64,000 nucleotides of DNA from Candidatus Hadarchaeota archaeon (GTDB taxonomy: Archaea; CAYQAE01; CAYVLA01), in assembly GCA_964621445.1 (NCBI GenBank), contig CAZUNO010000011.1:17298-81297 (forward strand), in the 5' to 3' direction. Within the stretch, counting starts at the first letter, position 1. Every line of letters begins with the position of its first letter. Below, one piece after another: positions 1 through 64,000 of the stretch. The position numbers were made by a program, and so were the translations under genes. The notes below the pieces were generated by a model. That model ran no database searches and had not been told where the DNA came from. It worked only from the letters and a program-made list of their open reading frames with translations.

Positions 1-408
1 GCTGTCGAAGTACAGGGGAAGAACCATGGAAATCACCAGAACCGATCCTATGGCCAGTATGCCCATTTCCATGCCCTGCAGGAGGCGAAAGAAGTCGTTG
101 ACCTTAACCCCGGAGACCATCCATCCCTGCTCCCCGTATGGACGAACGTTCTCCTCCCCCAGCCTGGACCTGAACAGGTTTCTGGCCCTCCGGTCCCGTA
201 CGAGTATGGTTGTTGAATAGCTGCTCCTCTCGCTGGCGTCGGCAAGTATGAAGGATGCTGGCCGGTCGCCGAAGGTGCTCATGTAGTAGTTTGCCATCAT
301 CACGTACCCTCCCTTCAGCACTCCGCCCGTGGCACCGATCTGGTAGATTGAAAGCAGGGACATGGTGAAGAACAGAAATACGCATATCCCGGCAACCGTG
401 GTCCTCAT
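1..408 (-). CDS. Partial membrane protein (N-terminal TM, second TM near window edge), possibly an ABC-permease-like protein; runs off the window
   Basis: Manual translation from ATG at 408: MRTTVAGICVFLFFTMSLLSIYQIG...MGILAIGSVLVISMVLPLYFDS, open to position 1; not in the ORF track because it has no stop in the window. Confidence 0.55.
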   Translation of the reverse strand, partial: MRTTVAGICVFLFFTMSLLSIYQIGATGGVLKGGYVMMANYYMSTFGDRPASFILADASERSSYSTTILVRDRRARNLFRSRLGEENVRPYGEQGWMVSGVKVNDFFRLLQGMEMGILAIGSVLVISMVLPLYFDS

Positions 409-440
409 CGGGGCAAGAGGGGAGGGCTAGCTCAAAAATG

Positions 441-1199
441 TTAATCGGTTTTGGCTCCAATTCCTCTCCTTCCCAGCACCATGTACCCTGTATGCACGGT
501 CTGAGTGGTCCTGGGTCGGGTTCCTCCCTTCCGGGTTTCGTACTCCCTCTTGACCAGCTCGCACATCTCGGGCTCCATGGCCCCGGTTTCCGTGAGGGCA
601 ACCAGGCAGTCCCTGGCCTCCTCGATGAACGGCGCGTAGGCCACCAGGAAGCCGCCGGGGACCAGGCATCTGAAGGCTGATTCCACGTATTTAGAGGGGC
701 GAGCCAGGTCGAGGAGGAAGAGGTGGCCGGTGAGGGCCCGGTCCATCTCCGCCAGGTCGGAGTTAACCAGCTCCACGTTCCTGCACCCAAAGCCCTCTAT
801 GTTATCGGCTGCCGTTCTGTGTATGCTGGGTCTCCTCTCGAAGCTGATCACCCTCCCTGAGGGTCCCACCGCCCTGGAAAGAAATAGGGTCGAGCACCCG
901 CTTCCCGTGCCCGCCTCCACCGCCGTCTGCCCCTGACGTAAACCGGTCCTGGTTATGATGTAGCCGATGTCCTCGAAGTGAAGGGTTCTGGTGGGCCGGT
1001 CCATCCTCTCCACGTAATCCCTGAGACTGGGCTCCACCAGGACCGCGGGGTGACCAAGATGGCTCTCTATAGATAGGGGGGTCTCCGGGTCCCGGGGTAT
1101 CTGATATATGCCCAGGTCGGTCTCCAGGCCTCTATCCCCCTGGGTCAGGTACTTCTTTCCCCTGTGGTCGATCAGCAGGAACCTAGTATTCAAAGCCAC
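441..1199 (-). CDS. trmI: tRNA (adenine57/58-N1)-methyltransferase, TrmI/GCD14 family
   Basis: VEAGTGSG SAM-binding motif, VISFERR, LLDL, HTGY C-terminal motif; start placed at GTG 1199 (ORF track extends to 1268). Confidence 0.9.
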   Translation of the reverse strand: MALNTRFLLIDHRGKKYLTQGDRGLETDLGIYQIPRDPETPLSIESHLGHPAVLVEPSLRDYVERMDRPTRTLHFEDIGYIITRTGLRQGQTAVEAGTGSGCSTLFLSRAVGPSGRVISFERRPSIHRTAADNIEGFGCRNVELVNSDLAEMDRALTGHLFLLDLARPSKYVESAFRCLVPGGFLVAYAPFIEEARDCLVALTETGAMEPEMCELVKREYETRKGGTRPRTTQTVHTGYMVLGRRGIGAKTD

Positions 1200-1326
1200 A
1201 CCGTGACCTGTGAGTGATTCCCCTGATATGTAGTTTTCCCCTCCCGTGGGGAAGTTCGGAGATGGCACCGATAACTGCGAAAAGGTTTATTAGATGCACA
1301 TCTTTCCTCTGAAACAGAGGATGGTC

Positions 1327-1875
1327 ATGGCAGAAAACGCCAATCCAGCATCGCTGGGACTTATGGGTTTCGGAATGACAACCGTCCTGCTTAACCTTCA
1401 CAACGCCGGCCTCTTCGCCCTGGGCAGCATGATACTGGCCATGGGCGTATTCTACGGTGGACTGGCCCAGGTTATAGCAGGGATCATGGAATTCAGAAAC
1501 GGTAACACATTTGGAACGACGGCTTTCACTAGTTACGGACTTTTCTGGTTATCGCTGGTGGGGCTTCTGGTGTTCCCCGAGTTGGGATGGGGACCGGAAG
1601 CAGAGCCCTCGGCGATGGCCGCCTACCTGGCCATGTGGGGGTTCTTCACGGCCTGGATGTTCGTGGGAACCCTGAAGCTGGGGCGGGGGCTGCAGCTGGT
1701 CTTCTTCACCCTGACCATACTTTTCTTCATGTTGGCCGCCGGGGAGTTCATATCATCCTCCCTATTCCATACCATAACCGGTATCGAGGGGATAATATGC
1801 GGCTTCACGGCGATTTACGTGGCCATCGGGGGCCTATGGAACGAATACTATGACCGGATAGTACTCCCGATATAA
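1327..1875 (+). CDS. satP: Acetate uptake transporter, GPR1/FUN34/SatP (AceP) family
   Basis: ANPASLGLMGFG N-terminal signature, GNTFGTTAFTSYGLFW, six TM segments; 12 bp upstream of acs. Confidence 0.93.
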   Translation: MAENANPASLGLMGFGMTTVLLNLHNAGLFALGSMILAMGVFYGGLAQVIAGIMEFRNGNTFGTTAFTSYGLFWLSLVGLLVFPELGWGPEAEPSAMAAYLAMWGFFTAWMFVGTLKLGRGLQLVFFTLTILFFMLAAGEFISSSLFHTITGIEGIICGFTAIYVAIGGLWNEYYDRIVLPI

Positions 1876-1887
1876 ATTGGTGAGAAT

Positions 1888-3858
1888 ATGGCAAAAACAA
1901 TCGAGTCTCTGATGAAGGAGAAGAGGGTCTTTGAACCCTCCGAGGAAATTGTAGAACAGAGCAATGTCAAGGAGTTCATGGACGAACACGGCATAGAGAC
2001 CGTGGAAGAGCTTTACGAGAAGGCCCAGGACCAGGAATGGTTCTGGGGAGAGCTGGCCAAGGAACTCGACTGGCACGAGGACTGGGACACGGTTCTTTCC
2101 GGAGAGGCGCCCTACTTCAAGTGGTTCGAGGGCGGAAAGACCAACATAGTCCACAACGCCCTGGACAGGCACATAAATGATGGAAAGGCTGACAAGATAG
2201 CCTATATATGGGAGGGCGAGCTGGGCGAGGTCAGGAAGATAACCTACGGCGAGCTCAATAAGGAGGTCAACAGGCTGGCCAACGGGCTGAAGAGCCTGGG
2301 CATAGAGAAGGGGGACCGGGTGGGAATCTACCTACCCATGATACCCGAACTGCCCATGGCCATGTTGGCCTGTGCCAAGATCGGGGCCGTTCACTCCGTG
2401 GTCTTCTCCGGATTCAGTCCCAAGGCCCTCCAGGACCGCCTGGTTGACGCGGAGTCCGTGGCCCTGATAACCGGGGACGGATACTACCGAAAGGGCTCCC
2501 CCCTGAACCTCAAGGAGAAGGCTGACGAGGCCATAGATGGTTCCCCCACGGTTGAGAACGTGGTCGTGGTCAACCGCATGGGTGACGAACTGGACGTTGA
2601 TATGACCGATGGACGGGACGTATGGTGGCATGAACTCGCCGAGGACAAATCCGAACAGTGCGAGACCGAGGTTATGGACGCTCGAGACCTGCTTTTCCTG
2701 ATGTACACCTCGGGTACCACCGGAAAACCGAAGGGCGTCATGCACGTCCACGGAGGTTACCAGGTGGGTACCTCGCAGACCCTTAAGTTCGTATTCGACC
2801 TCAAGGAGGACGACATCTGGTGGTGCGCGGCCGACATAGGATGGATTACCGGTCACAGCTACATCGTTTACGGCCCGCTGATACTGGGAGTGACCTCGGT
2901 TCTCTACGAGGGCGCGCCGACCTATCCGGAGCCCGACAGGATCTGGGACATGGTGAGCAAGTACAACGTGTCGGTGTTCTACACCTCACCCACCGCCATC
3001 CGGCTTTTCATGCGCTACGGCGAGGAGTGGCCCGATAAGCACGATCTGAGCTCGCTGAGGCTCCTGGGTTCGGTGGGTGAACCCATCAACCCAGAGGCCT
3101 GGATCTGGTATCACAAGGTGATAGGGCAGGAGAAATGCCCCATAATGGACACCTGGTGGCAGACCGAAACCGGGCAGTTCATAATCACCCCTCTTCCTGT
3201 TACCCCGCTGAAGCCGGGCTCGGCGACAAAGCCGTTCCCGAGTCTGGACGCCGCCGTTTACGACGACGATGCCAACCCGGTGACCGGACAGGGAGGCAAC
3301 CTGGTGATCACCAAGCCTTGGCCCGCCATGCTGGCCGGTCTGTACAAGGAGGAGGAAAGGTACAAGAGGACCTACTGGTCCAGGTTCCCGGGAGTCTACC
3401 TGGCCGGTGATGTGGCCAGGGTTGACGAGGACGGCTATTTCTGGGTGCAGGGAAGATCCGACGACGTCCTGAACGTCGCCGGGCACAGGATAGGCACCGC
3501 CGAGGTTGAGTCTGCCCTGGTTTCACATCCCAAGGTCGCCGAGGCTGCCGTGGTCGGCAAGCCGGACCCGGTTAAGGGCCAGACCATACAGGCCTTCGTT
3601 ATCCTGGTCGAGGGATGGGGGCCCGGCGAGGATGTAAAGAAGGAGCTGGTCAAGCACGTATCCAAGGAGATCAGCCCCATCGCAAGGCCCCAGAACATAA
3701 CCTTCGTCCCCGACCTGCCCAAGACCCGTAGCGGTAAGATAATGCGCAGGGTTATGGCCTCCCTGGTAAAGGGAGAGTCACCCGGCGACGTTACCACCCT
3801 ACGGAACCCGGAGATCGTGGAAGAGGTAAAGAGGCTCATCGAGGAAGAGCAGCAATAG
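1888..3858 (+). CDS. acs: AMP-forming acetyl-CoA synthetase
   Basis: [34 protein letters not shown] and [11 protein letters not shown] motifs. Confidence 0.97.
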
Positions 3859-3864
3859 AAATCC

Positions 3865-3905
3865 ATCGTTTTTTCGGGGCGATCCCCGGGGCGTTACTTT
3901 TTTTG
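3865..3905 (+). terminator. Probable oligo-T terminator after acs
   Basis: Two T-runs flanking a short GC-rich inverted repeat immediately after the stop codon. Confidence 0.55.
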
Positions 3906-4020
3906 CCCCGGGGGACCGAACTATTTAAAAAGTCAAGCCGGGAACTCGGCGCAAATAGGCCTAGTACGTACTAGCGATCATACTGACCCAGAATAATTGG
4001 GTTCGGCCGGCGGTGAATGC

Positions 4021-4920
4021 TTGTCACAGCAAACGGAAGATGAATCTGAACTTCCCTCCTTCTTGGACGTCACTCGGATATCATGGAAGCAAATGCTAAT
4101 CATACCCATGCTATTTCTGGCCCTTAACCTATCGGTTCTGGTCCTGAATTACGTGGAAACCGGGAAGTTCGTCCACTACGGGATAGACTTCACCGGCGGG
4201 ACCCTGATCAGCTTCCCCAACTGCTACGAGCTGGGTCCCGGCGAGATTAAGGATGAGCTGGAAACCGAGCTGGAGCTGGAAGAGGTATCTGTGAGGAAGG
4301 GAGGGGGCACCCTGAACGTGGAGACCCCCGGCGGGGAGCAGGATATCATGAACTACATGATGGAGAACTACGGGAAGACGGGGACCAGCGATACCCTGGA
4401 CGTACCCCTGGCCGAGACGTTCAAGAAACAGGCTCCCGTGGTGCTCTTCGCGGCCTTCGCGGGCATGGCCATCGTGGTTTACGTGGTCTTTCGTTCGCCT
4501 TTGCCCTCCATAGCGGTTCTAGCGGCCGCCATTCTGGACATTACCGGAGCCATGGGCCTCATGACCCTTTTCGGGGTAAGGATGTCCTTGGCCACGGTTG
4601 CCTCGCTCCTGATGCTCATCGGGTACTCGGTGGACACCAACATCCTGCTAACCTCCAGGATGCTGAAAAGGCGGGAGGATCTAAAGGACCGGCTACAGGG
4701 GGCCCTGAAGACCGGCCTGACCATGAGCGCCACCACCATATGCGCGGTGTCCGCCCTCTACATCTTCTCGACCTCCGACGTGCTGGACTCCATTGCACTG
4801 GTGCTCATATTTGGACTGGTGGCCGACCTCATGAATACCTGGCTTTTCAATGGGGGCCTCCTCCGGTGGTACCTGGAGAGGAAGTTCAGCCTCCTGCGCA
4901 GGAGGGGTAGAAGGAGATGA
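4021..4920 (+). CDS. secF: Protein translocase subunit SecF
   Basis: GIDFTGG, LMLIGYSVDTNILL, GLVADLMNTWLFN; TTG start at 4021 after GGTGA. Confidence 0.93.
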   Translation: MSQQTEDESELPSFLDVTRISWKQMLIIPMLFLALNLSVLVLNYVETGKFVHYGIDFTGGTLISFPNCYELGPGEIKDELETELELEEVSVRKGGGTLNVETPGGEQDIMNYMMENYGKTGTSDTLDVPLAETFKKQAPVVLFAAFAGMAIVVYVVFRSPLPSIAVLAAAILDITGAMGLMTLFGVRMSLATVASLLMLIGYSVDTNILLTSRMLKRREDLKDRLQGALKTGLTMSATTICAVSALYIFSTSDVLDSIALVLIFGLVADLMNTWLFNGGLLRWYLERKFSLLRRRGRRR

Positions 4921-7040
4921 GGATAAGGAACGAGCTCCTCAGGGACTGGAGGGTCCTGCTGCTAATAGCGGTGGACCTCATGGCCATCTTCGCGGTCCTC
5001 CCAAGGGTGGGCCGGTACTCGACCGATCTGGCCCTCACGGACGTCAATTCATCTTTAATCGTCAAGGATCTAATGGAATCGGAGTACGATAACGTAACCC
5101 ACCTGTTCACCCAAAGCAGGACCGGGGAGAGCATTCAGGGATATTCCTTCGATCTATACTCAGCCCAGGAGTACAGGGACCTGGTCGGCGACCTGGACCT
5201 GCTGCTGACCGGGATGATGCCCAGGGACCGGGAGCCCCAGGTTTCCATCACCGCCATGACCCACGTAGAGGCCAATGTAACGGTTAGTGACCAGGACGTG
5301 ATGATAACCTACCTTGAGGACGGTATGGGAGTCAAGGTCACCTCGGTGTCGGTTACCGGGGAGGCCCTGAACCTCCGCCTTAACCAGAAGGTGGACAGGG
5401 CCAACCTCACCCAGCTACTGGGAACCAAGGCCAGGATAGAGAGCTTCGAGACCCCCAGAAGCCTGAAGACCAATCTTAAGATGGGCATCGATTTTCTGGG
5501 CGGGTTCTACTACAACGTCAAGCCGGTGGGCGTTACCTGGGAGACCCAGGCCAAGGCCTCGAACATAACCCCCAGCCTGGCCTCCGATTTCTTTGCCCAG
5601 CCCGCCGAGCTGAAGGACCAGACCGGCTCCATAATCACCATCGAGGTCCAGAACCCGGAGAACGTGACCCAGGCAGACTTCATGAGGTACATAGTCGATG
5701 ACTTCTTCTCCACCTACCCCAGCCTGAGGCGGGTGGATTTCAACTTCAATAACGCCAGCTCCGATATCGTGATGAACGCCAGCAACGTGAATGCACTCCG
5801 AGCGGTTCTCAACCGCACCCTGTCCGAGAGGTGGGACGTGGTCGGAGGCAGCGAGGAGAGCGGGATGTTCACCGTGGAGGGCAAGGGCTCGGAGGCCACC
5901 CGCCAGGAGATCGAGGCCAACGTCAGCGATTACCTCCAGGTCCTGGACTACGAGTCCAAGGTCTCCTCGGAAACCATGTCCGAGGTGGAGAAGATGATCA
6001 GGTCCAGGTCAAACTTCCTGGGAGTCTCCGACGTCAGGATCAAGAGGGCCGGCAACGAGTACATAATGGTGGAGTCCCCGGAGAGAATCGCCAAGGGGAG
6101 CTCCATACTACAGCCCATAGATTTCGAGGCCAGGTTCTGGACGTCTGAAAACGAGACCGTCCTAGCCTTCGGGGCCCAGGATGTGGCCAGGGTGGAGCAC
6201 TTCTACTACTCCGGCGACGGCTGGGCGGTGCCCCTAACCCTGAAGTCGGGCTCCTCCAAGAGGGTCAGGGACCTGGCCGAGCAGGTGGGTGCCATCAGCG
6301 AGGACGCCGAGGTGCGGGACCAACACCGCCTGGGCATGTTCTTCAACGGGGTTGAGGTCTATAACGCCTCCTTCTCCGAGGGACTGGCTGCCACCATGCG
6401 CGAGGAACCTGCGGCCATGTTCCTGGCCATAACCGGTGGACCCCAGGAGAACGAGCAGGCCAGAAAGAGGGCCGAGGAGCTCTACATCAACCTGGAGGCA
6501 TCCTTCCCCACCAAGCTCAGAACGGCAGGAGAGGGGGAGATACCCCCGGTCCTGGGGAGGGACTTCTCCAGACAGGTCGCGGCCGCCGCGACGGCGGCGT
6601 TGATAGCGGTTTCCATGGTCATATACATAAGATACAGGCGTCCCAAGCTGGTGCTGGCCATCCTCACCGTGAGTCTGAGCGAGATCCTGATAATTCTAGG
6701 ATTCTCAGTGCTCATCGGCTGGTACCTGGACCTGGCCAGCGTGGCGGCAATTATCGCGGTCATGGGTACCGGGGTCGACCACCAAATAGTTATTACCGAT
6801 GAGGCCGTTCACAAGGGCAGGGGAAGAAAGAGATTGGTAATAGCCACCAGGATATCCCGGGCATTCTTCATCATATTCACAGCGGCAGCCACCACCATAA
6901 TAGCCATGTCACCCCTGGCCTACGTGGGCCTGGGAAGACTTAGGGGCTTTGCGGTGGTCACCATCGTGGGTGTCCTGGCCGGCATACTGGTAACCAGGCC
7001 TGCCTACGGCAGGATCGTCAGACGGGTAATAGGTGGGTGA
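4917..7040 (+). CDS. secD: Protein translocase subunit SecD with enlarged extracytoplasmic domain
   Basis: NLKMGIDFLGG, GTGVDHQIVITDE, LRGFAVVTIVGV, TRPAYG; overlaps the secF stop. Confidence 0.9.
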   Translation: MRIRNELLRDWRVLLLIAVDLMAIFAVLPRVGRYSTDLALTDVNSSLIVKDLMESEYDNVTHLFTQSRTGESIQGYSFDLYSAQEYRDLVGDLDLLLTGMMPRDREPQVSITAMTHVEANVTVSDQDVMITYLEDGMGVKVTSVSVTGEALNLRLNQKVDRANLTQLLGTKARIESFETPRSLKTNLKMGIDFLGGFYYNVKPVGVTWETQAKASNITPSLASDFFAQPAELKDQTGSIITIEVQNPENVTQADFMRYIVDDFFSTYPSLRRVDFNFNNASSDIVMNASNVNALRAVLNRTLSERWDVVGGSEESGMFTVEGKGSEATRQEIEANVSDYLQVLDYESKVSSETMSEVEKMIRSRSNFLGVSDVRIKRAGNEYIMVESPERIAKGSSILQPIDFEARFWTSENETVLAFGAQDVARVEHFYYSGDGWAVPLTLKSGSSKRVRDLAEQVGAISEDAEVRDQHRLGMFFNGVEVYNASFSEGLAATMREEPAAMFLAITGGPQENEQARKRAEELYINLEASFPTKLRTAGEGEIPPVLGRDFSRQVAAAATAALIAVSMVIYIRYRRPKLVLAILTVSLSEILIILGFSVLIGWYLDLASVAAIIAVMGTGVDHQIVITDEAVHKGRGRKRLVIATRISRAFFIIFTAAATTIIAMSPLAYVGLGRLRGFAVVTIVGVLAGILVTRPAYGRIVRRVIGG

Positions 7041-7732
7041 ATACATTGTATGTGGTTGTAGTTGGCGCCGGTCGCATAGGGTACAACCTGGCCAGGATTC
7101 TCATAGAGGGGGGTAACGAGGTTACACTCATCGAGAAGGACGAGAGGAGGGTGCGAGAGGTGGGATCCCTGGACGCCTACGTCCTCCACGGCATGGGCAC
7201 CAACCCGGCGGCCCTGGAGTCCCTGAACATCGAGACCGCGGACGCCATAGTTGCGGTCACCGGGGACGACTCTGTGAACCTGGCATCCTGCCTGATCGCC
7301 AAGAGGATCGTGGCCAGGGACCGGAACGGCAGGGACCGACCGTTCATGACCGTGGCCCGGGTATCCAACATCGAGATGGAGAGGATTTTCCAGGAGCTGG
7401 GTGTGGACAGGGTAATAAGCCCCGAGAAGGCGGCCGCCGAATATATATCCCGGCTCATTAGGAGCCCCGGCGTGGAGGACGTGACAGCCATGGGGCAGGC
7501 GGAGATGTTGGAACTGCAGATAGACGAGGACTCACCGGTTATCGGGAAGACCCTGGCCGAGATGTCGGCCATCGGTGACATGTCCACCAGCACCGTAGTG
7601 GCCCTAATAGAGGACGGCGACCTGATAATACCCCACGGGGATACCACCCTGAAGGCGGGGATGAAGGTGCTTCTGTTCACCAAGATAGAGGAGTCTAGAA
7701 AGGCGAGAAATCTATTCCTGGGCTTTGAATAG
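7037..7732 (+). CDS. trkA: TrkA-family K+ transport regulatory protein (RCK N and C domains)
   Basis: VVVVGAGRIG Rossmann motif, AVTGDDSVN, LIIPHGDT. Confidence 0.9.
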   Translation: MNTLYVVVVGAGRIGYNLARILIEGGNEVTLIEKDERRVREVGSLDAYVLHGMGTNPAALESLNIETADAIVAVTGDDSVNLASCLIAKRIVARDRNGRDRPFMTVARVSNIEMERIFQELGVDRVISPEKAAAEYISRLIRSPGVEDVTAMGQAEMLELQIDEDSPVIGKTLAEMSAIGDMSTSTVVALIEDGDLIIPHGDTTLKAGMKVLLFTKIEESRKARNLFLGFE

Positions 7733-7787
7733 GAAAGAGTAAATAGGTGACCAGGGCTATCCCGGGATTGAAGGAGGTCCATTTAAT

Positions 7788-8261
7788 TTGGTTTCAGAAG
7801 AAGTCATAGCCGCGCTTGCCATTGGTCTCGCGGTGACCATTCCCGGCATAATGTCAGCTATCAGCGTTTCAACGGTGGGTGTGGCCGCAGCGGGCCTGGT
7901 CTCCGAGGAACCAAAGAAGTTTTCCAAGGCCTTTATCCTGGAGATCCTGCCCGGAACCCAGGGTTTCTATGGTTTCATAGGCGGTATGCTGGTCATGATA
8001 GCTCTCGACTGGTTGGGTGGTAGTCCACCCCCCCTGGCAGAAGGCATGGGGCTGACGGTCCTGGTGGCTGCGGTGCCCGCGATTCTACAGGGCTTCACGT
8101 CCTACTACCAGGGACTGGTGGCCACTGCCGGTGTTTCCTCGATCGCCAAGAAGGAGGAGACATTTGGAAGCTGTGTGCTGATGTCGGTAATGGTGGAGAC
8201 CTACGCCATTCTCGGTTTCCTCAGCACTTTTCTCCTGTTGATAGGCCTTCAAATATGGTAA
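7788..8261 (+). CDS. atpK: A/V-type ATP synthase subunit K (c), two-hairpin form
   Basis: LPGTQGFYGF and VMVETYAILGF motifs, four TM helices, NtpK-like. Confidence 0.92.
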   Translation: MVSEEVIAALAIGLAVTIPGIMSAISVSTVGVAAAGLVSEEPKKFSKAFILEILPGTQGFYGFIGGMLVMIALDWLGGSPPPLAEGMGLTVLVAAVPAILQGFTSYYQGLVATAGVSSIAKKEETFGSCVLMSVMVETYAILGFLSTFLLLIGLQIW

Positions 8262-8279
8262 GGCCGGGTCCCCAGGAGC

Positions 8280-8612
8280 ATGCCGGAGAGTGACCACTTG
8301 GAAGACGAACTTGAGCTAGTTTTCGAGGCCGAGAAAAAGGTCGAGAATATCGTTTCGGAGGCCGAAGGTAAGGCCAGAAGACTGAAGTCCGAGGCTGAGT
8401 CGGAGGCCGAGGAGATCGTTTCCCGGTTCCGGGAGGAGGCTGAGTCGGAGGCCGAGGAGATGATCTCGGAGAAGGTCTCCCAGGCCCAGGAGAAGGGCCA
8501 GGAGCTCCGCCGAAAGCACGAGTACAGGATATCAAAGATGGAAATGGCCGCGAAGTCCAACATGGAGGAGGCGGTCGACATCATAATCAATTCCGTTATA
8601 GAGGAGAGCTAG
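8280..8612 (+). CDS. atpH: A-type ATP synthase subunit H/G (peripheral stalk)
   Basis: 110-aa E/A/K-rich coiled coil in operon position, C-terminal EEAVDIII. Confidence 0.8.
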   Translation: MPESDHLEDELELVFEAEKKVENIVSEAEGKARRLKSEAESEAEEIVSRFREEAESEAEEMISEKVSQAQEKGQELRRKHEYRISKMEMAAKSNMEEAVDIIINSVIEES

Positions 8613-8613
8613 T

Positions 8614-10683
8614 TTGTTCAAGCCGAGGTCCATGAGCAAGGTAAGTATTCTTCTTCTCGACCAGGACCTGGAGCGGTTTACCCGCGAGGCCCAGGAGAGG
8701 GGTTTGCTCCAGTTTACCGAGTCACCCTCCGTGGAGTCCATGGAGAGGCAGGATGTCCGCGACATGCGGAGCAGGATCGCGGACCTGCAGTCCAAGGTGG
8801 ACAGGGCCGTTTCGGTGCTCGAGGATGCCCGGGAGGAGAAGGCCGAGGCCGGTGGCATGTCCCAGCGACTTAAGGGCATGGTAGGTATCCAGGAGCCACC
8901 GGAGCCCCTGGAGCTTGAGTTCGGATCCGTGGAAGACCAGACCGAGTGGTGCTCCTCCAAGGTGGAGGACATACACGAGGAGGTCCAGAGATTCGGCAAC
9001 ACAATGGAGAGGATAGCCGATCAGAGATCCAAGCTGGAGGCCGCCCTGGGACTGATCAGGGAGATGCTCCCGGTGAAGGTGCCCCTGAGCAGGTTCCGGG
9101 AGTCGGACCTGACCTCCACCTTCTTCTTTCACCTGCCCTCGGAGACCGTCGAGCCCCTGACCCAGGCCTGCAAGGACAACCTGGACCCGGTCCACGTTAC
9201 CGTGGTCTCGGGAACGGCAACCGTCCTGGTCATGGCCATGTGTCTGGAGGAGGACAGGAACAGGCTTCTAACCCAGATACACCGTTTCGAGGGCGAGATC
9301 ATAGAGCTGCCCTCCTATGACGGCAGGCCGAGAGAGATTGAGGAGGACATTCTCTCCGAGCTAGAGGAACTCGAGGAGGAGAGGTCGGAGGTCACGGACA
9401 GGATATACACCATAGCGGCCGAGAGGCTGGACGATCTCAAGATAACCCAGGAGGTCCTGGGGATAGAGGAGGAGAGGCTCGAGACCCTAGAGATGCTTTC
9501 CAGAACCGAGAGCGTTGTCTACGTCAGGGGATGGGTCCCAGAGGACGAGCTCCGTGAACTGGACGAGCTGGTGTCCAGAACCACCAGCGGAAGGTACGTG
9601 CTCAGGAGCGATTCCGAATTCGAGGAGGGGGAGGACCCGCCGACCGACCTGGACAACCCGGGGGTTTTCTCCAGCTTCGAGTGGATAACCAAGATGTACG
9701 GCATGCCCAACTACGGCGAGGTCGATCCCACCATCTTCGTGGCCCCCACTTTTGCCGTGTTTTTCGGCACCTGTCTCACCGATGCCGGTTACGGGATCAT
9801 CCTGGCCCTGGTGAGCTTCCTGGTTTTGAGGAAGGCCTGGGGCAAGGAACTGGGAACCGCCTTCACCCTGTGCGGCTTGGGCACGGTGCTGATGGGCTGG
9901 CTCACCGGGGGCTGGTTCGGTAATATACTTTACAGCGGTCAGTACGGATATGGACCGCAGCTCGCCTTTTTCAAGGCTCCCTGGATAGATCCCATAGAGG
10001 ATCCCGTTTCGCTGCTGGTTTTGGCCCTCATGATGGGGATTGTCCACCTCATGCTGGGGCACGCCACGGCCATCATGTCCTCCCACCGGAAGGGCAATCT
10101 GGTCCAGGGCCTCATAACCCATATCGGGTGGCTGTTAACCCTTTCATTTGGAAGCATATTCATAACCTGGTACCTGGAGATCACCACCGCCAACGCCTTC
10201 TGGAGGACTATAAGCACCTGGGGGACCGGCATAGGGGCCTCCATGGGGATAATCGGATACATACTGGAAAGGGAGGGGAGCGCCATGGTGGCCAGCATTC
10301 CCCAGTTTCTATACGACATACTTTCGCACATAGCGGACGTTATCTCATACTCCAGGCTCCTGGCCCTGGGCATTTCAACCGGGGTCAACGCCCTTCTAAT
10401 AGACTATATCGTGGTTGACATAGCCTGGCCCAGCCTGAGCTCCGGAGCCGGGGCGGGGGAGATAGCGATATTTGCCCTGGTCAGCGTGGCCCTGGCCCTG
10501 GGATTCGTGGTCCTCCACCTGGTAAACATGGCCCTCAACTGTCTCACCGGGTTCGTACACACCATGAGGCTGGAGTTCGCCGAGTATTTCGGTAAGTTCT
10601 ACGAGGGGAACGGGGATGAGTTCAGTCCTCTCAAGGCCGAGAGAACCCTCACCAAGAGTGCCAATCCGGGGGGCGGGAACTGA
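8614..10683 (+). CDS. atpI: A-type ATP synthase subunit I (a)
   Basis: MFKPRSMSK, YGMPNYGEVDPT, TDAGYG, ISYSRLLALG, HTMRLEFAEYFGKFYEG. Confidence 0.95.
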   Translation: MFKPRSMSKVSILLLDQDLERFTREAQERGLLQFTESPSVESMERQDVRDMRSRIADLQSKVDRAVSVLEDAREEKAEAGGMSQRLKGMVGIQEPPEPLELEFGSVEDQTEWCSSKVEDIHEEVQRFGNTMERIADQRSKLEAALGLIREMLPVKVPLSRFRESDLTSTFFFHLPSETVEPLTQACKDNLDPVHVTVVSGTATVLVMAMCLEEDRNRLLTQIHRFEGEIIELPSYDGRPREIEEDILSELEELEEERSEVTDRIYTIAAERLDDLKITQEVLGIEEERLETLEMLSRTESVVYVRGWVPEDELRELDELVSRTTSGRYVLRSDSEFEEGEDPPTDLDNPGVFSSFEWITKMYGMPNYGEVDPTIFVAPTFAVFFGTCLTDAGYGIILALVSFLVLRKAWGKELGTAFTLCGLGTVLMGWLTGGWFGNILYSGQYGYGPQLAFFKAPWIDPIEDPVSLLVLALMMGIVHLMLGHATAIMSSHRKGNLVQGLITHIGWLLTLSFGSIFITWYLEITTANAFWRTISTWGTGIGASMGIIGYILEREGSAMVASIPQFLYDILSHIADVISYSRLLALGISTGVNALLIDYIVVDIAWPSLSSGAGAGEIAIFALVSVALALGFVVLHLVNMALNCLTGFVHTMRLEFAEYFGKFYEGNGDEFSPLKAERTLTKSANPGGGN

Positions 10684-11294
10684 TGACCACCGGTCTGGAT
10701 GCCATCCGGGAGACAATAATCCGGCAGGGCGAGGAGAAGGCCGAGGCCATGATCCGCGAGGCCGAGGAGGAGAAGGAGAAGACCCTCGACCAGGCCCAGG
10801 AACGGGCCGAGGAGGAAAGGCAGAGGATATTGGAGGAGGCCAAACCTAGGGCCCGTACCAGGTACGAGGAGAAGCTAGGCTCCATAAGGAGCGAACTGAA
10901 GAGGAAGCTGCTGATAAAGAGGGAGGAGCTGATCGACAAGGCCTGGAGAAGGGCCGAGGACGAGTTAAAAAAATACGTGAAGAGCGACGAGTATTTGGAG
11001 GACCTGAAATCCATGGTGGTCTCTGCCGCCGCCCAGATAGAGGCAGATTCATACCGGGTATCTGCCAGGCCCGATGACCTGGAGAGGCTCGAGGAAATGA
11101 AGAAGGAGATCGAGGACCAGCTGGGAGATCCGGAGATGGTCCTGGGGGAGGAATTGGATTGTATCGGGGGCGTCAAGGTCTCGGACCCGGAGGGGAGAAT
11201 AGTCCTGGACCGTACCTACGACTCGAGAATGAGCCGCATGAAAGCCGAGCTCAGGCCCAAGCTGGCCAAAATACTCACCGAGGGGGCCGATTGA
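10683..11294 (+). CDS. atpE: A-type ATP synthase subunit E
   Basis: N-terminal coiled coil, C-terminal IGGVKVSD..GRIVLDRTYDSR. Confidence 0.92.
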   Translation: MTTGLDAIRETIIRQGEEKAEAMIREAEEEKEKTLDQAQERAEEERQRILEEAKPRARTRYEEKLGSIRSELKRKLLIKREELIDKAWRRAEDELKKYVKSDEYLEDLKSMVVSAAAQIEADSYRVSARPDDLERLEEMKKEIEDQLGDPEMVLGEELDCIGGVKVSDPEGRIVLDRTYDSRMSRMKAELRPKLAKILTEGAD

Positions 11295-12412
11295 TGGTGG
11301 GGTACGAGCTACCCCTGATAATTGGAGGGATCGCGGCGGTCTCGGTGGCGGTTGCCAGCAAGGCCCGTTCCGTGACCCCCTACGCCTACATAATGGCCAA
11401 GATGCGGGCCTGGGAATCCAGGATGCTGAGCGATGCCAAGATGAGATCCCTGTCGGAGTCCGGTTCGATCCCTGATTTCATAAACGGCCTCCGGGATACC
11501 GACTACCAGGAGGACCTGGAGGGTCAGGAGGAGGAGGTCGAGATGGTGGAGAGGGCGCTTTCCCGGCACCTGCTGGACACCTACCAGGAGATATTTCCCC
11601 TTCTCCCCGAGGAGACCCGGGATTTCTTTCAAAAGTTTTCAGAAAGGCTGGACATGGGGAACCTCTCCCTGGTGGTTCAGGCGGCCGCGGGCCGGGTTGA
11701 TCGGGATGTAGTGGTCTCCCATCTGGTGGACGGGGTATCATTCAGACGGGAAAGGCTGGAGGTGATGTCCGGGAGCGAGGGGATCGAGGAACTGGTGGAA
11801 CATCTCAGCGAGACCTCATATTACCAGGACCTGAGGCCCTACCTGGAGCCCGGGGAGGGGGATGCTCAGGAGCTCATGCGGGCCATCAGGCACTCATTCT
11901 ACGTTTCACTGTGGAGAAAGAGCCAGGAACTGGGCCGGAAGAACCGGTCCATAGCCAGGGACCTGGTCGGCCTGGAGATAGACCTGGAGAACGTCAAGCT
12001 GATCCTCAGGCTCAAGCTGAACCAGCTGCCGGCCGATGTGATAATGAAGAACGTGATACCCGTGGACTGCAACCTGACCCAGGACCTCCTTCGGAGCTGT
12101 GCCCAGGCCGAGGACCTGGAGGAGGTCAAGTCCGTGCTGCTAAAGAGCCCCCTGAGGTCGATCCTGGGGGAGGTTTTCGAGTCGGCCAGGGACCAGGTGG
12201 CGGAGGTGGAGAGGCTGTTGCAGGAAGCCCTGCTGAATCACGGAAAGATGCTCTCCCTTTCCAAGCCGCTGACCATAGCCACCCCTCTTTTCTTCCTGTA
12301 CCAGAAGCATGCAGAGGTCCAGAACCTGAGGGGCGTGGCCAGGGGTGTGGCCGATGGCCTGGAAAGCGAGGATATAGAACGAACACTGGTGGGGTCGGGC
12401 AAAATTGAGTGA
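11294..12412 (+). CDS. atpC: A-type ATP synthase subunit C
   Basis: PYAYIMAKMRAWESRML, EIDLENVKLILRLK, EVQNLRGVARG; ATG at 11294 overlaps the atpE stop. Confidence 0.9.
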   Translation: MVGYELPLIIGGIAAVSVAVASKARSVTPYAYIMAKMRAWESRMLSDAKMRSLSESGSIPDFINGLRDTDYQEDLEGQEEEVEMVERALSRHLLDTYQEIFPLLPEETRDFFQKFSERLDMGNLSLVVQAAAGRVDRDVVVSHLVDGVSFRRERLEVMSGSEGIEELVEHLSETSYYQDLRPYLEPGEGDAQELMRAIRHSFYVSLWRKSQELGRKNRSIARDLVGLEIDLENVKLILRLKLNQLPADVIMKNVIPVDCNLTQDLLRSCAQAEDLEEVKSVLLKSPLRSILGEVFESARDQVAEVERLLQEALLNHGKMLSLSKPLTIATPLFFLYQKHAEVQNLRGVARGVADGLESEDIERTLVGSGKIE

Positions 12413-12734
12413 GGTCGTGGTCATAGGGGATCGGGACACGGTAACCGGGTTCCGCCTGGCCGGGATAGAGGGGACCCAGGTGGGCGAGAATGCTAACGAG
12501 ATACGGGATTTCATTCAGAGGTCTCTGGATAGGGACGTGGGAATAGTAATCATAACCAGGTCAAGGGCAGATATGGTTAGAGAATACCTGGACAGGGTCA
12601 GAAGGGAGAGGGCCCTGGTTAAGCCCGTTTTCGTGGAGATACCAGACAAGGGAGGATCACCGGAGGAGGGGAGACTGGAACATCTCATAAAGAGGGTTCT
12701 GGGAACCGAAGTATCATTGGAGTCGATAGGATGA
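12405..12734 (+). CDS. atpF: A-type ATP synthase subunit F
   Basis: [25 protein letters not shown]. Confidence 0.95.
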
Positions 12735-14479
12735 TTGAAGGATCAGTTCAGAGGGTTGCCGGTCCGGTCGTGACCGCCAAGGGGTTGGCCGGGTCCAAAA
12801 TGCATGACATCGTTTACGTCGGAGAGGATGAACTCATAGGGGAGATAATCAGGCTCAGGAGCGACACCGCCGAGATACAGGTCTACGAGGAGACGGCGGG
12901 GGTCAAGCCCGGGGACGTCATCAACTGCGTCCAGAGGCCGCTCTCGGCCGAACTTGGCCCCGGCCTTATCGGAAACACCTACGACGGCGTGCAGAGACCC
13001 CTGGAGGCCATACAGGAGAAGACCGGGAATTTCATCTCCCGCGGGGTTGGTGCCGACGCCCTGGACCGGGACGCCAAGTGGAAGTTCGTGCCGGCGATCG
13101 AGGAGGGAGATGAGGTCAGCGGGGGGCAGTTCCTGGGCAAGGTCCCCGAATCGAAGATAGTCGACCACAAGATCATGGTTCCCGTGGGCCTGGAGGGGAT
13201 GGTCGAGGACATCGTCCCCGAGGGGGAGTACCGGGTGGAGGACCGGGTGGCCACCATAGACGGCACCGAGGTCTCGATGATGAGCTTCTGGCCGGTTCGA
13301 AGGCCCAGGCCAGTGAGCGAGAAGATGGACCCCACCATCCCTCTGGTCACCGGGCAGAGGATATTCGACACCTTCTTCCCCATAGCCAAGGGGGGGACGG
13401 CCGCCATACCCGGGGGCTTCGGAACCGGAAAGACGGTCTCCCAACACCAGCTGGCCAAGTGGAGTGACGCGGACATAGTGGTCTACGTCGGCTGCGGTGA
13501 GCGGGGAAATGAAATGGCCGAGGTGCTGAAGGACTTCCCGGCCCTAGAGGACCCGCGACACAACGTTCCCCTCATGGAGCGCACCATACTCATAGCAAAC
13601 ACCTCCAACATGCCGGTGGCGGCCAGGGAGGCCTCGGTGTACACCGGGATAACCCTGGCGGAGTACTACCGGGACATGGGCTACGGCGTGGCCCTGATGG
13701 CGGACTCCACATCCAGGTGGGCCGAGGCCCTCAGGGAGATCTCCGCCCGGCTGGAGGAGATGCCGGGGGAGAGGGGCTTCCCGGCCTACCTGGGGAGCAG
13801 GTTGGCCGAGTTCTACGAGCGGGCCGGGAGGGTCACCACCTTGTCCGGCGATCAGGGATCGGTCTCCGTGGTCGGTGCCGTGTCACCGGGCGGGGGGGAC
13901 TTCTCGGAGCCGGTTACCCAGAACACCCTGAGGATAACCCAGGTTTTCTGGGCCCTGGACTCCGACCTCGCCCAGCGAAGGCACTTCCCGGCCGTGAACT
14001 GGCTGGACAGCTACTCCAAGTACGTGGACCAGCTGGCTGACTGGTACAGGGATAACGTTGGTGACCTGACCCAGGTTAGGTCCAGGAGCCTGGAGCTACT
14101 ACAGCGTGAGGACGAGCTCCAGGAGATCGTGCAGCTGGTGGGCCCGGACGCCCTGCCGGAGAACGAGAGGCTGCTACTGGAATGCACCCGGATGATAAGG
14201 GAGGACTTCCTACAGCAGTTCGCCTTCCACGAGGTCGATACCTACTGTCCGCTGTCCAAGCAGTTCGAGATGATGAACGTAATCTTCGAGTTTTACGATT
14301 CGGCACGCAAGCTGGTGGAGTCAGGAATCAGCGTGGAGAGGATCAAGGGCATGAAGGTGAGAAATGATATAGCCCGGATGAAGAACATTCCCACCGAGGA
14401 GTTCGAGGAACAGGCGAGGAAGATCAGGAAGAGAATTGACGATGAGATGCGCCAGGTAAGGGAGGGGGACCAGGAATGA
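12731..14479 (+). CDS. atpA: A-type ATP synthase subunit A
   Basis: GGFGTGKT Walker [23 protein letters not shown]; no intein. Confidence 0.98.
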
Positions 14480-15873
14480 GCACCGACAAGGTCTACAACA
14501 CGGTTTCCGAGGTATCCGGACCCCTCATCGTGGTCGAGGACGTGGAGGGGGTGGGCTTCGACGAGGTCGTGGAGGTCAGGACCCCCGACGGCCAGGAGAG
14601 AATGGGAAGGGTCCTGGAGGTGGGAGAGAACGCGGCCGTGGTGATGATATTCGAGGGCACCTCCGGGCTGGACACCAACCGGACCAGCGTGCGGTTCTCG
14701 GGTGAGACCCTGAAGCTGCCGGTTTCCATGGAGCTCCTGGGACGTGTCTTCGACGGGATGGGCCGACCCCGCGACGGCGGCCCGGACGTGGTTGCAGACG
14801 ACCGCCGGGACATAAGCGGTGCCCCAATGAACCCGGTGTCCAGGGAGTACCCGGAGGAATTCATACAGACCGGGATATCGGCCATTGACGGCATGAATAC
14901 CCTGGTCCGGGGCCAGAAGCTGCCCATTTTCTCGGGATCGGGCCTGCCCCACAACCAGATCGCGGCGCAGATTGCCAGGCAGGCAACTGTCCTGGGCGAG
15001 GAGGAGGACTTCGCCGTGGTCTTCGCGGCCATGGGGATAACCTACGAGGAGGCCAACTTCTTCAGAAAGGATTTCGAGCGCACCGGGGCCATGGAGAGGA
15101 TCGTTCTGTTCCTTAACCTCGCCGACGACCCGTCGGTGGAGAGGATCATAACCCCCCGAATGGCGCTAACCGCCGCCGAGTACCTGGCCTTCGACCAGGG
15201 GATGCACGTCCTGGTAATCAGGACCGACATGACAAACTACTGCGAGGGCCTGAGGGAGATAAGCGCCGCTAGGGAGGAGGTCCCGGGTAGAAGAGGTTAT
15301 CCGGGCTACATGTATACCGATTTGGCTATGACCTACGAGAGGGCGGGAAGGATGAAGAACAGGAAGGGGAGCGTGACCCAGATACCCATCCTCACCATGC
15401 CCGACGACGACATCACACACCCCATCCCCGACCTGACCGGCTACATAACCGAGGGCCAGATAGTCCTCTCCCGGGCCCTGCACAAGAGGGGCATATACCC
15501 ACCCATAGACGTCCTTCCCTCCCTCAGCCGTCTGATGAAGAGGGGGATCGGCGAAGGGCACACCAGGGAGGACCACGCCGACGTTCAGAACCAGCTCTAC
15601 GCGGCCTACGGCGAGGGATGCGACCTCAGGGACCTGGTGGCCGTGGTGGGGGAGGAGGCCCTGAGCCCCAGGGACCGGAGGTACCTTAACTTGGCCGATG
15701 TGTTCGAGAACGAGTTCCTGAAGCAGGGACCGAACGAGAACCGGTCCATAGAGGAGACCCTGTCCCTGGCATGGGACGTGTTGTCCAACCTTCCCGAGTC
15801 CGAGCTGAAGAGGATTGATCAGGATTATATCGACCACTACTTCCCGGAGCAGGAATCCGAGGAGAAGGAGTAG
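14476..15873 (+). CDS. atpB: A-type ATP synthase subunit B
   Basis: [43 protein letters not shown]. Confidence 0.98.
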
Positions 15874-15881
15874 GTGTTGCC

Positions 15882-16535
15882 ATGCCTAAAGGTGGCCTAG
15901 AGGATGTAAAACCCACCCGGATGGAACTCCTGCAGCTCAAGAAGAGGGTGGAGCTGGCGGAGAAGGGACGTGACCTGTTGGAGGAGAAGAGGGACGCCCT
16001 GATGATGGAGTTCTTCGACGCCATGCGCCTGGTCCGGGACCGGAGGGAGACCGCGAACCGTGTTCTACAGAGGGCGCACAGGGATCTCTCCCTCTGTTTC
16101 TCCACCATGGGTACCCAGGAGACCAGGCAGGTATCGACCTACACACAGGCCGAGATCAACGTTTCCATCGGTTCCAAGAACGTCATGGGGGTGACCATAC
16201 CAACGGCGGAGGTGGGGGATATAAAGAGAGATGCAAACCAGAGGGGGTACCCCTTCCTGGGCAACACCGTGCGTCTGGACGAGGCGGCGGGGTCTTTCGA
16301 GGACGCGCTGCAGGCCATCGTGGACCTGGCGGCGGCCGAGGAGACCGCGAGAAAGGTGGCCTCGGAGCTGGAGAAGACCAAGAGGAGGGTCAGCGCCCTG
16401 GATAACGTGGTGGTGCCCAATTTGCAGTCCACCATAAAGAGGATTCAGGACAAGCTCGAGGAGCAGGAGAGGGAGAGCTTCGTCAGGCTCAAGAAGGTAA
16501 AGAGCCTGCTAACCGACGAGGAAGGCTTACTCTAG
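15882..16535 (+). CDS. atpD: A-type ATP synthase subunit D
   Basis: KPTRMELL, LLEEKRDAL, KTKRRVSALD. Confidence 0.95.
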   Translation: MPKGGLEDVKPTRMELLQLKKRVELAEKGRDLLEEKRDALMMEFFDAMRLVRDRRETANRVLQRAHRDLSLCFSTMGTQETRQVSTYTQAEINVSIGSKNVMGVTIPTAEVGDIKRDANQRGYPFLGNTVRLDEAAGSFEDALQAIVDLAAAEETARKVASELEKTKRRVSALDNVVVPNLQSTIKRIQDKLEEQERESFVRLKKVKSLLTDEEGLL

Positions 16536-16595
16536 GCGGGCTCTCGAAACATTTTTCTTCATTTCACTACGGGCATGTGCAGGGCGAGGGAGGAT

Positions 16596-16904
16596 ATGGA
16601 TGGAAGCTCCTCGGGAAAAATTGTCCTGCTAGCGGCGATAGGAGGACCGGTCGGTAATCTTGTCCTGGTCTCGGGAGCCATGTCCCTGGTAATGATCCTT
16701 CTGGACGTCGAACTGCTGGTGATGGGGATGGCCATATTTGGCCTGTACTCACTGGGCCTTTCCCTGATCTACCTGGTGATGAGGCCGGCTCTGGAGGCCA
16801 TGGAAGCCACCCGTTTGTTCCAGGCGGCGATGGTGGTGGTTACCATTGCCTTCCTGTCTTTCACCCTAACCTTCCTCCTCGACATGGAGATATTGAATTG
16901 GTGA
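16596..16904 (+). CDS. Small hypothetical membrane protein (about 3 TM)
   Basis: Hydrophobic ORF with GGAGG upstream of ATG 16596; coupled to the next gene. Confidence 0.65.
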   Translation: MDGSSSGKIVLLAAIGGPVGNLVLVSGAMSLVMILLDVELLVMGMAIFGLYSLGLSLIYLVMRPALEAMEATRLFQAAMVVVTIAFLSFTLTFLLDMEILNW

Positions 16905-17320
16905 CCACTGCTTACGACTTGGCGACGGCCTACGATATCAGCCGAAAGGAATTGGTGTTCTGCAATGCAAACGACCCGGTCCGAAAGGTGGCCAGGGACT
17001 TTTACGAAAAGAAGATCGGGTCCATGATAGTGGTCAGGGACGATGAGTATATCGGTTTCGTGACCGACGAGAACATATTCCAGGCCATCGCCGAGGATGT
17101 GGACCTGCTCACCTCCAAGGTGGGTGACCTCAAGCTTGACGAGCTTCACAAGATCGACAGGGACGCAACCCTTTCCGAGGTCTCCGACAAGTTTGCCCAG
17201 ACCCAGGCCACCCGGCTGGCCGTGGTTGACGAGCACGGAAAGGTGGTGGCGGTGGTAAAGAAGAAGAACCTGGAGCTACTGGACCGGTTCAGTTTCGTGG
17301 ACCGACTAATGAAGGGCTAG
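16901..17320 (+). CDS. CBS-domain protein
   Basis: Tandem CBS pattern (KKIGSMIVVRDDEYIGFVT; TRLAVVDEHGKVVAVV). Confidence 0.85.
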   Translation: MTTAYDLATAYDISRKELVFCNANDPVRKVARDFYEKKIGSMIVVRDDEYIGFVTDENIFQAIAEDVDLLTSKVGDLKLDELHKIDRDATLSEVSDKFAQTQATRLAVVDEHGKVVAVVKKKNLELLDRFSFVDRLMKG

Positions 17321-18594
17321 TCCTGTCCCCCTCCCTCCCCGGCTTCCCGGTCCCTTTCCTGTTTTGATTTTATCACGTAGTACATTATGGGGTTCTTTAT
17401 TCGACGGCAGGTCTCGTCGGGGTCGCACAATGAGGGGACCTCCCTCCGGATCTTTTCGCAGTTCGGCGGGATATACCAGGTGGAGTTACCGGAGTCCACA
17501 AGCCGGGGGCTCTGAATCAGCCCGAAGCCTAGGTGGTAGAGAATGTTGGCCTTCTCCAGCGGCTGGTCCTCGAAGAGCGGCGGGTTGCACCTGGATCCGG
17601 CCTCGTATATACGGGGTACTATCTCCTCCTCCACTATGGACATGTCGTCTATGAAGTCGGATATCTTGGCATCTCCGGCCAGGGGGGATATCCGGGCGTG
17701 GGAGAAGAAGGAGGTCAGTAGAACGGTGATGGCGTAGTTACGGCTGCCCGCCTCAACGCCCTGTTCGGCCTTCCTGATGCATGGCGGGAAGAGTTCCTCC
17801 CTGAGCTCACCTCCCATGGCCACCAGGTCCTGGTGGCTGCGGCGGGCGATATCCGATACTATCTCCCCGATCCGCCTGAACACCGGGTGCGGTTTCATGC
17901 CCGCCCTCTTCATCTTCAGGTGGACCTTATCGATGTACTCCTCCATGTGCCGGGCTGTTCTCTCGGCCAGCACCTCCAGTGCATCATTTGGCGACAGGAA
18001 TGCCCACCCGTCCTTGATGTAGAAATCCACCATCTCGTGGGCCGTTCCCAGCAGGTTGGTCCACCTGAACTTGTACTGGATCTGGTCCAGGTCCGAGTAT
18101 GAGGCCTTCACGCTTCGGCGGGATGTGAACTTCCTGAGGGCCATAACCTTGTATCTGTCCTCCTCGGGCATGTCTCCCTGTTCAACCCTTCTCAGCCCGA
18201 TGTCTGGTATGAGGCCGACTATGGAGCCCCTTTCCCTGACATAGGCCCGTTTCAACCTCCTTCTGATGATCTCCCTGTAACCGGATATCACGGTTCGTGA
18301 CTCGAAGGAGGTGGGTGAGAAACAGGCGGCGCAGGACTGCATGAGCAGGTAGAGAACCGCGATCTCGAACCTGGGGTCGGGGGGGTTTACGGCCTCCTCG
18401 GGCGGTGATTTCTGGACCATTGTCGGCTGATCGTCCTCCCCCACGCTGGGCTTGGACTGCCACTCGATTCTCTGCCTGCAGGCCTGTATGTATCTCTGGC
18501 CCAGACTGTTGATTGGTGGGGTTTCCTTGGCCAGTTCCCGGGCGGGCTCTGAGAAGGGGTCCAGAAGAGCCCTCTGCACATCGATCCGAGCCAC
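17317..18594 (-). CDS. priL: DNA primase large subunit
   Basis: LDPFSE N-terminus, FPPCI..GSRNYAITVLLTSF, WYIPPNCEKI..LC.PD..C..IKNP Fe-S cysteines; start uncertain (GTG 18594 chosen). Confidence 0.9.
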   Translation of the reverse strand: MARIDVQRALLDPFSEPARELAKETPPINSLGQRYIQACRQRIEWQSKPSVGEDDQPTMVQKSPPEEAVNPPDPRFEIAVLYLLMQSCAACFSPTSFESRTVISGYREIIRRRLKRAYVRERGSIVGLIPDIGLRRVEQGDMPEEDRYKVMALRKFTSRRSVKASYSDLDQIQYKFRWTNLLGTAHEMVDFYIKDGWAFLSPNDALEVLAERTARHMEEYIDKVHLKMKRAGMKPHPVFRRIGEIVSDIARRSHQDLVAMGGELREELFPPCIRKAEQGVEAGSRNYAITVLLTSFFSHARISPLAGDAKISDFIDDMSIVEEEIVPRIYEAGSRCNPPLFEDQPLEKANILYHLGFGLIQSPRLVDSGNSTWYIPPNCEKIRREVPSLCDPDETCRRIKNPIMYYVIKSKQERDREAGEGGGQD

Positions 18595-18634
18595 GGTGTT
18601 AGGCAGGTTCCGGGGGATAAAAATCGTGCCCAGT

Positions 18635-19300
18635 CTAGTCCCAGGCGATGAAGCTGGACAGTCCATTCCCCAGGAAGTATATCCCCAGGAGAACTAGAAA
18701 TATGGAGCATCCTACCAGAACCCCCCTGTAGACCACGTCGTTTATGTGTTTGGTTCCGGTGGCGACTCCGGCCGATATCAGGCTGAACCAGGCCAGATCC
18801 GATAGTATGTGTCCCGAGTAGAATGCCGGGAGTCCAAGCGGCCCGGCCTCCGAGGCCATTGCTATGTAGGCAAGTCCTATTGTTGCCCACCAAAGCATCC
18901 AGTAGGGATTAGAGGCGCTGGTCACTATGCCCTCGATCACCGGCCTGAGCACGGACTCCTCCCTCGCGGAATGGCCCGAGTCGGGCCGGGATGGCAGCTC
19001 GGCCTTCCCGGTCTTGACCTCGTAGGCTATCATGGCACCTAGGGCCACCAGCATGAGGCCACCAACTATCAGTATGGTGTTCATCACCGCTTCCCTCCGC
19101 AGGATCTCGCCCAGGCCGGCCAGCACCGCGGATATTAGCCCAACCTCGATTATCCCGTGCCCCAGGACCACCAGTGGCCCGGCCTTAAAACCCATGCGGG
19201 CCGAGCGGTTTATGGTGGCCACCAGTACCGGACCGGGCATCATGGCTCCGCTGAGACCCACCACGAAGGCGCTACCGAACAGAAACGGGAGGGAGGCCAT
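18635..19300 (-). CDS. LysE-family translocator
   Basis: GLSGAMMPGP, GHGIIE, SNPYWMLWW, GHILSDLAWF. Confidence 0.9.
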   Translation of the reverse strand: MASLPFLFGSAFVVGLSGAMMPGPVLVATINRSARMGFKAGPLVVLGHGIIEVGLISAVLAGLGEILRREAVMNTILIVGGLMLVALGAMIAYEVKTGKAELPSRPDSGHSAREESVLRPVIEGIVTSASNPYWMLWWATIGLAYIAMASEAGPLGLPAFYSGHILSDLAWFSLISAGVATGTKHINDVVYRGVLVGCSIFLVLLGIYFLGNGLSSFIAWD

Positions 19301-19304
19301 GGCT

Positions 19305-20459
19305 CTAGAGGCCCAGGGAAGTGCTGATAACTCTATTCTCCCTGCTCTGCAGGGATCGTCGGCAGCCCTCCATGGTACTCTCGCGAGCGGTTACCGTGCA
19401 CAGCGGGGATCCGGCTTTCACCCTAGTTCCGGGCCTGGGCCTGTCCTTGACGAAGGGGAGGAACAGGGAGCTTGAGGCCACGAGGTCGGCGGGCGCGTAG
19501 ACCACCTTGCGGCCCCAGAACCCCGGGGCCCTTTCACCCTTCCTGGGGAGTCCCTGTCCCCTGCAGGCCCTGACGTGGAGGTCGAAAACGCTGAGACCAG
19601 AGGCCCCCTCTACCACCTCCAGGCTGCCCTGAATCCTGGGGTTTACCTCAAGCAGGTAGGGGTGGTCATCCCTTATTGCGAAATCTATGCCGTTACAGCC
19701 GACAAGCTCGTACTCGCGGGCCACCAGGCGGGCCGCACCCAGCATCTCCTCCTCAACCGAATTTGGGACATCGAGCGGGGCTATATTGCCGCCGTACCTG
19801 AACCCGCAGGTGGAGCTGCCGACGAGCTGTCTGGTGGTGCTCAGCGGCAGGAACTGGTCCCCATTACACACGAAGGAGAGGGAGGCCGGGATCCCGGGAA
19901 CCAATCTCTGGACGAGCGCTGGCCTGTCCCGCCACCTGTTGAGAAGCCCTGGTGAGCCCATTACCTGGTCCAGCCTCGCTATGCCGTGTCCCCCGCCTGA
20001 TTTCAGCGGCTTGACCAGGAATTCTCCCTCTTCCGTGAATCCGGGGTCCAGGTCCCCCAGGCGGTCCACTACGCGGGTCGGAGGAAAACTGATTTTCTCG
20101 CTCGCCAGAAATTCGAACAGCTTTTCCCAGTCTCTAACCCTTCTCAGGGTCCTGGCGGAGTTGCCAAATATCGCCTTCCCATCACTGACCCAGCCTTCAA
20201 CCAGTTCGGGGTGGTTCTCGAACCCGGACCCGTACACCACCTCGGTGAAGTCCAGATCCTTGCTGCAGAGGTAGAGCTTTTCGGTTGCCGAGCCCGGGAG
20301 CGCGTGGAGATGCTGGAAATCCCTCATCAGGGAGTAGCTTGGATAGATACGGGATAGGTCGAGGTCTCCAAATATGTCCAGTACAAGGAGATTGTACCCC
20401 GTCCTGGCCGCTGATTCGGCAGCGGCACGGGCGCTGATGGTGACCAGAAGCATGGCCAT
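19305..20459 (-). CDS. ATP-grasp protein (archaeal C1-cofactor-associated type)
   Basis: ISARAAAESA, DIFGDLD, YGSGFEN, VKPLKSGGGHG, GCNGIDF, LLEVNPRIQGS. Confidence 0.85.
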   Translation of the reverse strand: MAMLLVTISARAAAESAARTGYNLLVLDIFGDLDLSRIYPSYSLMRDFQHLHALPGSATEKLYLCSKDLDFTEVVYGSGFENHPELVEGWVSDGKAIFGNSARTLRRVRDWEKLFEFLASEKISFPPTRVVDRLGDLDPGFTEEGEFLVKPLKSGGGHGIARLDQVMGSPGLLNRWRDRPALVQRLVPGIPASLSFVCNGDQFLPLSTTRQLVGSSTCGFRYGGNIAPLDVPNSVEEEMLGAARLVAREYELVGCNGIDFAIRDDHPYLLEVNPRIQGSLEVVEGASGLSVFDLHVRACRGQGLPRKGERAPGFWGRKVVYAPADLVASSSLFLPFVKDRPRPGTRVKAGSPLCTVTARESTMEGCRRSLQSRENRVISTSLGL

Positions 20460-20525
20460 TCCGCTTTTCTCTCCCTGACGGTTAGATGTTGAGAGATTTA
20501 ATAACTAGCACTCCCTTTTCCATAT

Positions 20526-20591
20526 GGGTGGATGAAGACGCCTACAGCGGAGGAGTTAACTCGATGACTGATGATGGGCGGGCCGACACCC
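20526..20591 (+). ncRNA. Box C/D sRNA; D guide predicted to target 16S rRNA C1402 (E. coli numbering)
   Basis: Terminal stem GGGUG/CACCC, C box AUGAAGA (20532-38), D box CCGA (20583-86), guide UGAUGGGCGG complementary to 16S CCGCCCGUCA with one G-U; TATA-like TTTAATAA at 20497-20504. Confidence 0.75.
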
Positions 20592-20696
20592 TTTCCCCTT
20601 TCCGGATTTCAGATTTCCACCTCGGGGGTTGGAACAGCAATTTATAAGCCATCAACATGACCTATCGACGGGAGCTGACCCTATTTCTCGGAACGG

Positions 20697-21281
20697 GTGT
20701 CTAAATTGGAAGAGGTCATGGAGCCTGAGGATAAATACGCCGTAATACGTGATGCGCTGTACCGACTGGGCGGAAGAGTTAGACATGACGTCCTGGAGGG
20801 CGAGGTCTGCGGACGAAAACATCGCTGGAGATCCGAGCCCGTGGTACTTTCCAAGCGGTCATTCAAGATATACCTGAAGATCCTAATTCTGAAGGGGCAC
20901 ATACTGAAGGACGAGGTCGAGACCCCGGTGGGGAATAACGTGTACTACGAGTTGACCTCGAAGATATCGAGGAGGATAGAGGTCCATCGGTACGCGGTGG
21001 TGGCCGGCATACTACAGGCCGGTTACCAGCTGCCACCGGTCCTGGAATCATTACGCAAGACCGCGGTATCTCTAATGGAGAGCTACCCCCATCTGGTACC
21101 CGAGCTGGGGGAGTACGGGTCCAAGAGGTATGTCACCTGGATGTCGACCCAGTGGAGCTCGGAGGCCCGGGAGACCCTAACCCAGATACTGGCCAGAAGG
21201 TACGTCCTGGTGGCCGGTGAGATGATAATTCCGCTCAAGGAACTTAATCCCGGGATGCGGGAAACCCTGATGATAGACTGA
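20697..21281 (+). CDS. Hypothetical protein, possible winged-helix N-terminus
   Basis: 194-aa ORF; SKRSFKIYLKILILKGHI...NVYYEL pattern; TTTATAA upstream near 20641. Confidence 0.6.
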   Translation: MSKLEEVMEPEDKYAVIRDALYRLGGRVRHDVLEGEVCGRKHRWRSEPVVLSKRSFKIYLKILILKGHILKDEVETPVGNNVYYELTSKISRRIEVHRYAVVAGILQAGYQLPPVLESLRKTAVSLMESYPHLVPELGEYGSKRYVTWMSTQWSSEARETLTQILARRYVLVAGEMIIPLKELNPGMRETLMID

Positions 21282-21327
21282 TTTCCGGACGGGAACCGCC
21301 CGATCGCTGCTTGATGGTCAAAGATAA

Positions 21328-22143
21328 TTGAGAACATGTGGTGCTGTGAAAGGCGAAACCAGGATCAAGGAAGTCGTGTGCAAGACGGCGTTGAGTCCCT
21401 GCGGTCTGCCGGGGTTCGATTATTCCCTGAATCCCTACCGGGGATGCGGACACGGATGCGTCTATTGCTATTCACCGGCGGTGATAAGGGAGACCAGGGA
21501 GTGGGGGACCTTCGTTGATGTCAAGGTGAACATCCCCAACGTTCTGGCAAAGGAGCTGGGGCGTAAGAGGGAGGGAATTATATGGCTGGGAAGCGTGTGT
21601 GATGCATATCAGCCAGCCGAGGAGAGGTTCGCCCTGACCAGGAAGTGCCTGAGGCAGCTGCTCAGGGTCGATTGGTCCATCTCCCTTCTCACCAAGTCCT
21701 CCCTATCTGCCCGGGACTTCGATCTGATGGCCGATTTCTCAGATTTTGATCTCGGGTACAGCATAACCTCCGACGATGATTCCCTGCGCAGGAAGATGGA
21801 GCCTGGCGCCTCCTCGGTGGATGAAAGGCTGGAAGCCATGGCCAGGGCCAGCGATAGGGGGCTCGACCCGTGGGCATTCATAGCTCCCATCATTCCCGGA
21901 AGGACCGACCGGGTCGGGGATATGGAGTCCCTTATAGAGGCCCTGGCCGATGCCGGGGTTGAGAGGGTCGGTTTTGATCCTTTCCGTTACAAGTCCAGGT
22001 GCTGGCCCAGGATGAGGGAGTTTCTGGGGGAGGGGTCGGTGGAGGATTTCAAGGAGGCCCTGAGGAGTCCGGAGCACTTCCTCTCCGTGGCGAGGACCAT
22101 TGAGCAGGAGTGCAGCAAACGGGGCATGAAGTTGGTGGCCTAG
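21328..22143 (+). CDS. Radical SAM protein, SplB/Rv2578c-like family
   Basis: NPYRGCGHGCVYCY CxxxCxxC motif, DAYQPAE, LLTKS, EPGASSVDERL. Confidence 0.9.
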   Translation: MRTCGAVKGETRIKEVVCKTALSPCGLPGFDYSLNPYRGCGHGCVYCYSPAVIRETREWGTFVDVKVNIPNVLAKELGRKREGIIWLGSVCDAYQPAEERFALTRKCLRQLLRVDWSISLLTKSSLSARDFDLMADFSDFDLGYSITSDDDSLRRKMEPGASSVDERLEAMARASDRGLDPWAFIAPIIPGRTDRVGDMESLIEALADAGVERVGFDPFRYKSRCWPRMREFLGEGSVEDFKEALRSPEHFLSVARTIEQECSKRGMKLVA

Positions 22144-22503
22144 TTGAAATCGAAACCTAATCTGGTGCTGGTAAGCAGGAACCTGCAAAGCCGCTCCTAC
22201 ATAAGGGCCCAGCTGATCGAGGAGGGCATAGAGGTGGCAGCGTTTAGATCGCTGGACGATGCCAGGCACTGGATGTTCGTGGGAGGGAGGGTACCGGACC
22301 TGGTCCTGGTGGATATCTGGAGAATGCCCCTGGAACCCGAGTTCATCAATTGGATGGAGGATTTGAGTGACCGGGCCCCGCTCCTGTTCCTCACCGGCGC
22401 TCGCCAGAGACTACCTCAGGCGATCCAGGGCCTGGGAGACGCAATCCGACGGCCGGCGAGCGTGGGACAGGTCGTGAGCAGGGTGAGGTCAACCCTGGAT
22501 TGA
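22144..22503 (+). CDS. Stand-alone receiver(-like) domain protein
   Basis: PDLVLVDIWRMP, LFLTG, RRP in place of KP; lacks the N-terminal acidic pair. Confidence 0.65.
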   Translation: MKSKPNLVLVSRNLQSRSYIRAQLIEEGIEVAAFRSLDDARHWMFVGGRVPDLVLVDIWRMPLEPEFINWMEDLSDRAPLLFLTGARQRLPQAIQGLGDAIRRPASVGQVVSRVRSTLD

Positions 22504-22609
22504 GGTGAATTGGCTCATTCAAGCCTTGGAACCCCTTTTTTATTCGGGAAAGTTACCTTTTAATCTCCACATGGAATAGCTATATTGGAGATCTCCGGGG
22601 AGCTTTTAG

Positions 22610-24280
22610 TTGTCCTCAGAACTGGAACTCGACTTCTACACCACCATGCGTGATATTGAGTCCCGGGAAGAAGACCTACGGGAGGCCGGTGAGAGGAATG
22701 AAGAGAGTCAGTCGTTTCTAGGTAGGAAATCCGGTCTTAGGACTCTTTTGGTGGCGATTTTAGCCATTCTGGTAATTGCCCTGGTTGTATACCTCCTGCA
22801 TCTGGCTGGGTTTTTCGCGGCTCCCCGGGGCCAGCTTCTTTGGCGCGGTGCTTACCGCTCGCTGTCCGACGATTACCAGGAGCTGGAATCGCTTCACGGC
22901 AATCAGTCCCGATCGCTGAGCCAGGCTCGTGAGGAAAAGGAGAAATGGGAGAATGAGGCGGAATGGTTGCGGTCGGCCCTGGAGGCCAGGGAATCAAGGC
23001 TGGATGAAATCCAGGCGGAGATCGAGATCTGCAGGGAGGAGCTGGGCCGGACCAGGGGTGAGCTGGAAAAGGCCCGGTGCGAATACCTTCGGGCAGCCGA
23101 GCTGCTGAATCGGACCAGGAGGGAAAGGGACGATTACCGGTCATTATCCTCGGTCCTGAGGCATGAACTCTGTGTAACCCGATCAAACCTAACTGCAGCC
23201 AGGCGGGAGCTTGAGATTCGCATGGCCGAGCTAGCCTCGCTCCGGGAGGAGGTGAAAGGGCTCCAAGAACAATTGGAGGCCAGCCGGGACGATAGGGACC
23301 AATGGATATCCAGACTCCACGAACTGGAACTGGAATACCAGGAGCTCATGTGCAGGCTTAAGATCTGCGAGCTCGAGGAGGCCAGGTGGAGGGACCTATA
23401 CCTCGAGGAGCTGGCCGAGCTTGAGGAGGCCCTTGAAAGATGCGGAAATCGGACCAGGTCCCTTTCCCAGGCCCTGGATGACTGCAGGTCAAGAAACCGG
23501 GAATTGAGGGCGGAAAATGAGGAGGTCCTCCTGGAGCTGGAGCGGGTAATTTCCGAGCGGGACAGGTGGAAGGAGGCCTACCGGGAGCTCAACCGGTCAT
23601 ACAGGTTGCTCCAGGAGGAGCTGGGGGCTCTCAGGGAGAGGTGTGCAAATATCAGCGCTGCCCTGGAGGAGGTCACGCGGGAGAGGGACCGGTGGGAGAA
23701 CCTGTACGGTGAATTGGAGGCGAGCTACCGGACCTGTCTCTCAAGGCTGGAATACTGGAGGAACAGGTGTGATGAGCTCATGGCTGACCTGGAGACCGTC
23801 CAGGCCGAAAACGAGGAGCTATCCGACCAGCTGGAGGAATGCAGCTCCCGGGTGAACGAGCTGGAGGCCACCTGCGACTCACTCCAGGAAGAACTTGACC
23901 AGGCCCTTTCCAGCGTCGAGTACTGGCATGGACTGTACGATGGGCTATGGAACATCACCCTCTCGCTGGAGATCGGGAACATATCGGTCCTGGACCGGGA
24001 GTGTGGAAAGCCATCAAGGATTTCGGCGGAGATAATGGCCTGCGTGAGCACCACGGAATCCCCCATGTACCTGTTTCTTGAATACTGGGCTGAACCATTG
24101 GACTGCGTCTGGGGATATGGGACCATTACCGAGGAAGTTTCCCAATGGGAATCAACGTGCAAGACCTTCAATGTCACCCTCGATTTCGGTACCGGGGTGG
24201 GACCCTACAAGGTGATATCCAAGGGCAGGCTTCAACCAATCCATGGGGCGGCGGAAGCCGAGAAGCGGGGTCCGGATTAA
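22610..24280 (+). CDS. Membrane-anchored long coiled-coil protein with C-terminal globular domain
   Basis: One N-proximal TM, roughly 370 aa of heptad repeats, many N-x-S/T sequons, beta-rich Cys-containing C-terminus. Confidence 0.8.
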   Translation: MSSELELDFYTTMRDIESREEDLREAGERNEESQSFLGRKSGLRTLLVAILAILVIALVVYLLHLAGFFAAPRGQLLWRGAYRSLSDDYQELESLHGNQSRSLSQAREEKEKWENEAEWLRSALEARESRLDEIQAEIEICREELGRTRGELEKARCEYLRAAELLNRTRRERDDYRSLSSVLRHELCVTRSNLTAARRELEIRMAELASLREEVKGLQEQLEASRDDRDQWISRLHELELEYQELMCRLKICELEEARWRDLYLEELAELEEALERCGNRTRSLSQALDDCRSRNRELRAENEEVLLELERVISERDRWKEAYRELNRSYRLLQEELGALRERCANISAALEEVTRERDRWENLYGELEASYRTCLSRLEYWRNRCDELMADLETVQAENEELSDQLEECSSRVNELEATCDSLQEELDQALSSVEYWHGLYDGLWNITLSLEIGNISVLDRECGKPSRISAEIMACVSTTESPMYLFLEYWAEPLDCVWGYGTITEEVSQWESTCKTFNVTLDFGTGVGPYKVISKGRLQPIHGAAEAEKRGPD

Positions 24281-24410
24281 CTCGGGTTCCCGGCTAGGAT
24301 GGAATTTTCATCATAAATGGCACTATTTCAACACGTTTTTGCCCCATATTCAAGTTGAATTTAGCAAATGGATACTAAATAGAGGCTAGAGCCCTTTCTT
24401 TTAGGGTTTC

Positions 24411-24430
24411 CCGATAACTTTTTAAGTTAG
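24411..24430 (+). promoter_or_regulatory. BRE/TATA promoter of the BHB-RNA precursor, overlapped by palindrome TAACTT-N3-AAGTTA
   Basis: CCGATAAC followed by TTTTTAAG (24419-26); archaeal spacing predicts a start near 24448, where the structured region begins. Confidence 0.65.
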
Positions 24431-24472
24431 AATGACATATATTCATTCCCTGTCGTGGCCGGCAGGGCAGGT

Positions 24473-24780
24473 AGGAAGCAGACAGTCACGGGAAATGGTT
24501 CGATGTCCTTTGGATGTCGAGCCGGTGACGAACGCCTCTTTCCAGGGCCTATGTCCGTGGGAAGTCGCGTTCCAAGCCACGGGATTGATCGGCTGCGATC
24601 GATTTCCCCGAAACCAGTCGAAAAAAGTGGCCTCCCGTAAAGGGTCTCGCTCCGTTGAGGTACGAGCCATCGTCGAGTATCCCTGGTACAGTGGCTTTCT
24701 CGGTGCGAGCAAAGGAGCAGGTATCCAGGTCCGAGCCTCAGAAGAGGACTGGTGACTTGCTTTACGTCGCTTCCCTGCAA
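24473..24780 (+). ncRNA. BHB-flanked structured RNA 1 (308 nt, predicted excised and circular), unknown family
   Basis: Canonical BHB: CCGGCAGG-GCAG-[GUA]-GGAAGC (24459-79) with GCUUCC-CUGC-[AAA]-CCUGCCGG (24769-89); internal G-U-containing hairpins; paralogous to RNA 2. Confidence 0.8.
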
Positions 24781-24811
24781 ACCTGCCGGTTTGACGGGCA
24801 CAGGAGCGGTA

Positions 24812-25099
24812 AGGAGACGGATGCTGCCGGGAACAAGCAACAGGTTCCGGCTTGTTGCTTGGTGGAAGTTGATGGGTGTGTGAACACGCATCGGCAATGC
24901 CGCCGGGAGCACCTTCGTACCTTCTGATGTTTCCTCAGGTGGTATGGAGAAGGCGGCAATCCGTAAAAGGATCCGCCCGTTGAGGCGGAGTCGAGCACAA
25001 ACTCCCAAGTAAGTTCGACTTCTAACGGGCGGAAGGAACGGACCTCCACGCCAAACCTCAAGAGAGGTGTGGCGGTCTGTTTTGTCCGTCTCCCCGCAA
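24812..25099 (+). ncRNA. BHB-flanked structured RNA 2 (288 nt, predicted excised and circular), unknown family
   Basis: Canonical BHB: GGA-GCGG-[UAA]-GGAGACGGAU (24803-22) with GUCCGUCUCC-CCGC-[AAU]-UCC (25084-103); 10-bp stem 24972-81/25024-33; paralogous to RNA 1. Confidence 0.8.
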
Positions 25100-25140
25100 T
25101 TCCCTATTTACACATCCCTTCTGGACTAGTTGTGGCTACA

Positions 25141-25156
25141 TTTCTTCTCATTTTTT
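25141..25156 (+). terminator. Oligo-T terminator of the ncRNA precursor
   Basis: TTTCTTCTCATTTTTT pyrimidine run, followed by a separate TATA-like TTTTTAT near 25194 for the next gene. Confidence 0.5.
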
Positions 25157-25238
25157 GATACTAATGGCGTAACACTGCGTATATTCCGGCAGGTTTTTAT
25201 CGTCCAAAAACGGTCATTATCCCTGGGTAGGTGATGAT

Positions 25239-26417
25239 TTGCCGAAATACATGTACGCGGATTCGACCGAGTTCGGTCTGCAGCGTGACTTCATAGATAT
25301 ACTCGAAAGGTTCTCGGACGCGGCGATAGAGGCCATTCCAGACCAGCGGGAAATCCTGGAGTTGAAAGAAAAGATAGCCAACAAGGAGTCGGAGAAGGAG
25401 TCCACCCTTACCAGGATAGACAAGTATGGCCAGGAGATAGATTCCTCGATAGAGGACGTGACCAGGCGTTTCGGGGCGGAGGAGTTTGGCCCGGTCCTAG
25501 AGAGGATGAAGGCAGCGGCCTCGGAATACGTCAATGACTTTCGGCAGGCCAGGCTTGAGGCCTTTGAGAAGGAGATGAGCTCCCTGAAGGACAGCCTATC
25601 CAAGAAACAGGCCAGCCTGCTCCAGGTCCTGCAGGACTTCCTGTACCATGACCCCCTGAAGATGGAGCGTCTGGTGGTCGAGGCCTCTCTGGATGGTGAA
25701 AGGTACGATTCCAGGGCCGAGACCTCCTGCCAGAACGGCGTGTTCTACGTATTCAAGCTGGACTTCTTCGACAGAAAAATGGAAGTTAAGGATCTGATAG
25801 AGAAGAAGGTGGAGATACCGGCAGCCATGAAGAAGACCATCATGGGGAAGGAAAAGAAGCCCCGGTTTATCTCCCTAGATGACTGGTGTATAGAGGACCT
25901 GAGGTACGAATCGAATGGGGAGACGGTTCTCAGAGCCACCCTGACCGGCGAGCCGGGCAAGGAGGACTCCCCTAAACTGCAGCTAACCCTGACCCCGGGG
26001 GAGGAAAGGGTTGAGTCGGTTGTGTACACGGACGAGGATGGGGATAGCCTGGACATACTGAAGGACCCCGAGCTCAGGAAGCACGTGGACGAGAACCTGG
26101 AGGAGTATGCCAAGTTCCTCCTGGGCCACTGCTTCACCCTTACCAATAGGAAGAAGGACATGGTCGATGTCCAGATGGACGACCAGGGTCTGGTGGAGAA
26201 CGACCTGGCCGAGAAGTTCATGGTAAGATGCGCAAAGGAATACGCCCCCACCGTGGCCAAGATAAGGGAGAAGGGCCTGGTGGACAAGGAGCTCAACCTG
26301 AAGGTAGAGGACGTCGAGGGCAGGAGAACTGAGCTTTATATGGATATAGAGGAATACAGGTCCAAGATGAAGGCCATCCCTCGCGGGTCAGAGATGTGTT
26401 CCATCATGGGTCTGTAG
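25239..26417 (+). CDS. Hypothetical protein (N-terminal coiled coil, acidic alpha/beta C-terminus)
   Basis: 392-aa ORF, GGTGA before TTG, host-like codon usage; no motif recognised. Confidence 0.8.
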   Translation: MPKYMYADSTEFGLQRDFIDILERFSDAAIEAIPDQREILELKEKIANKESEKESTLTRIDKYGQEIDSSIEDVTRRFGAEEFGPVLERMKAAASEYVNDFRQARLEAFEKEMSSLKDSLSKKQASLLQVLQDFLYHDPLKMERLVVEASLDGERYDSRAETSCQNGVFYVFKLDFFDRKMEVKDLIEKKVEIPAAMKKTIMGKEKKPRFISLDDWCIEDLRYESNGETVLRATLTGEPGKEDSPKLQLTLTPGEERVESVVYTDEDGDSLDILKDPELRKHVDENLEEYAKFLLGHCFTLTNRKKDMVDVQMDDQGLVENDLAEKFMVRCAKEYAPTVAKIREKGLVDKELNLKVEDVEGRRTELYMDIEEYRSKMKAIPRGSEMCSIMGL

Positions 26418-26428
26418 AGGTGCTGATC

Positions 26429-26701
26429 ATGGCATCGAGGTATTACGAGATACGTAGAAGGAAATCTCTCCAGAAGCTGGAAGAGGTGAAGTCCGAGAAG
26501 AGGTCCCTCGAGGCACTGATCGAGAACAGGAGCAAGCTTGACCAGGATGTCCAGTCCAAGTTGGAGGAAGTGGATAAGCTGATAAGCGACTCGGAAGGCC
26601 TGCACGAGAAATACGATTTCATGGAGTCCTTCAACAGGAGCAAGCGAGCCCTCAAGTTGCTCAAGGAATTGGATTACCTGGTTCTGGCCTCCAGGAAATG
26701 A
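26429..26701 (+). CDS. Small helical hypothetical protein
   Basis: GAGGTG upstream of ATG 26429; co-oriented 11 bp after the previous gene. Confidence 0.7.
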   Translation: MASRYYEIRRRKSLQKLEEVKSEKRSLEALIENRSKLDQDVQSKLEEVDKLISDSEGLHEKYDFMESFNRSKRALKLLKELDYLVLASRK

Positions 26702-26780
26702 TCAGATGGGATGATGACGGGTTTTCGTTTATTAGTGGAGGGTACAGGCAATTCCAGCGGTGACCACGGGAGATTAGGAT

Positions 26781-27311
26781 TTGATTCCCAGGAAGGTTTT
26801 CTTCACCAAGGGAGTTGGTAGAAACTCCGAGAAGCTTTCCTCCTTCGAGGAGGCCCTGAGAGATGCCGGGGTAGAGGAATGCAACTTCGTTCACGTTTCC
26901 AGCATCCTTCCCCCGGGGTGTGAGGTAGTGGATAGGTCGGAGGGCGTGGCCCTGCTGGAAACCGGTCAGATAACCTTCGTGGTCATGGCCGAGAACTCCT
27001 CGTGCGAGCCCGGGACCCTGGTATCAGCTGCCATCGGCCTGGCCAGGCCGGCGAGCGATGGTTACGGGTATCTCTCCGAGCACACCAGCCTGAAACAGCC
27101 CTCAGGCGAGCACGCAGAGGACCTGGCGGCCACCATGCTGGCCACTGCACTGGGTATCGAGTTCGATCCCCAGGACGATTGGGACCAGAGGAAGAGGACC
27201 TACCGGGCATCTGGAAAGATAATCAAGACCAGCAACATATCCCAGTCGGCCCGGGTTGGTGAGGATGGCCGGTGGACCACGGTTCTGGCCGCGGCGGTCT
27301 TCGTCCTGTAG
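26781..27311 (+). CDS. pdaD: Pyruvoyl-dependent arginine decarboxylase
   Basis: [32 protein letters not shown] (Ser-Ser cleavage site), [17 protein letters not shown]. Confidence 0.93.
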
Positions 27312-27393
27312 GGCAGATCGATGGCCGCGTTTGGACTGGCCACAATATTTTAGGCTCCAGAGATAACCGGTTATCGGTCCCTTACTCAGCAAG

Positions 27394-28941
27394 GTGGAAA
27401 TCACCCTGGTATCAATCAAGATCTTGGTCTCGACCGTCATACTGATAGCCACGGTTACCGTGGGAAGCGTGGGGTTTCACCATTTCGAGAGGGGGCAGAA
27501 CCTTACCTGGACCGATTCCGTATACTTCACCATCGTGACCATTACCACCGTGGGGTACGGAGAGATCCATCCCCAGACCGATGCGGGAAAGCTGTTTGCC
27601 ATCCCGGTGATTACAATAGGCGTTTCCTCGGCCCTCTCCACCCTCACCGTACTCTTCGGCGCTCTGCTGGAGGACCGCGTCAGGAGGGCGGTAACCGGCC
27701 TGTCACAACCGGAGAAGTACGAGGACCACGTCATACTCTGCGGGTCAGGTGACCTGGCGGAGATAGTTGCCAAGGAACTCAGGCTGAACAACGTGGATTA
27801 CGTCCGCGTTTCCAGAGAGGAGATACCAGGGCAAACAAGGCTCATAGTGGGAGACCCCGGCGATGAGGGGATCCTAAAACGGGCAGGTATCATGAATGCA
27901 GTATCCCTGGTAGTTCTACTGGAGGACCGGGAGGAGTTCTTCGTTACCCTTGAGGCCAAGCGCCTGAGGCCCGATCTCCGGGTGGTGACGGCGGTTGAGG
28001 ACCCCGAAAATAAGACCAGGCTGGAGGAGGTGGGGGCGGATCTGGTGGTTGCATGCGATACCCTGTCGGCAAGGCTGTTGGCCATGGCCTCGGAGAGGCA
28101 TTTCTCCATGGGCTTCTTCGATACCGATATATCGCCCAGGCCTATAGCTCTCAGCGAGATCTCCATACCTGAGGGGAGCCCGGTGGTGGGGAAGACCCTG
28201 GCCGAACTTTCCATCCCCGAGAGATTCGGCCTGTCGGTGGTAGCTCTCACCAGGGGTAAGAAGCTGGAGCCCAATCCGGATCCATTCCAGGAACTGGAGG
28301 CCGGGGGCCAGATAGTGGTATTCGGCGAGAAGGAAAACGCGTCCGATCTCAAGGCCTACGCATCGGGTGGTAGGGCGGGGACGGGTGAGGTGGAGATTCC
28401 ACGGGTCGAGAAACGTAAGGGGCTTCCCACAGAGATCCGGTCCCGGGGACCGAGGATGATGACCAACCTATTCCTGATAGTGCTGGTGATGGTCTTCTAC
28501 CAGTTCATCTCCCCCGTTTTCTCTGCAGCGGGCATTACCCTTAATCTCCAGGAGATGTTTAACCTGGCCATATTCTTCGTGGTGCTGGCCGCCATAGGCT
28601 ATCTCCTGTTCTCGGTTCTATCCGACTTCAAGATACTGGTGGATGCTGGGTTCCTGACCGCCAGTGGGTTGGACAGCGTGGTTCAGGCCAGTGGGGTGAG
28701 GAGGATCATCAGGAATGGAGTATTCATGGCTCTGATTGTGGTGCTGGGCCTGGTGGTCGGCCCCCTCCTGGGATCGATGGGGGGAGGCGCCGTCTGGGTG
28801 GCGGGGGCCATACCCTGGATATGCCTGGGGCTTCTCCTGGTGGTCCTCTACGACATGGGCTCCTTCCTCCACGGGGCCATGATCCGTTTCGTGAGAAGGG
28901 TGGCCGAGACCTTTGCTAGGTCCATAGAGGAGGGTGATTGA
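27394..28941 (+). CDS. MthK-like K+ channel (2TM pore plus RCK) with an extra C-terminal membrane domain
   Basis: YFTIVTITTVGYGEIHP filter, DHVILCG RCK-N, RCK-C, then about four extra TM helices. Confidence 0.88.
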   Translation: MEITLVSIKILVSTVILIATVTVGSVGFHHFERGQNLTWTDSVYFTIVTITTVGYGEIHPQTDAGKLFAIPVITIGVSSALSTLTVLFGALLEDRVRRAVTGLSQPEKYEDHVILCGSGDLAEIVAKELRLNNVDYVRVSREEIPGQTRLIVGDPGDEGILKRAGIMNAVSLVVLLEDREEFFVTLEAKRLRPDLRVVTAVEDPENKTRLEEVGADLVVACDTLSARLLAMASERHFSMGFFDTDISPRPIALSEISIPEGSPVVGKTLAELSIPERFGLSVVALTRGKKLEPNPDPFQELEAGGQIVVFGEKENASDLKAYASGGRAGTGEVEIPRVEKRKGLPTEIRSRGPRMMTNLFLIVLVMVFYQFISPVFSAAGITLNLQEMFNLAIFFVVLAAIGYLLFSVLSDFKILVDAGFLTASGLDSVVQASGVRRIIRNGVFMALIVVLGLVVGPLLGSMGGGAVWVAGAIPWICLGLLLVVLYDMGSFLHGAMIRFVRRVAETFARSIEEGD

Positions 28942-29627
28942 TGGTACAGGGAGTAGTGATATGCGGGGATGGGCCACTGATCCCCAGCGTTTGCATGTAC
29001 CTATTAAAGTCACACAGGAGGGTAAACCTCATCAGTCCCAACCCCTCCCTGGCCATTGAGGGCGTGGATTTCACGGAGGGTGACCCCACGGACTCGGGGG
29101 AGCTCTCGCGGGCCGGGGTGGGTGATGCCTCGGATATCATTGTGATATGCGCGGAGGACTGGGACGCCGCCGTTATAGTCATGAATGCCAGGAAGATCAA
29201 TGAGGAGGCCACTATAGTGGTCAATGTGAATAGAGAAAACAGCGCCCAGAAGCTTTACTCACTGGGCGCCTCCAGGGTGGTGTTTCCCCTCTCGGTTAGC
29301 GGCCACCTGATAGCCAGCGCGGCCTCATCGCCAGTGCTGGCCGAGTTCATGGATCGGATAATTCTCACCCAGGATATCGAGATAGGACATATCGAGATAG
29401 ACGAGGACAGCGATATGGTGGGTAAAAAAATCGGTGACCTTAAATTGAGGGAGATGACCGGTTGCTGGGTGTTGGGCATCGTCAGTCCGGGCAAGGAATT
29501 CGTTCCCAATCCGGGGTCTGAGGCCGAGATCCAGGACGGTCAGACCCTGATATGCCTGGGTTCCTCTGAGGGTCTGAGGGATTTCTTCGAGTCGGCCAAG
29601 TCCTCCTACCGGGAGGGCGGGGGATAG
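28941..29627 (+). CDS. Soluble RCK/TrkA-domain protein
   Basis: GDPTDSGELSRAGV, MVGKKIGDLKLREMTG, FVPNP; coupled to the channel gene. Confidence 0.85.
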   Translation: MVQGVVICGDGPLIPSVCMYLLKSHRRVNLISPNPSLAIEGVDFTEGDPTDSGELSRAGVGDASDIIVICAEDWDAAVIVMNARKINEEATIVVNVNRENSAQKLYSLGASRVVFPLSVSGHLIASAASSPVLAEFMDRIILTQDIEIGHIEIDEDSDMVGKKIGDLKLREMTGCWVLGIVSPGKEFVPNPGSEAEIQDGQTLICLGSSEGLRDFFESAKSSYREGGG

Positions 29628-29879
29628 TCGTATGGGATTATTACGGGTTTTTCGGGGGAGCGAAAGGCGATAACGCCCTATTGGGGATGGATCGGGCTGC
29701 TCCTATGTCTGGTGGCAATGGCGGCCAGCGCCTGGCGGTTCGCCGAGAGCGGAAACCCGCTGCTGATCCTGATAACCCTGGTGGCCGGCCTACTTGCCCA
29801 CAGGTTGTCACGGTAGCTCACGGAAAGCTTCATATCCATCCCCTGCCCGAGAAGGGGGTGGAGTGACCGAGGTGGTAGA

Positions 29880-32246
29880 GTGGAAAATCATGACGATCGA
29901 GATTGGGTAGTATCTATCCCGGAGGGTTGCCTACTGGACGGGGGAGTAAGGGTTTGTCTTCGAGATCTAAAGGACAAGGCGCGGGAAATAGGCATTAGCA
30001 TTGAAGTCGGTTCAGGGGTGAGGGGGAGAAACATGTTGATAGTGGGCGATACCTCGAGGAACCCGCTCACCGCCGATCTGGTCAGCCGAGGCCTGATAAA
30101 AACCAGGGAGGTCTCTACCCAGGGATATGAGATCCTGAACACGGCTTTTGAGGGGACTAGAGCGGTCGTGGTACGCGGCGGATCGCTGACCGGTGAGATC
30201 TATGGACTCTATGATATCATGGATGGGATAAGTATCTCCAATCGAATCGACCACCCTGATTCCAGGAGGGAACCCGACCTAAAAATGAGGTACACACGCA
30301 TCCCGGTGAGGTGCAAGAGGGACGTCCAACGGGCTTTCAGATATCGGCTTAACATGGTATTCGGGGAGAACCCGCTGAACCTCCTGCCTTGGGGAAGCGA
30401 TGACCTGCGGGAGAGGAACCGGATGTTGAGAGAGGAAACACGAGACCTGGCCCGCTATGCCCACTCCCTGCACATGAAGTTCCTGGCCATGGGCACAGAG
30501 TTCACCTACCACCCCGATCTCCTGGACGAGTTCAAGGCCTCCCTGGACCCATCTGATCCCGGGCTCTGGGAGGCCTTTCGGGCCAAGTTCAGGCGCCTGC
30601 TGGAGGCAGTACCGGAGCTGGACGGCGTGTGCACCTTCACCGGGGAGGAGCAGAGATACTGGGATCCATTTCGGACCTTTGACCTCGTGCACGGGGGGGC
30701 GGAGTGCGGCTGGTCCCTGGAGAGGCGGTTCCGTACCTATGTCAAGGCCCTGTGGGATGTCGTGGTCGGGGAGTTCGATAAGCTCTTGGTGGTTCGCACC
30801 TGGAATACCAATTCATATGAGCAGCATTCCCAGCCCGAGGTCTATGCTGGGATTTTCAATGAGGACGTTCCCAGGAGGAACCTGTACCTGGTTCCCAGCT
30901 TCACCCAAAACGATAGATGGTGGTTCCAGGCCTATAACCCTACCTTCAACCTGACTTCACACTCTATGATGACCGTATTCGAGACCATGGATTACCATGA
31001 TGGGGGTCAGTTCTTTCCCACCTTTCCGGGATTCTACTTCCAGGCCGGGCTGGAGCATATCATGGGCGGGGGTGAAGGAAACCTCGAGGGCGCCAGTCTG
31101 GACCTACCCCGGGAGGAGGGCTGGGATACCCGGAACCTGACCGCCTACACGGTCACCCGGCTCATGTGGGATCACACGGAAGAGCCGAGTAGGATAGCCG
31201 AGGACTTCTGCGCGGTCAAATTTGGCAAGGAGGTCGCTCAGGAACTGGCGGAGATCCTCCTCCTCTCCCCGGTGGCCTACAAGTACGGACTTTACATAGA
31301 GCCGGTGACCAGGGGCAGTTTCAGCAGCCTGACCCATATTCGCACAGGCGGGTTCATAGTGGACGGTTATCCGAAAATCGATAACGGCAGGGCCCACCTG
31401 GAGTTTCTTAGGGGCATATACCTCCGGTGCAAACCCTGGATGGCGGAAAACATGATGTACCTGGACCACGGGCTGGACACCGCGAAGATGATGGAGGCCA
31501 AATTTGATGAAATCGAAAGCCGGGTGGAGAATGGGGAGGAGGTTGAAAGGTCCTTGAGATACATGCGGCTTCTTATCGAGGTGAACAATCTCTATGTAAG
31601 GACATTCACTAGCTATTTTGAGTATATGGAGAACCCGACGGAGGAGATCAAAGGGAGCCTGGCGAAACTGCATGAAGGGCTCCGCGCCAATCTCCGGTGC
31701 TTCATGAACTGCCCGTGCTTTGAATTCAGGACCCACGGGGTTGACCGGCTCCTAGCCAGTGTGGAGGATGCACTCATGGACCGAGATGCGGCCCGGAGAA
31801 AGCTCGCGCGGTCACCGACCACCGCAGAGATCGAGGAGAGGGTCCTGGAACAGCAAAAATGCCACCGTGAGATAATCCATGATCAGGGCGACGGTCTAGT
31901 CGATCTAGTAAAAGTCATGTATTGGGAGGGAAGGGTGGACGGCAGGGATATACTATCCATACAGGAGGATAACCTGAGCGTCGAACACCTGCGATGGGAT
32001 CATATCTCACATGAGAGCAGCGAGTTTTTCTCCCCACTCCCCAAGAGAGAGGGATCAGTGATAATTGAGGACATCGAATCCCAATATATGCACCCCTTCG
32101 TGATCCAGCAACCCACTCGTGATAACGATTTCACCGCCAGGATCTACCTGAATGACGTTCCGGGGGGTGCACACTGGTGCAGGTTCAATCTTTACTTCAT
32201 TAGCAGGAGACCAGAAAAACTGGGACTCGATTTTTGGGAGGAATGA
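29880..32246 (+). CDS. Large hypothetical protein with a GH67/GH115/hexosaminidase-like N-terminal domain
   Basis: QGYEI...VVVRGGSLTGEIYGLYD N-terminal pattern, VPELDGV barrel segment; family assignment is tentative. Confidence 0.6.
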   Translation: MENHDDRDWVVSIPEGCLLDGGVRVCLRDLKDKAREIGISIEVGSGVRGRNMLIVGDTSRNPLTADLVSRGLIKTREVSTQGYEILNTAFEGTRAVVVRGGSLTGEIYGLYDIMDGISISNRIDHPDSRREPDLKMRYTRIPVRCKRDVQRAFRYRLNMVFGENPLNLLPWGSDDLRERNRMLREETRDLARYAHSLHMKFLAMGTEFTYHPDLLDEFKASLDPSDPGLWEAFRAKFRRLLEAVPELDGVCTFTGEEQRYWDPFRTFDLVHGGAECGWSLERRFRTYVKALWDVVVGEFDKLLVVRTWNTNSYEQHSQPEVYAGIFNEDVPRRNLYLVPSFTQNDRWWFQAYNPTFNLTSHSMMTVFETMDYHDGGQFFPTFPGFYFQAGLEHIMGGGEGNLEGASLDLPREEGWDTRNLTAYTVTRLMWDHTEEPSRIAEDFCAVKFGKEVAQELAEILLLSPVAYKYGLYIEPVTRGSFSSLTHIRTGGFIVDGYPKIDNGRAHLEFLRGIYLRCKPWMAENMMYLDHGLDTAKMMEAKFDEIESRVENGEEVERSLRYMRLLIEVNNLYVRTFTSYFEYMENPTEEIKGSLAKLHEGLRANLRCFMNCPCFEFRTHGVDRLLASVEDALMDRDAARRKLARSPTTAEIEERVLEQQKCHREIIHDQGDGLVDLVKVMYWEGRVDGRDILSIQEDNLSVEHLRWDHISHESSEFFSPLPKREGSVIIEDIESQYMHPFVIQQPTRDNDFTARIYLNDVPGGAHWCRFNLYFISRRPEKLGLDFWEE

Positions 32247-32304
32247 ATTCAGGGCTGTTACCGATGGGCAAACTATTAATTCCAGGTTTATCATAATAGA
32301 TTCG

Positions 32305-33528
32305 TTGAATTCAAGGCGAGTTTTGCTTTTCATCATGGTTATATCGGTCATGACGATCGATGCCTCAACCCCACGTACGGACCCCGAAACCAATGTGATT
32401 CGGCTACTCCACATTGGAAAGGCATGGTACAAGCCAGGAAGCCCGGGACCGACATTTCTTAGGGATCCCAGAATCGACTGGAATCCGGTCCCGGCCCATG
32501 CATGGTCCCTGGGGGATAGGGCCTTCCGCATGTTGAGATTGTACCTGCCAAGATCAAAGAGCAGGTTTTTCGAGGAGTTCGATGTGGTGGCCATAGGAGG
32601 AATGGAGGCCCTCCATTTGAGGCTGGATTTTCAGGGCTGGCTCAAGGATGGAATGGAACAGGAGGGGATGGGCTTCGTGATGTCGGACGATTCGTCATCC
32701 TTTGGCACAAGCGGAAGCCACACGTCCTGGTACCTGGTTCCCCTGGGTGAATTGCTTCCGGTGGACGACAAACCGGTCGGAGGGTCCCCATATGGAGATG
32801 AGGAGGCCTTCCACGTGGTCCCGGTCATACCAGGCCATGAGTTTACCCGCCAAATACCCTGGCAGGAGGTATGGTTCGAGGCTAATAACCGGCCTTGGCC
32901 CAAGCCGGGGTCAACGACGGTTACCAGGATGTCAGAAGAACACGTCATCAACAGGAATAAGCCCCAGATGGTCCATTGGGATTTGGGAACTGCTAAAGGC
33001 AGGTCCGTGGCCTGGATACATGCATGGAACTATAGCCCCGATTTTTGGAGATGGAGATTTGCCCATGACGTGATAGCTCATGTAATCTACTTTACCGCTC
33101 AGGTCCCCATACCGGAAGACCTGCTTCTAATTCACACCATCAGGGAGAAAATCGGCGATTTCCACTTCGCTAGAATGTACGCACTATCCACCATAGAGTT
33201 TGCGGACAAGTTTCGAGCAAACACCATTTCAGTGGAGATAATGCTCAAGGAAGCAATGGATGGAAAGCAGGAGGCAGACCGTCTCTTTCTTCAACAGAAC
33301 TACGAGGAATCGGCAGATATGTTGGATGACCTCCTTGTCGATATTGACGAGATCATAAAGGAAGCAATTCGAGCCAAGGATAAGGCATTGGCATGGTTAT
33401 TTGCGATAGAGTGGCTAACGGTGTCATCCACGAGCCTGCTCGTGGGGGCAATAATCTGGACGTTGATGGTAAAGAGGAGATTGTACAAGGCTGTTGGCGA
33501 AACCAGGTTGAGAACCCGCGATTCCTAG
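32305..33528 (+). CDS. Secreted, C-terminally membrane-anchored protein, class I glutamine amidotransferase-like fold (paralog of 59133-60353)
   Basis: Signal-like N-terminus, RLYLPRS...EEFDVV, C-terminal AIEWL-TM-WTLMVKRRLYK; start estimated at TTG 32305. Confidence 0.7.
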   Translation: MNSRRVLLFIMVISVMTIDASTPRTDPETNVIRLLHIGKAWYKPGSPGPTFLRDPRIDWNPVPAHAWSLGDRAFRMLRLYLPRSKSRFFEEFDVVAIGGMEALHLRLDFQGWLKDGMEQEGMGFVMSDDSSSFGTSGSHTSWYLVPLGELLPVDDKPVGGSPYGDEEAFHVVPVIPGHEFTRQIPWQEVWFEANNRPWPKPGSTTVTRMSEEHVINRNKPQMVHWDLGTAKGRSVAWIHAWNYSPDFWRWRFAHDVIAHVIYFTAQVPIPEDLLLIHTIREKIGDFHFARMYALSTIEFADKFRANTISVEIMLKEAMDGKQEADRLFLQQNYEESADMLDDLLVDIDEIIKEAIRAKDKALAWLFAIEWLTVSSTSLLVGAIIWTLMVKRRLYKAVGETRLRTRDS

Positions 33529-33577
33529 GCCTTAATTCTTCCCCCATGGAACCCGTCATCCTTTACCGGTCATTGTG

Positions 33578-34366
33578 CTACCTGTAACAAGTGATTCCGG
33601 CATCCATATCGGACGGTGTCTCGTCATTGGCAGTTATCTGGAATCCATCCCCGGATGCCCGGTATACCCGGGGCTGGAATGCCTCGGCGCTGGAGGCCAC
33701 GCTCCTCTTAATGGGAAGCAGGTACTTGGCCTTCCTCTCCCCAGATGAGACCCCCCACAGAAGCGAGGCATCGGCGAGGTGAATCATCCTGGCCTTATAG
33801 GTTTCCGGATGGGAGTACCAGTCGGCCATGCCTATCACCGTGCCCTTCCTGGATTTCAAGCCGGACAGGAGGTGGGCGAACAGGGAGATGTGTTCCCGTT
33901 CCCCCATATCCATGGCTATATCTGTGAGGTTGAACTCCAGACCCAGGAAGTCATGGGGGTTGGACTCCCGCCATAGCTCGTGTATTACCTCCCTCAATGA
34001 GCCCGGTCCGCTGGTTGCGCTGGTGTCCACGACATACCTGAGGTCATGGTTCTTGTTTCTGTCTGGAGTGCCGAATAGCTGGAGATTTGCCGAATGACAA
34101 TCCAGGAAGTGGAGCCGTTTGCCCAGTTCGGTCATCATTTCCCAGGACCCGATTTCGAGATCCCCCACCCTTTCCAGGAATTCGTCGATGGTCCAGCAGG
34201 TGGAAAGGACCACCAGGTCCCTTGCGGTCCCCTCCATCAGGAGCCAGGTGGAGACCAGTCGTAGGGGGTCCAGATGGGTCTCGGGCATTACCCAGAATAA
34301 CGTATAGCCGGGCGAGGGGATGGGAAACCATCCCTGGAATAAACCTGAAGATGAGTGAGCATTCAT
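33578..34366 (-). CDS. Degenerate RecA/KaiC-like (RAD55-type) protein lacking Walker A
   Basis: IPSPGYTLFW, LHFLDCHS, MIHLADASL, YLLPIK and terminal DGFQI resemble the KaiC-domain layout; no GxxxxGK. Confidence 0.5.
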   Translation of the reverse strand: MNAHSSSGLFQGWFPIPSPGYTLFWVMPETHLDPLRLVSTWLLMEGTARDLVVLSTCWTIDEFLERVGDLEIGSWEMMTELGKRLHFLDCHSANLQLFGTPDRNKNHDLRYVVDTSATSGPGSLREVIHELWRESNPHDFLGLEFNLTDIAMDMGEREHISLFAHLLSGLKSRKGTVIGMADWYSHPETYKARMIHLADASLLWGVSSGERKAKYLLPIKRSVASSAEAFQPRVYRASGDGFQITANDETPSDMDAGITCYR

Positions 34367-34452
34367 CCGTATTTCCAGAGGCGAAATGATCCATTATGGT
34401 GTTCCAGGGCCGAGGCGTGCCTATTCAAAAAAGGATTTTGGCCAGCCCGGGG

Positions 34453-35709
34453 CTAGGTTCCGGTCTCCCAGCTCTGGATATACTCCCTCTGCTCATCGGT
34501 CATCTCGTCGATCTCGATTTCCATGGTGGCCAGCTTCCTCCGGGCCACCTCCTCGTCGATCTCCGGCGGAACCGACAGTACCTTCTCGCGATCCAGTTCC
34601 TGACTGTTCTCCTTGAGCCAGCGAGCGGTGAGTGCGTGAACGGCGAAGCTCATGTCCATAACCTCGCTGGGATGCCCGTAGGCCAGGGCCAGGTTTACCA
34701 GCCGGCCCTCGGCCAACAGCAACAGTCTACTCCCATCGGATAGGGTCCTCTCCTCCACCATGTCCTGGATCTCCCGGCTGCTCTCGGTAAGGGAGTCCAG
34801 GTCCTCCAGGGATATCTCGACGTTGAAGTGACCAGCGTTGCACATGATGGCACCGTCCTTCATCCGGGCCATGTGCTCCTTCCTTATAACGTCCCTGTTC
34901 CCGGTGGCGGTGATGAAGACGTCCCCCAAAGGGGCGGCCTGGCTCAGGGATGCCACCTGGAAACCCTCCATAGTGGCATTCAAGGCCCGGTGGGGATCGA
35001 CCTCGGTCACTATGACCTGTGCTCCCAGTCCCCTGGCCCTCATGGCGATACCCCGGCCGCAGTGCCCGAATCCGCACACCACTACCGTCTTCCCGGCCAT
35101 CAGTATCTTGGTCCCGTTGAGGATCCCGTGAATCGCGGACTGACCGGTCCCGAAAACGTTGTCCATCTCCCACTTCACCTTGGCATCATTAACCGCCACC
35201 ACGGGGAACTTCAAAACACCGTCCTTCTCCATGGCCCGGAACCTGATGACCCCGGTGGTCGTCTCCTCCTGGCCCCCCAGCACCTCCTCGATCCATTCCG
35301 GGTCCTCTTTGTGGATGTGGGATATGAGGTCCGCTCCATCATCCATGATTATATGGGGCCTTATTGAGGAGACCTGTTCGATGCACCAGTAGTAGTCCTC
35401 GGTGCCGAGTCCCCGCCAGCCATAGACCTTTATCCCCCTGCTGGCCAGTGATGCGGCCACATCGTCCTGGGTGCTCAGTGGGTTGGAGGGACATAGGGCC
35501 ACATCGGCTCCTCCCTCCCTGAGGGCCAGGACGAGGCTCGCGGTTTCCTTTGTTATGTGGAGGCAGGCCCCGATCCTCAGGTCCTCCAGCGGCTTCCGGG
35601 ATCCGAAATCCGATGATATCTGATTCAGGACGGGCATGTTGGCCTGCGCCCATTCCACCGAGAGATCTCCCTCATCCGAGAGGTCCATGTCCTTTACCTT
35701 GTAATCCAT
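34453..35709 (-). CDS. ahcY: Adenosylhomocysteinase
   Basis: ACLHITKET, SNPLSTQD, EETTTG, GRLVNL, GHPSEVMDMSF; start at ATG 35709. Confidence 0.97.
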   Translation of the reverse strand: MDYKVKDMDLSDEGDLSVEWAQANMPVLNQISSDFGSRKPLEDLRIGACLHITKETASLVLALREGGADVALCPSNPLSTQDDVAASLASRGIKVYGWRGLGTEDYYWCIEQVSSIRPHIIMDDGADLISHIHKEDPEWIEEVLGGQEETTTGVIRFRAMEKDGVLKFPVVAVNDAKVKWEMDNVFGTGQSAIHGILNGTKILMAGKTVVVCGFGHCGRGIAMRARGLGAQVIVTEVDPHRALNATMEGFQVASLSQAAPLGDVFITATGNRDVIRKEHMARMKDGAIMCNAGHFNVEISLEDLDSLTESSREIQDMVEERTLSDGSRLLLLAEGRLVNLALAYGHPSEVMDMSFAVHALTARWLKENSQELDREKVLSVPPEIDEEVARRKLATMEIEIDEMTDEQREYIQSWETGT

Positions 35710-35853
35710 ATTCTCACTGTCCGTCCTAGGGAATTCACCCTCATTAATTTGCCCGCCACCCGGAGAGGAATTGTTGGAGCTAACTAACAGGTCAGCGATC
35801 AAAACTCATTTTTATGTGCCGTTGCCTAGTGGTAACGATCAAAAGGTGATTTA

Positions 35854-36807
35854 TTGAATAGCGAGCTTCCCTGGATAGAGAAATACAGACCGAGAAAGCT
35901 CGCGGATGTGGCAGGTCAGGAGGGCAACAAACGCATACTCTCCTCCTTCATAGAGGGCAAGAGGATGTCGCACCTCATCTTCGCGGGGCCAGCCGGGGTG
36001 GGCAAGACTACCTGCGCCCTCATCCTGGCCCGTGAGCTGCTGGGGGACACCTGGAATAGTAATTTTCTGGAACTCAACGCCTCGGACGAGAGGGGGATAG
36101 ATGTGGTGAGGACGAAGATCAAATCCTTCTGCCGATCAATGGTCCTTGGCGATGCGCCATTTCGAATAGTCTTTCTGGACGAGGTTGACAACACCACCAG
36201 CGACAGCCAGCACGCTCTCCGCCGGGAGATGGAGCAGTATACATCCACGAGCAGATTCATACTTTCATGCAACTATGCAAGCAAACTGATCTCTCCCATC
36301 CAATCCCGCTGCGTTATCCTCCGGTTCACGCCTCTCAAGCGCCAGGAGCTTGTTCAGGCCCTACGCAGGATAGCCGAGCTCCAGGAACTTGACATCGAGG
36401 ACCCGGCATACGACGCCATATTCTACGTCTCCCAGGGCGATATGAGGCAGGCCACCAACATACTCCAGGCCGCCCATTCCTTCGGGGGAACCATAACCAA
36501 CGAGATGATATACAAGATATCCGGGGAGGCCAACCCCGGGGATATCAGGCGACTGCTGGCCATCAGCCTGCAGGGCGAGTTCGAGACGGCCAGGGAGAAG
36601 CTCAGGGAGATCATCTTCGATCAGGGCCTTTCCGGCCTGGACCTGGTGAGCCAGATGCACAGGGAGGCGTCAAACATGGACCTCAACAGGAATAAGCTCT
36701 CCCGTCTGCTCCGCCTCCTCGCGGACTACGAGTTCAGGCTGGTGGAGGGTAGCAATGACCTGATCCAGAGCGAGAGCCTGGTCGCCGAGATATGTAGCCT
36801 GGAGTGA
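35854..36807 (+). CDS. rfcS: Replication factor C small subunit
   Basis: PWIEKYRP, GPAGVGKTT, ELNASDERG, IQSRC. Confidence 0.97.
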   Translation: MNSELPWIEKYRPRKLADVAGQEGNKRILSSFIEGKRMSHLIFAGPAGVGKTTCALILARELLGDTWNSNFLELNASDERGIDVVRTKIKSFCRSMVLGDAPFRIVFLDEVDNTTSDSQHALRREMEQYTSTSRFILSCNYASKLISPIQSRCVILRFTPLKRQELVQALRRIAELQELDIEDPAYDAIFYVSQGDMRQATNILQAAHSFGGTITNEMIYKISGEANPGDIRRLLAISLQGEFETAREKLREIIFDQGLSGLDLVSQMHREASNMDLNRNKLSRLLRLLADYEFRLVEGSNDLIQSESLVAEICSLE

Positions 36808-38075
36808 TTCCCGAATTGTGGACTGAGAAACACCGGCCCAGAGAGCTATCGGAAATAAGGGGACAGGACCAGGCGATTAGCAACATCCGTAGCTGGGCCC
36901 GGTCATGGGAAGGGGATAAGCCCAGTTCCAAGGCCGTACTGCTATACGGTCCAGCGGGCACCGGCAAGACCTCGGCGGCACTGGCCTTGTCCCAGGAGAT
37001 GGAATGGGATGTGGTGGAGGTAAACGCCAGCGATAAGAGGTCCAAGTCGTCTCTCGAGGAACTGGCGAAGTCCTGCAGGACCAGGTACAGCATCCTGACC
37101 GGGAGGGGCATAAAGCTCGTAGTGCTGGACGAGATCGATGGCCTTAGCGGGACCCAGGACCGGGGCGGGGTCAAGACCATATCCAAGATGATCCGGGAGA
37201 CGGTGAACCCCATAATAATGACCTGCAACGATTACTACTCATCCAAGCTCAGGTATCTACGGCGCAAGGTTAAGGGTATCGAGTTCAAGAAGCCCAGTAC
37301 CCGTGATGTGCAGAACGTCCTCCGGGAGATCTGCCGGGATGAGGGAATACCGGTGGACAACCTGGCCCTGAGAACCCTAGCCGAGAGGTGCCAGGGCGAT
37401 CTGAGATCGGCGATCAACGATCTCCAGGCGCTCACCGTGGATGGAGAACTATCCCGGGAGGACCTGAGAACCCCCTCTACCAGGAACCAGGAGACCGATA
37501 TATTCCGGGTCCTGGATCTAATCTTCGAGGGGGATCCTGATGCCATAAGTAAGGCACGGGACCTAAATATGAGGCCGAGTCAGCTTCTCAACTGGATTGC
37601 CGAAAACGTCCACAAGAGGTTCAGGGACCCCGGTACCAGAGCCGATGCCTACGAGGTGCTCTCCACGGCTGATATATACCTCTCCTGGGTCTACAGGCGT
37701 ATGCACTGGGGTTTCTGGGGGTATGCTACGGAGATAATGACCCGGGGGCTGGGCGCCCTCACGGGCAGAAGGTATTCCTCGTTCAGGAGAAGGTATCGTT
37801 ACTCCTACCCCAGCAGCTATCTTCGCTACCGGGTACTGATGAAGAACCTGCGCAGGGCGGGCGACAAGGATTCCAGTGGCAGAGGCGATCTGGGGGACGA
37901 ACTTGATGTGGCGAGAATGATAGGTAAGAGGTGCCACATGTCGGCGAGGGCCGTCCACAGGGATTTCCTGCCCTACCTTAGGGTCATCCAGGAAAACGAC
38001 CCCCAGATGGCGGGGGGAATACTAAGGTCAGTGGGAATAAGCGAGGAGGAAATGTGTGATCTTCCATATGGATAG
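36804..38075 (+). CDS. rfcL: Replication factor C large subunit
   Basis: WTEKHRP, GPAGTGKTS, EVNASD, GDLRSAINDLQ, WIAEN. Confidence 0.95.
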   Translation: MIPELWTEKHRPRELSEIRGQDQAISNIRSWARSWEGDKPSSKAVLLYGPAGTGKTSAALALSQEMEWDVVEVNASDKRSKSSLEELAKSCRTRYSILTGRGIKLVVLDEIDGLSGTQDRGGVKTISKMIRETVNPIIMTCNDYYSSKLRYLRRKVKGIEFKKPSTRDVQNVLREICRDEGIPVDNLALRTLAERCQGDLRSAINDLQALTVDGELSREDLRTPSTRNQETDIFRVLDLIFEGDPDAISKARDLNMRPSQLLNWIAENVHKRFRDPGTRADAYEVLSTADIYLSWVYRRMHWGFWGYATEIMTRGLGALTGRRYSSFRRRYRYSYPSSYLRYRVLMKNLRRAGDKDSSGRGDLGDELDVARMIGKRCHMSARAVHRDFLPYLRVIQENDPQMAGGILRSVGISEEEMCDLPYG

Positions 38076-38077
38076 GT

Positions 38078-39307
38078 GTGAGAATGGTAGTTAAGGAGAT
38101 AGTGTTCAAGGGACACGTAATCGACAGCAGAATTTTGCCCGATGTACTGGACCTGATAATGGATCTGGAAGGGGAGTTCGAGTTCCTGGATTTCGAGGTC
38201 GGGAAGAAGAAGACTGACAAGTCATACGTCAGGATGCTCCTCAAGGGAAGGGACAGGGAACACCTGGACGCCATGCTCAGCGAGCTGAGGGAACTGGGAG
38301 CGGAGCTCCCGGAGATGGAGCCGCTGAGCACCGAGGAGGCCCTGGATGACGGCGTCCTGCCCCGGGGATTCTATTCAACAACCAACCACCCAACATTCGT
38401 CAATATAGAGGGCGAATGGGTTGAGGTGGAGAACGTGGAGATGGATTGCGTTATCCTGATAAAGGGCAAGCAGGCCCGGGCCGTACCCATGGGACAGGTG
38501 AAGAAGGGGGAGTCGGTGGTAATCGGCAACGGGGGTATCAGGGTGGTTCCACCGGAAAGACCCCGGGACGCGACCGGGATATTCGAGTTCATGACCAGCA
38601 ACGCCAGCTCCGAGAAACCGGTGGGTACCCTGGTCTCCCGTCTGGCCCGCGAGGTCAACAACCTCAAGGAAAGAGATGGTAGAATCGTGGTGGTGGCCGG
38701 GCCGGCCGTGGTACACACCGGTGCCGGAAGTTCCCTGGCCTGGATGGTGAGGAATGGATACGTGAGCTGCCTTCTCTCGGGCAACGCCCTGGCAGTGCAC
38801 GATGTGGAGAGCTCCCTGTACGGTACATCGCTGGGTACACGCATCGCATCGGCGGACCGACACGAGGGAGGTCACAGGCACCACCTGATGGCCATAAACG
38901 AAGTCCGGAGGGCGGGTGGCCTGGAAGGAGCCGTGGAAAACGGGGTATTGGAGGGGGGGATAATGTACGAGTGCGTTAGGAACCGGGTTCCCTTCGTACT
39001 GGCAGGATCGATAAGGGACGATGGACCGCTACCCGAGGTGATAACCGACGTCATGGAAGCTCAGCAGCAGATGCGGGAGATGCTTAAGGGAGCGGACATG
39101 GTAATGATATTCTCAACCATGCTGCACGCCATCGCGGTAGGCAACCTGTTGCCCTCCTCGGTGAGGACGGTTTGCGTGGATATCAACACCTCGGCGGTGA
39201 CCAAGCTGCTCGATCGCGGCTCGGCCCAGGTTCTGGGAATCGTTTCCGATGTCGGTGTATTTCTGCCCCTCCTGGAGAGGGAGCTAAGCGCATTGGTGGA
39301 TAAATGA
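38078..39307 (+). CDS. TIGR00300/LOR-SDH family protein (ornithine cyclodeaminase-like)
   Basis: GHVIDS, FYSTTNHPT, FEFM...SSEKP, GNALAVHD, LAGSIRDDGPLP. Confidence 0.88.
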   Translation: MRMVVKEIVFKGHVIDSRILPDVLDLIMDLEGEFEFLDFEVGKKKTDKSYVRMLLKGRDREHLDAMLSELRELGAELPEMEPLSTEEALDDGVLPRGFYSTTNHPTFVNIEGEWVEVENVEMDCVILIKGKQARAVPMGQVKKGESVVIGNGGIRVVPPERPRDATGIFEFMTSNASSEKPVGTLVSRLAREVNNLKERDGRIVVVAGPAVVHTGAGSSLAWMVRNGYVSCLLSGNALAVHDVESSLYGTSLGTRIASADRHEGGHRHHLMAINEVRRAGGLEGAVENGVLEGGIMYECVRNRVPFVLAGSIRDDGPLPEVITDVMEAQQQMREMLKGADMVMIFSTMLHAIAVGNLLPSSVRTVCVDINTSAVTKLLDRGSAQVLGIVSDVGVFLPLLERELSALVDK

Positions 39308-40707
39308 GGCTGGTGATGAAGTTCGGCGGGGCCCTTCTGGCCTCGGCGTCGGGCATAATGAGATGTGCTAACCTGGTCAAGAGCGAGGTGGAGAGAGGAA
39401 ATCAGGTCGTGGTGGTGGTGTCAGCGGTCCGGGGGGTGACCGACCGGTTGCTAACCGGCGCCCGAGAGATAATCGAGCTCGAGCGGGATGAAGCGGAGGG
39501 CTGGATAGAGGATTTCTGCACTAAAATTGGCGATACCCACCTGTCACTGCTATGTGAAATGGTCCCCGACCAGGGACCGCTCCCCCATATCGATGAGATA
39601 GCCGATTTCCTGAAGGAAGCATTGGCTGCTTACCATGATGACCGCTCCGAGCATTCGCTGGATGCCATAGCCTCCATCGGCGAGAGGTTTTCGGCCCCCC
39701 TGTTTTCCCTGGCCCTTTCCCAGGTTGGAATAGAGTCCCGATCGATGCTGGGGGGTGAGGCGGGAATAATCACAGACTCGAACTACAGGAACGCGGTTCC
39801 CGATATGGACATGTGCCGGGTTGAGGTGAGGGGTAAGGTCGGGCTTCTCCTAGATCGTGGAATCACCCCGGTGATAACCGGTTTCGTGGCCCGGGACCAG
39901 GGGGGCAGGATAACCACCCTGGGCAGAGGGGGCTCGGACTACACCGCGTCCATACTGGGGGCCTGCCTGGATTCCGACGAGATATGGATATGGAAGGACG
40001 TCGGGGGCATAATGACCGCCAACCCCGATCTCATACCCGAGGCCAGGACCGTACCCAGGCTCTCCTACACCGAGGCGGCCGAGCTTGCACATTTCGGGGC
40101 CGAGGTGCTTCATCCCAAGACCATGGCCCCGGCCATGGAGGGTGGCATACCCATACGGGTAAAGGACTCCGGCAGTCCCGAGTCCGGGGGAACCCTCATC
40201 AGCGAGAAAACCATGAGCGTTTCCACGGCCGTGAAGGCGGTGACCAGCATAGACCGGGTTGGGTTGGTATCGGTGTCGGGCACCGAGATGGCGGGGGTTC
40301 CCGGGGTGGCGGCCAGCGTGTTCGACAGGCTTGCCGATGCTGGCATAAACGTGATGATGATATCACAGAGTTCATCCGAGATCAACATAACCCTGGTGGT
40401 CCCCGGCGGAGAGGTCTCCCTGTGTCGGAGGACCATGGCCAGGGATTTCGAGGAGCACGATCTGGTGGAGGACATAGAGTTCGACGAGGATATCTCCATA
40501 ATCTCCGTGGTGGGGGCCGGAATGAGGGGCACGCCGGGGGTGGCGGCAAAGGTATTCCAGTCCGTGGCCGACGCTGGGATTAACGTGATAATGATAGCTC
40601 AGGGTTCCTCCGAGGTCAATATATCCTTCGTGGTATCCCGCGAGGATTCACCGAGGGCCGTGGAAGCCATCCACCGCAGTTTCAAGCTCGGTCAGCCGTT
40701 TCAGTAG
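39304..40707 (+). CDS. lysC: Aspartate kinase
   Basis: [23 protein letters not shown], two ACT domains. Confidence 0.95.
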
Positions 40708-41779
40708 TCGGGGTCTCGGACTCCAGTCCCAGGTAGTCTGCCACGTCCTCCACCCTGGGTGGGAGGGCGTCCGGCTCCTCTATGAGCCCGATGGCCATGT
40801 CGGGGTCCTTGAGCCCGTGCCCGGTGAGAATGCAGACCGCGCTGTCGCCGGTCCGGACCTCTCCCCTCTCCAATGCCTTGGCAAGGCCGGCCACCGAGGC
40901 GGCTGAGGCCGGTTCCACGAAGATGCCCTCCCGGGAGGCCAGTGCCCGGTAGGCCTTGGTTATCTCCTGGTCGGTGACCGCGGTAATTGAGCCATCGGAT
41001 TCATCGGCGGCCCTCACCGCCTTATCCCAGCTGGCGGGGTTGCCTATCTTTATGGCCGTGGCCAAGGTCTCCGGTTCCTCGACCTCGTGGCCCAGGACTA
41101 TGGGTGCCGCTCCCGCGGCCTGGAATCCCAGCATCTTGGGTGTCCCCGGCGACCTCCCGCCAGCGGCGTACTCCTTGAACCCCTTCCAGTAGGCGGTTAT
41201 GTTGCCGGCGTTGCCCACGGGTATGCACAGGCAGTCCGGGTTGGTGCCCAGCTGGTCACATATCTCGAAGGCCCCGGTCTTCTGGCCCTCAATTCGGTTG
41301 GGGTTTATGGAATTGACCAGGGTCACCGGGTACTGGTCGGTGATGGATCGGACAATCCTCAGGGCGTCGTCGAAGTTGCCCTCTATGGCGATAACGATGG
41401 CATTGTGGACCAAAGCCTGGGCAAGTTTGCCCTTGGCTATGGCCCCCTTGGGGATCACCACCGCGGCATCGATCTCCGACCGGGCTCCATAGGCGGCTGC
41501 AGAGGCCGAGGTATTGCCGGTGGAGGCACACATTATCATCTCCGAACCCTCCTCCATCGCCTTGGAGACCGCCATGGTCATGCCCCTATCCTTGAAGGAC
41601 CCCGTGGGGTTCATGCCCTCCATCTTGAAGTAGAGTTCTATTCCCGCTCTGGGTCCTAGATAGGTCGATTTCACCAGGGGCGTGTTTCCCTCGTTCAGGG
41701 TTACCACCGGCGTTTCCTCGCTAACCGGCAGGAATTCCCTGTAGGTTTCGATCACTCCGGGCCAGAATTCGTCCTTCAT
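40682..41779 (-). CDS. thrC: Threonine synthase
   Basis: [34 protein letters not shown]. Confidence 0.96.
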
Positions 41780-43080
41780 AGTTCATCCTCCACTCTGATA
41801 CAAGATCCAATGCTCTCGACAACTTCCAGCTTGCTCATCCTGGAAAGGGCCTCGGTTATGTTGCCTTCCCTGGCCTTGTGGGTCATGAACACCAGGTCCA
41901 CCACCCTTCCCTTTTCCTCGGCCTGTCTCACGCTGGCCAGGCTTATATCCTCCTCACCGAACACCCCTGCTATGCTTGCCAGGGCCCCGGGGCGGTCAAT
42001 AACCCTGAGCCTCATGTAGTATTTGGTCTCCAGCTTCCCGATGTCCATCACGTTTTCGGCCCTAGCCGTGGGCAGTCCGCTCTCGAATCCCACCTTTGAG
42101 TCTGAGAGAAGGGATCTGGAGGCGTCGAGTATGTCGGCCACCACGGCGCTACCGGCCGAGGGACCTCCGGCACCGGTGCCGTAGAAAAGACCGGGACCAG
42201 CGGAGTCGGTGTTCACGAAAACCGCGTTGTAAATGCCGGTGACCGAGGTCAGGAGATGATCCTGGGGTATGAGGGTTGGATGGACCCTTATCTCGAGTCC
42301 ACCCCGTTCTTTTTTACCCACGGCCAGAAGCTTTATGGTGTAGCCCAACTCCCGGGCGTAGCCTATGTCCTTCTGGGAGACCGAGGTGATTCCCTCCCTG
42401 AAGACACGGTCCAGGGTAACCCAGCCCCCGAAGGATATGGAGGCCAGAATTGCCATCTTGTGGGCGGCGTCGATGCCCTCTATGTCGTAGGAGGGGTCGG
42501 CCTCGGCGTAGCCCATCCTGGTGGCCTCGTCAAGCGCCTCCTGGAATTCCATGCCCTCCACGGACATCTTGCTCAGTATGTAGTTGGTGGTCCCGTTCAC
42601 GATCCCGTAGATCTGCTCCAGGTTATTCCCGGCCAGTCCCTGGTGGATCCCCCTGAGCAGCGGTATCCCGCCTCCAACCGAGGCCTCGAAATACAGGCCG
42701 GACCCGCTTTTCCTGGACAGGGAGACTAGCTCAAAACCGGAGTTGGCCATTACCTCCTTGTTGGCGGTGACCACCGTTTTGCCGGATCTCAGTGCCCTCT
42801 CCATGAATGATCGGGCGGGTTCAAGTCCCCCTATCAATTCCACTACTATGTCAATTTCCGGGTCATCAAGCAGTTCTCCGGCCTCGGTGGTGAAGACCTC
42901 GCTCGGGATGTCGAGCTCCCTTCCGAGCTCCTCTCTTCTGTCGGCCACTTTGGCCACCCGTATCTCGGCACCGGTTCGGGACCGCAACCTTTCCCTCTGG
43001 TCCCTGAGTATCCGGTAGGTGGCGGCACCCACGGTGCCCAATCCTATAATGCCCACTTTGATGGTCTTCAACGGACTCAC
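41776..43080 (-). CDS. hom: Homoserine dehydrogenase with C-terminal ACT domain
   Basis: [36 protein letters not shown]. Confidence 0.96.
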
Positions 43081-43081
43081 C

Positions 43082-43885
43082 TCAAATTACATCGATGTTC
43101 TCGCTGATCGTCTGGAACTCTCTCAGCTTCTCGTTGGAGGGGCTTTCCACCTTGAACACGCACCTCTCCTGGTAATTTGCCAGGCACTCCACCTCGGTAA
43201 CATGTACCTCTTCCATCATTATTTGGGAAAGGATGCCCTCGAGTATGCCACACACGGCGAAGCAGGAGGGGCCCTTTCCCCGGAACTCCCGGGAGGAGAA
43301 GCAGTTCTCTATTATTACCAGCCCGTTGTCCACATCTATGGTAACGCTGTCCCCAATGGCTCTGGACTCCAGTATCTTCTCCCATACCGGCAGCTTGTTT
43401 GTCAGTTCGCCTATCTCATCCAGCCAGTAGTCGGCCATGACCTTTCCGAAATCCCTTCCCATGTTCCTGAGGACCTCGGGGTCCACGTGGGGTTTCATTC
43501 TGGACCATTCATTCAGACCTATGGGTAGTATGTCCTGGTCGAACATCCGCAGCCCCTTGAAATGAGAGTCGAAAATCACGTCCTTTGACTCGTTTATCTC
43601 AATGGCGTAGATTACGTTGGTGAACTCTATCTCCTTCCTGACCTGCTTCATGTCCACATCGCTATCGGTTATATCCACGAAAGCGCTGTACCTGCCGGAA
43701 ACGCCCCTCTCGGCGGTATCGAACCAGCCCAGCTTGAGGTCGATCCCGTGTTTGGCCAGAATGGAGAGCACCTTGCTCTGGGACCCCGGAACGTCCTCCA
43801 GGGTCATGGATATCTGAGCGAGCTTTCTTCCCTTTGCCGTGTAGTATATACCTATATCACGGTCACCGATTTCATCTTCTTCCAA
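43082..43885 (-). CDS. ACT plus V4R domain protein
   Basis: LEDVPG ACT start; C-terminal NCF...SC...GILEG...EVECLA....CVF V4R cysteines. Confidence 0.8.
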   Translation of the reverse strand: MEEDEIGDRDIGIYYTAKGRKLAQISMTLEDVPGSQSKVLSILAKHGIDLKLGWFDTAERGVSGRYSAFVDITDSDVDMKQVRKEIEFTNVIYAIEINESKDVIFDSHFKGLRMFDQDILPIGLNEWSRMKPHVDPEVLRNMGRDFGKVMADYWLDEIGELTNKLPVWEKILESRAIGDSVTIDVDNGLVIIENCFSSREFRGKGPSCFAVCGILEGILSQIMMEEVHVTEVECLANYQERCVFKVESPSNEKLREFQTISENIDVI

Positions 43886-43903
43886 TTAGTCCCCCTCGGA
43901 CTT

Positions 43904-44806
43904 TCACCTAAATATTTTAGTAAGCGGGTGTCCCTGGGCCGGTTTGGTACGGTATTCCCATCTGTTCTGGTAGGCTGAAAAGGCGTCAACTGCGGCGATT
44001 GCCCAGGTGATCCAGCGGGCGTAGCCGATGGGCCCGTACATCACGAAGTCGCATCCCATGACCACCGAGGTTATGGTGGAGGCCACGTGTGCCGAGCGAT
44101 ATATATCCTTGCTCTTCCTGGCCTTCTTCCACTGTGTGGTGGCGTTGCTGGCCCCGCAGCCCACGGGGAGGCCGAACTTCTCCTTTACCAGGTAGCATGC
44201 TTTGCTGGCAGTCCCTATGCTGGGAACGTCAAGAACCATGGTGTCCACCAGGAACTTCTCGAATCCTACCTCCTTGGCCACCGGCAGGAGCTCGTTCTCA
44301 AGAATATCCAGCCTTCCTCCGGCCGACATGACCTTCTTGTCGAAGGTTAGAAGCACGCAGGTCTCCAGATTCAGGTCCTTCACCTGCTCGATCTCGTCCT
44401 CGGTGTAATCTGGAGAAATTGAGTTGTATATTGCCCTCTTCTCCAGGCCCACCTCGGAGCAGTGCTTGGCCACCGGTAGCCTCACGTCGGCGGTGATACC
44501 GTCGACCAGGAAGGGAACCTCGGTTTTCTCGGCGACCCAGTCAACGTAGCGTTCCAGGGCCTCCGGGTGGTTGCCCACAACGTCAAGTATGTAGGGGGTT
44601 CCCGTTTCATCCTTCAGAGAATCAACCCTGTTAATGAGCTTCTCGGCCTTCTTCTCGTCGAAAAGCCCCTTCTTTTCGTCCTTAACGATGCTATGTCCGG
44701 TGAAGAATATGCTGGGGATGGCCACGGTTGGGTTGGTGCCCGGCTGTCCGCCAATCTTCACTTCACCTATGTCATATACGGTCTGTTCCACTGGGTATTT
44801 GAACAA
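43904..44806 (-). CDS. mtrH: MtrH-family pterin:corrinoid methyltransferase
   Basis: IGEVKIGGQPG.NPTV...SIF..GH, YNSI, GLPVGCG..N, DFVMYGPI. Confidence 0.88.
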   Translation of the reverse strand: MFKYPVEQTVYDIGEVKIGGQPGTNPTVAIPSIFFTGHSIVKDEKKGLFDEKKAEKLINRVDSLKDETGTPYILDVVGNHPEALERYVDWVAEKTEVPFLVDGITADVRLPVAKHCSEVGLEKRAIYNSISPDYTEDEIEQVKDLNLETCVLLTFDKKVMSAGGRLDILENELLPVAKEVGFEKFLVDTMVLDVPSIGTASKACYLVKEKFGLPVGCGASNATTQWKKARKSKDIYRSAHVASTITSVVMGCDFVMYGPIGYARWITWAIAAVDAFSAYQNRWEYRTKPAQGHPLTKIFR

Positions 44807-44834
44807 ATGGTCCTCCTCCTTTCCGTTTTCTGAA

Positions 44835-46280
44835 TCAGCCCTTGGTTACGGCCAGAGGCCTCAGCTTGGCGACTTTTCTGCTTATTCCCACCTTGTGGCA
44901 GACATCTACAACGTTATTAATGTCCTTGTAAGCGCCGGGGGCTTCCTCCGCGATCACCGGCATACTTGCAGCTTTAACTATGATTCCCTCCTTTTCCAGA
45001 TCGCTCTGCACGGTCTCTCCCCAGAAGTTCTTCTTGGCCTTGGTGCGGCTGAGTATTCTGCCGGCGCCGTGACAGGTGGAGCCGAATGTCTCGTTCATGG
45101 CGGTCTCCGTTCCCACCAGCAGGTAGGAGGCGGTGCCCATGTCTCCGGGTATGATCACCGGCTGTCCTATCTCCGAATAGTCGTCGGGTATGGAGTCGCT
45201 TCCCGGGCCGAAGCTACGGGTTGCTCCCTTACGGTGTACGCATAGTTCCATATCCTCTCCATCTACGGTGTGATACTCCATCTTCCCGATGTTGTGGGCC
45301 ACGTCGTAGACCATGCTCATGTCCAGGCTCTCCGGGCTCTCGCCAAGCACGTCCTGGAAGGTCTCCCTCACCCAGTGCATTATCATCTGCCTGTTGCCCC
45401 ATGCGTAGTTGGCCCCTGCTGACATGGCCGCCATGTAGGAGTCGGCCTCCGGGGTGCCAAGGGGTGCACAGGCCAGCTCGCGGTCCGGGATGTCTATGTC
45501 GTACTTCTTTACCGCTTTCTCCATAACCTTGAGGTAGTCGGAGCATATCTGGTGCCCGCAACCCCTGGAACCGGTATGTATCATGGTTGTTACCTGGTTC
45601 TCGTGATCTATCCCCATCACTTCGGCGGCTTTCTGGTCGAAGATCTTGTCCACGTACTGGATTTCCAGGAAATGGTTTCCGCTACCCAGACTTCCCAGCT
45701 GGGGGATCCCCCTTTTCTTGGCCCTGTCGCTGATAACCGAGGAGTCGGCCCTTTCCAGAGACCCGTTTTCCTCCATATGCTCCAGGTCCTCGTCCCAGCC
45801 GTAGCCGTTCTCCACGGCCCAGGCGGCACCTCTCTCCAACACCTGTTCTATCTCCCTGCTGTCCAGCTTCACCCTGCCCTTACTGCCCAGTCCGGAGGGG
45901 ACATTCTTGAAAGCTGTGTTTATTAGGGATTTCAGGTTGGACTTTATGTCCTCCTTGTCCAGGTTGGTGCGGAGCAGCCTGACTCCGCAGTTGATGTCAT
46001 AACCTATTCCACCGGGGCTTATTACCCCGTCCTCTGAGTCGAAGGCTGCCACCCCTCCGATGGGAAAGCCGTATCCAAGGTGGACATCCGGCATGGCCAT
46101 GGAGTAATTGACGATGCCCGGGAGGCATGCGATATTGACCACCTGGCCTATGGTCCGATTGTCGATTTCCTTCAATAATTTCGAGTCAGCGATTACCCTC
46201 CCCGGCACCCTCATACAGTCCTTGTAGCTGGCGGGGATCTCGTGAACGAGTTCGGATATCTTCTTCATTTGGTTGCTCAT
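44835..46280 (-). CDS. rtcB: tRNA-splicing ligase RtcB
   Basis: [47 protein letters not shown]; no intein. Confidence 0.97.
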
Positions 46281-46423
46281 GTATGTCTACCTTCCCTAGA
46301 ATAGGCGTTCCTTACTGGAATGGTTCATCTTTGGATTTGAAAACTCTTTTCCATCAGCGGGGCAGGTGCAGTTTGCCCTCAAGGGGCTCAAATACTTATC
46401 TTGAATGAGCCATCTCACAGCAT

Positions 46424-47245
46424 ATGCGGGACCAGATGGATGACATAAACACGGTTTGGAGAGACCCTGAGAGGTTGAGGGCCCCGGCCTTCAACATAAT
46501 TGGAAATCTTTACTACGTGGGGAATCGGGATGTCAGCAGCCACCTCCTGGCCTCGGACCAGGGACATATCCTTATAGATACAGGTTTCTCGTCCACGGTG
46601 CCCCTCCTCCTGGATAGCATAAGGTACTTGGGGTTCGAGGAGCAGGACATCGAACTCATAGTCAATACCCACGCGCACGAGGACCACGCGGGTGGCAATC
46701 GAAGGATGCTGGAGGCCACGGGAGCGAGGTCAGCCATAGGTAGGCGGGATGTCAAAACCGTGGAGGCGGGAACGGAGCTCACCTGCGGTCACTACATGTA
46801 CGGCGTTGAGCATTTCGACACCTACCATGTGGACATTCCCCTGGAGGGGGGAGAGGAGTTCCAGTTCGGAGATTCGGTTCTGAGGGTGCACAGCACACCT
46901 GGTCACACCCCGGGGACCTGTAGCTACGAGATACCTGTCAATTATCGCGGTCGGGAGCTGACCGCCTTCCTTTTCGGTGGGCCCGGGCAGTGGACCTTCC
47001 AGAGGGAACACCGGTGTCAGGGATATGAGGGGGACATGGAGGACTATGCACGTAGCCTGGATTATCTATCGGGAATCGAGGTGGACGTGCCCCTGGGGGC
47101 CCATCCCGGCCAGAACAGGGCCCTGGATAAACACCGGAAAATGAAATCATGCAGCGGGGAGAACCCCTTCATAGACCCGGGTCACTGGCCGCGCTTCCTG
47201 TCGGGCCTCGTGGAGAGCTTCGACTCAGTACCACGCGGTGGGTAA
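46424..47245 (+). CDS. Metallo-beta-lactamase-fold hydrolase resembling subclass B3
   Basis: PAFNIIGNLYYVG, THAHEDHAGG, TPGHTPG, LGAHP; no signal peptide. Confidence 0.85.
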   Translation: MRDQMDDINTVWRDPERLRAPAFNIIGNLYYVGNRDVSSHLLASDQGHILIDTGFSSTVPLLLDSIRYLGFEEQDIELIVNTHAHEDHAGGNRRMLEATGARSAIGRRDVKTVEAGTELTCGHYMYGVEHFDTYHVDIPLEGGEEFQFGDSVLRVHSTPGHTPGTCSYEIPVNYRGRELTAFLFGGPGQWTFQREHRCQGYEGDMEDYARSLDYLSGIEVDVPLGAHPGQNRALDKHRKMKSCSGENPFIDPGHWPRFLSGLVESFDSVPRGG

Positions 47246-47293
47246 CAATATATCTAAATAGCAATCGGAAACCCTCCCTGGAGGAGATATCAC

Positions 47294-48436
47294 ATGATTG
47301 ACCTTAGACCTCAGGCGGAGCGACGGACCAAAGAGGAGCTGATCCGGCAGCTGGAGGATTTTGAACTTGATCTGAAGTTCTCGGCCGGGGTCTGGTTTTT
47401 TGCCCCCGGCGGAGGGAGGTTTCACGACCGTTATGTGGATGACATGTCCATAGAGGAGAGGCTGAACAAGGCCGCGGAGCTCTCGGACTACGGCCTGGAG
47501 GGGATAGAGGCACATTACCCTAACGAGATTAACGAGGAAAATATCGATCTTTACAGGGACCTGGAGAGGTCATCGGGCATAAAGGTGGTGTCCATAGTGC
47601 CCAATTTATTCTACGAGAGAAAGTTCGAGTTCGGGTCACTGTCCTCGCCCCTCCCTGACCGGAGGAAACAGGCCATCGAGAGGACCAAGAAGACCCTCAG
47701 ACTCAACAAGGAGATGGATACCGAGTTTGCCATCGTGTGGCCGGGCATAGACGGCTACGAGAACCCCTTTGGCATAGATTTCCTGGCCGCCCGGGACCGT
47801 TTCTGTTCCGGGTTGGCTGAGGCCATGGACGCGGTTCCCGGGGTGAGGGTGGCCGAGGAACCGAAGCCCTACGAGCCCCGGGGGAATATCATGTACGGCA
47901 CAACCCCGGAAGGTATTCTCATGGCCCAGAAGACGGAGTCCATGCTCAGGAACGAGGAGAACCGGAAAATTCTACGTGAGGGCCGCTGCCTGGTGGGACT
48001 GAACCCCGAGGTGGGTCACGTGCTGATGGGATACGAGGACCTTGCCTACGCCCTGAGCCTGGCCATGGAATACGGGAAGCTGGCCCATACCCACTGGAAC
48101 AGCCAGCCCCTGGGAAACTATGACCAGGATCTTGACGTGGGCGTTATTTCCCCCGAGCAGACCGAGGCTGGTCTGTACGTGCTGAAGATGTACGGCTATG
48201 AGGGTTACTTCGGGATAGACATAAACCCGGAGAGGATACCGGTCGAGCAGGCCCTCAAGAACTCTATGGACGCCCTGAGGGCCGCAAATGACAGGATCAA
48301 CTCCCTGGACCACGAGAAGGTCATAAACAGCACCTCCCAGCCGGACAAGAACCGGGGCTGGCTGGAGGCCTACCTCATCCGCGCCAGGGCCGACAACCCA
48401 CAGGATCTTCCCCCCATAACCCCATTTGAGGAATAG
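47294..48436 (+). CDS. Xylose isomerase-like TIM-barrel sugar isomerase
   Basis: VWPGIDG, EPKPYEPR, NPEVGH, HWN, YDQD metal-binding motifs. Confidence 0.85.
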   Translation: MIDLRPQAERRTKEELIRQLEDFELDLKFSAGVWFFAPGGGRFHDRYVDDMSIEERLNKAAELSDYGLEGIEAHYPNEINEENIDLYRDLERSSGIKVVSIVPNLFYERKFEFGSLSSPLPDRRKQAIERTKKTLRLNKEMDTEFAIVWPGIDGYENPFGIDFLAARDRFCSGLAEAMDAVPGVRVAEEPKPYEPRGNIMYGTTPEGILMAQKTESMLRNEENRKILREGRCLVGLNPEVGHVLMGYEDLAYALSLAMEYGKLAHTHWNSQPLGNYDQDLDVGVISPEQTEAGLYVLKMYGYEGYFGIDINPERIPVEQALKNSMDALRAANDRINSLDHEKVINSTSQPDKNRGWLEAYLIRARADNPQDLPPITPFEE

Positions 48437-48463
48437 CGGGCCCGGAGCGTGGTTTAGGTTACC

Positions 48464-48739
48464 GTGGATATCGAGGAAGAGGTGGAGAGGGCAGTTCAGG
48501 AGTTTAACAGGTATCGCTCTCCCGAGGCCAGGGCCCAGGTAATGTCCATATCCGAGAATGGCTCGATAGGCATATCGTTCACCGGGACTTTCTGTAAATC
48601 ATGCGGGTACCACGACTATTTCGACGACTTTTCCGTGGTCCTGGAGGAGATGGGTATGGAGAGCGAGATGGGATCGATCAGGGAACTTGATGAGGGTGGT
48701 GCCGTGGTGGAGTTCTTCTTGCATGAGAAACCTGGTTAA
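48464..48739 (+). CDS. Small archaeal hypothetical protein
   Basis: EFNRYRSPEA, FTGTFCKSCGYHDYFDDF (CxxC). Confidence 0.75.
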   Translation: MDIEEEVERAVQEFNRYRSPEARAQVMSISENGSIGISFTGTFCKSCGYHDYFDDFSVVLEEMGMESEMGSIRELDEGGAVVEFFLHEKPG

Positions 48740-48784
48740 CGAGAGACCCGATTTGGCTTAGTGTGTGATTGTGGAGGGCGAGAC

Positions 48785-49032
48785 CTGAAGCGATTTACGG
48801 CTTTTCTTACCCTGGCGGCGGGTATTACCCTGCTGGCCTCGGGCGGTATTATGGAGTTACTCTATACCTTACGGGAAGAAAGGTTCTAATGGTGGTATGC
48901 CAGGAGGATTTTCGGGGCGAGTAGCTCACCATGGAGAGGCAAGGTAGGATAGTGACCGGTAAGAACCCTGGAGCGGCCAGTAGGTTTGCCCGAACCGTGG
49001 CCCGGGCGATGGAAGAGGAGCTGTCAGCCTAG
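48785..49032 (+). pseudogene. DJ-1/PfpI-family remnant (frameshift, internal stop, large central deletion)
   Basis: Manual translation: GRKVLMVVCQEDFRGE*L joined directly to ERQGRIVTGKNPGAASRFARTV; hydrophobic leader in another frame. Confidence 0.6.
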
Positions 49033-49052
49033 CTCACTTCCCGGTTAATCTG

Positions 49053-49472
49053 CTAGATGTCCACGAAGTATCTGATGAGTGCCTGCTCGTCAGTTTCCTG
49101 GATCTTCATCTGGTGGTAGGTTATGGCCTTTACCTCGGTCCCGCTGCCATGTCTCGCCTGCTCGAACTTCTCGCCCTTTACCGCGGCCTGTATACTTGGG
49201 GGGTCACGGGAGAAGTCCTTCACATCGATCTCCACTATGATAAGGTTGGAGGTGTCGAAGATGTATATGAGTTCCTCCAGCCAGGAATAGAGCAGGGATT
49301 CCAGGTCTTCACCGGAGGCCGAGACCTCGACCGATTCCTGGGGTCCGAATTGATCGGTATCGGTCATTATGCCAAAAAGGGCGATGCCGGCTTCCGAAAA
49401 AGCCTGGGGAAGGTTACCGGCCTTGACCTCCACTCCCACGTCAGCCGTGTGTTCAAGGTAACGAAAGGTCAT
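49053..49472 (-). CDS. Archease (RtcB cofactor)
   Basis: FRYLEHTADV, LLYSWLEEL, EVKAITYH, terminal VDI. Confidence 0.95.
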   Translation of the reverse strand: MTFRYLEHTADVGVEVKAGNLPQAFSEAGIALFGIMTDTDQFGPQESVEVSASGEDLESLLYSWLEELIYIFDTSNLIIVEIDVKDFSRDPPSIQAAVKGEKFEQARHGSGTEVKAITYHQMKIQETDEQALIRYFVDI

Positions 49473-49539
49473 TCACTGGTCACAGAGCGGGATTAAGTGC
49501 GAAATAGATATATCTTGCACCCTTGAACGAGGGAGCAAG

Positions 49540-50292
49540 TTGAGCCATCTTTACCTGGTGGGCCTGGGGCTTAACCCCAAGGCCTTTTCCGAGGAGGCAG
49601 TTGAGGTCATAAGCGGCTGTGAGAGGGTCTTTCGCGAGGCCTATACCAGCCCCATACCAGGGCTGGACGGGGAGGTTCTTCATGGTCGGCTGGCGGTAGA
49701 GGTGGAGCAGCTGGGTCGGGGACCGGTCGAGGATGCCTCGGTCCTGATGGACGCTCTTTCGACGGGCGATGTGGCCCTTCTGGTCCCCGGGGACCCCATG
49801 ATCTCCACCACTCACATATCGCTGCGAGTGGAGGCGGCCGAGAGGGGACATGATTCCAGCATAATACACTCCAGCTCCATAATGTCCGCGGCCATTGGGG
49901 AGAGCTGCCTGACCGCGACCAAGTTCGGGCGAATGGCCACCATATCATTCATGAAATCCAGACAGCCCTACCATGTGCTGGCATTGAACTCCGAAATGGG
50001 GCTGCACACCCTGTTCCTGTTGGATGTCGATGAGGAGGACGGGAAATACATGTCCGTGAGACAGGCCCTGGAGTCCCTTCTGGAGGTAGAGGAGGATGAG
50101 GGAGGGAGTGTTATCGCCCTGGATACCCTGGCCATAGGTATGGCAAGGATCTCCTGCGGGGATCAGGTTATAGAGGCCGGGAAAGTTAAGCATCTCCTCG
50201 GTCACGACTTTGGAGCGCCCCCTCACTGCCTGGTGGTTCCCGGGGAGCTACATTTCTCGGAAAGGGAAGCCATGGATGCCCTTCTGGGATAG
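49540..50292 (+). CDS. dph5: Diphthine synthase
   Basis: LYLVGLGL, EAYTS, GDPMISTTH, KFG, GLHTLFLLD, PPHCLVVPG.LHF.E. Confidence 0.93.
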   Translation: MSHLYLVGLGLNPKAFSEEAVEVISGCERVFREAYTSPIPGLDGEVLHGRLAVEVEQLGRGPVEDASVLMDALSTGDVALLVPGDPMISTTHISLRVEAAERGHDSSIIHSSSIMSAAIGESCLTATKFGRMATISFMKSRQPYHVLALNSEMGLHTLFLLDVDEEDGKYMSVRQALESLLEVEEDEGGSVIALDTLAIGMARISCGDQVIEAGKVKHLLGHDFGAPPHCLVVPGELHFSEREAMDALLG

Positions 50293-50304
50293 GAGAATCG
50301 ATCT

Positions 50305-50320
50305 GAAAAGATATTTAAAC
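50305..50320 (+). promoter_or_regulatory. BRE/TATA promoter of tRNA-Lys
   Basis: GAAAAGATATTTAAAC about 25 nt upstream of the tRNA. Confidence 0.7.
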
Positions 50321-50343
50321 TTTTTGAGGTCTCCGGTGGTTTG

Positions 50344-50456
50344 GGGCCCGTAGCTTAGTCTGGTAGATCCCATCGGGAGTCAACAGCGATGGGCTCTTAA
50401 CCCATTGAAGAATTTTCTTCGGGGAAAGGTCTGGGGTTCAAGTCCCCACGGGCCCG
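50344..50456 (+). tRNA. tRNA-Lys(CUU) with two non-canonical introns (50367-50384 at 22/23; 50406-50426 at 43/44); CCA not encoded
   Basis: Removing the two inserts gives GGGCCCG-TA-GCTT-AGTCTGGTA-GAGC-G-ATGGG-CTCTTAA-CCCAT-AGGTC-TGGGG-TTCAAGT-CCCCA-CGGGCCC-G, a complete cloverleaf. Confidence 0.92.
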
Positions 50457-50549
50457 CTCCTATAGCCAGCAGACATCTACTTTCTATTTTCGTGGCGCCT
50501 TACCATGGGCGCTGATTTCCATCTATTGGGAGCCTCGGCTAGGTTATCA

Positions 50550-51692
50550 TTATCTTCGCCAGCGGAGTCGGTAGTTCAGCTCACCCGTTACCAGTTCTTT
50601 CCGAAGGTTTTCCGGGATTTCGATCACATACACCTGGGACAAACCGGTCTCGTTTGAGGTAAAAGCCACCCTAGTTGCGTCCCGGTTGAAGGAAGGGTGG
50701 GGGTGCGTTAGCTGTTGGTGTCCGAACCGCAGCGGCGGGTTGACCAATTTAGCGTATCGGCCTGACGGCACGTGGACTAGGAAAATACCTTCCATGGGCC
50801 AGTTGGTGTCGGCCACCCCCCATCGCCCATCTTCGCTAGAGGCCGAATGGCAGAAATAGGGCCCACTGCAGATCTCAGTTTTTTCGGTACCATCGATGCT
50901 GGCGATGGCGATTCCGTGGTCCGGGGGGAGGTAGGTGCCAATTCGTACATCGCTCTTGCCATGCCATGTGCAGTGGGAGAACTGATGGGATCCCGGTATT
51001 CTTCGCAGGTCTTTCCCGTCGATCTGGCAGGTGTACTCCCCGTCCTTGCCGAAAAATGCTAGAATGGTTCCCTCATAATTTGAAGTAAGGTGGCAGAGCG
51101 GGTATCCGTGGGCAAAGGTAGTCGTCTCCGTCCCGTCGGTGCGAAATCTGACGATGAGGTGTTTCCCATCCCGGTCTTTTCCGATGGACAGGAAGAAAGT
51201 GCCATCGCCAGTCAGTGTTGAGGGACCCAGGCTGTGGACGGATTCACACCTTGCTATCTCCCTCTCCTCGAAGGTGTCGATGTCTAGAGCCAGCAGGGCG
51301 TTGTCCCTCACGCCGTAGATTACCCTCGGAGTTCCGGGAGAGGGGATCGGCGAACCCAGGGGATGTTTCTCGTCGCTGAGCTGCACCAGGTTTCTGCCAT
51401 CAGCATCTACACGAAAGAGGTCCCAGTCGGAATTCCGGCTCGCCATGCGCTGTGAGAGAAAAAGAAGGGTTCTGTTGTCCACCGTGAAATTGGGATTTTC
51501 GAAATACAGGGTCCGACTGTGCAGGGGGGCGTTGGTGAGCTGTACGTAGTAGACTCCTGTTTCCGGATCTCGTTGTTTGATCCGTTCCCACTCGTATGAT
51601 TTCCCGCGTTCTCCGGCGTATGTGGAGAGGCATAGGATTGAGTAGACTAGAAATGCGATTCCCCACCAGGTTTGAGCCATTTCAATGTACAT
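50550..51692 (-). CDS. Oligogalacturonate lyase-like / TolB-like beta-propeller with N-terminal signal or TM
   Basis: DPETG...QLT, LYFENPNFT, THPHPSF....VAFTS..TG..QVY. Confidence 0.8.
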   Translation of the reverse strand: MYIEMAQTWWGIAFLVYSILCLSTYAGERGKSYEWERIKQRDPETGVYYVQLTNAPLHSRTLYFENPNFTVDNRTLLFLSQRMASRNSDWDLFRVDADGRNLVQLSDEKHPLGSPIPSPGTPRVIYGVRDNALLALDIDTFEEREIARCESVHSLGPSTLTGDGTFFLSIGKDRDGKHLIVRFRTDGTETTTFAHGYPLCHLTSNYEGTILAFFGKDGEYTCQIDGKDLRRIPGSHQFSHCTWHGKSDVRIGTYLPPDHGIAIASIDGTEKTEICSGPYFCHSASSEDGRWGVADTNWPMEGIFLVHVPSGRYAKLVNPPLRFGHQQLTHPHPSFNRDATRVAFTSNETGLSQVYVIEIPENLRKELVTGELNYRLRWRR

Positions 51693-51825
51693 GATCTCTT
51701 CCCTCTTTCTGGATATCCAAGGTTAGCTGAGCCGAGATCTTTAAATGGTGCTAGCATGGAGGCGCGGTCAAAGATATTTGTCTCATCCGGGATACTGGCT
51801 TCGACTGAGATGGGGAGGTGGTTTT

Positions 51826-53739
51826 GTGAATGAAAATTACTCAAATTCAAAGGAAATTGACGGTGGGAGAAGGGCAGCTGGTGGAGATATTGCATCGGTA
51901 CAGGAGGGAGAGACCCTGGTAATCGCCGATGATGGTACCAGTAAATATCTTATCGTGATCTCGGTATCGGCCTCCCCCTCGGAAAGGCGTGCAGCCGCTG
52001 AGCTCCAGATGTTTCTGGAACAGATCTGTGGGGTCCGTCTTCCAATAATCAATGACCAGGAGCCTATTGGGGGACATGAAATAATACTTGGGAAAAATGA
52101 TCACCTGGCCGAGCTTGGTATTCGTGTGGATTTCTCGGAGATGGGGGATGAGGGATTCATCATTCGCACCATGTGCCCGCACCTGGTGATTGTCGGTGGT
52201 CGCCGCAGTGGCACGATGTACGGGGTGTATGCCTTTCTTGAGGAGCATCTGGGTTGCCGGTGGTTTACATCACAGGTCAGCTACATACCCTCAATGCCAC
52301 GACTCCAGGTCGGTCCCATTGATGATATGCAGGTGCCGGCTTTGGAGTACCGGGACGTGTTCTTCCTGGACTCCAGGGATCCTGATTGGGCGGCACGGAA
52401 TAGGGTTAACGGTACCTGGACCCTGACCGAGGAACATGGAGGCAATGTCAGCTTTTACCCCTTCGGCCACTCTTTCTGGAATCTGATTCCATCTGATGAG
52501 TTTTTTGAGTCGCATCCCGAATGGTTTCCCCTCATCGATGGGGAGCGCACGCTGAGCGGTAAATACGTTCGTCGGACCCAGCTATGCCTAACCAACGAGG
52601 AGATGATCGAGCAGGCCATCGAGAGGGTAAAGGAGTGGATCAGGGAACACCCCGAGGCCAATATGATCTCCATTTCCCAGAACGATGGATGGGGTGGTTG
52701 GTGTGAGTGTGAGGATTGTGCAGCTCTTGAGGAAAAGGAGGGTGGCACGCATTCGGCACCGATGATATACTTTGTTAATCGCGTAGCAGAGGCCGTAGCG
52801 GAGGACTACCCGGATATAAAGATCGATACCCTTGCATATAGCTACTCATGGAAGGCGCCGAAGACCCTAAAACCCTTCCCAATGTTGTCGTTCGCCTGGT
52901 AACGGGTGCCTACCCACGAGGTGACCCGCTTGCTGTAACCATCCCCTGGGGGATGAGAAGTGTTATGTGAATGCCGATCTGAGGGAAAGGATCAGTGACT
53001 GGGCCCGGCTCACGGACCGCCTCTACGTTTGGGATTACATAGTCAATTTTCGTCAATACCTCTTACCGCTGCCCAATATTCACACTTTGGGACCCAATAT
53101 CAGGTTTTTCGTTGAGAATGGGGTGAAGGGTGTTTTTGAGCAGGGCAGCGGCGATGTTGTATTCAGCGATATGACCTTCCTGAAGGCCTATCTGGTGGCC
53201 AAGCTCCTTTGGAACCCGGAGTACGATGTTAATATGGGAATAAAGGAGTTCCTTGCGGCCTACTACGGCCAGGCGGCCGAACCCATCGGTGATTTTCTTG
53301 AAATGCTTAAGGCGGAGGTTGAGGGCGGTGATTACTACCTGTTGCACGTTAAGCTATTCAATCCAAGCATCGATCTGCCCTATCTAACGCCGGAATTCCT
53401 TTCCAGGGCGAAGTCCCTATTGAAGAGGCCGAAAATTGGATCTCTGACCACCGAGAGGTCCTTTCTAGGGTTAGGGCGGCGGGGTTGTTCCTGGGTTACC
53501 TGAAGCTACGAATGGCCATGCGGGTCATGCCCCTGTCTGATTCAGAGGGAGGTGGTCTCCCGGTCAGGGATTGGTATGAGGACAACATGGAGAATTTCTT
53601 CTCAAAGGCCGAGGAGGTCGGTGTGACACACTGGCGGGCAACCTGCTATAAGGACAGCTCCATGGAGGGTTTACGACGGAAAGCTGGGTCGTTATTGCAG
53701 CTTCCGGAGACGGGCCAAAAAGCCGGCAAACAGGATTAA
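51826..53739 (+). pseudogene. DUF4838 / alpha-glucuronidase-N-domain protein split by frameshifts
   Basis: Three consecutive ORF pieces (GTMYGVYAFLEEHLGCRWF, QLCLTN, SISQND, WCEC..C, TLAY; then LYVWDY, AKLLWNP); shifts near 52877, 52925 and 53420. Confidence 0.75.
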
Positions 53740-56199
53740 GATGATACCCGCCAGGTCCAGTTCACTGATCTCGAGAGAGACGGAATCGAGGTAGAGGGTC
53801 CCGGTCCCCAGGATGGTGAACTTCAGGGATTTTAGTCTGGAGCCAAATCTCCATTCGAGATCCCGGGTTGGTATTCGCACCCTCGTCCAGGTACAGGAGG
53901 GGAGTTCCAGGGGAAGATCCGTCACCGACACGGACTTGCCGGAACCGGAGCCGGTCTTGCCCACAACGATATCGGTGAGGGATGTATTTCCGGGATTGAT
54001 CGAGAAACACAGCTCATGGTAGCCCCAGGGAGTGATGGATTGTGCATCCTGGGGTTTGTACTCGATGGAGCCAAACCTGTCCAGGGTGACTTGCTGGCAG
54101 GTTCCCTCATCAACCGCCTTTCGGGATTCCAGCTCGACATCGGCCCTGGATGACTGAATGGTCCAGCCTGGCTCCAGGCCGTTGGAGTATATGTGCAGGT
54201 CCGTATGGGGTTCAGTAATCGAGGGGACACCGTCCAGGCGATAAAGATCGATGTCCCTGGCGAAGTATATTCTTCCCTCGTGATCAACCGCCAGGTCAAT
54301 GCCACCTGATGAGAGCCTCTCCATTCCCAGGCCATCCTCGGGCGAGGACAGGGGCTTCATCCTGAACAGTGTGCTGGCGCTTATCCCGTAGATGAGCCCG
54401 TCATCGAGAACCAGGAGCTTTCTCGGCGTCCCGGTTCCTGTCGAATCCATATAGATGATATCTCCTACCTCCGGATCGTAGATAAAGACCCTAGAGCCGG
54501 AGAACCCGTATATCCTGCCGTCGGGAGCGGTTACCAGAGAATCTATGCTGTCCTCCTCGGGAAATGGAACAATGTCCAGAGTCTTCCTGCCCTCCTTGAC
54601 ATCCCAGGCGAAGAAGTGGGCCTCGTTGGCAATGGGCGTTGTACCGCCTCCTCCCCTCGTGCTCGATCCCCCATAGACGGTCCATCCGTCGGCGCCCGTG
54701 GTGAGGGATACCACGCTTTGGTTGGGGATGATGTTTCTATGAACCTCGAATTGGTCGAGATCCGGGTCATAGGAGGAGAGCGCCCCGCCCATCTTACCAT
54801 ATGCCGGAATGGAGCCGATATAGAGGCGTCCGTCGGCCGCTGAAACCAGGGCGGGAGGCCTGTACTGCTCCTCTCCGACGGAGCCAATCCTCCTTGGGCT
54901 GTCCCCGACTTCCGTCCCTGGCTGCCACGGTTCCTTGGGGTCGTAAACGCTGAGAATTGAGTTGGTATAGGAGGCCATGTAGAGCTTGCCTTCCTGGGAG
55001 CAGAAGCTGTAGAACTCCCCGCTGGCACCGGGTATGGGAACTCCCAGGTCCTCCAGGATCTCGCCATTGGGCTGGTACCTGAATAGGTGAAGTAGGTTGT
55101 ACACCCCTCCATAGATGCAGCCATCGGGACCCGTTCCCAGGCTGAATATTTTCATGCCCTCCCCGTCCTGGCTTACGTCGACGCTGGCCAGCTCCTTGCC
55201 GCTGGTCAGGTTTCTCGCGATAAACACCTGTCCGCCGTTGGTCCTTCGGTAGCTAATCCCGGTCGAATTGTCGTAGAAGGAGCACGATGGGGTGTCGTAA
55301 GGTTCGAGCTCCCCCGAGGTTTTATTATATCGGCGGTATCCCCCGGGCAGACCGGAGATCAGTACGGGACCCCCAGATCTCTGTTTATGAATTGATACAA
55401 CTCCACCCTCCTCGGGGTGCCTGATCTCCGACAGCAGCTCGTAGGTGTTGGCGTCGAAGATGAGAACTATCTCCTCGAAGTGTAGGAATGCGTATACCAG
55501 GTCGTTTTCGGAATCCATCTTGTAGGCAAAGGAGTTCCACTTGTACCTCTCGGGGAGTATGCTCGTCTTCTCTCCGGTTTGAGGGTCATATGCTATTATG
55601 TCCGCGTGGGACCCTATACCACAGAAGATGCGGCCGTTATCGGCAACGGCCAGGTCCCTACAGTATTTTTCGGTAGGATGCATGCGCCCCAGGTCACGTA
55701 TCTTGTCCTGTTCAGGATCGTACATAACCACCTTCGCGTTAGGATAGGTGGCCCCGTATATCCTTCCTTGTGGCCCCTTATGCAGGGTCCACACGAATTG
55801 CTCGCCAGCGGCGCTTCCATGATCGGTTATATCCTCCGTGGTTGGGTCGAAACTGAAGATCCTTCCCTCGTCCACGGTCCCTATGTAGATGGTCCCGTCC
55901 TCACCCTCACACAATCCATATGCCCCCTTGGTTCCAGGGAGGGGGAAGTAGTCCACCTCACCCTTTGCGTAGTCGAATCTTATCAGCCTGGAGGTCCCGG
56001 CTCCGGTATAGGTCCCTGCATAGAATATTGGTCTTCCAGTCCCCTCATCGGTTACCAGAAGCTGGCCCCATATGGTCATCGCCTTGACAGGTGTTCCGAT
56101 CCGATGCTCAGTCGGCTGGGCGGACGCCTGGAGAGGGACCAGCAGGGCCAGTAGGAATATCAGTACATATCGAAACGATTGATCGGAAAATCCCTTCAA
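53692..56199 (-). CDS. Secreted multi-blade beta-propeller protein with C-terminal CBM-like domain and TM anchor
   Basis: Signal peptide; repeated DG.IY.G.....YDP blades; jelly-roll-like C-domain; ISE-TM-RLRK terminus. Confidence 0.82.
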   Translation of the reverse strand: MKGFSDQSFRYVLIFLLALLVPLQASAQPTEHRIGTPVKAMTIWGQLLVTDEGTGRPIFYAGTYTGAGTSRLIRFDYAKGEVDYFPLPGTKGAYGLCEGEDGTIYIGTVDEGRIFSFDPTTEDITDHGSAAGEQFVWTLHKGPQGRIYGATYPNAKVVMYDPEQDKIRDLGRMHPTEKYCRDLAVADNGRIFCGIGSHADIIAYDPQTGEKTSILPERYKWNSFAYKMDSENDLVYAFLHFEEIVLIFDANTYELLSEIRHPEEGGVVSIHKQRSGGPVLISGLPGGYRRYNKTSGELEPYDTPSCSFYDNSTGISYRRTNGGQVFIARNLTSGKELASVDVSQDGEGMKIFSLGTGPDGCIYGGVYNLLHLFRYQPNGEILEDLGVPIPGASGEFYSFCSQEGKLYMASYTNSILSVYDPKEPWQPGTEVGDSPRRIGSVGEEQYRPPALVSAADGRLYIGSIPAYGKMGGALSSYDPDLDQFEVHRNIIPNQSVVSLTTGADGWTVYGGSSTRGGGGTTPIANEAHFFAWDVKEGRKTLDIVPFPEEDSIDSLVTAPDGRIYGFSGSRVFIYDPEVGDIIYMDSTGTGTPRKLLVLDDGLIYGISASTLFRMKPLSSPEDGLGMERLSSGGIDLAVDHEGRIYFARDIDLYRLDGVPSITEPHTDLHIYSNGLEPGWTIQSSRADVELESRKAVDEGTCQQVTLDRFGSIEYKPQDAQSITPWGYHELCFSINPGNTSLTDIVVGKTGSGSGKSVSVTDLPLELPSCTWTRVRIPTRDLEWRFGSRLKSLKFTILGTGTLYLDSVSLEISELDLAGIILILFAGFLARLRKLQ

Positions 56200-56470
56200 T
56201 GCTCAACACCTTGTAAAAAGACTGGGCGATGGTGCCTCCCTGTAGGACAGGTAACCAGGGTCGTGTTTTTGCCTAAGGAGATCGAACCGCTTTTCCCACA
56301 ACACATACCATGGATGTTGGGAACCCGGTTATTGAGCGGACCCTCGGTCCCCTGGCTAGGTTTATCTTTATTGGGTTGTAAATTCCCTGCCTTTCCACCA
56401 GATCCGGTTTCCTGGAGGTCACCAACCATGACGAGGGTCATGGTGTTCCCTGAAATAAAAAATTAGCATT

Positions 56471-56800
56471 CTATTCTCGTGCATCGGCGACTTGCCTGCA
56501 CTCCTCCTTGAATTGACATCTGAAGCAGGCGGGCTTCCTCTGCTTGGTCATCTTGCAATCCAGAAATGAGCCCAGGTAGCATTGCCACCTCAAACTGCAC
56601 CCCTGCCCCCTGATGGCGTCACGTATTGTTTTCCCCCAGTGTTTGGACCAATCACCGTAATAGGTTATGCATATCTGGTTCTCCCTGGTGGCGATTCCCT
56701 CAGGGCGCGGGGTTTCGATATCTTGTACCTTCGGTCCTTCCGGCTTCGGCTCTATCGAGAAGACCTTGCCCCTGAGCCGTTTTTCTTTGTCGCTTTCCAT
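56471..56800 (-). CDS. Small Cys-rich hypothetical protein (possible metal binding)
   Basis: C-terminal C-x5-C-x7-C-x9-C-x2-C-x5-C; followed by a T-run on the minus strand. Confidence 0.6.
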   Translation of the reverse strand: MESDKEKRLRGKVFSIEPKPEGPKVQDIETPRPEGIATRENQICITYYGDWSKHWGKTIRDAIRGQGCSLRWQCYLGSFLDCKMTKQRKPACFRCQFKEECRQVADARE

Positions 56801-57192
56801 GGTCAATAGCTCCTTGGCTTTTGGTTTATTTGCAGGTCATTGCGTTAGACTTATATTGCGGTTAATGGGTATTCCAGGGTTTTGCCCCATCATCGAGATT
56901 CAAGTCATATCCCGGTGCCAGCGCGGCTTCTCGTGAAGTTTAAAACCGGTGGCCAGGCAATGACGGTGGGGCAAATAGTTTTCCCTGCCTCCGGGAAAGC
57001 TTAGGACTCCGAACCTCTATCCCTGTTGCCTTTGTTAATTGGTATGCCTGTTGATAACTGTGTGTTAATGGACCGGCCAAATCATATCACGGTCAAGCAG
57101 ATTTCCAATGCCATTGGGTTAATGGCTCCTTTATTGGTCAATTAAGCAATGATAATGGTTGCTTAAAATGGCAGAGCAAGTAAATAGATGGC

Positions 57193-57564
57193 ATGGGACC
57201 TGAAAATAGAATAGTCTTCGTTTACAATGCCGACAGCGGTACTTTAAACGCCCTGAAGGACTATGTCCAAAAGAACGTGTCACCAGATGACTACGAATGC
57301 AATCTATGTGCCCTCACCTACGGAAATTTAGGCATGAAGAAGAGATGGAGAAGGTTTATCGACGGGCTGGACGCGGAGATCAAGTTCCTTCATAGGGACG
57401 AATTCCGGGAGATGGACCGGGATGGTGACCCCGACCTTCCGGCGGCCTTCGTGGAAAGCGATGGAGGGCTTGACCTGCTTATCACCAGCGACGAGATTAA
57501 CCACCAGGGGACCCTGGAGGAGCTAATGGACCTGGTGGAGGATAGGGTGGGTGAAAAGACCTGA
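57193..57564 (+). CDS. Hypothetical thioredoxin-like protein with CxxC
   Basis: IVFVYNADSG, YECNLCALTYG, FLHRDEF. Confidence 0.8.
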   Translation: MGPENRIVFVYNADSGTLNALKDYVQKNVSPDDYECNLCALTYGNLGMKKRWRRFIDGLDAEIKFLHRDEFREMDRDGDPDLPAAFVESDGGLDLLITSDEINHQGTLEELMDLVEDRVGEKT

Positions 57565-57589
57565 GGGGCCTAAAACCCATGCACCTCTA

Positions 57590-59008
57590 TCACCGCACAT
57601 TCTTCTCGGCTACGGCGTCCCAGTTCTTCCTGATAATCAGGTCCTTGCCATCCGAGAAGCCATCGTTCCTGTCCGCCAGGTGATTGATCAGGCGATTTCT
57701 CCACAGCTCCACGTGGTCCTTGTATTCTTGGTCCCCGGATAGGTCAAACAACTCCTTCCGGTCCTTCTCGAGGTCGAAGAGGCGCTGTTCGCCGGAGCTG
57801 GGATAATAGATATACTTCTCCTGGCCATCGGTCAGGTAGTGCATTGCCTCCTTTTTCGAATAGCAGGGGCTGTGTTCACCGTGAATGTACTCTCTCCAGG
57901 GCCTTCCGTTAACGGCGTTGAAGACGCTCTGGCCGGTGACGGATTCGGGAATGGTGATTCCCACCCTATCGAGTATGGTGGGCATGACGTCCTGCAGCCC
58001 CACCACCTGTTCAAAGGTGCCGCTGGGCAGGGCCATGGAGTCGGGATATCTAACGATGAACGGGATTCGGGCCGATCCCTCGTAGGCGTAGGTCTTGCGG
58101 TGAAGATGATGGTCCCCCATCATGTCGCCATGGTCCGCGGTCATCATTACCAGGCAGTTCTCCCAAAGCCCTATCCTGGACAGGGTTTCCATCATCCTCC
58201 CTATCTCGTAGTCCACGTGAGTGATCAATCCCATGTAGCCGGCGCGCATTCTCTGGTTCTGCTCCGGGGTCAGGTCCCCCCTCCAGGCGCCTCTTTCAGG
58301 TGGCCCGTCAACGTCGTGATGGCTGGACCACTCTCCCAGGGGTATGGGTGGGAGGTTCCGGTTTATGTACATGTCCCAGAAGAACTTGGGCGGGTCGTAG
58401 GGGGAGTGGGGACGGTGATAGGATACCCATATGAAGAATGGCTTCGTGGGGTCCCGTTTCCTTATCATTTCCAGCGCGGTGTTGGTGGTCCATGCCGTCG
58501 GGTGGTATTGCTCCTGGTACGGCCAGGGACGGGCAAGCCAGCCGTTGGAATCCAGCCCGTGTTCCCTGCCGTGGTACATCCTAATGCATTTGGATCCCAT
58601 TTTCTCCTTCAGCCAGTCCATGTAATCGTCATACCCTTCCCTGTGGTCATGACACAAAACGTTATGGAATCCGAAGAGCTTGCGGCGGGGATGTAGGTTC
58701 CTGAACCCTACGTTCAGCGCGTGGTAGCCGTTATCGGCCAGGACCTTGGCCACCGTATTGGTCTCCTGCCACTCGGAGGTGGAATACCCCACAAGCCCAC
58801 AATCGAAGCTGCCCTTGCCCGAAAGCAGGCATCTGCGTGCTCCGGTGGTCGATGGGATCTCGGTGTAGGCGTTGGGGAAATAGGCCCCGTGGTTCACAAA
58901 GGCATCCAGATTGGGGGTCTCCATGACCGGGTGCCCGGCCAGGCCAAGATGATCGCCACGGTGCTGGTCGGTCGTTAGCAGGATAACGTTGGGGGGTTCT
59001 TGATCCAT
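57590..59008 (-). CDS. Sulfatase-family hydrolase with a non-canonical active-site motif
   Basis: PNVILLTTDQHRGD, TPNLD, PHSPYDPP, ADHGDMMGDH, YEGSARIPFI; motif reads TTGAR in place of C/SxPxR. Confidence 0.9.
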   Translation of the reverse strand: MDQEPPNVILLTTDQHRGDHLGLAGHPVMETPNLDAFVNHGAYFPNAYTEIPSTTGARRCLLSGKGSFDCGLVGYSTSEWQETNTVAKVLADNGYHALNVGFRNLHPRRKLFGFHNVLCHDHREGYDDYMDWLKEKMGSKCIRMYHGREHGLDSNGWLARPWPYQEQYHPTAWTTNTALEMIRKRDPTKPFFIWVSYHRPHSPYDPPKFFWDMYINRNLPPIPLGEWSSHHDVDGPPERGAWRGDLTPEQNQRMRAGYMGLITHVDYEIGRMMETLSRIGLWENCLVMMTADHGDMMGDHHLHRKTYAYEGSARIPFIVRYPDSMALPSGTFEQVVGLQDVMPTILDRVGITIPESVTGQSVFNAVNGRPWREYIHGEHSPCYSKKEAMHYLTDGQEKYIYYPSSGEQRLFDLEKDRKELFDLSGDQEYKDHVELWRNRLINHLADRNDGFSDGKDLIIRKNWDAVAEKNVR

Positions 59009-59132
59009 GTTATCGATTAGGCCAATATCAGGACCCTTATATCTCTGTAGCCCTTCAGGCTATGCCCACACGAAAAATGCCTCATTCTTACTAAGAATTT
59101 TAAATTTTGGCGCCAAAATAATTAAGGTATTC

Positions 59133-60353
59133 ATGTCACGAGCAAGATTCTCATCGGCCGTCTTTTCCCTTTTTGTGCTATCTATCCTTTTGTTACCGGC
59201 ATCATTGGGTGCTGAAAAGATAAGGTTGCTGGCACTTTCAAAAAATACCAGATTTAGCAGTCTGAACCATTGCTTCGAAAGCGAGCCGGCGGTCGATTTC
59301 TCCATAGTCCTCTCTCGCCACACCAGGCTTAGTGACAAGGAGGTCCTGAAAATGATCAGGCTCTATTTCCCCCGGACCTACGAGAATTTCAAGAGCTACG
59401 ACGTTCTCTTATTGGCCTGCCCCACCTATAGCCTGTTCACCACCAAGCAGGACCAGTGGATCCACGACAGCATCGCGGAGGGGGCCGGGGGTTTCAACGA
59501 CGGCAGCACCTACAGCCAGCACCTCTATATAGCCGGTGCCTGGGCCTCGGGGGAGGCCTGGAAGGCATTTCCCAACGATGCCCCCACGGTGGTCGACAAA
59601 TATGGCGGATGGTCATCGCAACCGTCCTATGCCGTTGACATCAACGAGGATGCGCGTTGGCCCGTGCTTTCGGCGTTCATACCATACGAGGTGGAGGACG
59701 TGCCGGTCCGACAGATCGCAAGAATCGTGTTACCGCCAGATGGTGCTGAAACTTTGGCCTGGATGGTGGGTAACTATCCAAAACCGGTTGCCTACCTCAC
59801 TGCGTGGGAGTATGAGCAGGGAAGGGCCATGACCATGGGAGGTCTGTTCCCCGGCGGGTGGTTCAACTACTACCAAAACAAATACTCATCCGAGATCATG
59901 ATGAACATGATATTCTGGCTCTCGGATACCCCGCTAATCGATGATATCGAGGTATATCACAGGATGAAGTCCAGCTTCTCGGAGTTCAGGAGAAGGATCG
60001 GAAACCTGATATCCCTCAAGGAATTCATCGCCAGGTTCGGGGCCAACACCCAGGCCATCGATAGGGAGATCATGGATCTGGAGGAAATTTATGGGGAGGC
60101 CTCGGAGCATTACCTGGACCACGATTTCGTAGAAAGCGCGGAGGTAATCAACAGGGGCCTCAATCTTTTCTCGGAAGCCGAGGATGTTGCCAGGAAGGAG
60201 AAGGAGAAGGCCCTCATGTGGGTCTATGCCATAGAGTGGCTGGTATCATCCTCAGCGCTATTCATATCCGGGTTCGTTTTGTGGACCCTGATGGTAAGGC
60301 GAAGGCTGTACAAGGATGTAAGAACCACCAAGCTGGCTTACAAAGAGGAATAG
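59133..60353 (+). CDS. Secreted, C-terminally anchored glutamine amidotransferase-like protein (paralog of 32305-33528)
   Basis: Signal peptide from ATG 59133, RLYFPRTY..F..YDV, WEYEQGR, AIEWL-TM-WTLMVRRRLYK. Confidence 0.75.
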   Translation: MSRARFSSAVFSLFVLSILLLPASLGAEKIRLLALSKNTRFSSLNHCFESEPAVDFSIVLSRHTRLSDKEVLKMIRLYFPRTYENFKSYDVLLLACPTYSLFTTKQDQWIHDSIAEGAGGFNDGSTYSQHLYIAGAWASGEAWKAFPNDAPTVVDKYGGWSSQPSYAVDINEDARWPVLSAFIPYEVEDVPVRQIARIVLPPDGAETLAWMVGNYPKPVAYLTAWEYEQGRAMTMGGLFPGGWFNYYQNKYSSEIMMNMIFWLSDTPLIDDIEVYHRMKSSFSEFRRRIGNLISLKEFIARFGANTQAIDREIMDLEEIYGEASEHYLDHDFVESAEVINRGLNLFSEAEDVARKEKEKALMWVYAIEWLVSSSALFISGFVLWTLMVRRRLYKDVRTTKLAYKEE

Positions 60354-60906
60354 ATGGGTATCCGGCTTTTCCGGGGCCTGGTGACCCATGTGCCCCACTT
60401 TCTAATCCACCTCTGAGGCGTTTTTCTCTTCTGGACCAGGGAGGTGTCGGTGCCCTTCACCGCTTCAATGATAGTTTCGTTGAGACCGGTCATGGGGTTC
60501 CTGCTGAAGGAAACCCCTGAGGCCTCGGCGGGCACCATCTCCTGAACTATTACCCCCATCTTGACCTCCCTGGTGACCTTTTTGGTCCTGGCCCGCTGAT
60601 TCCCATACCTTTTTGATGGATTCCACAATTCCATCCAGTCCCTCGACGTTGAGGAAGGAATCGAACTGGCTTGCAAAGGAGATCTGGGTATCGTCCTCTA
60701 CATTGGCCGATGAACATACGGCATACTGTTTCCCTGGATCTATTAGGGAGGAGAGTTCCTCCCGGATTTTCCCGATGATTTTGGATTACTTTTGTGATCC
60801 AGTTAGGCTTTTCAGCTCAGGAAGAAGGTTCTGGATACCCTATATCCATTTTCCATGAGAAACTGGATCTGACTGGCCTTGTTACCAACCTTCTCCCTCT
60901 TTCCAT
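60338..60906 (-). pseudogene. PEP synthase/PPDK N-terminal (ATP-grasp) domain remnant
   Basis: EKVGNKA, YAVCSSANVEDD..SFASQFDSFLNV, MGVIVQEMV....SGVSFSRNP across frames with internal stops; truncated. Confidence 0.75.
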
Positions 60907-61020
60907 CCCCGAAGGGAAGACGTAACGATTAGCCAACCCGGTTAGCACCGCTTCTTATTATCTGCTAACTCCCTTATAAGCAAGTTTTTGGGTATTTATT
61001 CCCTGGTCTGGACCCGAAAT

Positions 61021-61527
61021 TTACCACGAATTATACTTGAATATTTCCTCCTGGGGCTTCCTCTTGGTTACCTTTCCCTTCTTGAGGGATGAGTAGCCCA
61101 GGGCCATGAGGCTTACCACCCGTACATCCTCCGGTATTCCGAGTATCTCTTTGACCGATTCCTCATCAAAGGCACATACCCAGCAGGTCGATAGTCCCAG
61201 GTCGCTGGCAACCAGACACATGCTCTGCATGGCTATTGCCACGTCGACCTTCCAGTATTCCTCCCCGTCATCCCGGACCCATGCCTGATTGGGTGATGCG
61301 CATCCCACGATCAGTATGTCCGGGTTCCAGCTCTGGTTGGTGGCCTCGTTTAGCTTGTTCTTGGTTTCGGAATCATTGACAACTATGAATGTCCATGGCT
61401 GCTGGTTATTCGCGGATGGGGATAGCCTCCCTGCCTCCAGGACCTCGTCCAGCTTTTCCTGCTCCACCTTCTTGTCGTCGAAGCTCCTGTAACTTCTGCG
61501 CTCTTTTATAACGTCCAATACCGCCAT
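61021..61527 (-). CDS. Nitroreductase family protein
   Basis: RRSYRSF, SPSANNQQPW, GLSTCWV. Confidence 0.93.
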   Translation of the reverse strand: MAVLDVIKERRSYRSFDDKKVEQEKLDEVLEAGRLSPSANNQQPWTFIVVNDSETKNKLNEATNQSWNPDILIVGCASPNQAWVRDDGEEYWKVDVAIAMQSMCLVASDLGLSTCWVCAFDEESVKEILGIPEDVRVVSLMALGYSSLKKGKVTKRKPQEEIFKYNSW

Positions 61528-61630
61528 TCATATCAAATCCATTATTGATAGGGATAACGCGCTTCCCCCTATTAATTATGAATAAACACACACCGTTCTA
61601 CCGGAAAAAAGCACCTGAATTGATACCCAA

Positions 61631-62605
61631 TCATCCGCTATCCTTTGGTTTGATCAGGAGTTCCTCCTCGTCCGAGCCCTCGGCCAACCGTATCCATTGC
61701 TCGTAGACATCTCCCAGGGTCACCACCGAGGCCTCATAGGAGTGAATGGTTCCCGAGTACTTTCCTATCTGCTCCATCAGCCGATCGACGTCCTTTCTGG
61801 ATTCCAGTAGGAAGGAGACCGAGCCATCGGATCCCATCTTGTACCTCTCCCCGAAGGAGTCCCAGAATCCCGGGTGTACCGAGTCATGGGTTTTTACCCT
61901 CAATCGATAGAGATGGGATGTGGCCTTGAAGAAATCCCTCATGGAGCCGGTCCTCATTATGGAACCGTCCTTCCTCATGAGTACGAAATCCTCGGCCAGT
62001 CTGCTTATCACCTTGGGGTTATGATCGATCATAAGGATGGTGGCCCTGGAGGAATAGTCCTTCAGGAACTGGATCAGCTTCTCGGATCTATCGGTGTCCA
62101 TGGGGGAGGTCACCTCGTCGAGGAGAAGCAGCGATGGTCGTTTCATCAGTGCACACCCGATTCTCAGGGTCATTTTCTGGCCTTCCGAGAACCCCTCTAT
62201 CTTCTCGTCCATGGCCTCGCTCATGCCCATGGTCTCGATGAAGGTTTCAATATCCTCACGCGTGGAGCCCTGAATACCCTCAAAGTATGATAGGGTCTCG
62301 TTCATGCTCAGCTTCTTGTGGAAATCAAGGGTCGGGGTAACAAACCCTATCTTGGACCGGAGCTTCCTCAGCTTGGAGTAGAGGGGAACCCCGTCGATGA
62401 GGACCTCTCCAGAATCGGGTGATATTATGCCGGCTATGACCCTCAGCAGGGTCGTCTTTCCGCAGGCGTTCGGTCCTATAATCGCGGTTACCGTGTTCTC
62501 GGATGCGTGGAGACTAACCTCGTTCAGCACCCTTATGGACCTGCGGCCAACGCGGAACTGTTTGGCCAGTTCCAGGACGGAGAGATCACAACCCATTATC
62601 ATCAC
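61631..62605 (-). CDS. ABC transporter ATP-binding protein
   Basis: GPNACGKTT, FSEGQ signature, LLLLDE, IDH. Confidence 0.92.
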   Translation of the reverse strand: MMIMGCDLSVLELAKQFRVGRRSIRVLNEVSLHASENTVTAIIGPNACGKTTLLRVIAGIISPDSGEVLIDGVPLYSKLRKLRSKIGFVTPTLDFHKKLSMNETLSYFEGIQGSTREDIETFIETMGMSEAMDEKIEGFSEGQKMTLRIGCALMKRPSLLLLDEVTSPMDTDRSEKLIQFLKDYSSRATILMIDHNPKVISRLAEDFVLMRKDGSIMRTGSMRDFFKATSHLYRLRVKTHDSVHPGFWDSFGERYKMGSDGSVSFLLESRKDVDRLMEQIGKYSGTIHSYEASVVTLGDVYEQWIRLAEGSDEEELLIKPKDSG

Positions 62606-63451
62606 CTAGTAGTGCTCTATAATTCCCCACTCCATGGATTTCCTCTCAATGATCTTGTAAAATCCCACCGAAATCAATATGCCAAGGATCACCCCGCCGA
62701 TCATCAAAACGACGGGGTCCAGCGAAACCCCCAGGGCTGAAATCCATGCTCCCTTCTCGCTCGGCAAACGTCCAAGGATGAGTATATCCCTTATCCACTC
62801 CAGGCCGGTGGTTACAGGGATAAATCTAAGGGCATCGGGCAGGAGGGTGAACGGCCAACCGGCCTTGGCAAAGGTGGAAACCGGGAAGAAGAACCCGGAA
62901 CCTACCTTGAATACTTGCAGAAACACCCCGGCCGTGGAACCGATCTTCTTAAAAAGCAGTGCCAGAGAGCCCATGAATATGGAAACGGTGAGCATGAACA
63001 TCCAGGATATGATGATCAAAACCGAGACGTATCCCAGGGCCAGGGGGTCCAGGGTGCCAATGCCTATGTAAGCAAAAACGGGGATAAATACCAGAAGAGC
63101 CACCGCCCCGTTGACCATGCTCCTGGCTACCATCTGGCTGATTATCAGGGTGAGGGGGGAGACGTTATTGTTCATCAGCGTGCCCAGGGTGCCCATACGG
63201 GCCTCCTCTGGGATGATCCGGGTTCCCTCCAGATAGCCCTTCTCCATGAATGCCCAGACGAATATGTTCACTATGATGAATTCCTGGTACGAGAACTCCA
63301 TGATATCGGAGGTTCCCCCCAGGAAGATGTACCCGATGAATCCGAAGGCTATCATCATGGCTGCCAGGTAGGTGGCTTCCACCAGCAGCTCGAACTTGTA
63401 CTTGTATGCTATCCTCAGGTACCTCAGGATGTTGCTCAGTAGTATGGACAA
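62606..63451 (-). CDS. ABC-2 type permease
   Basis: Six TM segments, EEARMGTL, SGFFFPV, P.T.GL...R; adjacent to the ATPase gene. Confidence 0.88.
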   Translation of the reverse strand: MSILLSNILRYLRIAYKYKFELLVEATYLAAMMIAFGFIGYIFLGGTSDIMEFSYQEFIIVNIFVWAFMEKGYLEGTRIIPEEARMGTLGTLMNNNVSPLTLIISQMVARSMVNGAVALLVFIPVFAYIGIGTLDPLALGYVSVLIIISWMFMLTVSIFMGSLALLFKKIGSTAGVFLQVFKVGSGFFFPVSTFAKAGWPFTLLPDALRFIPVTTGLEWIRDILILGRLPSEKGAWISALGVSLDPVVLMIGGVILGILISVGFYKIIERKSMEWGIIEHY

Positions 63452-64000
63452 AACCCTCGCCGTGTGATGTCCAAAACTAAGCCTCCACCCTGAAATTACT
63501 TGCTGTTTGAACGTGCAGGGAAGCTAGTAAAACCCCAGCTGTGAGGCGTTTAGGACGGGTTTCTCCTCAGCCGGTTTAGGATGCTGGGGGCGACGGTAAT
63601 CCCCACCACGAAGGCGCTTATGGCTGCCAGAATACCAACAAGGGTCTCTACATTTCCCATAGGCTTGGCCTCGACGGTGATGGAGGAAGGAGTGACGAGC
63701 ATCTCCCAGGGGGTTTTCGATTAAGCCAATGGTGTCATTCGGTTCACGTCTGGCCCGAGCGACCTTCGAGTGGCCCTTCCTCGGCCCTGAGCAGCAACAA
63801 CTCCGGGGACCTTAACGATCGTCCTTGGCTTGGGAGCTCATTCCTTTCAAACCACGAGGTGCATTGTCTTCCCGATATGCTCCTCAGGTGCATTCTGCCC
63901 GAGCATCTTTTCCAAATCTCGGAGATAACGAGCCGTTTCTCGGTTGAGGCTCGGGAATGGGCTCTGTCAGGGCTTCGTTTCAAGTTTACCTACCGGCAAA

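What the first reader, a model, noticed from the sequence alone, without database searches (positions are those of the whole stretch)
24448..25156. Stand-alone transcript encoding two tandem BHB-flanked ~300-nt RNAs: a candidate circular ncRNA system
Seen: between two CDSs lies about 950 bp with no credible ORF, a TATA box at 24419-26 and a T-run at 25141-56. It holds two long-range stems, each a canonical bulge-helix-bulge (4-bp central helix, 3-nt bulge 3' of it on each strand). BHB1 is GCAG/CUGC with bulges GUA (24471-73) and AAA (24779-81), flanked by 8-bp and 6-bp perfect helices. BHB2 is GCGG/CCGC with bulges UAA (24810-12) and AAU (25098-100), flanked by 3-bp and 10-bp helices. Established: archaeal EndA cuts after the second bulge nucleotide and ligation yields circles, as for tRNA/rRNA introns, pre-rRNA processing stems and the permuted SRP RNA of Thermoproteus. 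Inference: the precursor is built like a miniature pre-rRNA but releases two circles, 24473-24780 (308 nt) and 24812-25099 (288 nt), both with the junction GCAA|AGGA. There is no host tRNA or rRNA, so the excised pieces appear to be the product. I do not recognise the family.
Basis: partly seen in the sequence, partly recalled or inferred. Interest (0 to 1): 0.95.

Follow-up and report, generated by a model that had tools for sequence, protein, structure and literature searches.

The report
Paired circular RNAs in an archaeon
A small archaeal lineage carries a stand-alone gene for two related, intricately folded ~300-base RNAs, each framed by the cut-and-rejoin signal that archaea use on ribosomal and transfer RNA, so each is probably released as a closed ring of unknown function.

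Summary
Window 24448-25156 is a separate transcription unit. It has a TTTTTAAG TATA box and a T-run. [quoted passage not shown]

A BHB in one sequence is not statistically unusual. The weight comes from comparison:
- The same unit1-unit2 cassette occurs in all 4 genomes of one archaeal family and in metagenome contigs.
- On 15 units, 58 modelled pairs are 91% paired, and 32 show compensatory changes.
- The BHB columns carry no indels.
- Conservation follows the predicted cut sites. Bulge bases kept in the circle are invariant (A; AA), and discarded ones vary.
- Ligation would create a GCAA-capped hairpin.

Three loci gave no meaningful Rfam match. Canonical SRP RNA, RNase P RNA and rRNA lie elsewhere in the genome, which also encodes RtcB and two EndA paralogs, one resembling the broad-specificity epsilon type.

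No RNA data exist, so cleavage, circularity and function are inferred.

Verdict: a real, previously undescribed, lineage-restricted pair of large structured ncRNAs, most likely matured by EndA/RtcB into circles. It is a new variant of a known biogenesis route and its function is unknown.

The parts
24413..24426 (+). Archaeal promoter: the TATA box TTTTTAAG (24419-26), preceded by a BRE-like GATAAC
   Evidence: Read directly. TTTTTAAG occurs only twice in the window. The same box sits at the same distance in the other loci and upstream of this genome's rRNA operon.
24457..24472 (+). Exon 1, discarded: the 5' strand of the BHB1 outer helix (24459-66), the central helix GCAG (24467-70) and bulge nt 1-2 (24471-72)
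   Evidence: The outer and central helices covary with their partners.
24473..24780 (+). Unit 1: predicted 308-nt circle. It begins with bulge nt 3 (invariant A) and ends with the invariant ..CTGCAA
   Evidence: CM score 236 bits.
24781..24811 (+). Linker exon, discarded: the 3' strand of the BHB1 outer helix (24782-89), a spacer with no conserved sequence, then the 5' strand of BHB2 (outer GGA 24803-05, central GCGG 24806-09, bulge nt 1-2)
   Evidence: The linker is 21-31 nt in the loci read, and its spacer differs between loci.
24812..25099 (+). Unit 2: predicted 288-nt circle, a paralog of unit 1
   Evidence: CM score 214 bits. Units 1 and 2 form separate clades with 100/100 support.
25100..25103 (+). 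Bulge nt 3 and the 3-bp 3' strand of the BHB2 outer helix (TCC)
   Evidence: The outer helix covaries between loci (GGA/TCC, AGAA/TTCT, GGGA/TCCC).
25141..25156 (+). T-rich run ending in T6: the likely archaeal terminator
   Evidence: T-runs follow unit 2 within 10-60 nt in the other loci.

Best explanation
The locus is a dedicated non-coding operon. A strong TATA promoter drives a precursor of about 700 nt that carries two paralogous, multi-helix RNAs. Each RNA is enclosed by a bulge-helix-bulge motif.

The archaeal splicing endonuclease EndA cuts after the second base of each 3-nt bulge. The ligase RtcB then joins the ends of each excised piece. This gives two circles of about 308 and 288 nt, while the short leader, linker and trailer are by-products.

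Ligation converts the 3' half of the central helix, plus the retained bulge bases, into a hairpin cap: ..UCC-Y-GCAA-A-GGA... That is a GNRA-type tetraloop on the closing helix, so the mature RNA has no free ends and a sealed P1.

The two circles are kept and duplicated together, so they probably act as a pair. They could be two subunits or two variants of one ribonucleoprotein or RNA machine.

Shown here: the anatomy, conservation, covariation, the presence of the enzymes, and the lack of any known-family match. Inferred: transcription, cleavage, ligation, persistence as circles, and joint function. The cellular role is unknown. My best guess is a stable RNP scaffold or catalytic RNA rather than a regulator of neighbouring genes.
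For: (1) The geometry is exact in the window.

(2) The cassette is conserved.
- blastn finds it in 4 of 41 genomes. These are all 4 members of family f1, and none of the 37 other genomes has it.
- The covariance model R1 finds 4 full-length units in the window's own genome, at 210-236 bits. In 4 of the 5 genomes of the phylum it finds 11 full-length and 2 partial units.
- Among 151 archaeal genomes only those same 4 match strongly. Two others give 14-16 bit matches at E 0.004-0.009.
- An exact-pattern scan of 185,579 species genomes returned 4 contigs from 3 MAGs. Metagenome contigs gave 7 and viral contigs 0.

(3) Covariation on 15 units.
- Of 58 pairs, 91.4% of cells are paired, against 39-56% when the partners are slid.
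- 32 pairs change on both sides.
- 0 of 500 shuffles reach any measure.
- The central BHB helix switches between GCAG/CUGC and GCGG/CCGC.

(4) The BHB columns have no gaps in 15 of 15 units, while indels are common elsewhere.

(5) Conservation follows the cut sites.
- In the 5' bulge, nt 1-2 vary (GU, AU, AC, UA, UC, AA, CA) and nt 3 is A in 15 of 15.
- In the 3' bulge, nt 1-2 are AA in 15 of 15 and nt 3 is A, G or U.

(6) G-U pairs, the TATA box and the T-runs all agree on the + strand.

(7) The enzymes are encoded. RtcB lies in the same window at 44838-46145(-). There are two EndA genes.

(8) The 16S processing stem of the same genome has a BHB of the same polarity and a similar post-cut start, AGGAAGC.

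(9) Unit 1 and unit 2 form separate clades at 100/100. All 6 complete loci have unit 1 followed by unit 2. The two cassettes of this genome group together for both units, so the pair was duplicated as a pair.
Against: - There is no direct evidence that the locus is transcribed or cut.
- The outer helix of BHB2 is only 3-4 bp. In the G001 and L022 loci it is interrupted or displaced, so it is not a textbook hBHBh' there.
- One unit (G002 unit 1) has an A.C mismatch in the central helix.
- In pre-rRNA, BHB circles are intermediates that are opened again, so a circular end state is not guaranteed.
- The invariant GCAA-A could reflect an EndA or RtcB preference in this lineage rather than a function of the cap. 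This genome's own 16S BHB also has AAA bulges.
- All homologs come from one family, so the sequences are not independent.
- No partner protein or target was found.
Confidence: 0.7

Rival explanations
1. The biogenesis is the same, but the circles are only intermediates, as in 16S/23S maturation. EndA and RtcB excise and circularise each unit. Another nuclease then opens the ring elsewhere. The working RNAs are linear, possibly permuted relative to the gene.
For: This is the established fate of circular pre-rRNAs (papers seen as abstracts or passages: PMC7714728; PMC12918454 abstract). The cassette resembles a miniature rRNA operon in its promoter box and in the style of its 16S-like BHB.
Against: The bases that exist only as a contiguous element after ligation (Y-GCAA-A) are invariant in 15 of 15 units. 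That is most easily explained if the ligated cap persists. No conserved second processing site is evident.
Confidence: 0.2
2. The units are selfish or relict BHB-type introns, like ORF-less archaeal rRNA introns, nested in a non-coding host transcript. They are kept by their own propagation rather than by a cellular function.
For: The cassette occurs in different genomic contexts and in 1-3 copies per genome. At one syntenic site in G003 it is inverted relative to the flanking genes.
Against: The internal fold is under strong purifying selection, with compensatory changes across three genera. The unit 1 and unit 2 paralogs are each retained. No copies were found inside tRNA or rRNA genes or elsewhere in the genome. 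The cassette has its own promoter and terminator, and there is no functional host exon.
Confidence: 0.05
3. The two RNAs are ordinary linear structured ncRNAs. Their closing helices merely happen to contain two 3-nt bulges, and no EndA processing occurs.
For: Loose BHB-like pairings are common by chance: 39 observed against 32 expected per window.
Against: Exact 4-bp/3-nt geometry with no indels is kept in 15 of 15 units, in both paralog clades. Covariation preserves the central helix. The switch in conservation falls exactly at the canonical cut positions.
Confidence: 0.04
4. The region encodes a protein on the minus strand (ORF 24427-25008, 193 aa), and the RNA structure is incidental.
For: The antisense strand is almost stop-free. 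Runs of up to 217 codons occur, and runs of 180 codons or more occur in 5 of 6 loci.
Against: The antisense translations are Arg/Pro/Ser/Gly-rich and share only short patches that mirror the conserved RNA motifs, for example 11 residues between the two cassettes of the same genome. They are not collinear. Homologs differ by many 1-2 nt indels. None of the 4 ORFs tested has a Pfam match at E<=0.1. The substitutions are compensatory for helices.
Confidence: 0.01

Closest known systems
Archaeal pre-rRNA processing stems (BHB cleavage by EndA, ligation to circular pre-16S and pre-23S)
   Same: One polycistronic non-coding precursor carries two long-range stems, each with a BHB, so two circles are predicted. 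This genome's own 16S stem has the same BHB polarity, AAA bulges, a post-cut start AGGAAGC and a TTTTTAAG promoter box.
   Different: The enclosed RNAs are about 300 nt, are paralogs of each other, and are not rRNA. For rRNA the circle is usually an intermediate. Here the ligation-made cap is itself invariant.
Permuted SRP RNA of Thermoproteus (PMC4731332; search listing and abstract only)
   Same: It is a stand-alone non-coding RNA gene whose functional form is made by BHB cleavage and circularisation.
   Different: That RNA is a known universal RNA with a permuted gene, and the gene holds one unit. Here a canonical SRP RNA exists elsewhere (196 bits). The units match no known family, and there are two in tandem.
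Stable circular BHB introns (tRNA-Trp intron with its C/D box sRNA, rRNA introns, metazoan tricRNAs)
   Same: A functional or stable RNA is released as a circle by the tRNA splicing machinery.
   Different: Those sit in a functional host tRNA or rRNA. Here the exons are only BHB strands and a non-conserved linker.
Large orphan structured ncRNAs (OLE, GOLLD, ROOL, raiA classes; recalled, plus the abstract of 10.1101/2024.12.08.627333)
   Same: They share size, many conserved helices with covariation, GNRA-type loops and unknown biochemical function.
   Different: Those classes are bacterial or phage RNAs, are linear, and are in Rfam. This one is archaeal, BHB-processed, tandemly paired, and without an Rfam match.
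Circular isoforms of IS200/IS605 omega RNAs in archaea (PMC12558985; search listing and abstract only)
   Same: It is an archaeal non-coding RNA reported in circular form.
   Different: Those accompany TnpB-type genes. The neighbours here are coiled-coil or unknown proteins, with no transposon protein domains among the 10 neighbouring ORFs scanned.

Membership tests
EndA substrate with canonical hBHBh' motif | A 4-bp central helix | tested here: met
   Columns 11-14 pair with columns 341-344 and are 98.3% paired over 15 units. One pair covaries G-C/A-U, and one unit has an A.C mismatch.
EndA substrate with canonical hBHBh' motif | Two 3-nt bulges on opposite strands, each directly 3' of the central helix | tested here: met
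   There are no gaps in the bulge columns in 15 of 15 units. The 16S stem of this genome has the same polarity.
EndA substrate with canonical hBHBh' motif | Flanking helices on both sides | tested here: inconclusive
   The inner helix is 9 bp and 97.8% paired in all units. The outer helix is 8-10 bp for unit 1 but only 3-4 bp for unit 2, and it is interrupted or displaced in the G001 and L022 loci.
EndA substrate with canonical hBHBh' motif | Cleavage by EndA and ligation by RtcB giving a circle | not testable with these tools
   Only the enzyme genes could be shown: two EndA genes and RtcB. No RNA run was listed.
Any Rfam 15 family (4227 models) | A score at or above the family's gathering threshold | tested here: not met
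   The gathering-threshold scan of the window found only a tRNA at 50344-50456. Scans at E<=10 of three loci gave 4, 6 and 3 matches at 8-19 bits. No family recurred between loci, and all scores were far below the cut-offs.
SRP RNA (including the permuted Thermoproteus type) | A match to the archaeal SRP model, whole or in parts | tested here: not met
   There was no SRP match at E<=10 across the tandem units. A canonical full-length SRP RNA lies on contig C16 (196.5 bits).
RNase P RNA | A match to the archaeal RNase P model | tested here: not met
   The locus has no match. A canonical RNase P RNA lies on contig C17 (203 bits).
BHB intron of a tRNA, rRNA or mRNA | Functional host exons that are joined by splicing | tested here: not met
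   The window has no ARAGORN tRNA, and the locus has no Rfam tRNA or rRNA. The exons are BHB strands plus a 21-31 nt linker with no conserved sequence. No Pfam-matching ORF spans the locus.
Transposon-associated guide RNA (omega RNA or bridge RNA) | Adjacency to a TnpB, IscB or IS110 gene | tested here: not met
   A Pfam scan of 10 neighbouring ORFs found none. The contexts differ between loci.

The most novel reading that the evidence does not exclude
The two circles are the RNA subunits of a so far unknown ribonucleoprotein or ribozyme that is specific to this small archaeal phylum. It would be the first large, complex-folded orphan RNA class in archaea whose active form is a covalently closed ring. 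EndA/RtcB ligation would act as an obligatory maturation step that builds a GNRA cap needed for folding or for pairing of the two rings.
Probability: 0.3. Interest if true: 0.85.

Novelty: new variant of a known kind. Interest (0 to 1): 0.72.

Why it matters
Known substrates of the archaeal splicing endonuclease are tRNAs, rRNAs, a few mRNAs and one permuted SRP RNA. A dedicated operon whose only products are two excised, probably circular, 300-nt RNAs of an unknown family would show that archaea use this machinery to make stand-alone circular RNAs. It would also add a new large structured RNA class with clear covariation support, and such classes have often turned out to be ribozymes or RNP cores. 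The sequence makes sharp, cheap predictions: four cut sites, two back-splice junctions and a ligation-made GNRA cap. The design is also relevant to engineered circular-RNA expression systems based on BHB motifs.

Tried and rejected
- Expression data. The look-up of sequencing runs listed no RNA holder. The seven listed runs are DNA runs from two studies (microbial mat and hypersaline lake metagenomes).
- Known families. Rfam was searched at the gathering threshold and at E<=10 on three loci. SRP RNA and RNase P RNA were ruled out because canonical copies lie elsewhere.
- Coding. No circle has a stop-free frame, and circle lengths are not consistently multiples of 3. The SD-plus-AUG-like start of unit 2 (GGAGRCGRAUG) is AAG in one homolog. 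It is part of the closing helix P1.
- Antisense ORF. Rejected.
- Guide function. Perfect complementarity of 9 nt or more to the rRNA operon transcript gave 21 hits, against 18.5 expected from shuffles.
- K-turn. The internal loop after helix CUCGCCCC/GGGGUGAG lacks the GA on the non-bulged strand in most units. I judged this by eye, and it was not tested further.
- tRNA-Cys anticodon-loop mimicry. The unit 1 cap CUGCAAA resembles one, but unit 2 has C at the position of U33, so I rejected the idea. The comparison is recalled, not tested.
- Partner genes. The flanking ORFs are coiled-coil or unknown proteins. Their homologs flank one G003 cassette, but in inverted relative orientation and with another gene between. 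Other loci have different neighbours.
- Mobile or viral origin. Viral contigs gave 0 matches.
- Literature. Four full-text searches and passages of PMC7714728, PMC6379350, PMC12918454 and 10.64898/2026.10.21.760802 gave no description of such a cassette. Supplements were not seen and might list unannotated circular RNAs.

Full report
**Observation**

- A TTTTTAAG box lies at 24419-26. It is one of two matches in the window, against 0.57 expected.
- BHB1 has an outer helix of 8 bp (10 with G-U), a central helix GCAG/CTGC, bulges GTA and AAA, and an inner helix of 6 bp.
- BHB2 has an outer helix of 3 bp, a central helix GCGG/CCGC, bulges TAA and AAT, and an inner helix of 10 bp.
- A T-rich run ends in T6 at 25151-56.
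- Cutting after the second bulge base gives pieces of 308 nt (24473-24780) and 288 nt (24812-25099).

The polarity, with each bulge 3' of the central helix, is the one found in this genome's own 16S processing stem. It also follows from the canonical 37/38 tRNA intron. That second point is established knowledge that I recall, not something I tested.

**Is it more than chance?**

In one sequence, hardly. A script scan for long-range BHBs found 39 loose examples in the window, against a mean of 32.4 in 20 simulated sequences. With an outer helix of 8 bp or more the window has 2 (BHB1 and an unrelated pairing at 8221/8440 inside coding sequence), and 6 of 20 simulations had one. The precursor does fold unusually well, with z = -8.8 on 20 shuffles. 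So do the units folded as circles, with z = -4.6 and -7.8 on 100 shuffles each. The real evidence is comparative.

**Homologs**

- The two units align with each other.
- blastn found a second cassette in the same genome (contig C29). It also found tandem cassettes in the three other genomes of the same family. None of the 37 other genomes searched had one.
- An exact-pattern scan of one genome per 185,579 species returned 4 contigs from 3 MAGs. Their records are titled Candidatus Hadarchaeota archaeon or uncultured Thermococci archaeon.
- Metagenome contigs gave 7 further stretches, some near-identical to the MAGs and two divergent. Viral contigs gave none.
- A covariance model built from 15 units (R1) scored the four units of the window's genome at 210-236 bits and nothing else above 11 bits.
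- R1 matched 4 of the 5 genomes of the phylum held by the tool. The sister-family genome, 98% complete, had no match.
- Among 151 archaeal genomes, R1 matched only those same four strongly, plus two 14-16 bit matches at per-genome E of 0.004-0.009.

Every locus that could be read has a TATA box (TTTTTAAG, or CTTTTATAG in the second cassette of this genome) about 30 nt upstream, then unit 1, a 21-31 nt linker, unit 2 and a T-run.

**Structure**

- RNAalifold on 11 units predicted 65 pairs, 38 of them with compensatory changes. Separate folds of the unit 1 and unit 2 sets gave 105 and 74 pairs.
- Counting the R1 structure on 15 units, 58 pairs are 91.4% paired, against 39-56% for slid partners. 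32 pairs change on both sides, and 0 of 500 shuffles reach any measure.
- The architecture is a closing helix P1 (the inner BHB helix), a variable 5' domain of capped hairpins, and a conserved 3' domain.
- The 3' domain has three conserved elements. One is a 3-bp hairpin with GNRA-type loops (GAAA, GCAA, GUAA, GAGA, GUAAA, once UUCG). One is a helix enclosing GUUGAGG. One is a long hairpin CCAG-(7-nt loop with CCRA)-CCUC-ARRA-GAGG-N-CUGG.
- Many G-U pairs place the RNA on the + strand.

**The BHBs**

The BHB columns carry no gaps in 15 of 15 units, although indels are frequent elsewhere. The central helix covaries between GCAG/CUGC and GCGG/CCGC.

Most telling, conservation changes exactly at the predicted cut sites. 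In the 5' bulge the two discarded bases vary (GU, AU, AC, UA, UC, AA, CA), and the retained third base is A in 15 of 15. In the 3' bulge the two retained bases are AA in 15 of 15, and the discarded third is A, G or U. The retained 3' strand CYGC is invariant apart from Y.

After ligation these bases form ..UCC-Y-GCAA-A-GGA... That is P1 extended by a U-A pair (unit 1) or a C.A pair (unit 2) and capped by a GCAA tetraloop. The circular MFE folds keep P1 with this 7-base loop. I read this as selection on the ligated product. An alternative is a sequence preference of the local enzymes.

Weak points:
- The outer helix of BHB2 is only 3-4 bp, though it covaries.
- In the G001 and L022 loci that helix is interrupted or displaced.
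- One unit has an A.C mismatch in the central helix.

**Enzymes**

- The genome encodes RtcB, inside this window at 44838-46145(-).
- It encodes two EndA genes that are 26% identical.
- All four genomes with the RNA have both EndA genes. The sister-family genome without the RNA has a single short one. That is one clade, so it is no test.
- The named relatives of the second paralog are tRNA-intron lyases of Aenigmarchaeota and Micrarchaeota at 37-43% identity over about 95% of its length.
- A review (PMC6379350, passages read) describes the Micrarchaeum enzyme as the 390-aa epsilon2 type with broad specificity for relaxed BHBs. This would fit the weak outer helix of BHB2. I did not test the assignment structurally.

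**What it is not**

- No Rfam family reaches even a third of its gathering score in three loci, and no family recurs between loci.
- Canonical SRP RNA, RNase P RNA, 16S and 23S are elsewhere.
- ARAGORN finds no tRNA in the window.
- The exons are just BHB strands and a non-conserved linker, so this is not an intron in a host gene.
- It is not coding. The circles have stops in all frames. The nearly stop-free antisense strand gives non-collinear, low-complexity translations. None of the 4 ORFs tested has a Pfam match.
- Neighbouring proteins give no clue, and contexts differ between loci. One G003 cassette lies near homologs of the window's neighbours but is inverted relative to them. That fits an autonomous transcription unit.
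- Complementarity to the rRNA operon is at chance level.

**Evolution**

Units 1 and 2 form two clades with 100/100 support. The two cassettes of this genome group together for both units, so the pair was duplicated as a pair. All six complete loci keep the order unit 1 then unit 2. This argues that both RNAs are needed together.

**Interpretation**

Most likely (0.7), this is a dedicated operon whose precursor is cut by EndA at four canonical positions and ligated by RtcB into two circular, highly structured RNAs that work together. Whether the rings persist or are reopened, as in rRNA maturation, is open (rival at 0.2). Function is unknown. The size, number of helices, GNRA-type caps and invariant internal-loop bases resemble RNP cores or ribozymes more than regulators. 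That comparison is inference only.

**Novelty**

The biogenesis route is known. A stand-alone tandem pair of orphan RNAs made by it is not described in the four literature searches and the passages I read. Supplements were not seen. The family is confined to one small lineage from hypersaline mat and lake metagenomes (DNA runs only), and no RNA data were available.

Noticed in passing
G000:C9 (L044:835-2043:+) and G000:C2 (L043:1468-2589:-): There are two EndA paralogs, 26% identical. The second resembles the DPANN epsilon2-type, broad-specificity enzymes. All 4 genomes with the RNA have both, and the sister-family genome without the RNA has one short EndA.
   Followed up: partly
window 44838-46145 (-): The RNA ligase RtcB (609 bits to PF01139) lies about 20 kb downstream of the cassette in the same window.
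   Followed up: no
window 50344-50456 (+): A 113-nt tRNA is found by Rfam (46.5 bits) but missed by ARAGORN. By eye the anticodon loop is CTCTTAA (Lys, CUU). Extra inserts in the D-loop and variable regions suggest non-canonical introns.
   Followed up: no
G000:C17 (L057, L058): The rRNA operon has a TTTTTAAG promoter box. Its 16S BHB (TGGC/AAA and GCCA/AAA) has a post-cut start AGGAAGC that matches unit 1. A tRNA-Ala lies in the spacer, and the RNase P RNA gene sits directly beyond the 23S 3' flank on the other strand.
   Followed up: partly
window 24457-25110 (-) and homologous loci: The antisense strand of the cassette is almost free of stop codons, with runs up to 217 codons and runs of 180 or more in 5 of 6 loci. 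There is no conserved protein, so this is probably a composition effect of the RNA.
   Followed up: yes
window 20697-24280 and 25239-26417; G003:C24 (L015, L060): Five neighbouring ORFs of the window have homologs around one G003 cassette, but that RNA cassette is inverted relative to them. The 392-aa downstream protein, which has no Pfam match, was found only in the two genomes that hold this locus type.
   Followed up: partly
window 8221-8450 (+): This is the strongest other BHB-like pairing in the window (inner helix 10 bp, outer 12 bp, 219 nt apart). It spans the junction of two + strand ORFs and involves a repeated GAG-rich coding motif. It looks coincidental.
   Followed up: partly
L020 and L023 (metagenome contigs): Two contigs share an identical 3' end of unit 1 and linker (about 120 nt) and then carry clearly different unit 2 sequences. 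Their unit 1 hairpin loop is CCTCGGTTTGGAGG instead of CCTCARRAGAGG.
   Followed up: no
L005, L006, L007, L020, L022 downstream of the cassette: In five loci the gene just downstream begins with a similar protein sequence (..LYWRAL..LPPDV..). I took this by eye for a class I fumarate or tartrate hydratase alpha subunit and did not check it against Pfam.
   Followed up: no

Follow-up and report, generated by a model that had tools for sequence, protein, structure and literature searches.

A tandem pair of paralogous, BHB-flanked structured RNAs in Hadarchaeota: a candidate source of circular non-coding RNAs

Introduction

To our knowledge, very few large structured RNAs are known from archaea beyond rRNA, SRP RNA and RNase P RNA, and, apart from a few special cases, the bulge-helix-bulge (BHB) pathway has essentially only tRNA introns and rRNA precursors as known natural substrates. 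An intergenic region of a Candidatus Hadarchaeota archaeon (assembly GCA_964621445.1) carries two adjacent stretches, designated A and B, each of which is flanked by a BHB motif, and the question that this locus raises is what kind of gene it represents. The initial annotation had described the two as diverged paralogs with compensatory base changes, and had taken them for a functional RNA family as opposed to a recent duplication or a chance fold. All coordinates given below refer to the stretch of 64,000 nt that was analysed (positions 17,298 to 81,297 of the forward strand of contig CAZUNO010000011.1), hereafter called the window.

Results

Organization of the A-B unit

The RNAs are located in an intergenic gap (24283-25238) between two plus-strand ORFs of 556 aa (22610-24280) and 392 aa (25239-26417). 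The gap starts with an AT-rich part containing TTTTTAAG, continues as a G+C-rich block of approximately 650 nt and ends in T-runs, and the RNA unit within it (24419-25160, +) consists of a TATA-like box, RNA A, a spacer, RNA B and the T-runs, its strand being fixed by the many G-U pairs of the RNAs. The TATA-like box TTTTTAAG (24419-24426, +) presumably acts as the archaeal promoter of the unit, and either this sequence or TTTTATA was found 50-55 nt before the 5′ cut of A at all six loci for which upstream sequence was present. The 5′ leader (24448-24472, +), delimited by the BHB finder and the fold, supplies the 5′ strand of the A processing stem (outer helix strand 24457-24466, central BHB helix strand 24467-24470) together with the first two bulge bases, and is followed by RNA A (24473-24780, +), a predicted excised and circularised product of 308 nt that is based on a constrained fold and on the consensus fold of six A units. 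A spacer of 31 nt (24781-24811, +), comprising the 3′ strand of the A processing stem and the 5′ strand of the B BHB, separates it from RNA B (24812-25099, +), the corresponding predicted product of 288 nt, which is based on its consensus fold and on pair counts. The 3′ trailer (25100-25160, +) contains T-runs at 25107-09, 25141-43 and 25151-56 and is presumed to be the termination region; T-rich tracts were observed downstream of B at the other loci as well. The TATA-like box at a fixed distance and the T-runs after B are thus consistent with an independent transcription unit.

BHB motifs and the processing machinery

BHB motifs were identified with a script that looks for a helix, a 3-nt bulge, a 4-bp helix, a 3-nt bulge on the opposite strand and a further helix. 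The motif of A (24467-24781, +) has a central helix of GCAG (24467-70) and CTGC (24775-78) with bulges at 24471-73 and 24779-81, an outer helix of 10 bp and an inner helix of 6 bp that runs on into helix P1, while that of B (24806-25100, +) has a central helix of GCGG (24806-09) and CCGC (25094-97), bulges at 24810-12 and 25098-100, an outer helix of only 3 bp and an inner helix of 11 bp (P1). Both RNAs are therefore of the hBHBh′ form, that is, a canonical 3-4-3 BHB with outer and inner helices. The archaeal endonuclease cuts after the second bulge base of a BHB, from which the 308-nt and 288-nt products delimited above would follow.

The five remaining full A units carry the BHB at the equivalent position, where it was recovered by the strict finder at loci L004 and L008 and by a motif scan at L006, L003 and L026, with one mismatch each at L006 and L003. 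For B, the strict finder recovered the motif in five of the seven units, and in the other two (G001 and a metagenome copy) the outer helix was seen by eye to be interrupted. The geometry is equal in all other units, apart from a single A-C mismatch that affects the central helix of A in genome G002, and the inner helices covary, as exemplified by GGAGACGG/CCGTCTCC versus GGAGGCGG/CCGCCTCC, with the BHB being kept at seven loci. Seven BHB-like arrangements of comparable strength, A and B included, were present on the two strands of the whole window; the strongest of these, at 8221-8447 (+; 8221/8440) with a 12-bp outer and a 10-bp inner helix, is located in coding sequence with GAG/GCC-rich repeats and was dismissed as a chance occurrence. 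As comparable arrangements arise by chance, the case for A and B is built on the conservation of the motif and not just on its presence.

EndA-family genes (PF01974 matches) were found on contigs C2 (82920-83723) and C9 (29229-29699) of this genome, and a gene for the RNA ligase RtcB (PF01139, 609 bits) is located within the window at 44838-46145 (-), approximately 20 kb downstream of the RNA locus. Two EndA-like genes are present in each of the four genomes that carry the RNAs, one specifying a two-repeat form and the other a longer protein (a 507-aa ORF with a C-terminal endonuclease domain in this genome), and a single EndA of 190 aa is encoded by the sister-family genome that does not carry them, a pattern which is confounded by phylogeny and comprises five genomes only. 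Elsewhere in the window, a 113-nt Rfam tRNA match at 50344-50456 (+; 46.5 bits), which was not called by ARAGORN, is probably an intron-containing tRNA gene, and the strict finder detected no clean canonical BHB in it.

A common fold with two pseudoknots

The segment 24440-25110 (671 nt) folds at -322 kcal/mol (z = -7.3), and none of 20 dinucleotide shuffles folded as low, in agreement with the initial annotation, which had excluded chance folding. A and B share an architecture in which P1, a continuation of the BHB inner helix, shuts a multi-helix junction and is followed by P2, the hairpins P3 and P4, and P5 with its hairpin P5a, while the 3′ part contains a small P6, capped by GAAA, GCAA, GAGA or GUAAA, and the P7/P7a and P8/P8a/P8b sets; loops of the GNRA type are present on P6 and P4. 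For RNA A (+) the helices are P1 (24474-83/24766-74), P2 (24485-89/24525-29), P3 (24497-508/24512-23), P4 (24530-48/24553-72), P5 (24576-80/24627-31), P5a (24589-601/24609-21), P6 (24634-36/24642-44), P7 (24646-53/24702-09), P7a (24664-76/24684-97), P8 (24714-22/24755-63), P8a (24725-28/24749-52) and P8b (24736-39/24744-47). Those of RNA B (+) are P1 (24813-22/25084-93), P2 (24824-28/24861-65), P3 (24836-45/24850-59), P4 (24868-79/24884-95), P5 (24899-904/24952-57), P5a (24913-27/24935-49), P6 (24960-62/24969-71), P7 (24973-79/25026-32), P7a (24987-96/25013-22), P8 (25035-44/25074-83), P8a (25046-49/25069-72) and P8b (25056-59/25064-67). For window B the MFE structure of the single sequence favours a different P2/P5 topology; the comparative topology was adopted as it is supported by the A units and by three B units.

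The first pseudoknot, PK1, joins J2/3, the strand just after P2, to the P5a loop (24490-96 with 24602-08 in A; 24829-35 with 24928-34 in B), and the second, PK2, joins J5/5a, the strand after P5, to the P7a loop (24581-85 with 24679-83 in A; 24905-09 with 25002-06 in B). The pairing partners differ between units, PK1 being GGGAAAU/AUUUCCC in window A, GGGAACA/UGUUUCC in window B and CGCGAGG/CCUCGCG in B of G002, and PK2 being GGGAU/AUCCC in A, GGGAG/CUCCC in B and GGAAGA/UCUUCC in the copy of B on contig C29 of this genome. When partners were permuted among 13 units, the 82 pairs formed by the PK1 segments with their own partners dropped to 61.9 +/- 3.4 (0 of 2000 permutations as high), and the 79 pairs of PK2 to 69.7 +/- 2.6 (1 of 2000), the segments having been picked by eye with pair counting afterwards. 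The full fold thereby amounts to approximately 14 helices (P1-P8 and their sub-helices) and two pseudoknots, with support from covariation.

Covariation and conservation

All sequences and coordinates quoted in the initial annotation for the 3′ domains (24712-24763 and 25033-25083) were located in the window, and the stems that it had named do pair, namely GAGCAGGU/ACUUGCUU versus GAACGGAC/GUCUGUUU and CCAG/CUGG versus CCAC/GUGG. The identical CCGTTGAGG is present at 24652-60 and 24977-85, where CCGTAAA begins 17 nt (24635) and 16 nt (24961) earlier, respectively, and CCTC-N4-GAGG is present at 24736-47 and 25056-67, ending 33 and 32 nt short of the final base of the excised products (24780 and 25099), these distances depending on a cut after the second bulge base as the annotation had also assumed. 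In the consensus of 14 homologous units the 3′ domain has 27 pairs, for which 94.4% of the cells are paired and 12 of which are changed on both sides (30 cells), so that the reported compensatory changes are borne out. Covariation was looked for in this alignment of homologs and is present: none of 500 shuffles reached any of five measures, although such controls overstate the significance since the 14 units derive from five organisms and are related. Sliding the partners by 1-3 columns reduced the pairing of the 3′ domain to 38-56%.

Of the 13 pairs of P8, 8 covary, and most units carry CCAG/CUGG at P8a, with CCAC/GUGG in the two B units of this genome, while the CCUC/GAGG hairpin is invariant and hence offers covariation neither for nor against it. 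The 3′-domain alignment of the 14 units contains 32 invariant columns, and the near-invariant bases cluster in this domain, at the UGAGG bulge of P7, the AAGG linker, the P8 internal loop and the CCUC/GAGG hairpin. Over their full length, the six A units share 91 pairs (88.6% paired, 30 with both sides changed) and the seven B units 76 pairs (89.9% paired, 32 with both sides changed); for both, four or five of the five measures were not matched by any of 500 shuffles. Among strain variants found on low-depth DNA contigs of two other samples, pairing is kept in 9 of 11 helix substitutions when judged against the helices of the constrained fold. Taken as a comparative result, the predicted fold of A and B, pseudoknots included, is shown to be conserved.

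Paralogy of A and B

The 3′ domains of A and B in the window are 57% identical, and the order of A followed by B is kept at all seven loci, which represent three genera and one metagenome contig, the 5′ domain and the BHB/P1 sequences being what marks a unit as A or B. By sequence comparison A and B are therefore old paralogs, which upholds the earlier view that they did not arise by recent duplication. A and B do not form cleanly separate groups in a tree built from the 3′ domains, and A and B of the G003:C24 locus group together; at that locus (L008 1530-1560 and 1840-1870) the P8 regions of A and B are almost identical over approximately 45 nt, which is not the case elsewhere. Such near-identity suggests that the paralogs have occasionally undergone gene conversion at G003:C24, in which case A and B would not be fully independent. 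As regards the proposal of a functional RNA family, its core stands in that structure is conserved by way of compensatory changes, but it needs to be qualified by the small number of related sequences and by the possible gene conversion.

Distribution and gene context

The RNA family is present in four of the five genomes examined for the phylum. A DNA search of 41 genomes gave matches in four, i.e. this genome and all three genomes of the same family (G001, G002 and G003), and in none of the remaining 37. In this genome a second RNA locus is present on contig C29, neither site being related to rRNA genes, and in total seven loci with 14 units were recovered, one unit being cut by a contig end. 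When 185,579 species genomes were scanned with a strict DNA pattern, the only matches were the three known relatives and one chance match, the latter in an Acidobacteriota MAG with a score of 13.9 bits. From metagenome contigs, three of six pattern stretches were real: two of these, on different contigs, belong to one new locus with 90% identity to G001, and the third is identical to G001; the other three were attributed to chance, as was the single stretch obtained from viral contigs (10.5 bits).

A covariance model of the 140-position 3′ domain only, as distinct from the full-length units, scored 94-144 bits on 12 copies (four in this genome, G000, four in G003, two in G001 and two in G002), and in 151 archaeal genomes it detected nothing above 22.5 bits outside the family. 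Matches at E values up to 0.1 were obtained in 14 genomes outside the family, all at 22.5 bits or less, and the best of these (G077) was rejected since it is devoid of the P8 domain and reads by eye as part of an ORF. The sister-family genome G004, the fifth of the phylum, gave no match to the model, and does not have intergenic room upstream of its fumarase gene.

The loci are of two types, both of which are syntenic and not mobile. Type 1, represented by the present window and G003:C24, is positioned with the 556-aa coiled-coil gene on one side and the 392-aa gene on the other, and the orientation of the RNA unit with respect to these neighbours is reversed from one genome to the other. Type 2, represented by contig C29 of this genome, G001, G002 and G003:C191, is found immediately upstream of fumarase genes that share its strand; a tie to the downstream fumarase and glycerate-kinase-like genes was considered and rejected, as T-runs in between cause them to be read as separate units. 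The 556-aa gene is present in all four genomes of the family, with no RNA beside it in G001 and G002. The 556-aa protein (22610-24280, +), whose gene flanks the RNA both here and in G003:C24, has weak coiled-coil Pfam matches only. The 392-aa protein (25239-26417, +), whose gene adjoins the RNA, has no Pfam or Atlas match; this gene was found only in the two genomes with a type 1 locus and not in G001, G002 or G004, which, with four genomes of the family, is a hint at most.

Comparison with known RNA families and assessment of coding potential

No Rfam 15 family matched the RNA region at the gathering score. When matches up to an E value of 10 were admitted for 23800-25700 (1.9 kb) only noise was obtained, i.e. 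RRE at E values of 0.47 and 4.2, and sR38 at an E value of 9.7, the latter falling outside the A and B units; the five homologous loci (13.6 kb) gave no Rfam match. Neither archaeal SRP RNA (RF01857) nor archaeal RNase P RNA (RF00373) matched the region, and the copies of this genome were located on contigs C16 (196.5 bits) and C17 (203.2 bits), respectively. A tRNA intron or split tRNA was likewise rejected, given that ARAGORN called no tRNA in the window and that the sole Rfam tRNA match is the one at 50344-50456. ORFs of 90-193 aa overlap the RNA region on both strands, and none of the four overlapping ORFs had a Pfam match. A 3-base periodicity was absent, variable columns being distributed over the three positions as 67/60/69 in A and 69/70/71 in B, and gap runs in the unit alignments are mostly 1-2 nt long. 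K-turns, C/D boxes, a sarcin-ricin-like loop, SD/anti-SD mimicry and peptide coding by the circle were also considered, and were found to be not conserved or indistinguishable on the invariant bases.

Discussion

Judged from comparative sequence evidence, A and B constitute a new RNA family in which a known processing route appears in a new setting. We consider it likely that 24419-25160 (+) is an independent non-coding gene from which A and B are excised and circularised as stable, structured, trans-acting RNAs. A single primary transcript would carry both paralogs, EndA would cut at the four bulges of the processing stems, and RtcB would join the resulting ends to generate covalently closed circles of 308 and 288 nt, while also yielding a joined leader-spacer-trailer hairpin. 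Each circle would then take a compact shape in which the P1-closed junction is tied by the two long-range pseudoknots. The final and weakest step is that A and B would persist as stable, abundant RNAs that act in trans, the invariant 3′ core serving as a binding platform, most likely for protein partners, or possibly as a catalytic centre. This trans-acting role is put forward tentatively; as to its nature, an RNP scaffold is possible though rather doubtful, and catalysis is quite unlikely. Since A and B would always be co-transcribed at 1:1, they probably act as non-redundant partners.

Several other explanations of the locus were weighed against this one. BHB excision normally removes introns, and the flanks left after excision of A and B would make a long hairpin with a 7-nt loop, such that the product could be the ligated leader-spacer-trailer RNA with A and B as mere introns, or else the locus could be a decayed processing cassette. 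Both conservation and covariation are nonetheless located inside A and B, with 32 invariant columns in the 3′ domain, approximately 14 helices and two pseudoknots, while in the flanks only the positions required for the BHB stems are conserved and no tRNA or other family was detected, which makes this explanation very improbable. That the region is protein-coding or a chance fold, as the overlapping ORFs of 90-193 aa on both strands might indicate, is refuted by the lack of Pfam matches and of periodicity, by the gaps of 1-2 nt and by the compensatory changes, and the 57% identity of A and B together with an order maintained across three genera argues against a recent duplication; we regard the chance of any of these as negligible.

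A diverged or circularly permuted version of a known RNA, be it SRP RNA, RNase P RNA, an rRNA fragment or a group I intron, would fit the size of approximately 300 nt, the pseudoknots, the GNRA loops and the rRNA-like processing, and a BHB-processed permuted SRP RNA does exist in Thermoproteus according to the available text of PMC4731332. Such an identity is nevertheless highly unlikely, as the best local Rfam match reached an E value of only 0.47 over 1.9 kb with none over the 13.6 kb of homologous loci, and canonical SRP and RNase P RNAs are encoded elsewhere in the genome. More room is left for the alternative that A and B are cut at the BHB but work as linear RNAs, or are re-opened after circularisation in the manner of pre-rRNAs: P1 pairs both ends of each unit, and the fold consequently needs no ligation, while re-linearisation of archaeal 16S rRNA circles is described in the accessible part of PMC12918454. 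The presence of RtcB in the genome, the generally circular state of excised BHB products in archaea, as stated in the portion of PMC12558985 that was available, and the absence of an evident conserved secondary processing site in A and B all speak against linear RNAs, which we hold to be unlikely. Excision followed by circularisation is thus retained as our preferred explanation.

Among large structured bacterial non-coding RNAs, OLE, GOLLD, ROOL and raiA are examples for which the function is unknown. A and B resemble these in being several hundred nucleotides long, in their covarying helices, pseudoknots and GNRA loops, and in a narrow phylogenetic range with no known function, but differ in being archaeal, BHB-flanked (and probably circular) and organized as a heterologous pair, with no relation to them by sequence or Rfam. 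A parallel in terms of processing is provided by archaeal 16S and 23S rRNA, which undergo BHB excision by EndA and circularisation by RtcB, as described in the available parts of PMC12918454 and PMC12558985. Like a pre-rRNA, the A-B unit would have one promoter and two tandem structured RNAs, each enclosed in a long stem with a 3-4-3 BHB and each with product ends that pair with one another, the pathway being predicted in the present case; unlike rRNAs, A and B are of approximately 300 nt and are paralogs of each other, and no Rfam rRNA was found in the region. In Thermoproteus, the SRP RNA is circularly permuted and matures by BHB cleavage and circularisation (PMC4731332, as far as its accessible text describes). 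A and B are similar to it in being structured RNA genes other than tRNA or rRNA that possess BHB motifs, with processing being predicted here, yet circularisation in Thermoproteus restores a known RNA from permuted halves, whereas A and B are unpermuted, with P1 joining their ends, and match no family. The C/D box sRNA of the tRNA-Trp intron represents a functional RNA within a circular tRNA intron (PMC12558985, available text). A and B are similarly framed for what is predicted to be release of a circle by BHB excision, albeit without tRNA exons and at four to five times the size; conserved C/D box motifs were not seen in A and B. Full-text searches of the literature gave no description of such RNAs, the nearest reports being those on rRNA circularisation, tRNA introns, the permuted Thermoproteus SRP RNA and BHB-independent circular omega RNAs.

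A bolder interpretation is that A and B together represent the two RNA subunits of a new RNP or ribozyme, composed of circular pseudoknotted RNAs that would be produced from a dedicated rRNA-like operon restricted to one rarely sampled archaeal phylum. We regard this interpretation as somewhat doubtful; if correct, it would provide the first large structured non-rRNA class that normally exists as a BHB-generated circle. Two pseudoknots and an invariant core are the type of architecture found in ribozymes and RNP scaffolds. The A-B locus would also be a natural example of the BHB-based production of circular RNA that is now copied by engineers, and circRNA-seq, structure probing and cryo-EM would have a well-delimited target in A and B. 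If the predicted excision and circularisation are true, a conserved, stand-alone BHB operon for two paralogous RNAs of 300 nt would represent a new RNA class, and with it a new use of RNA circularisation by archaea.
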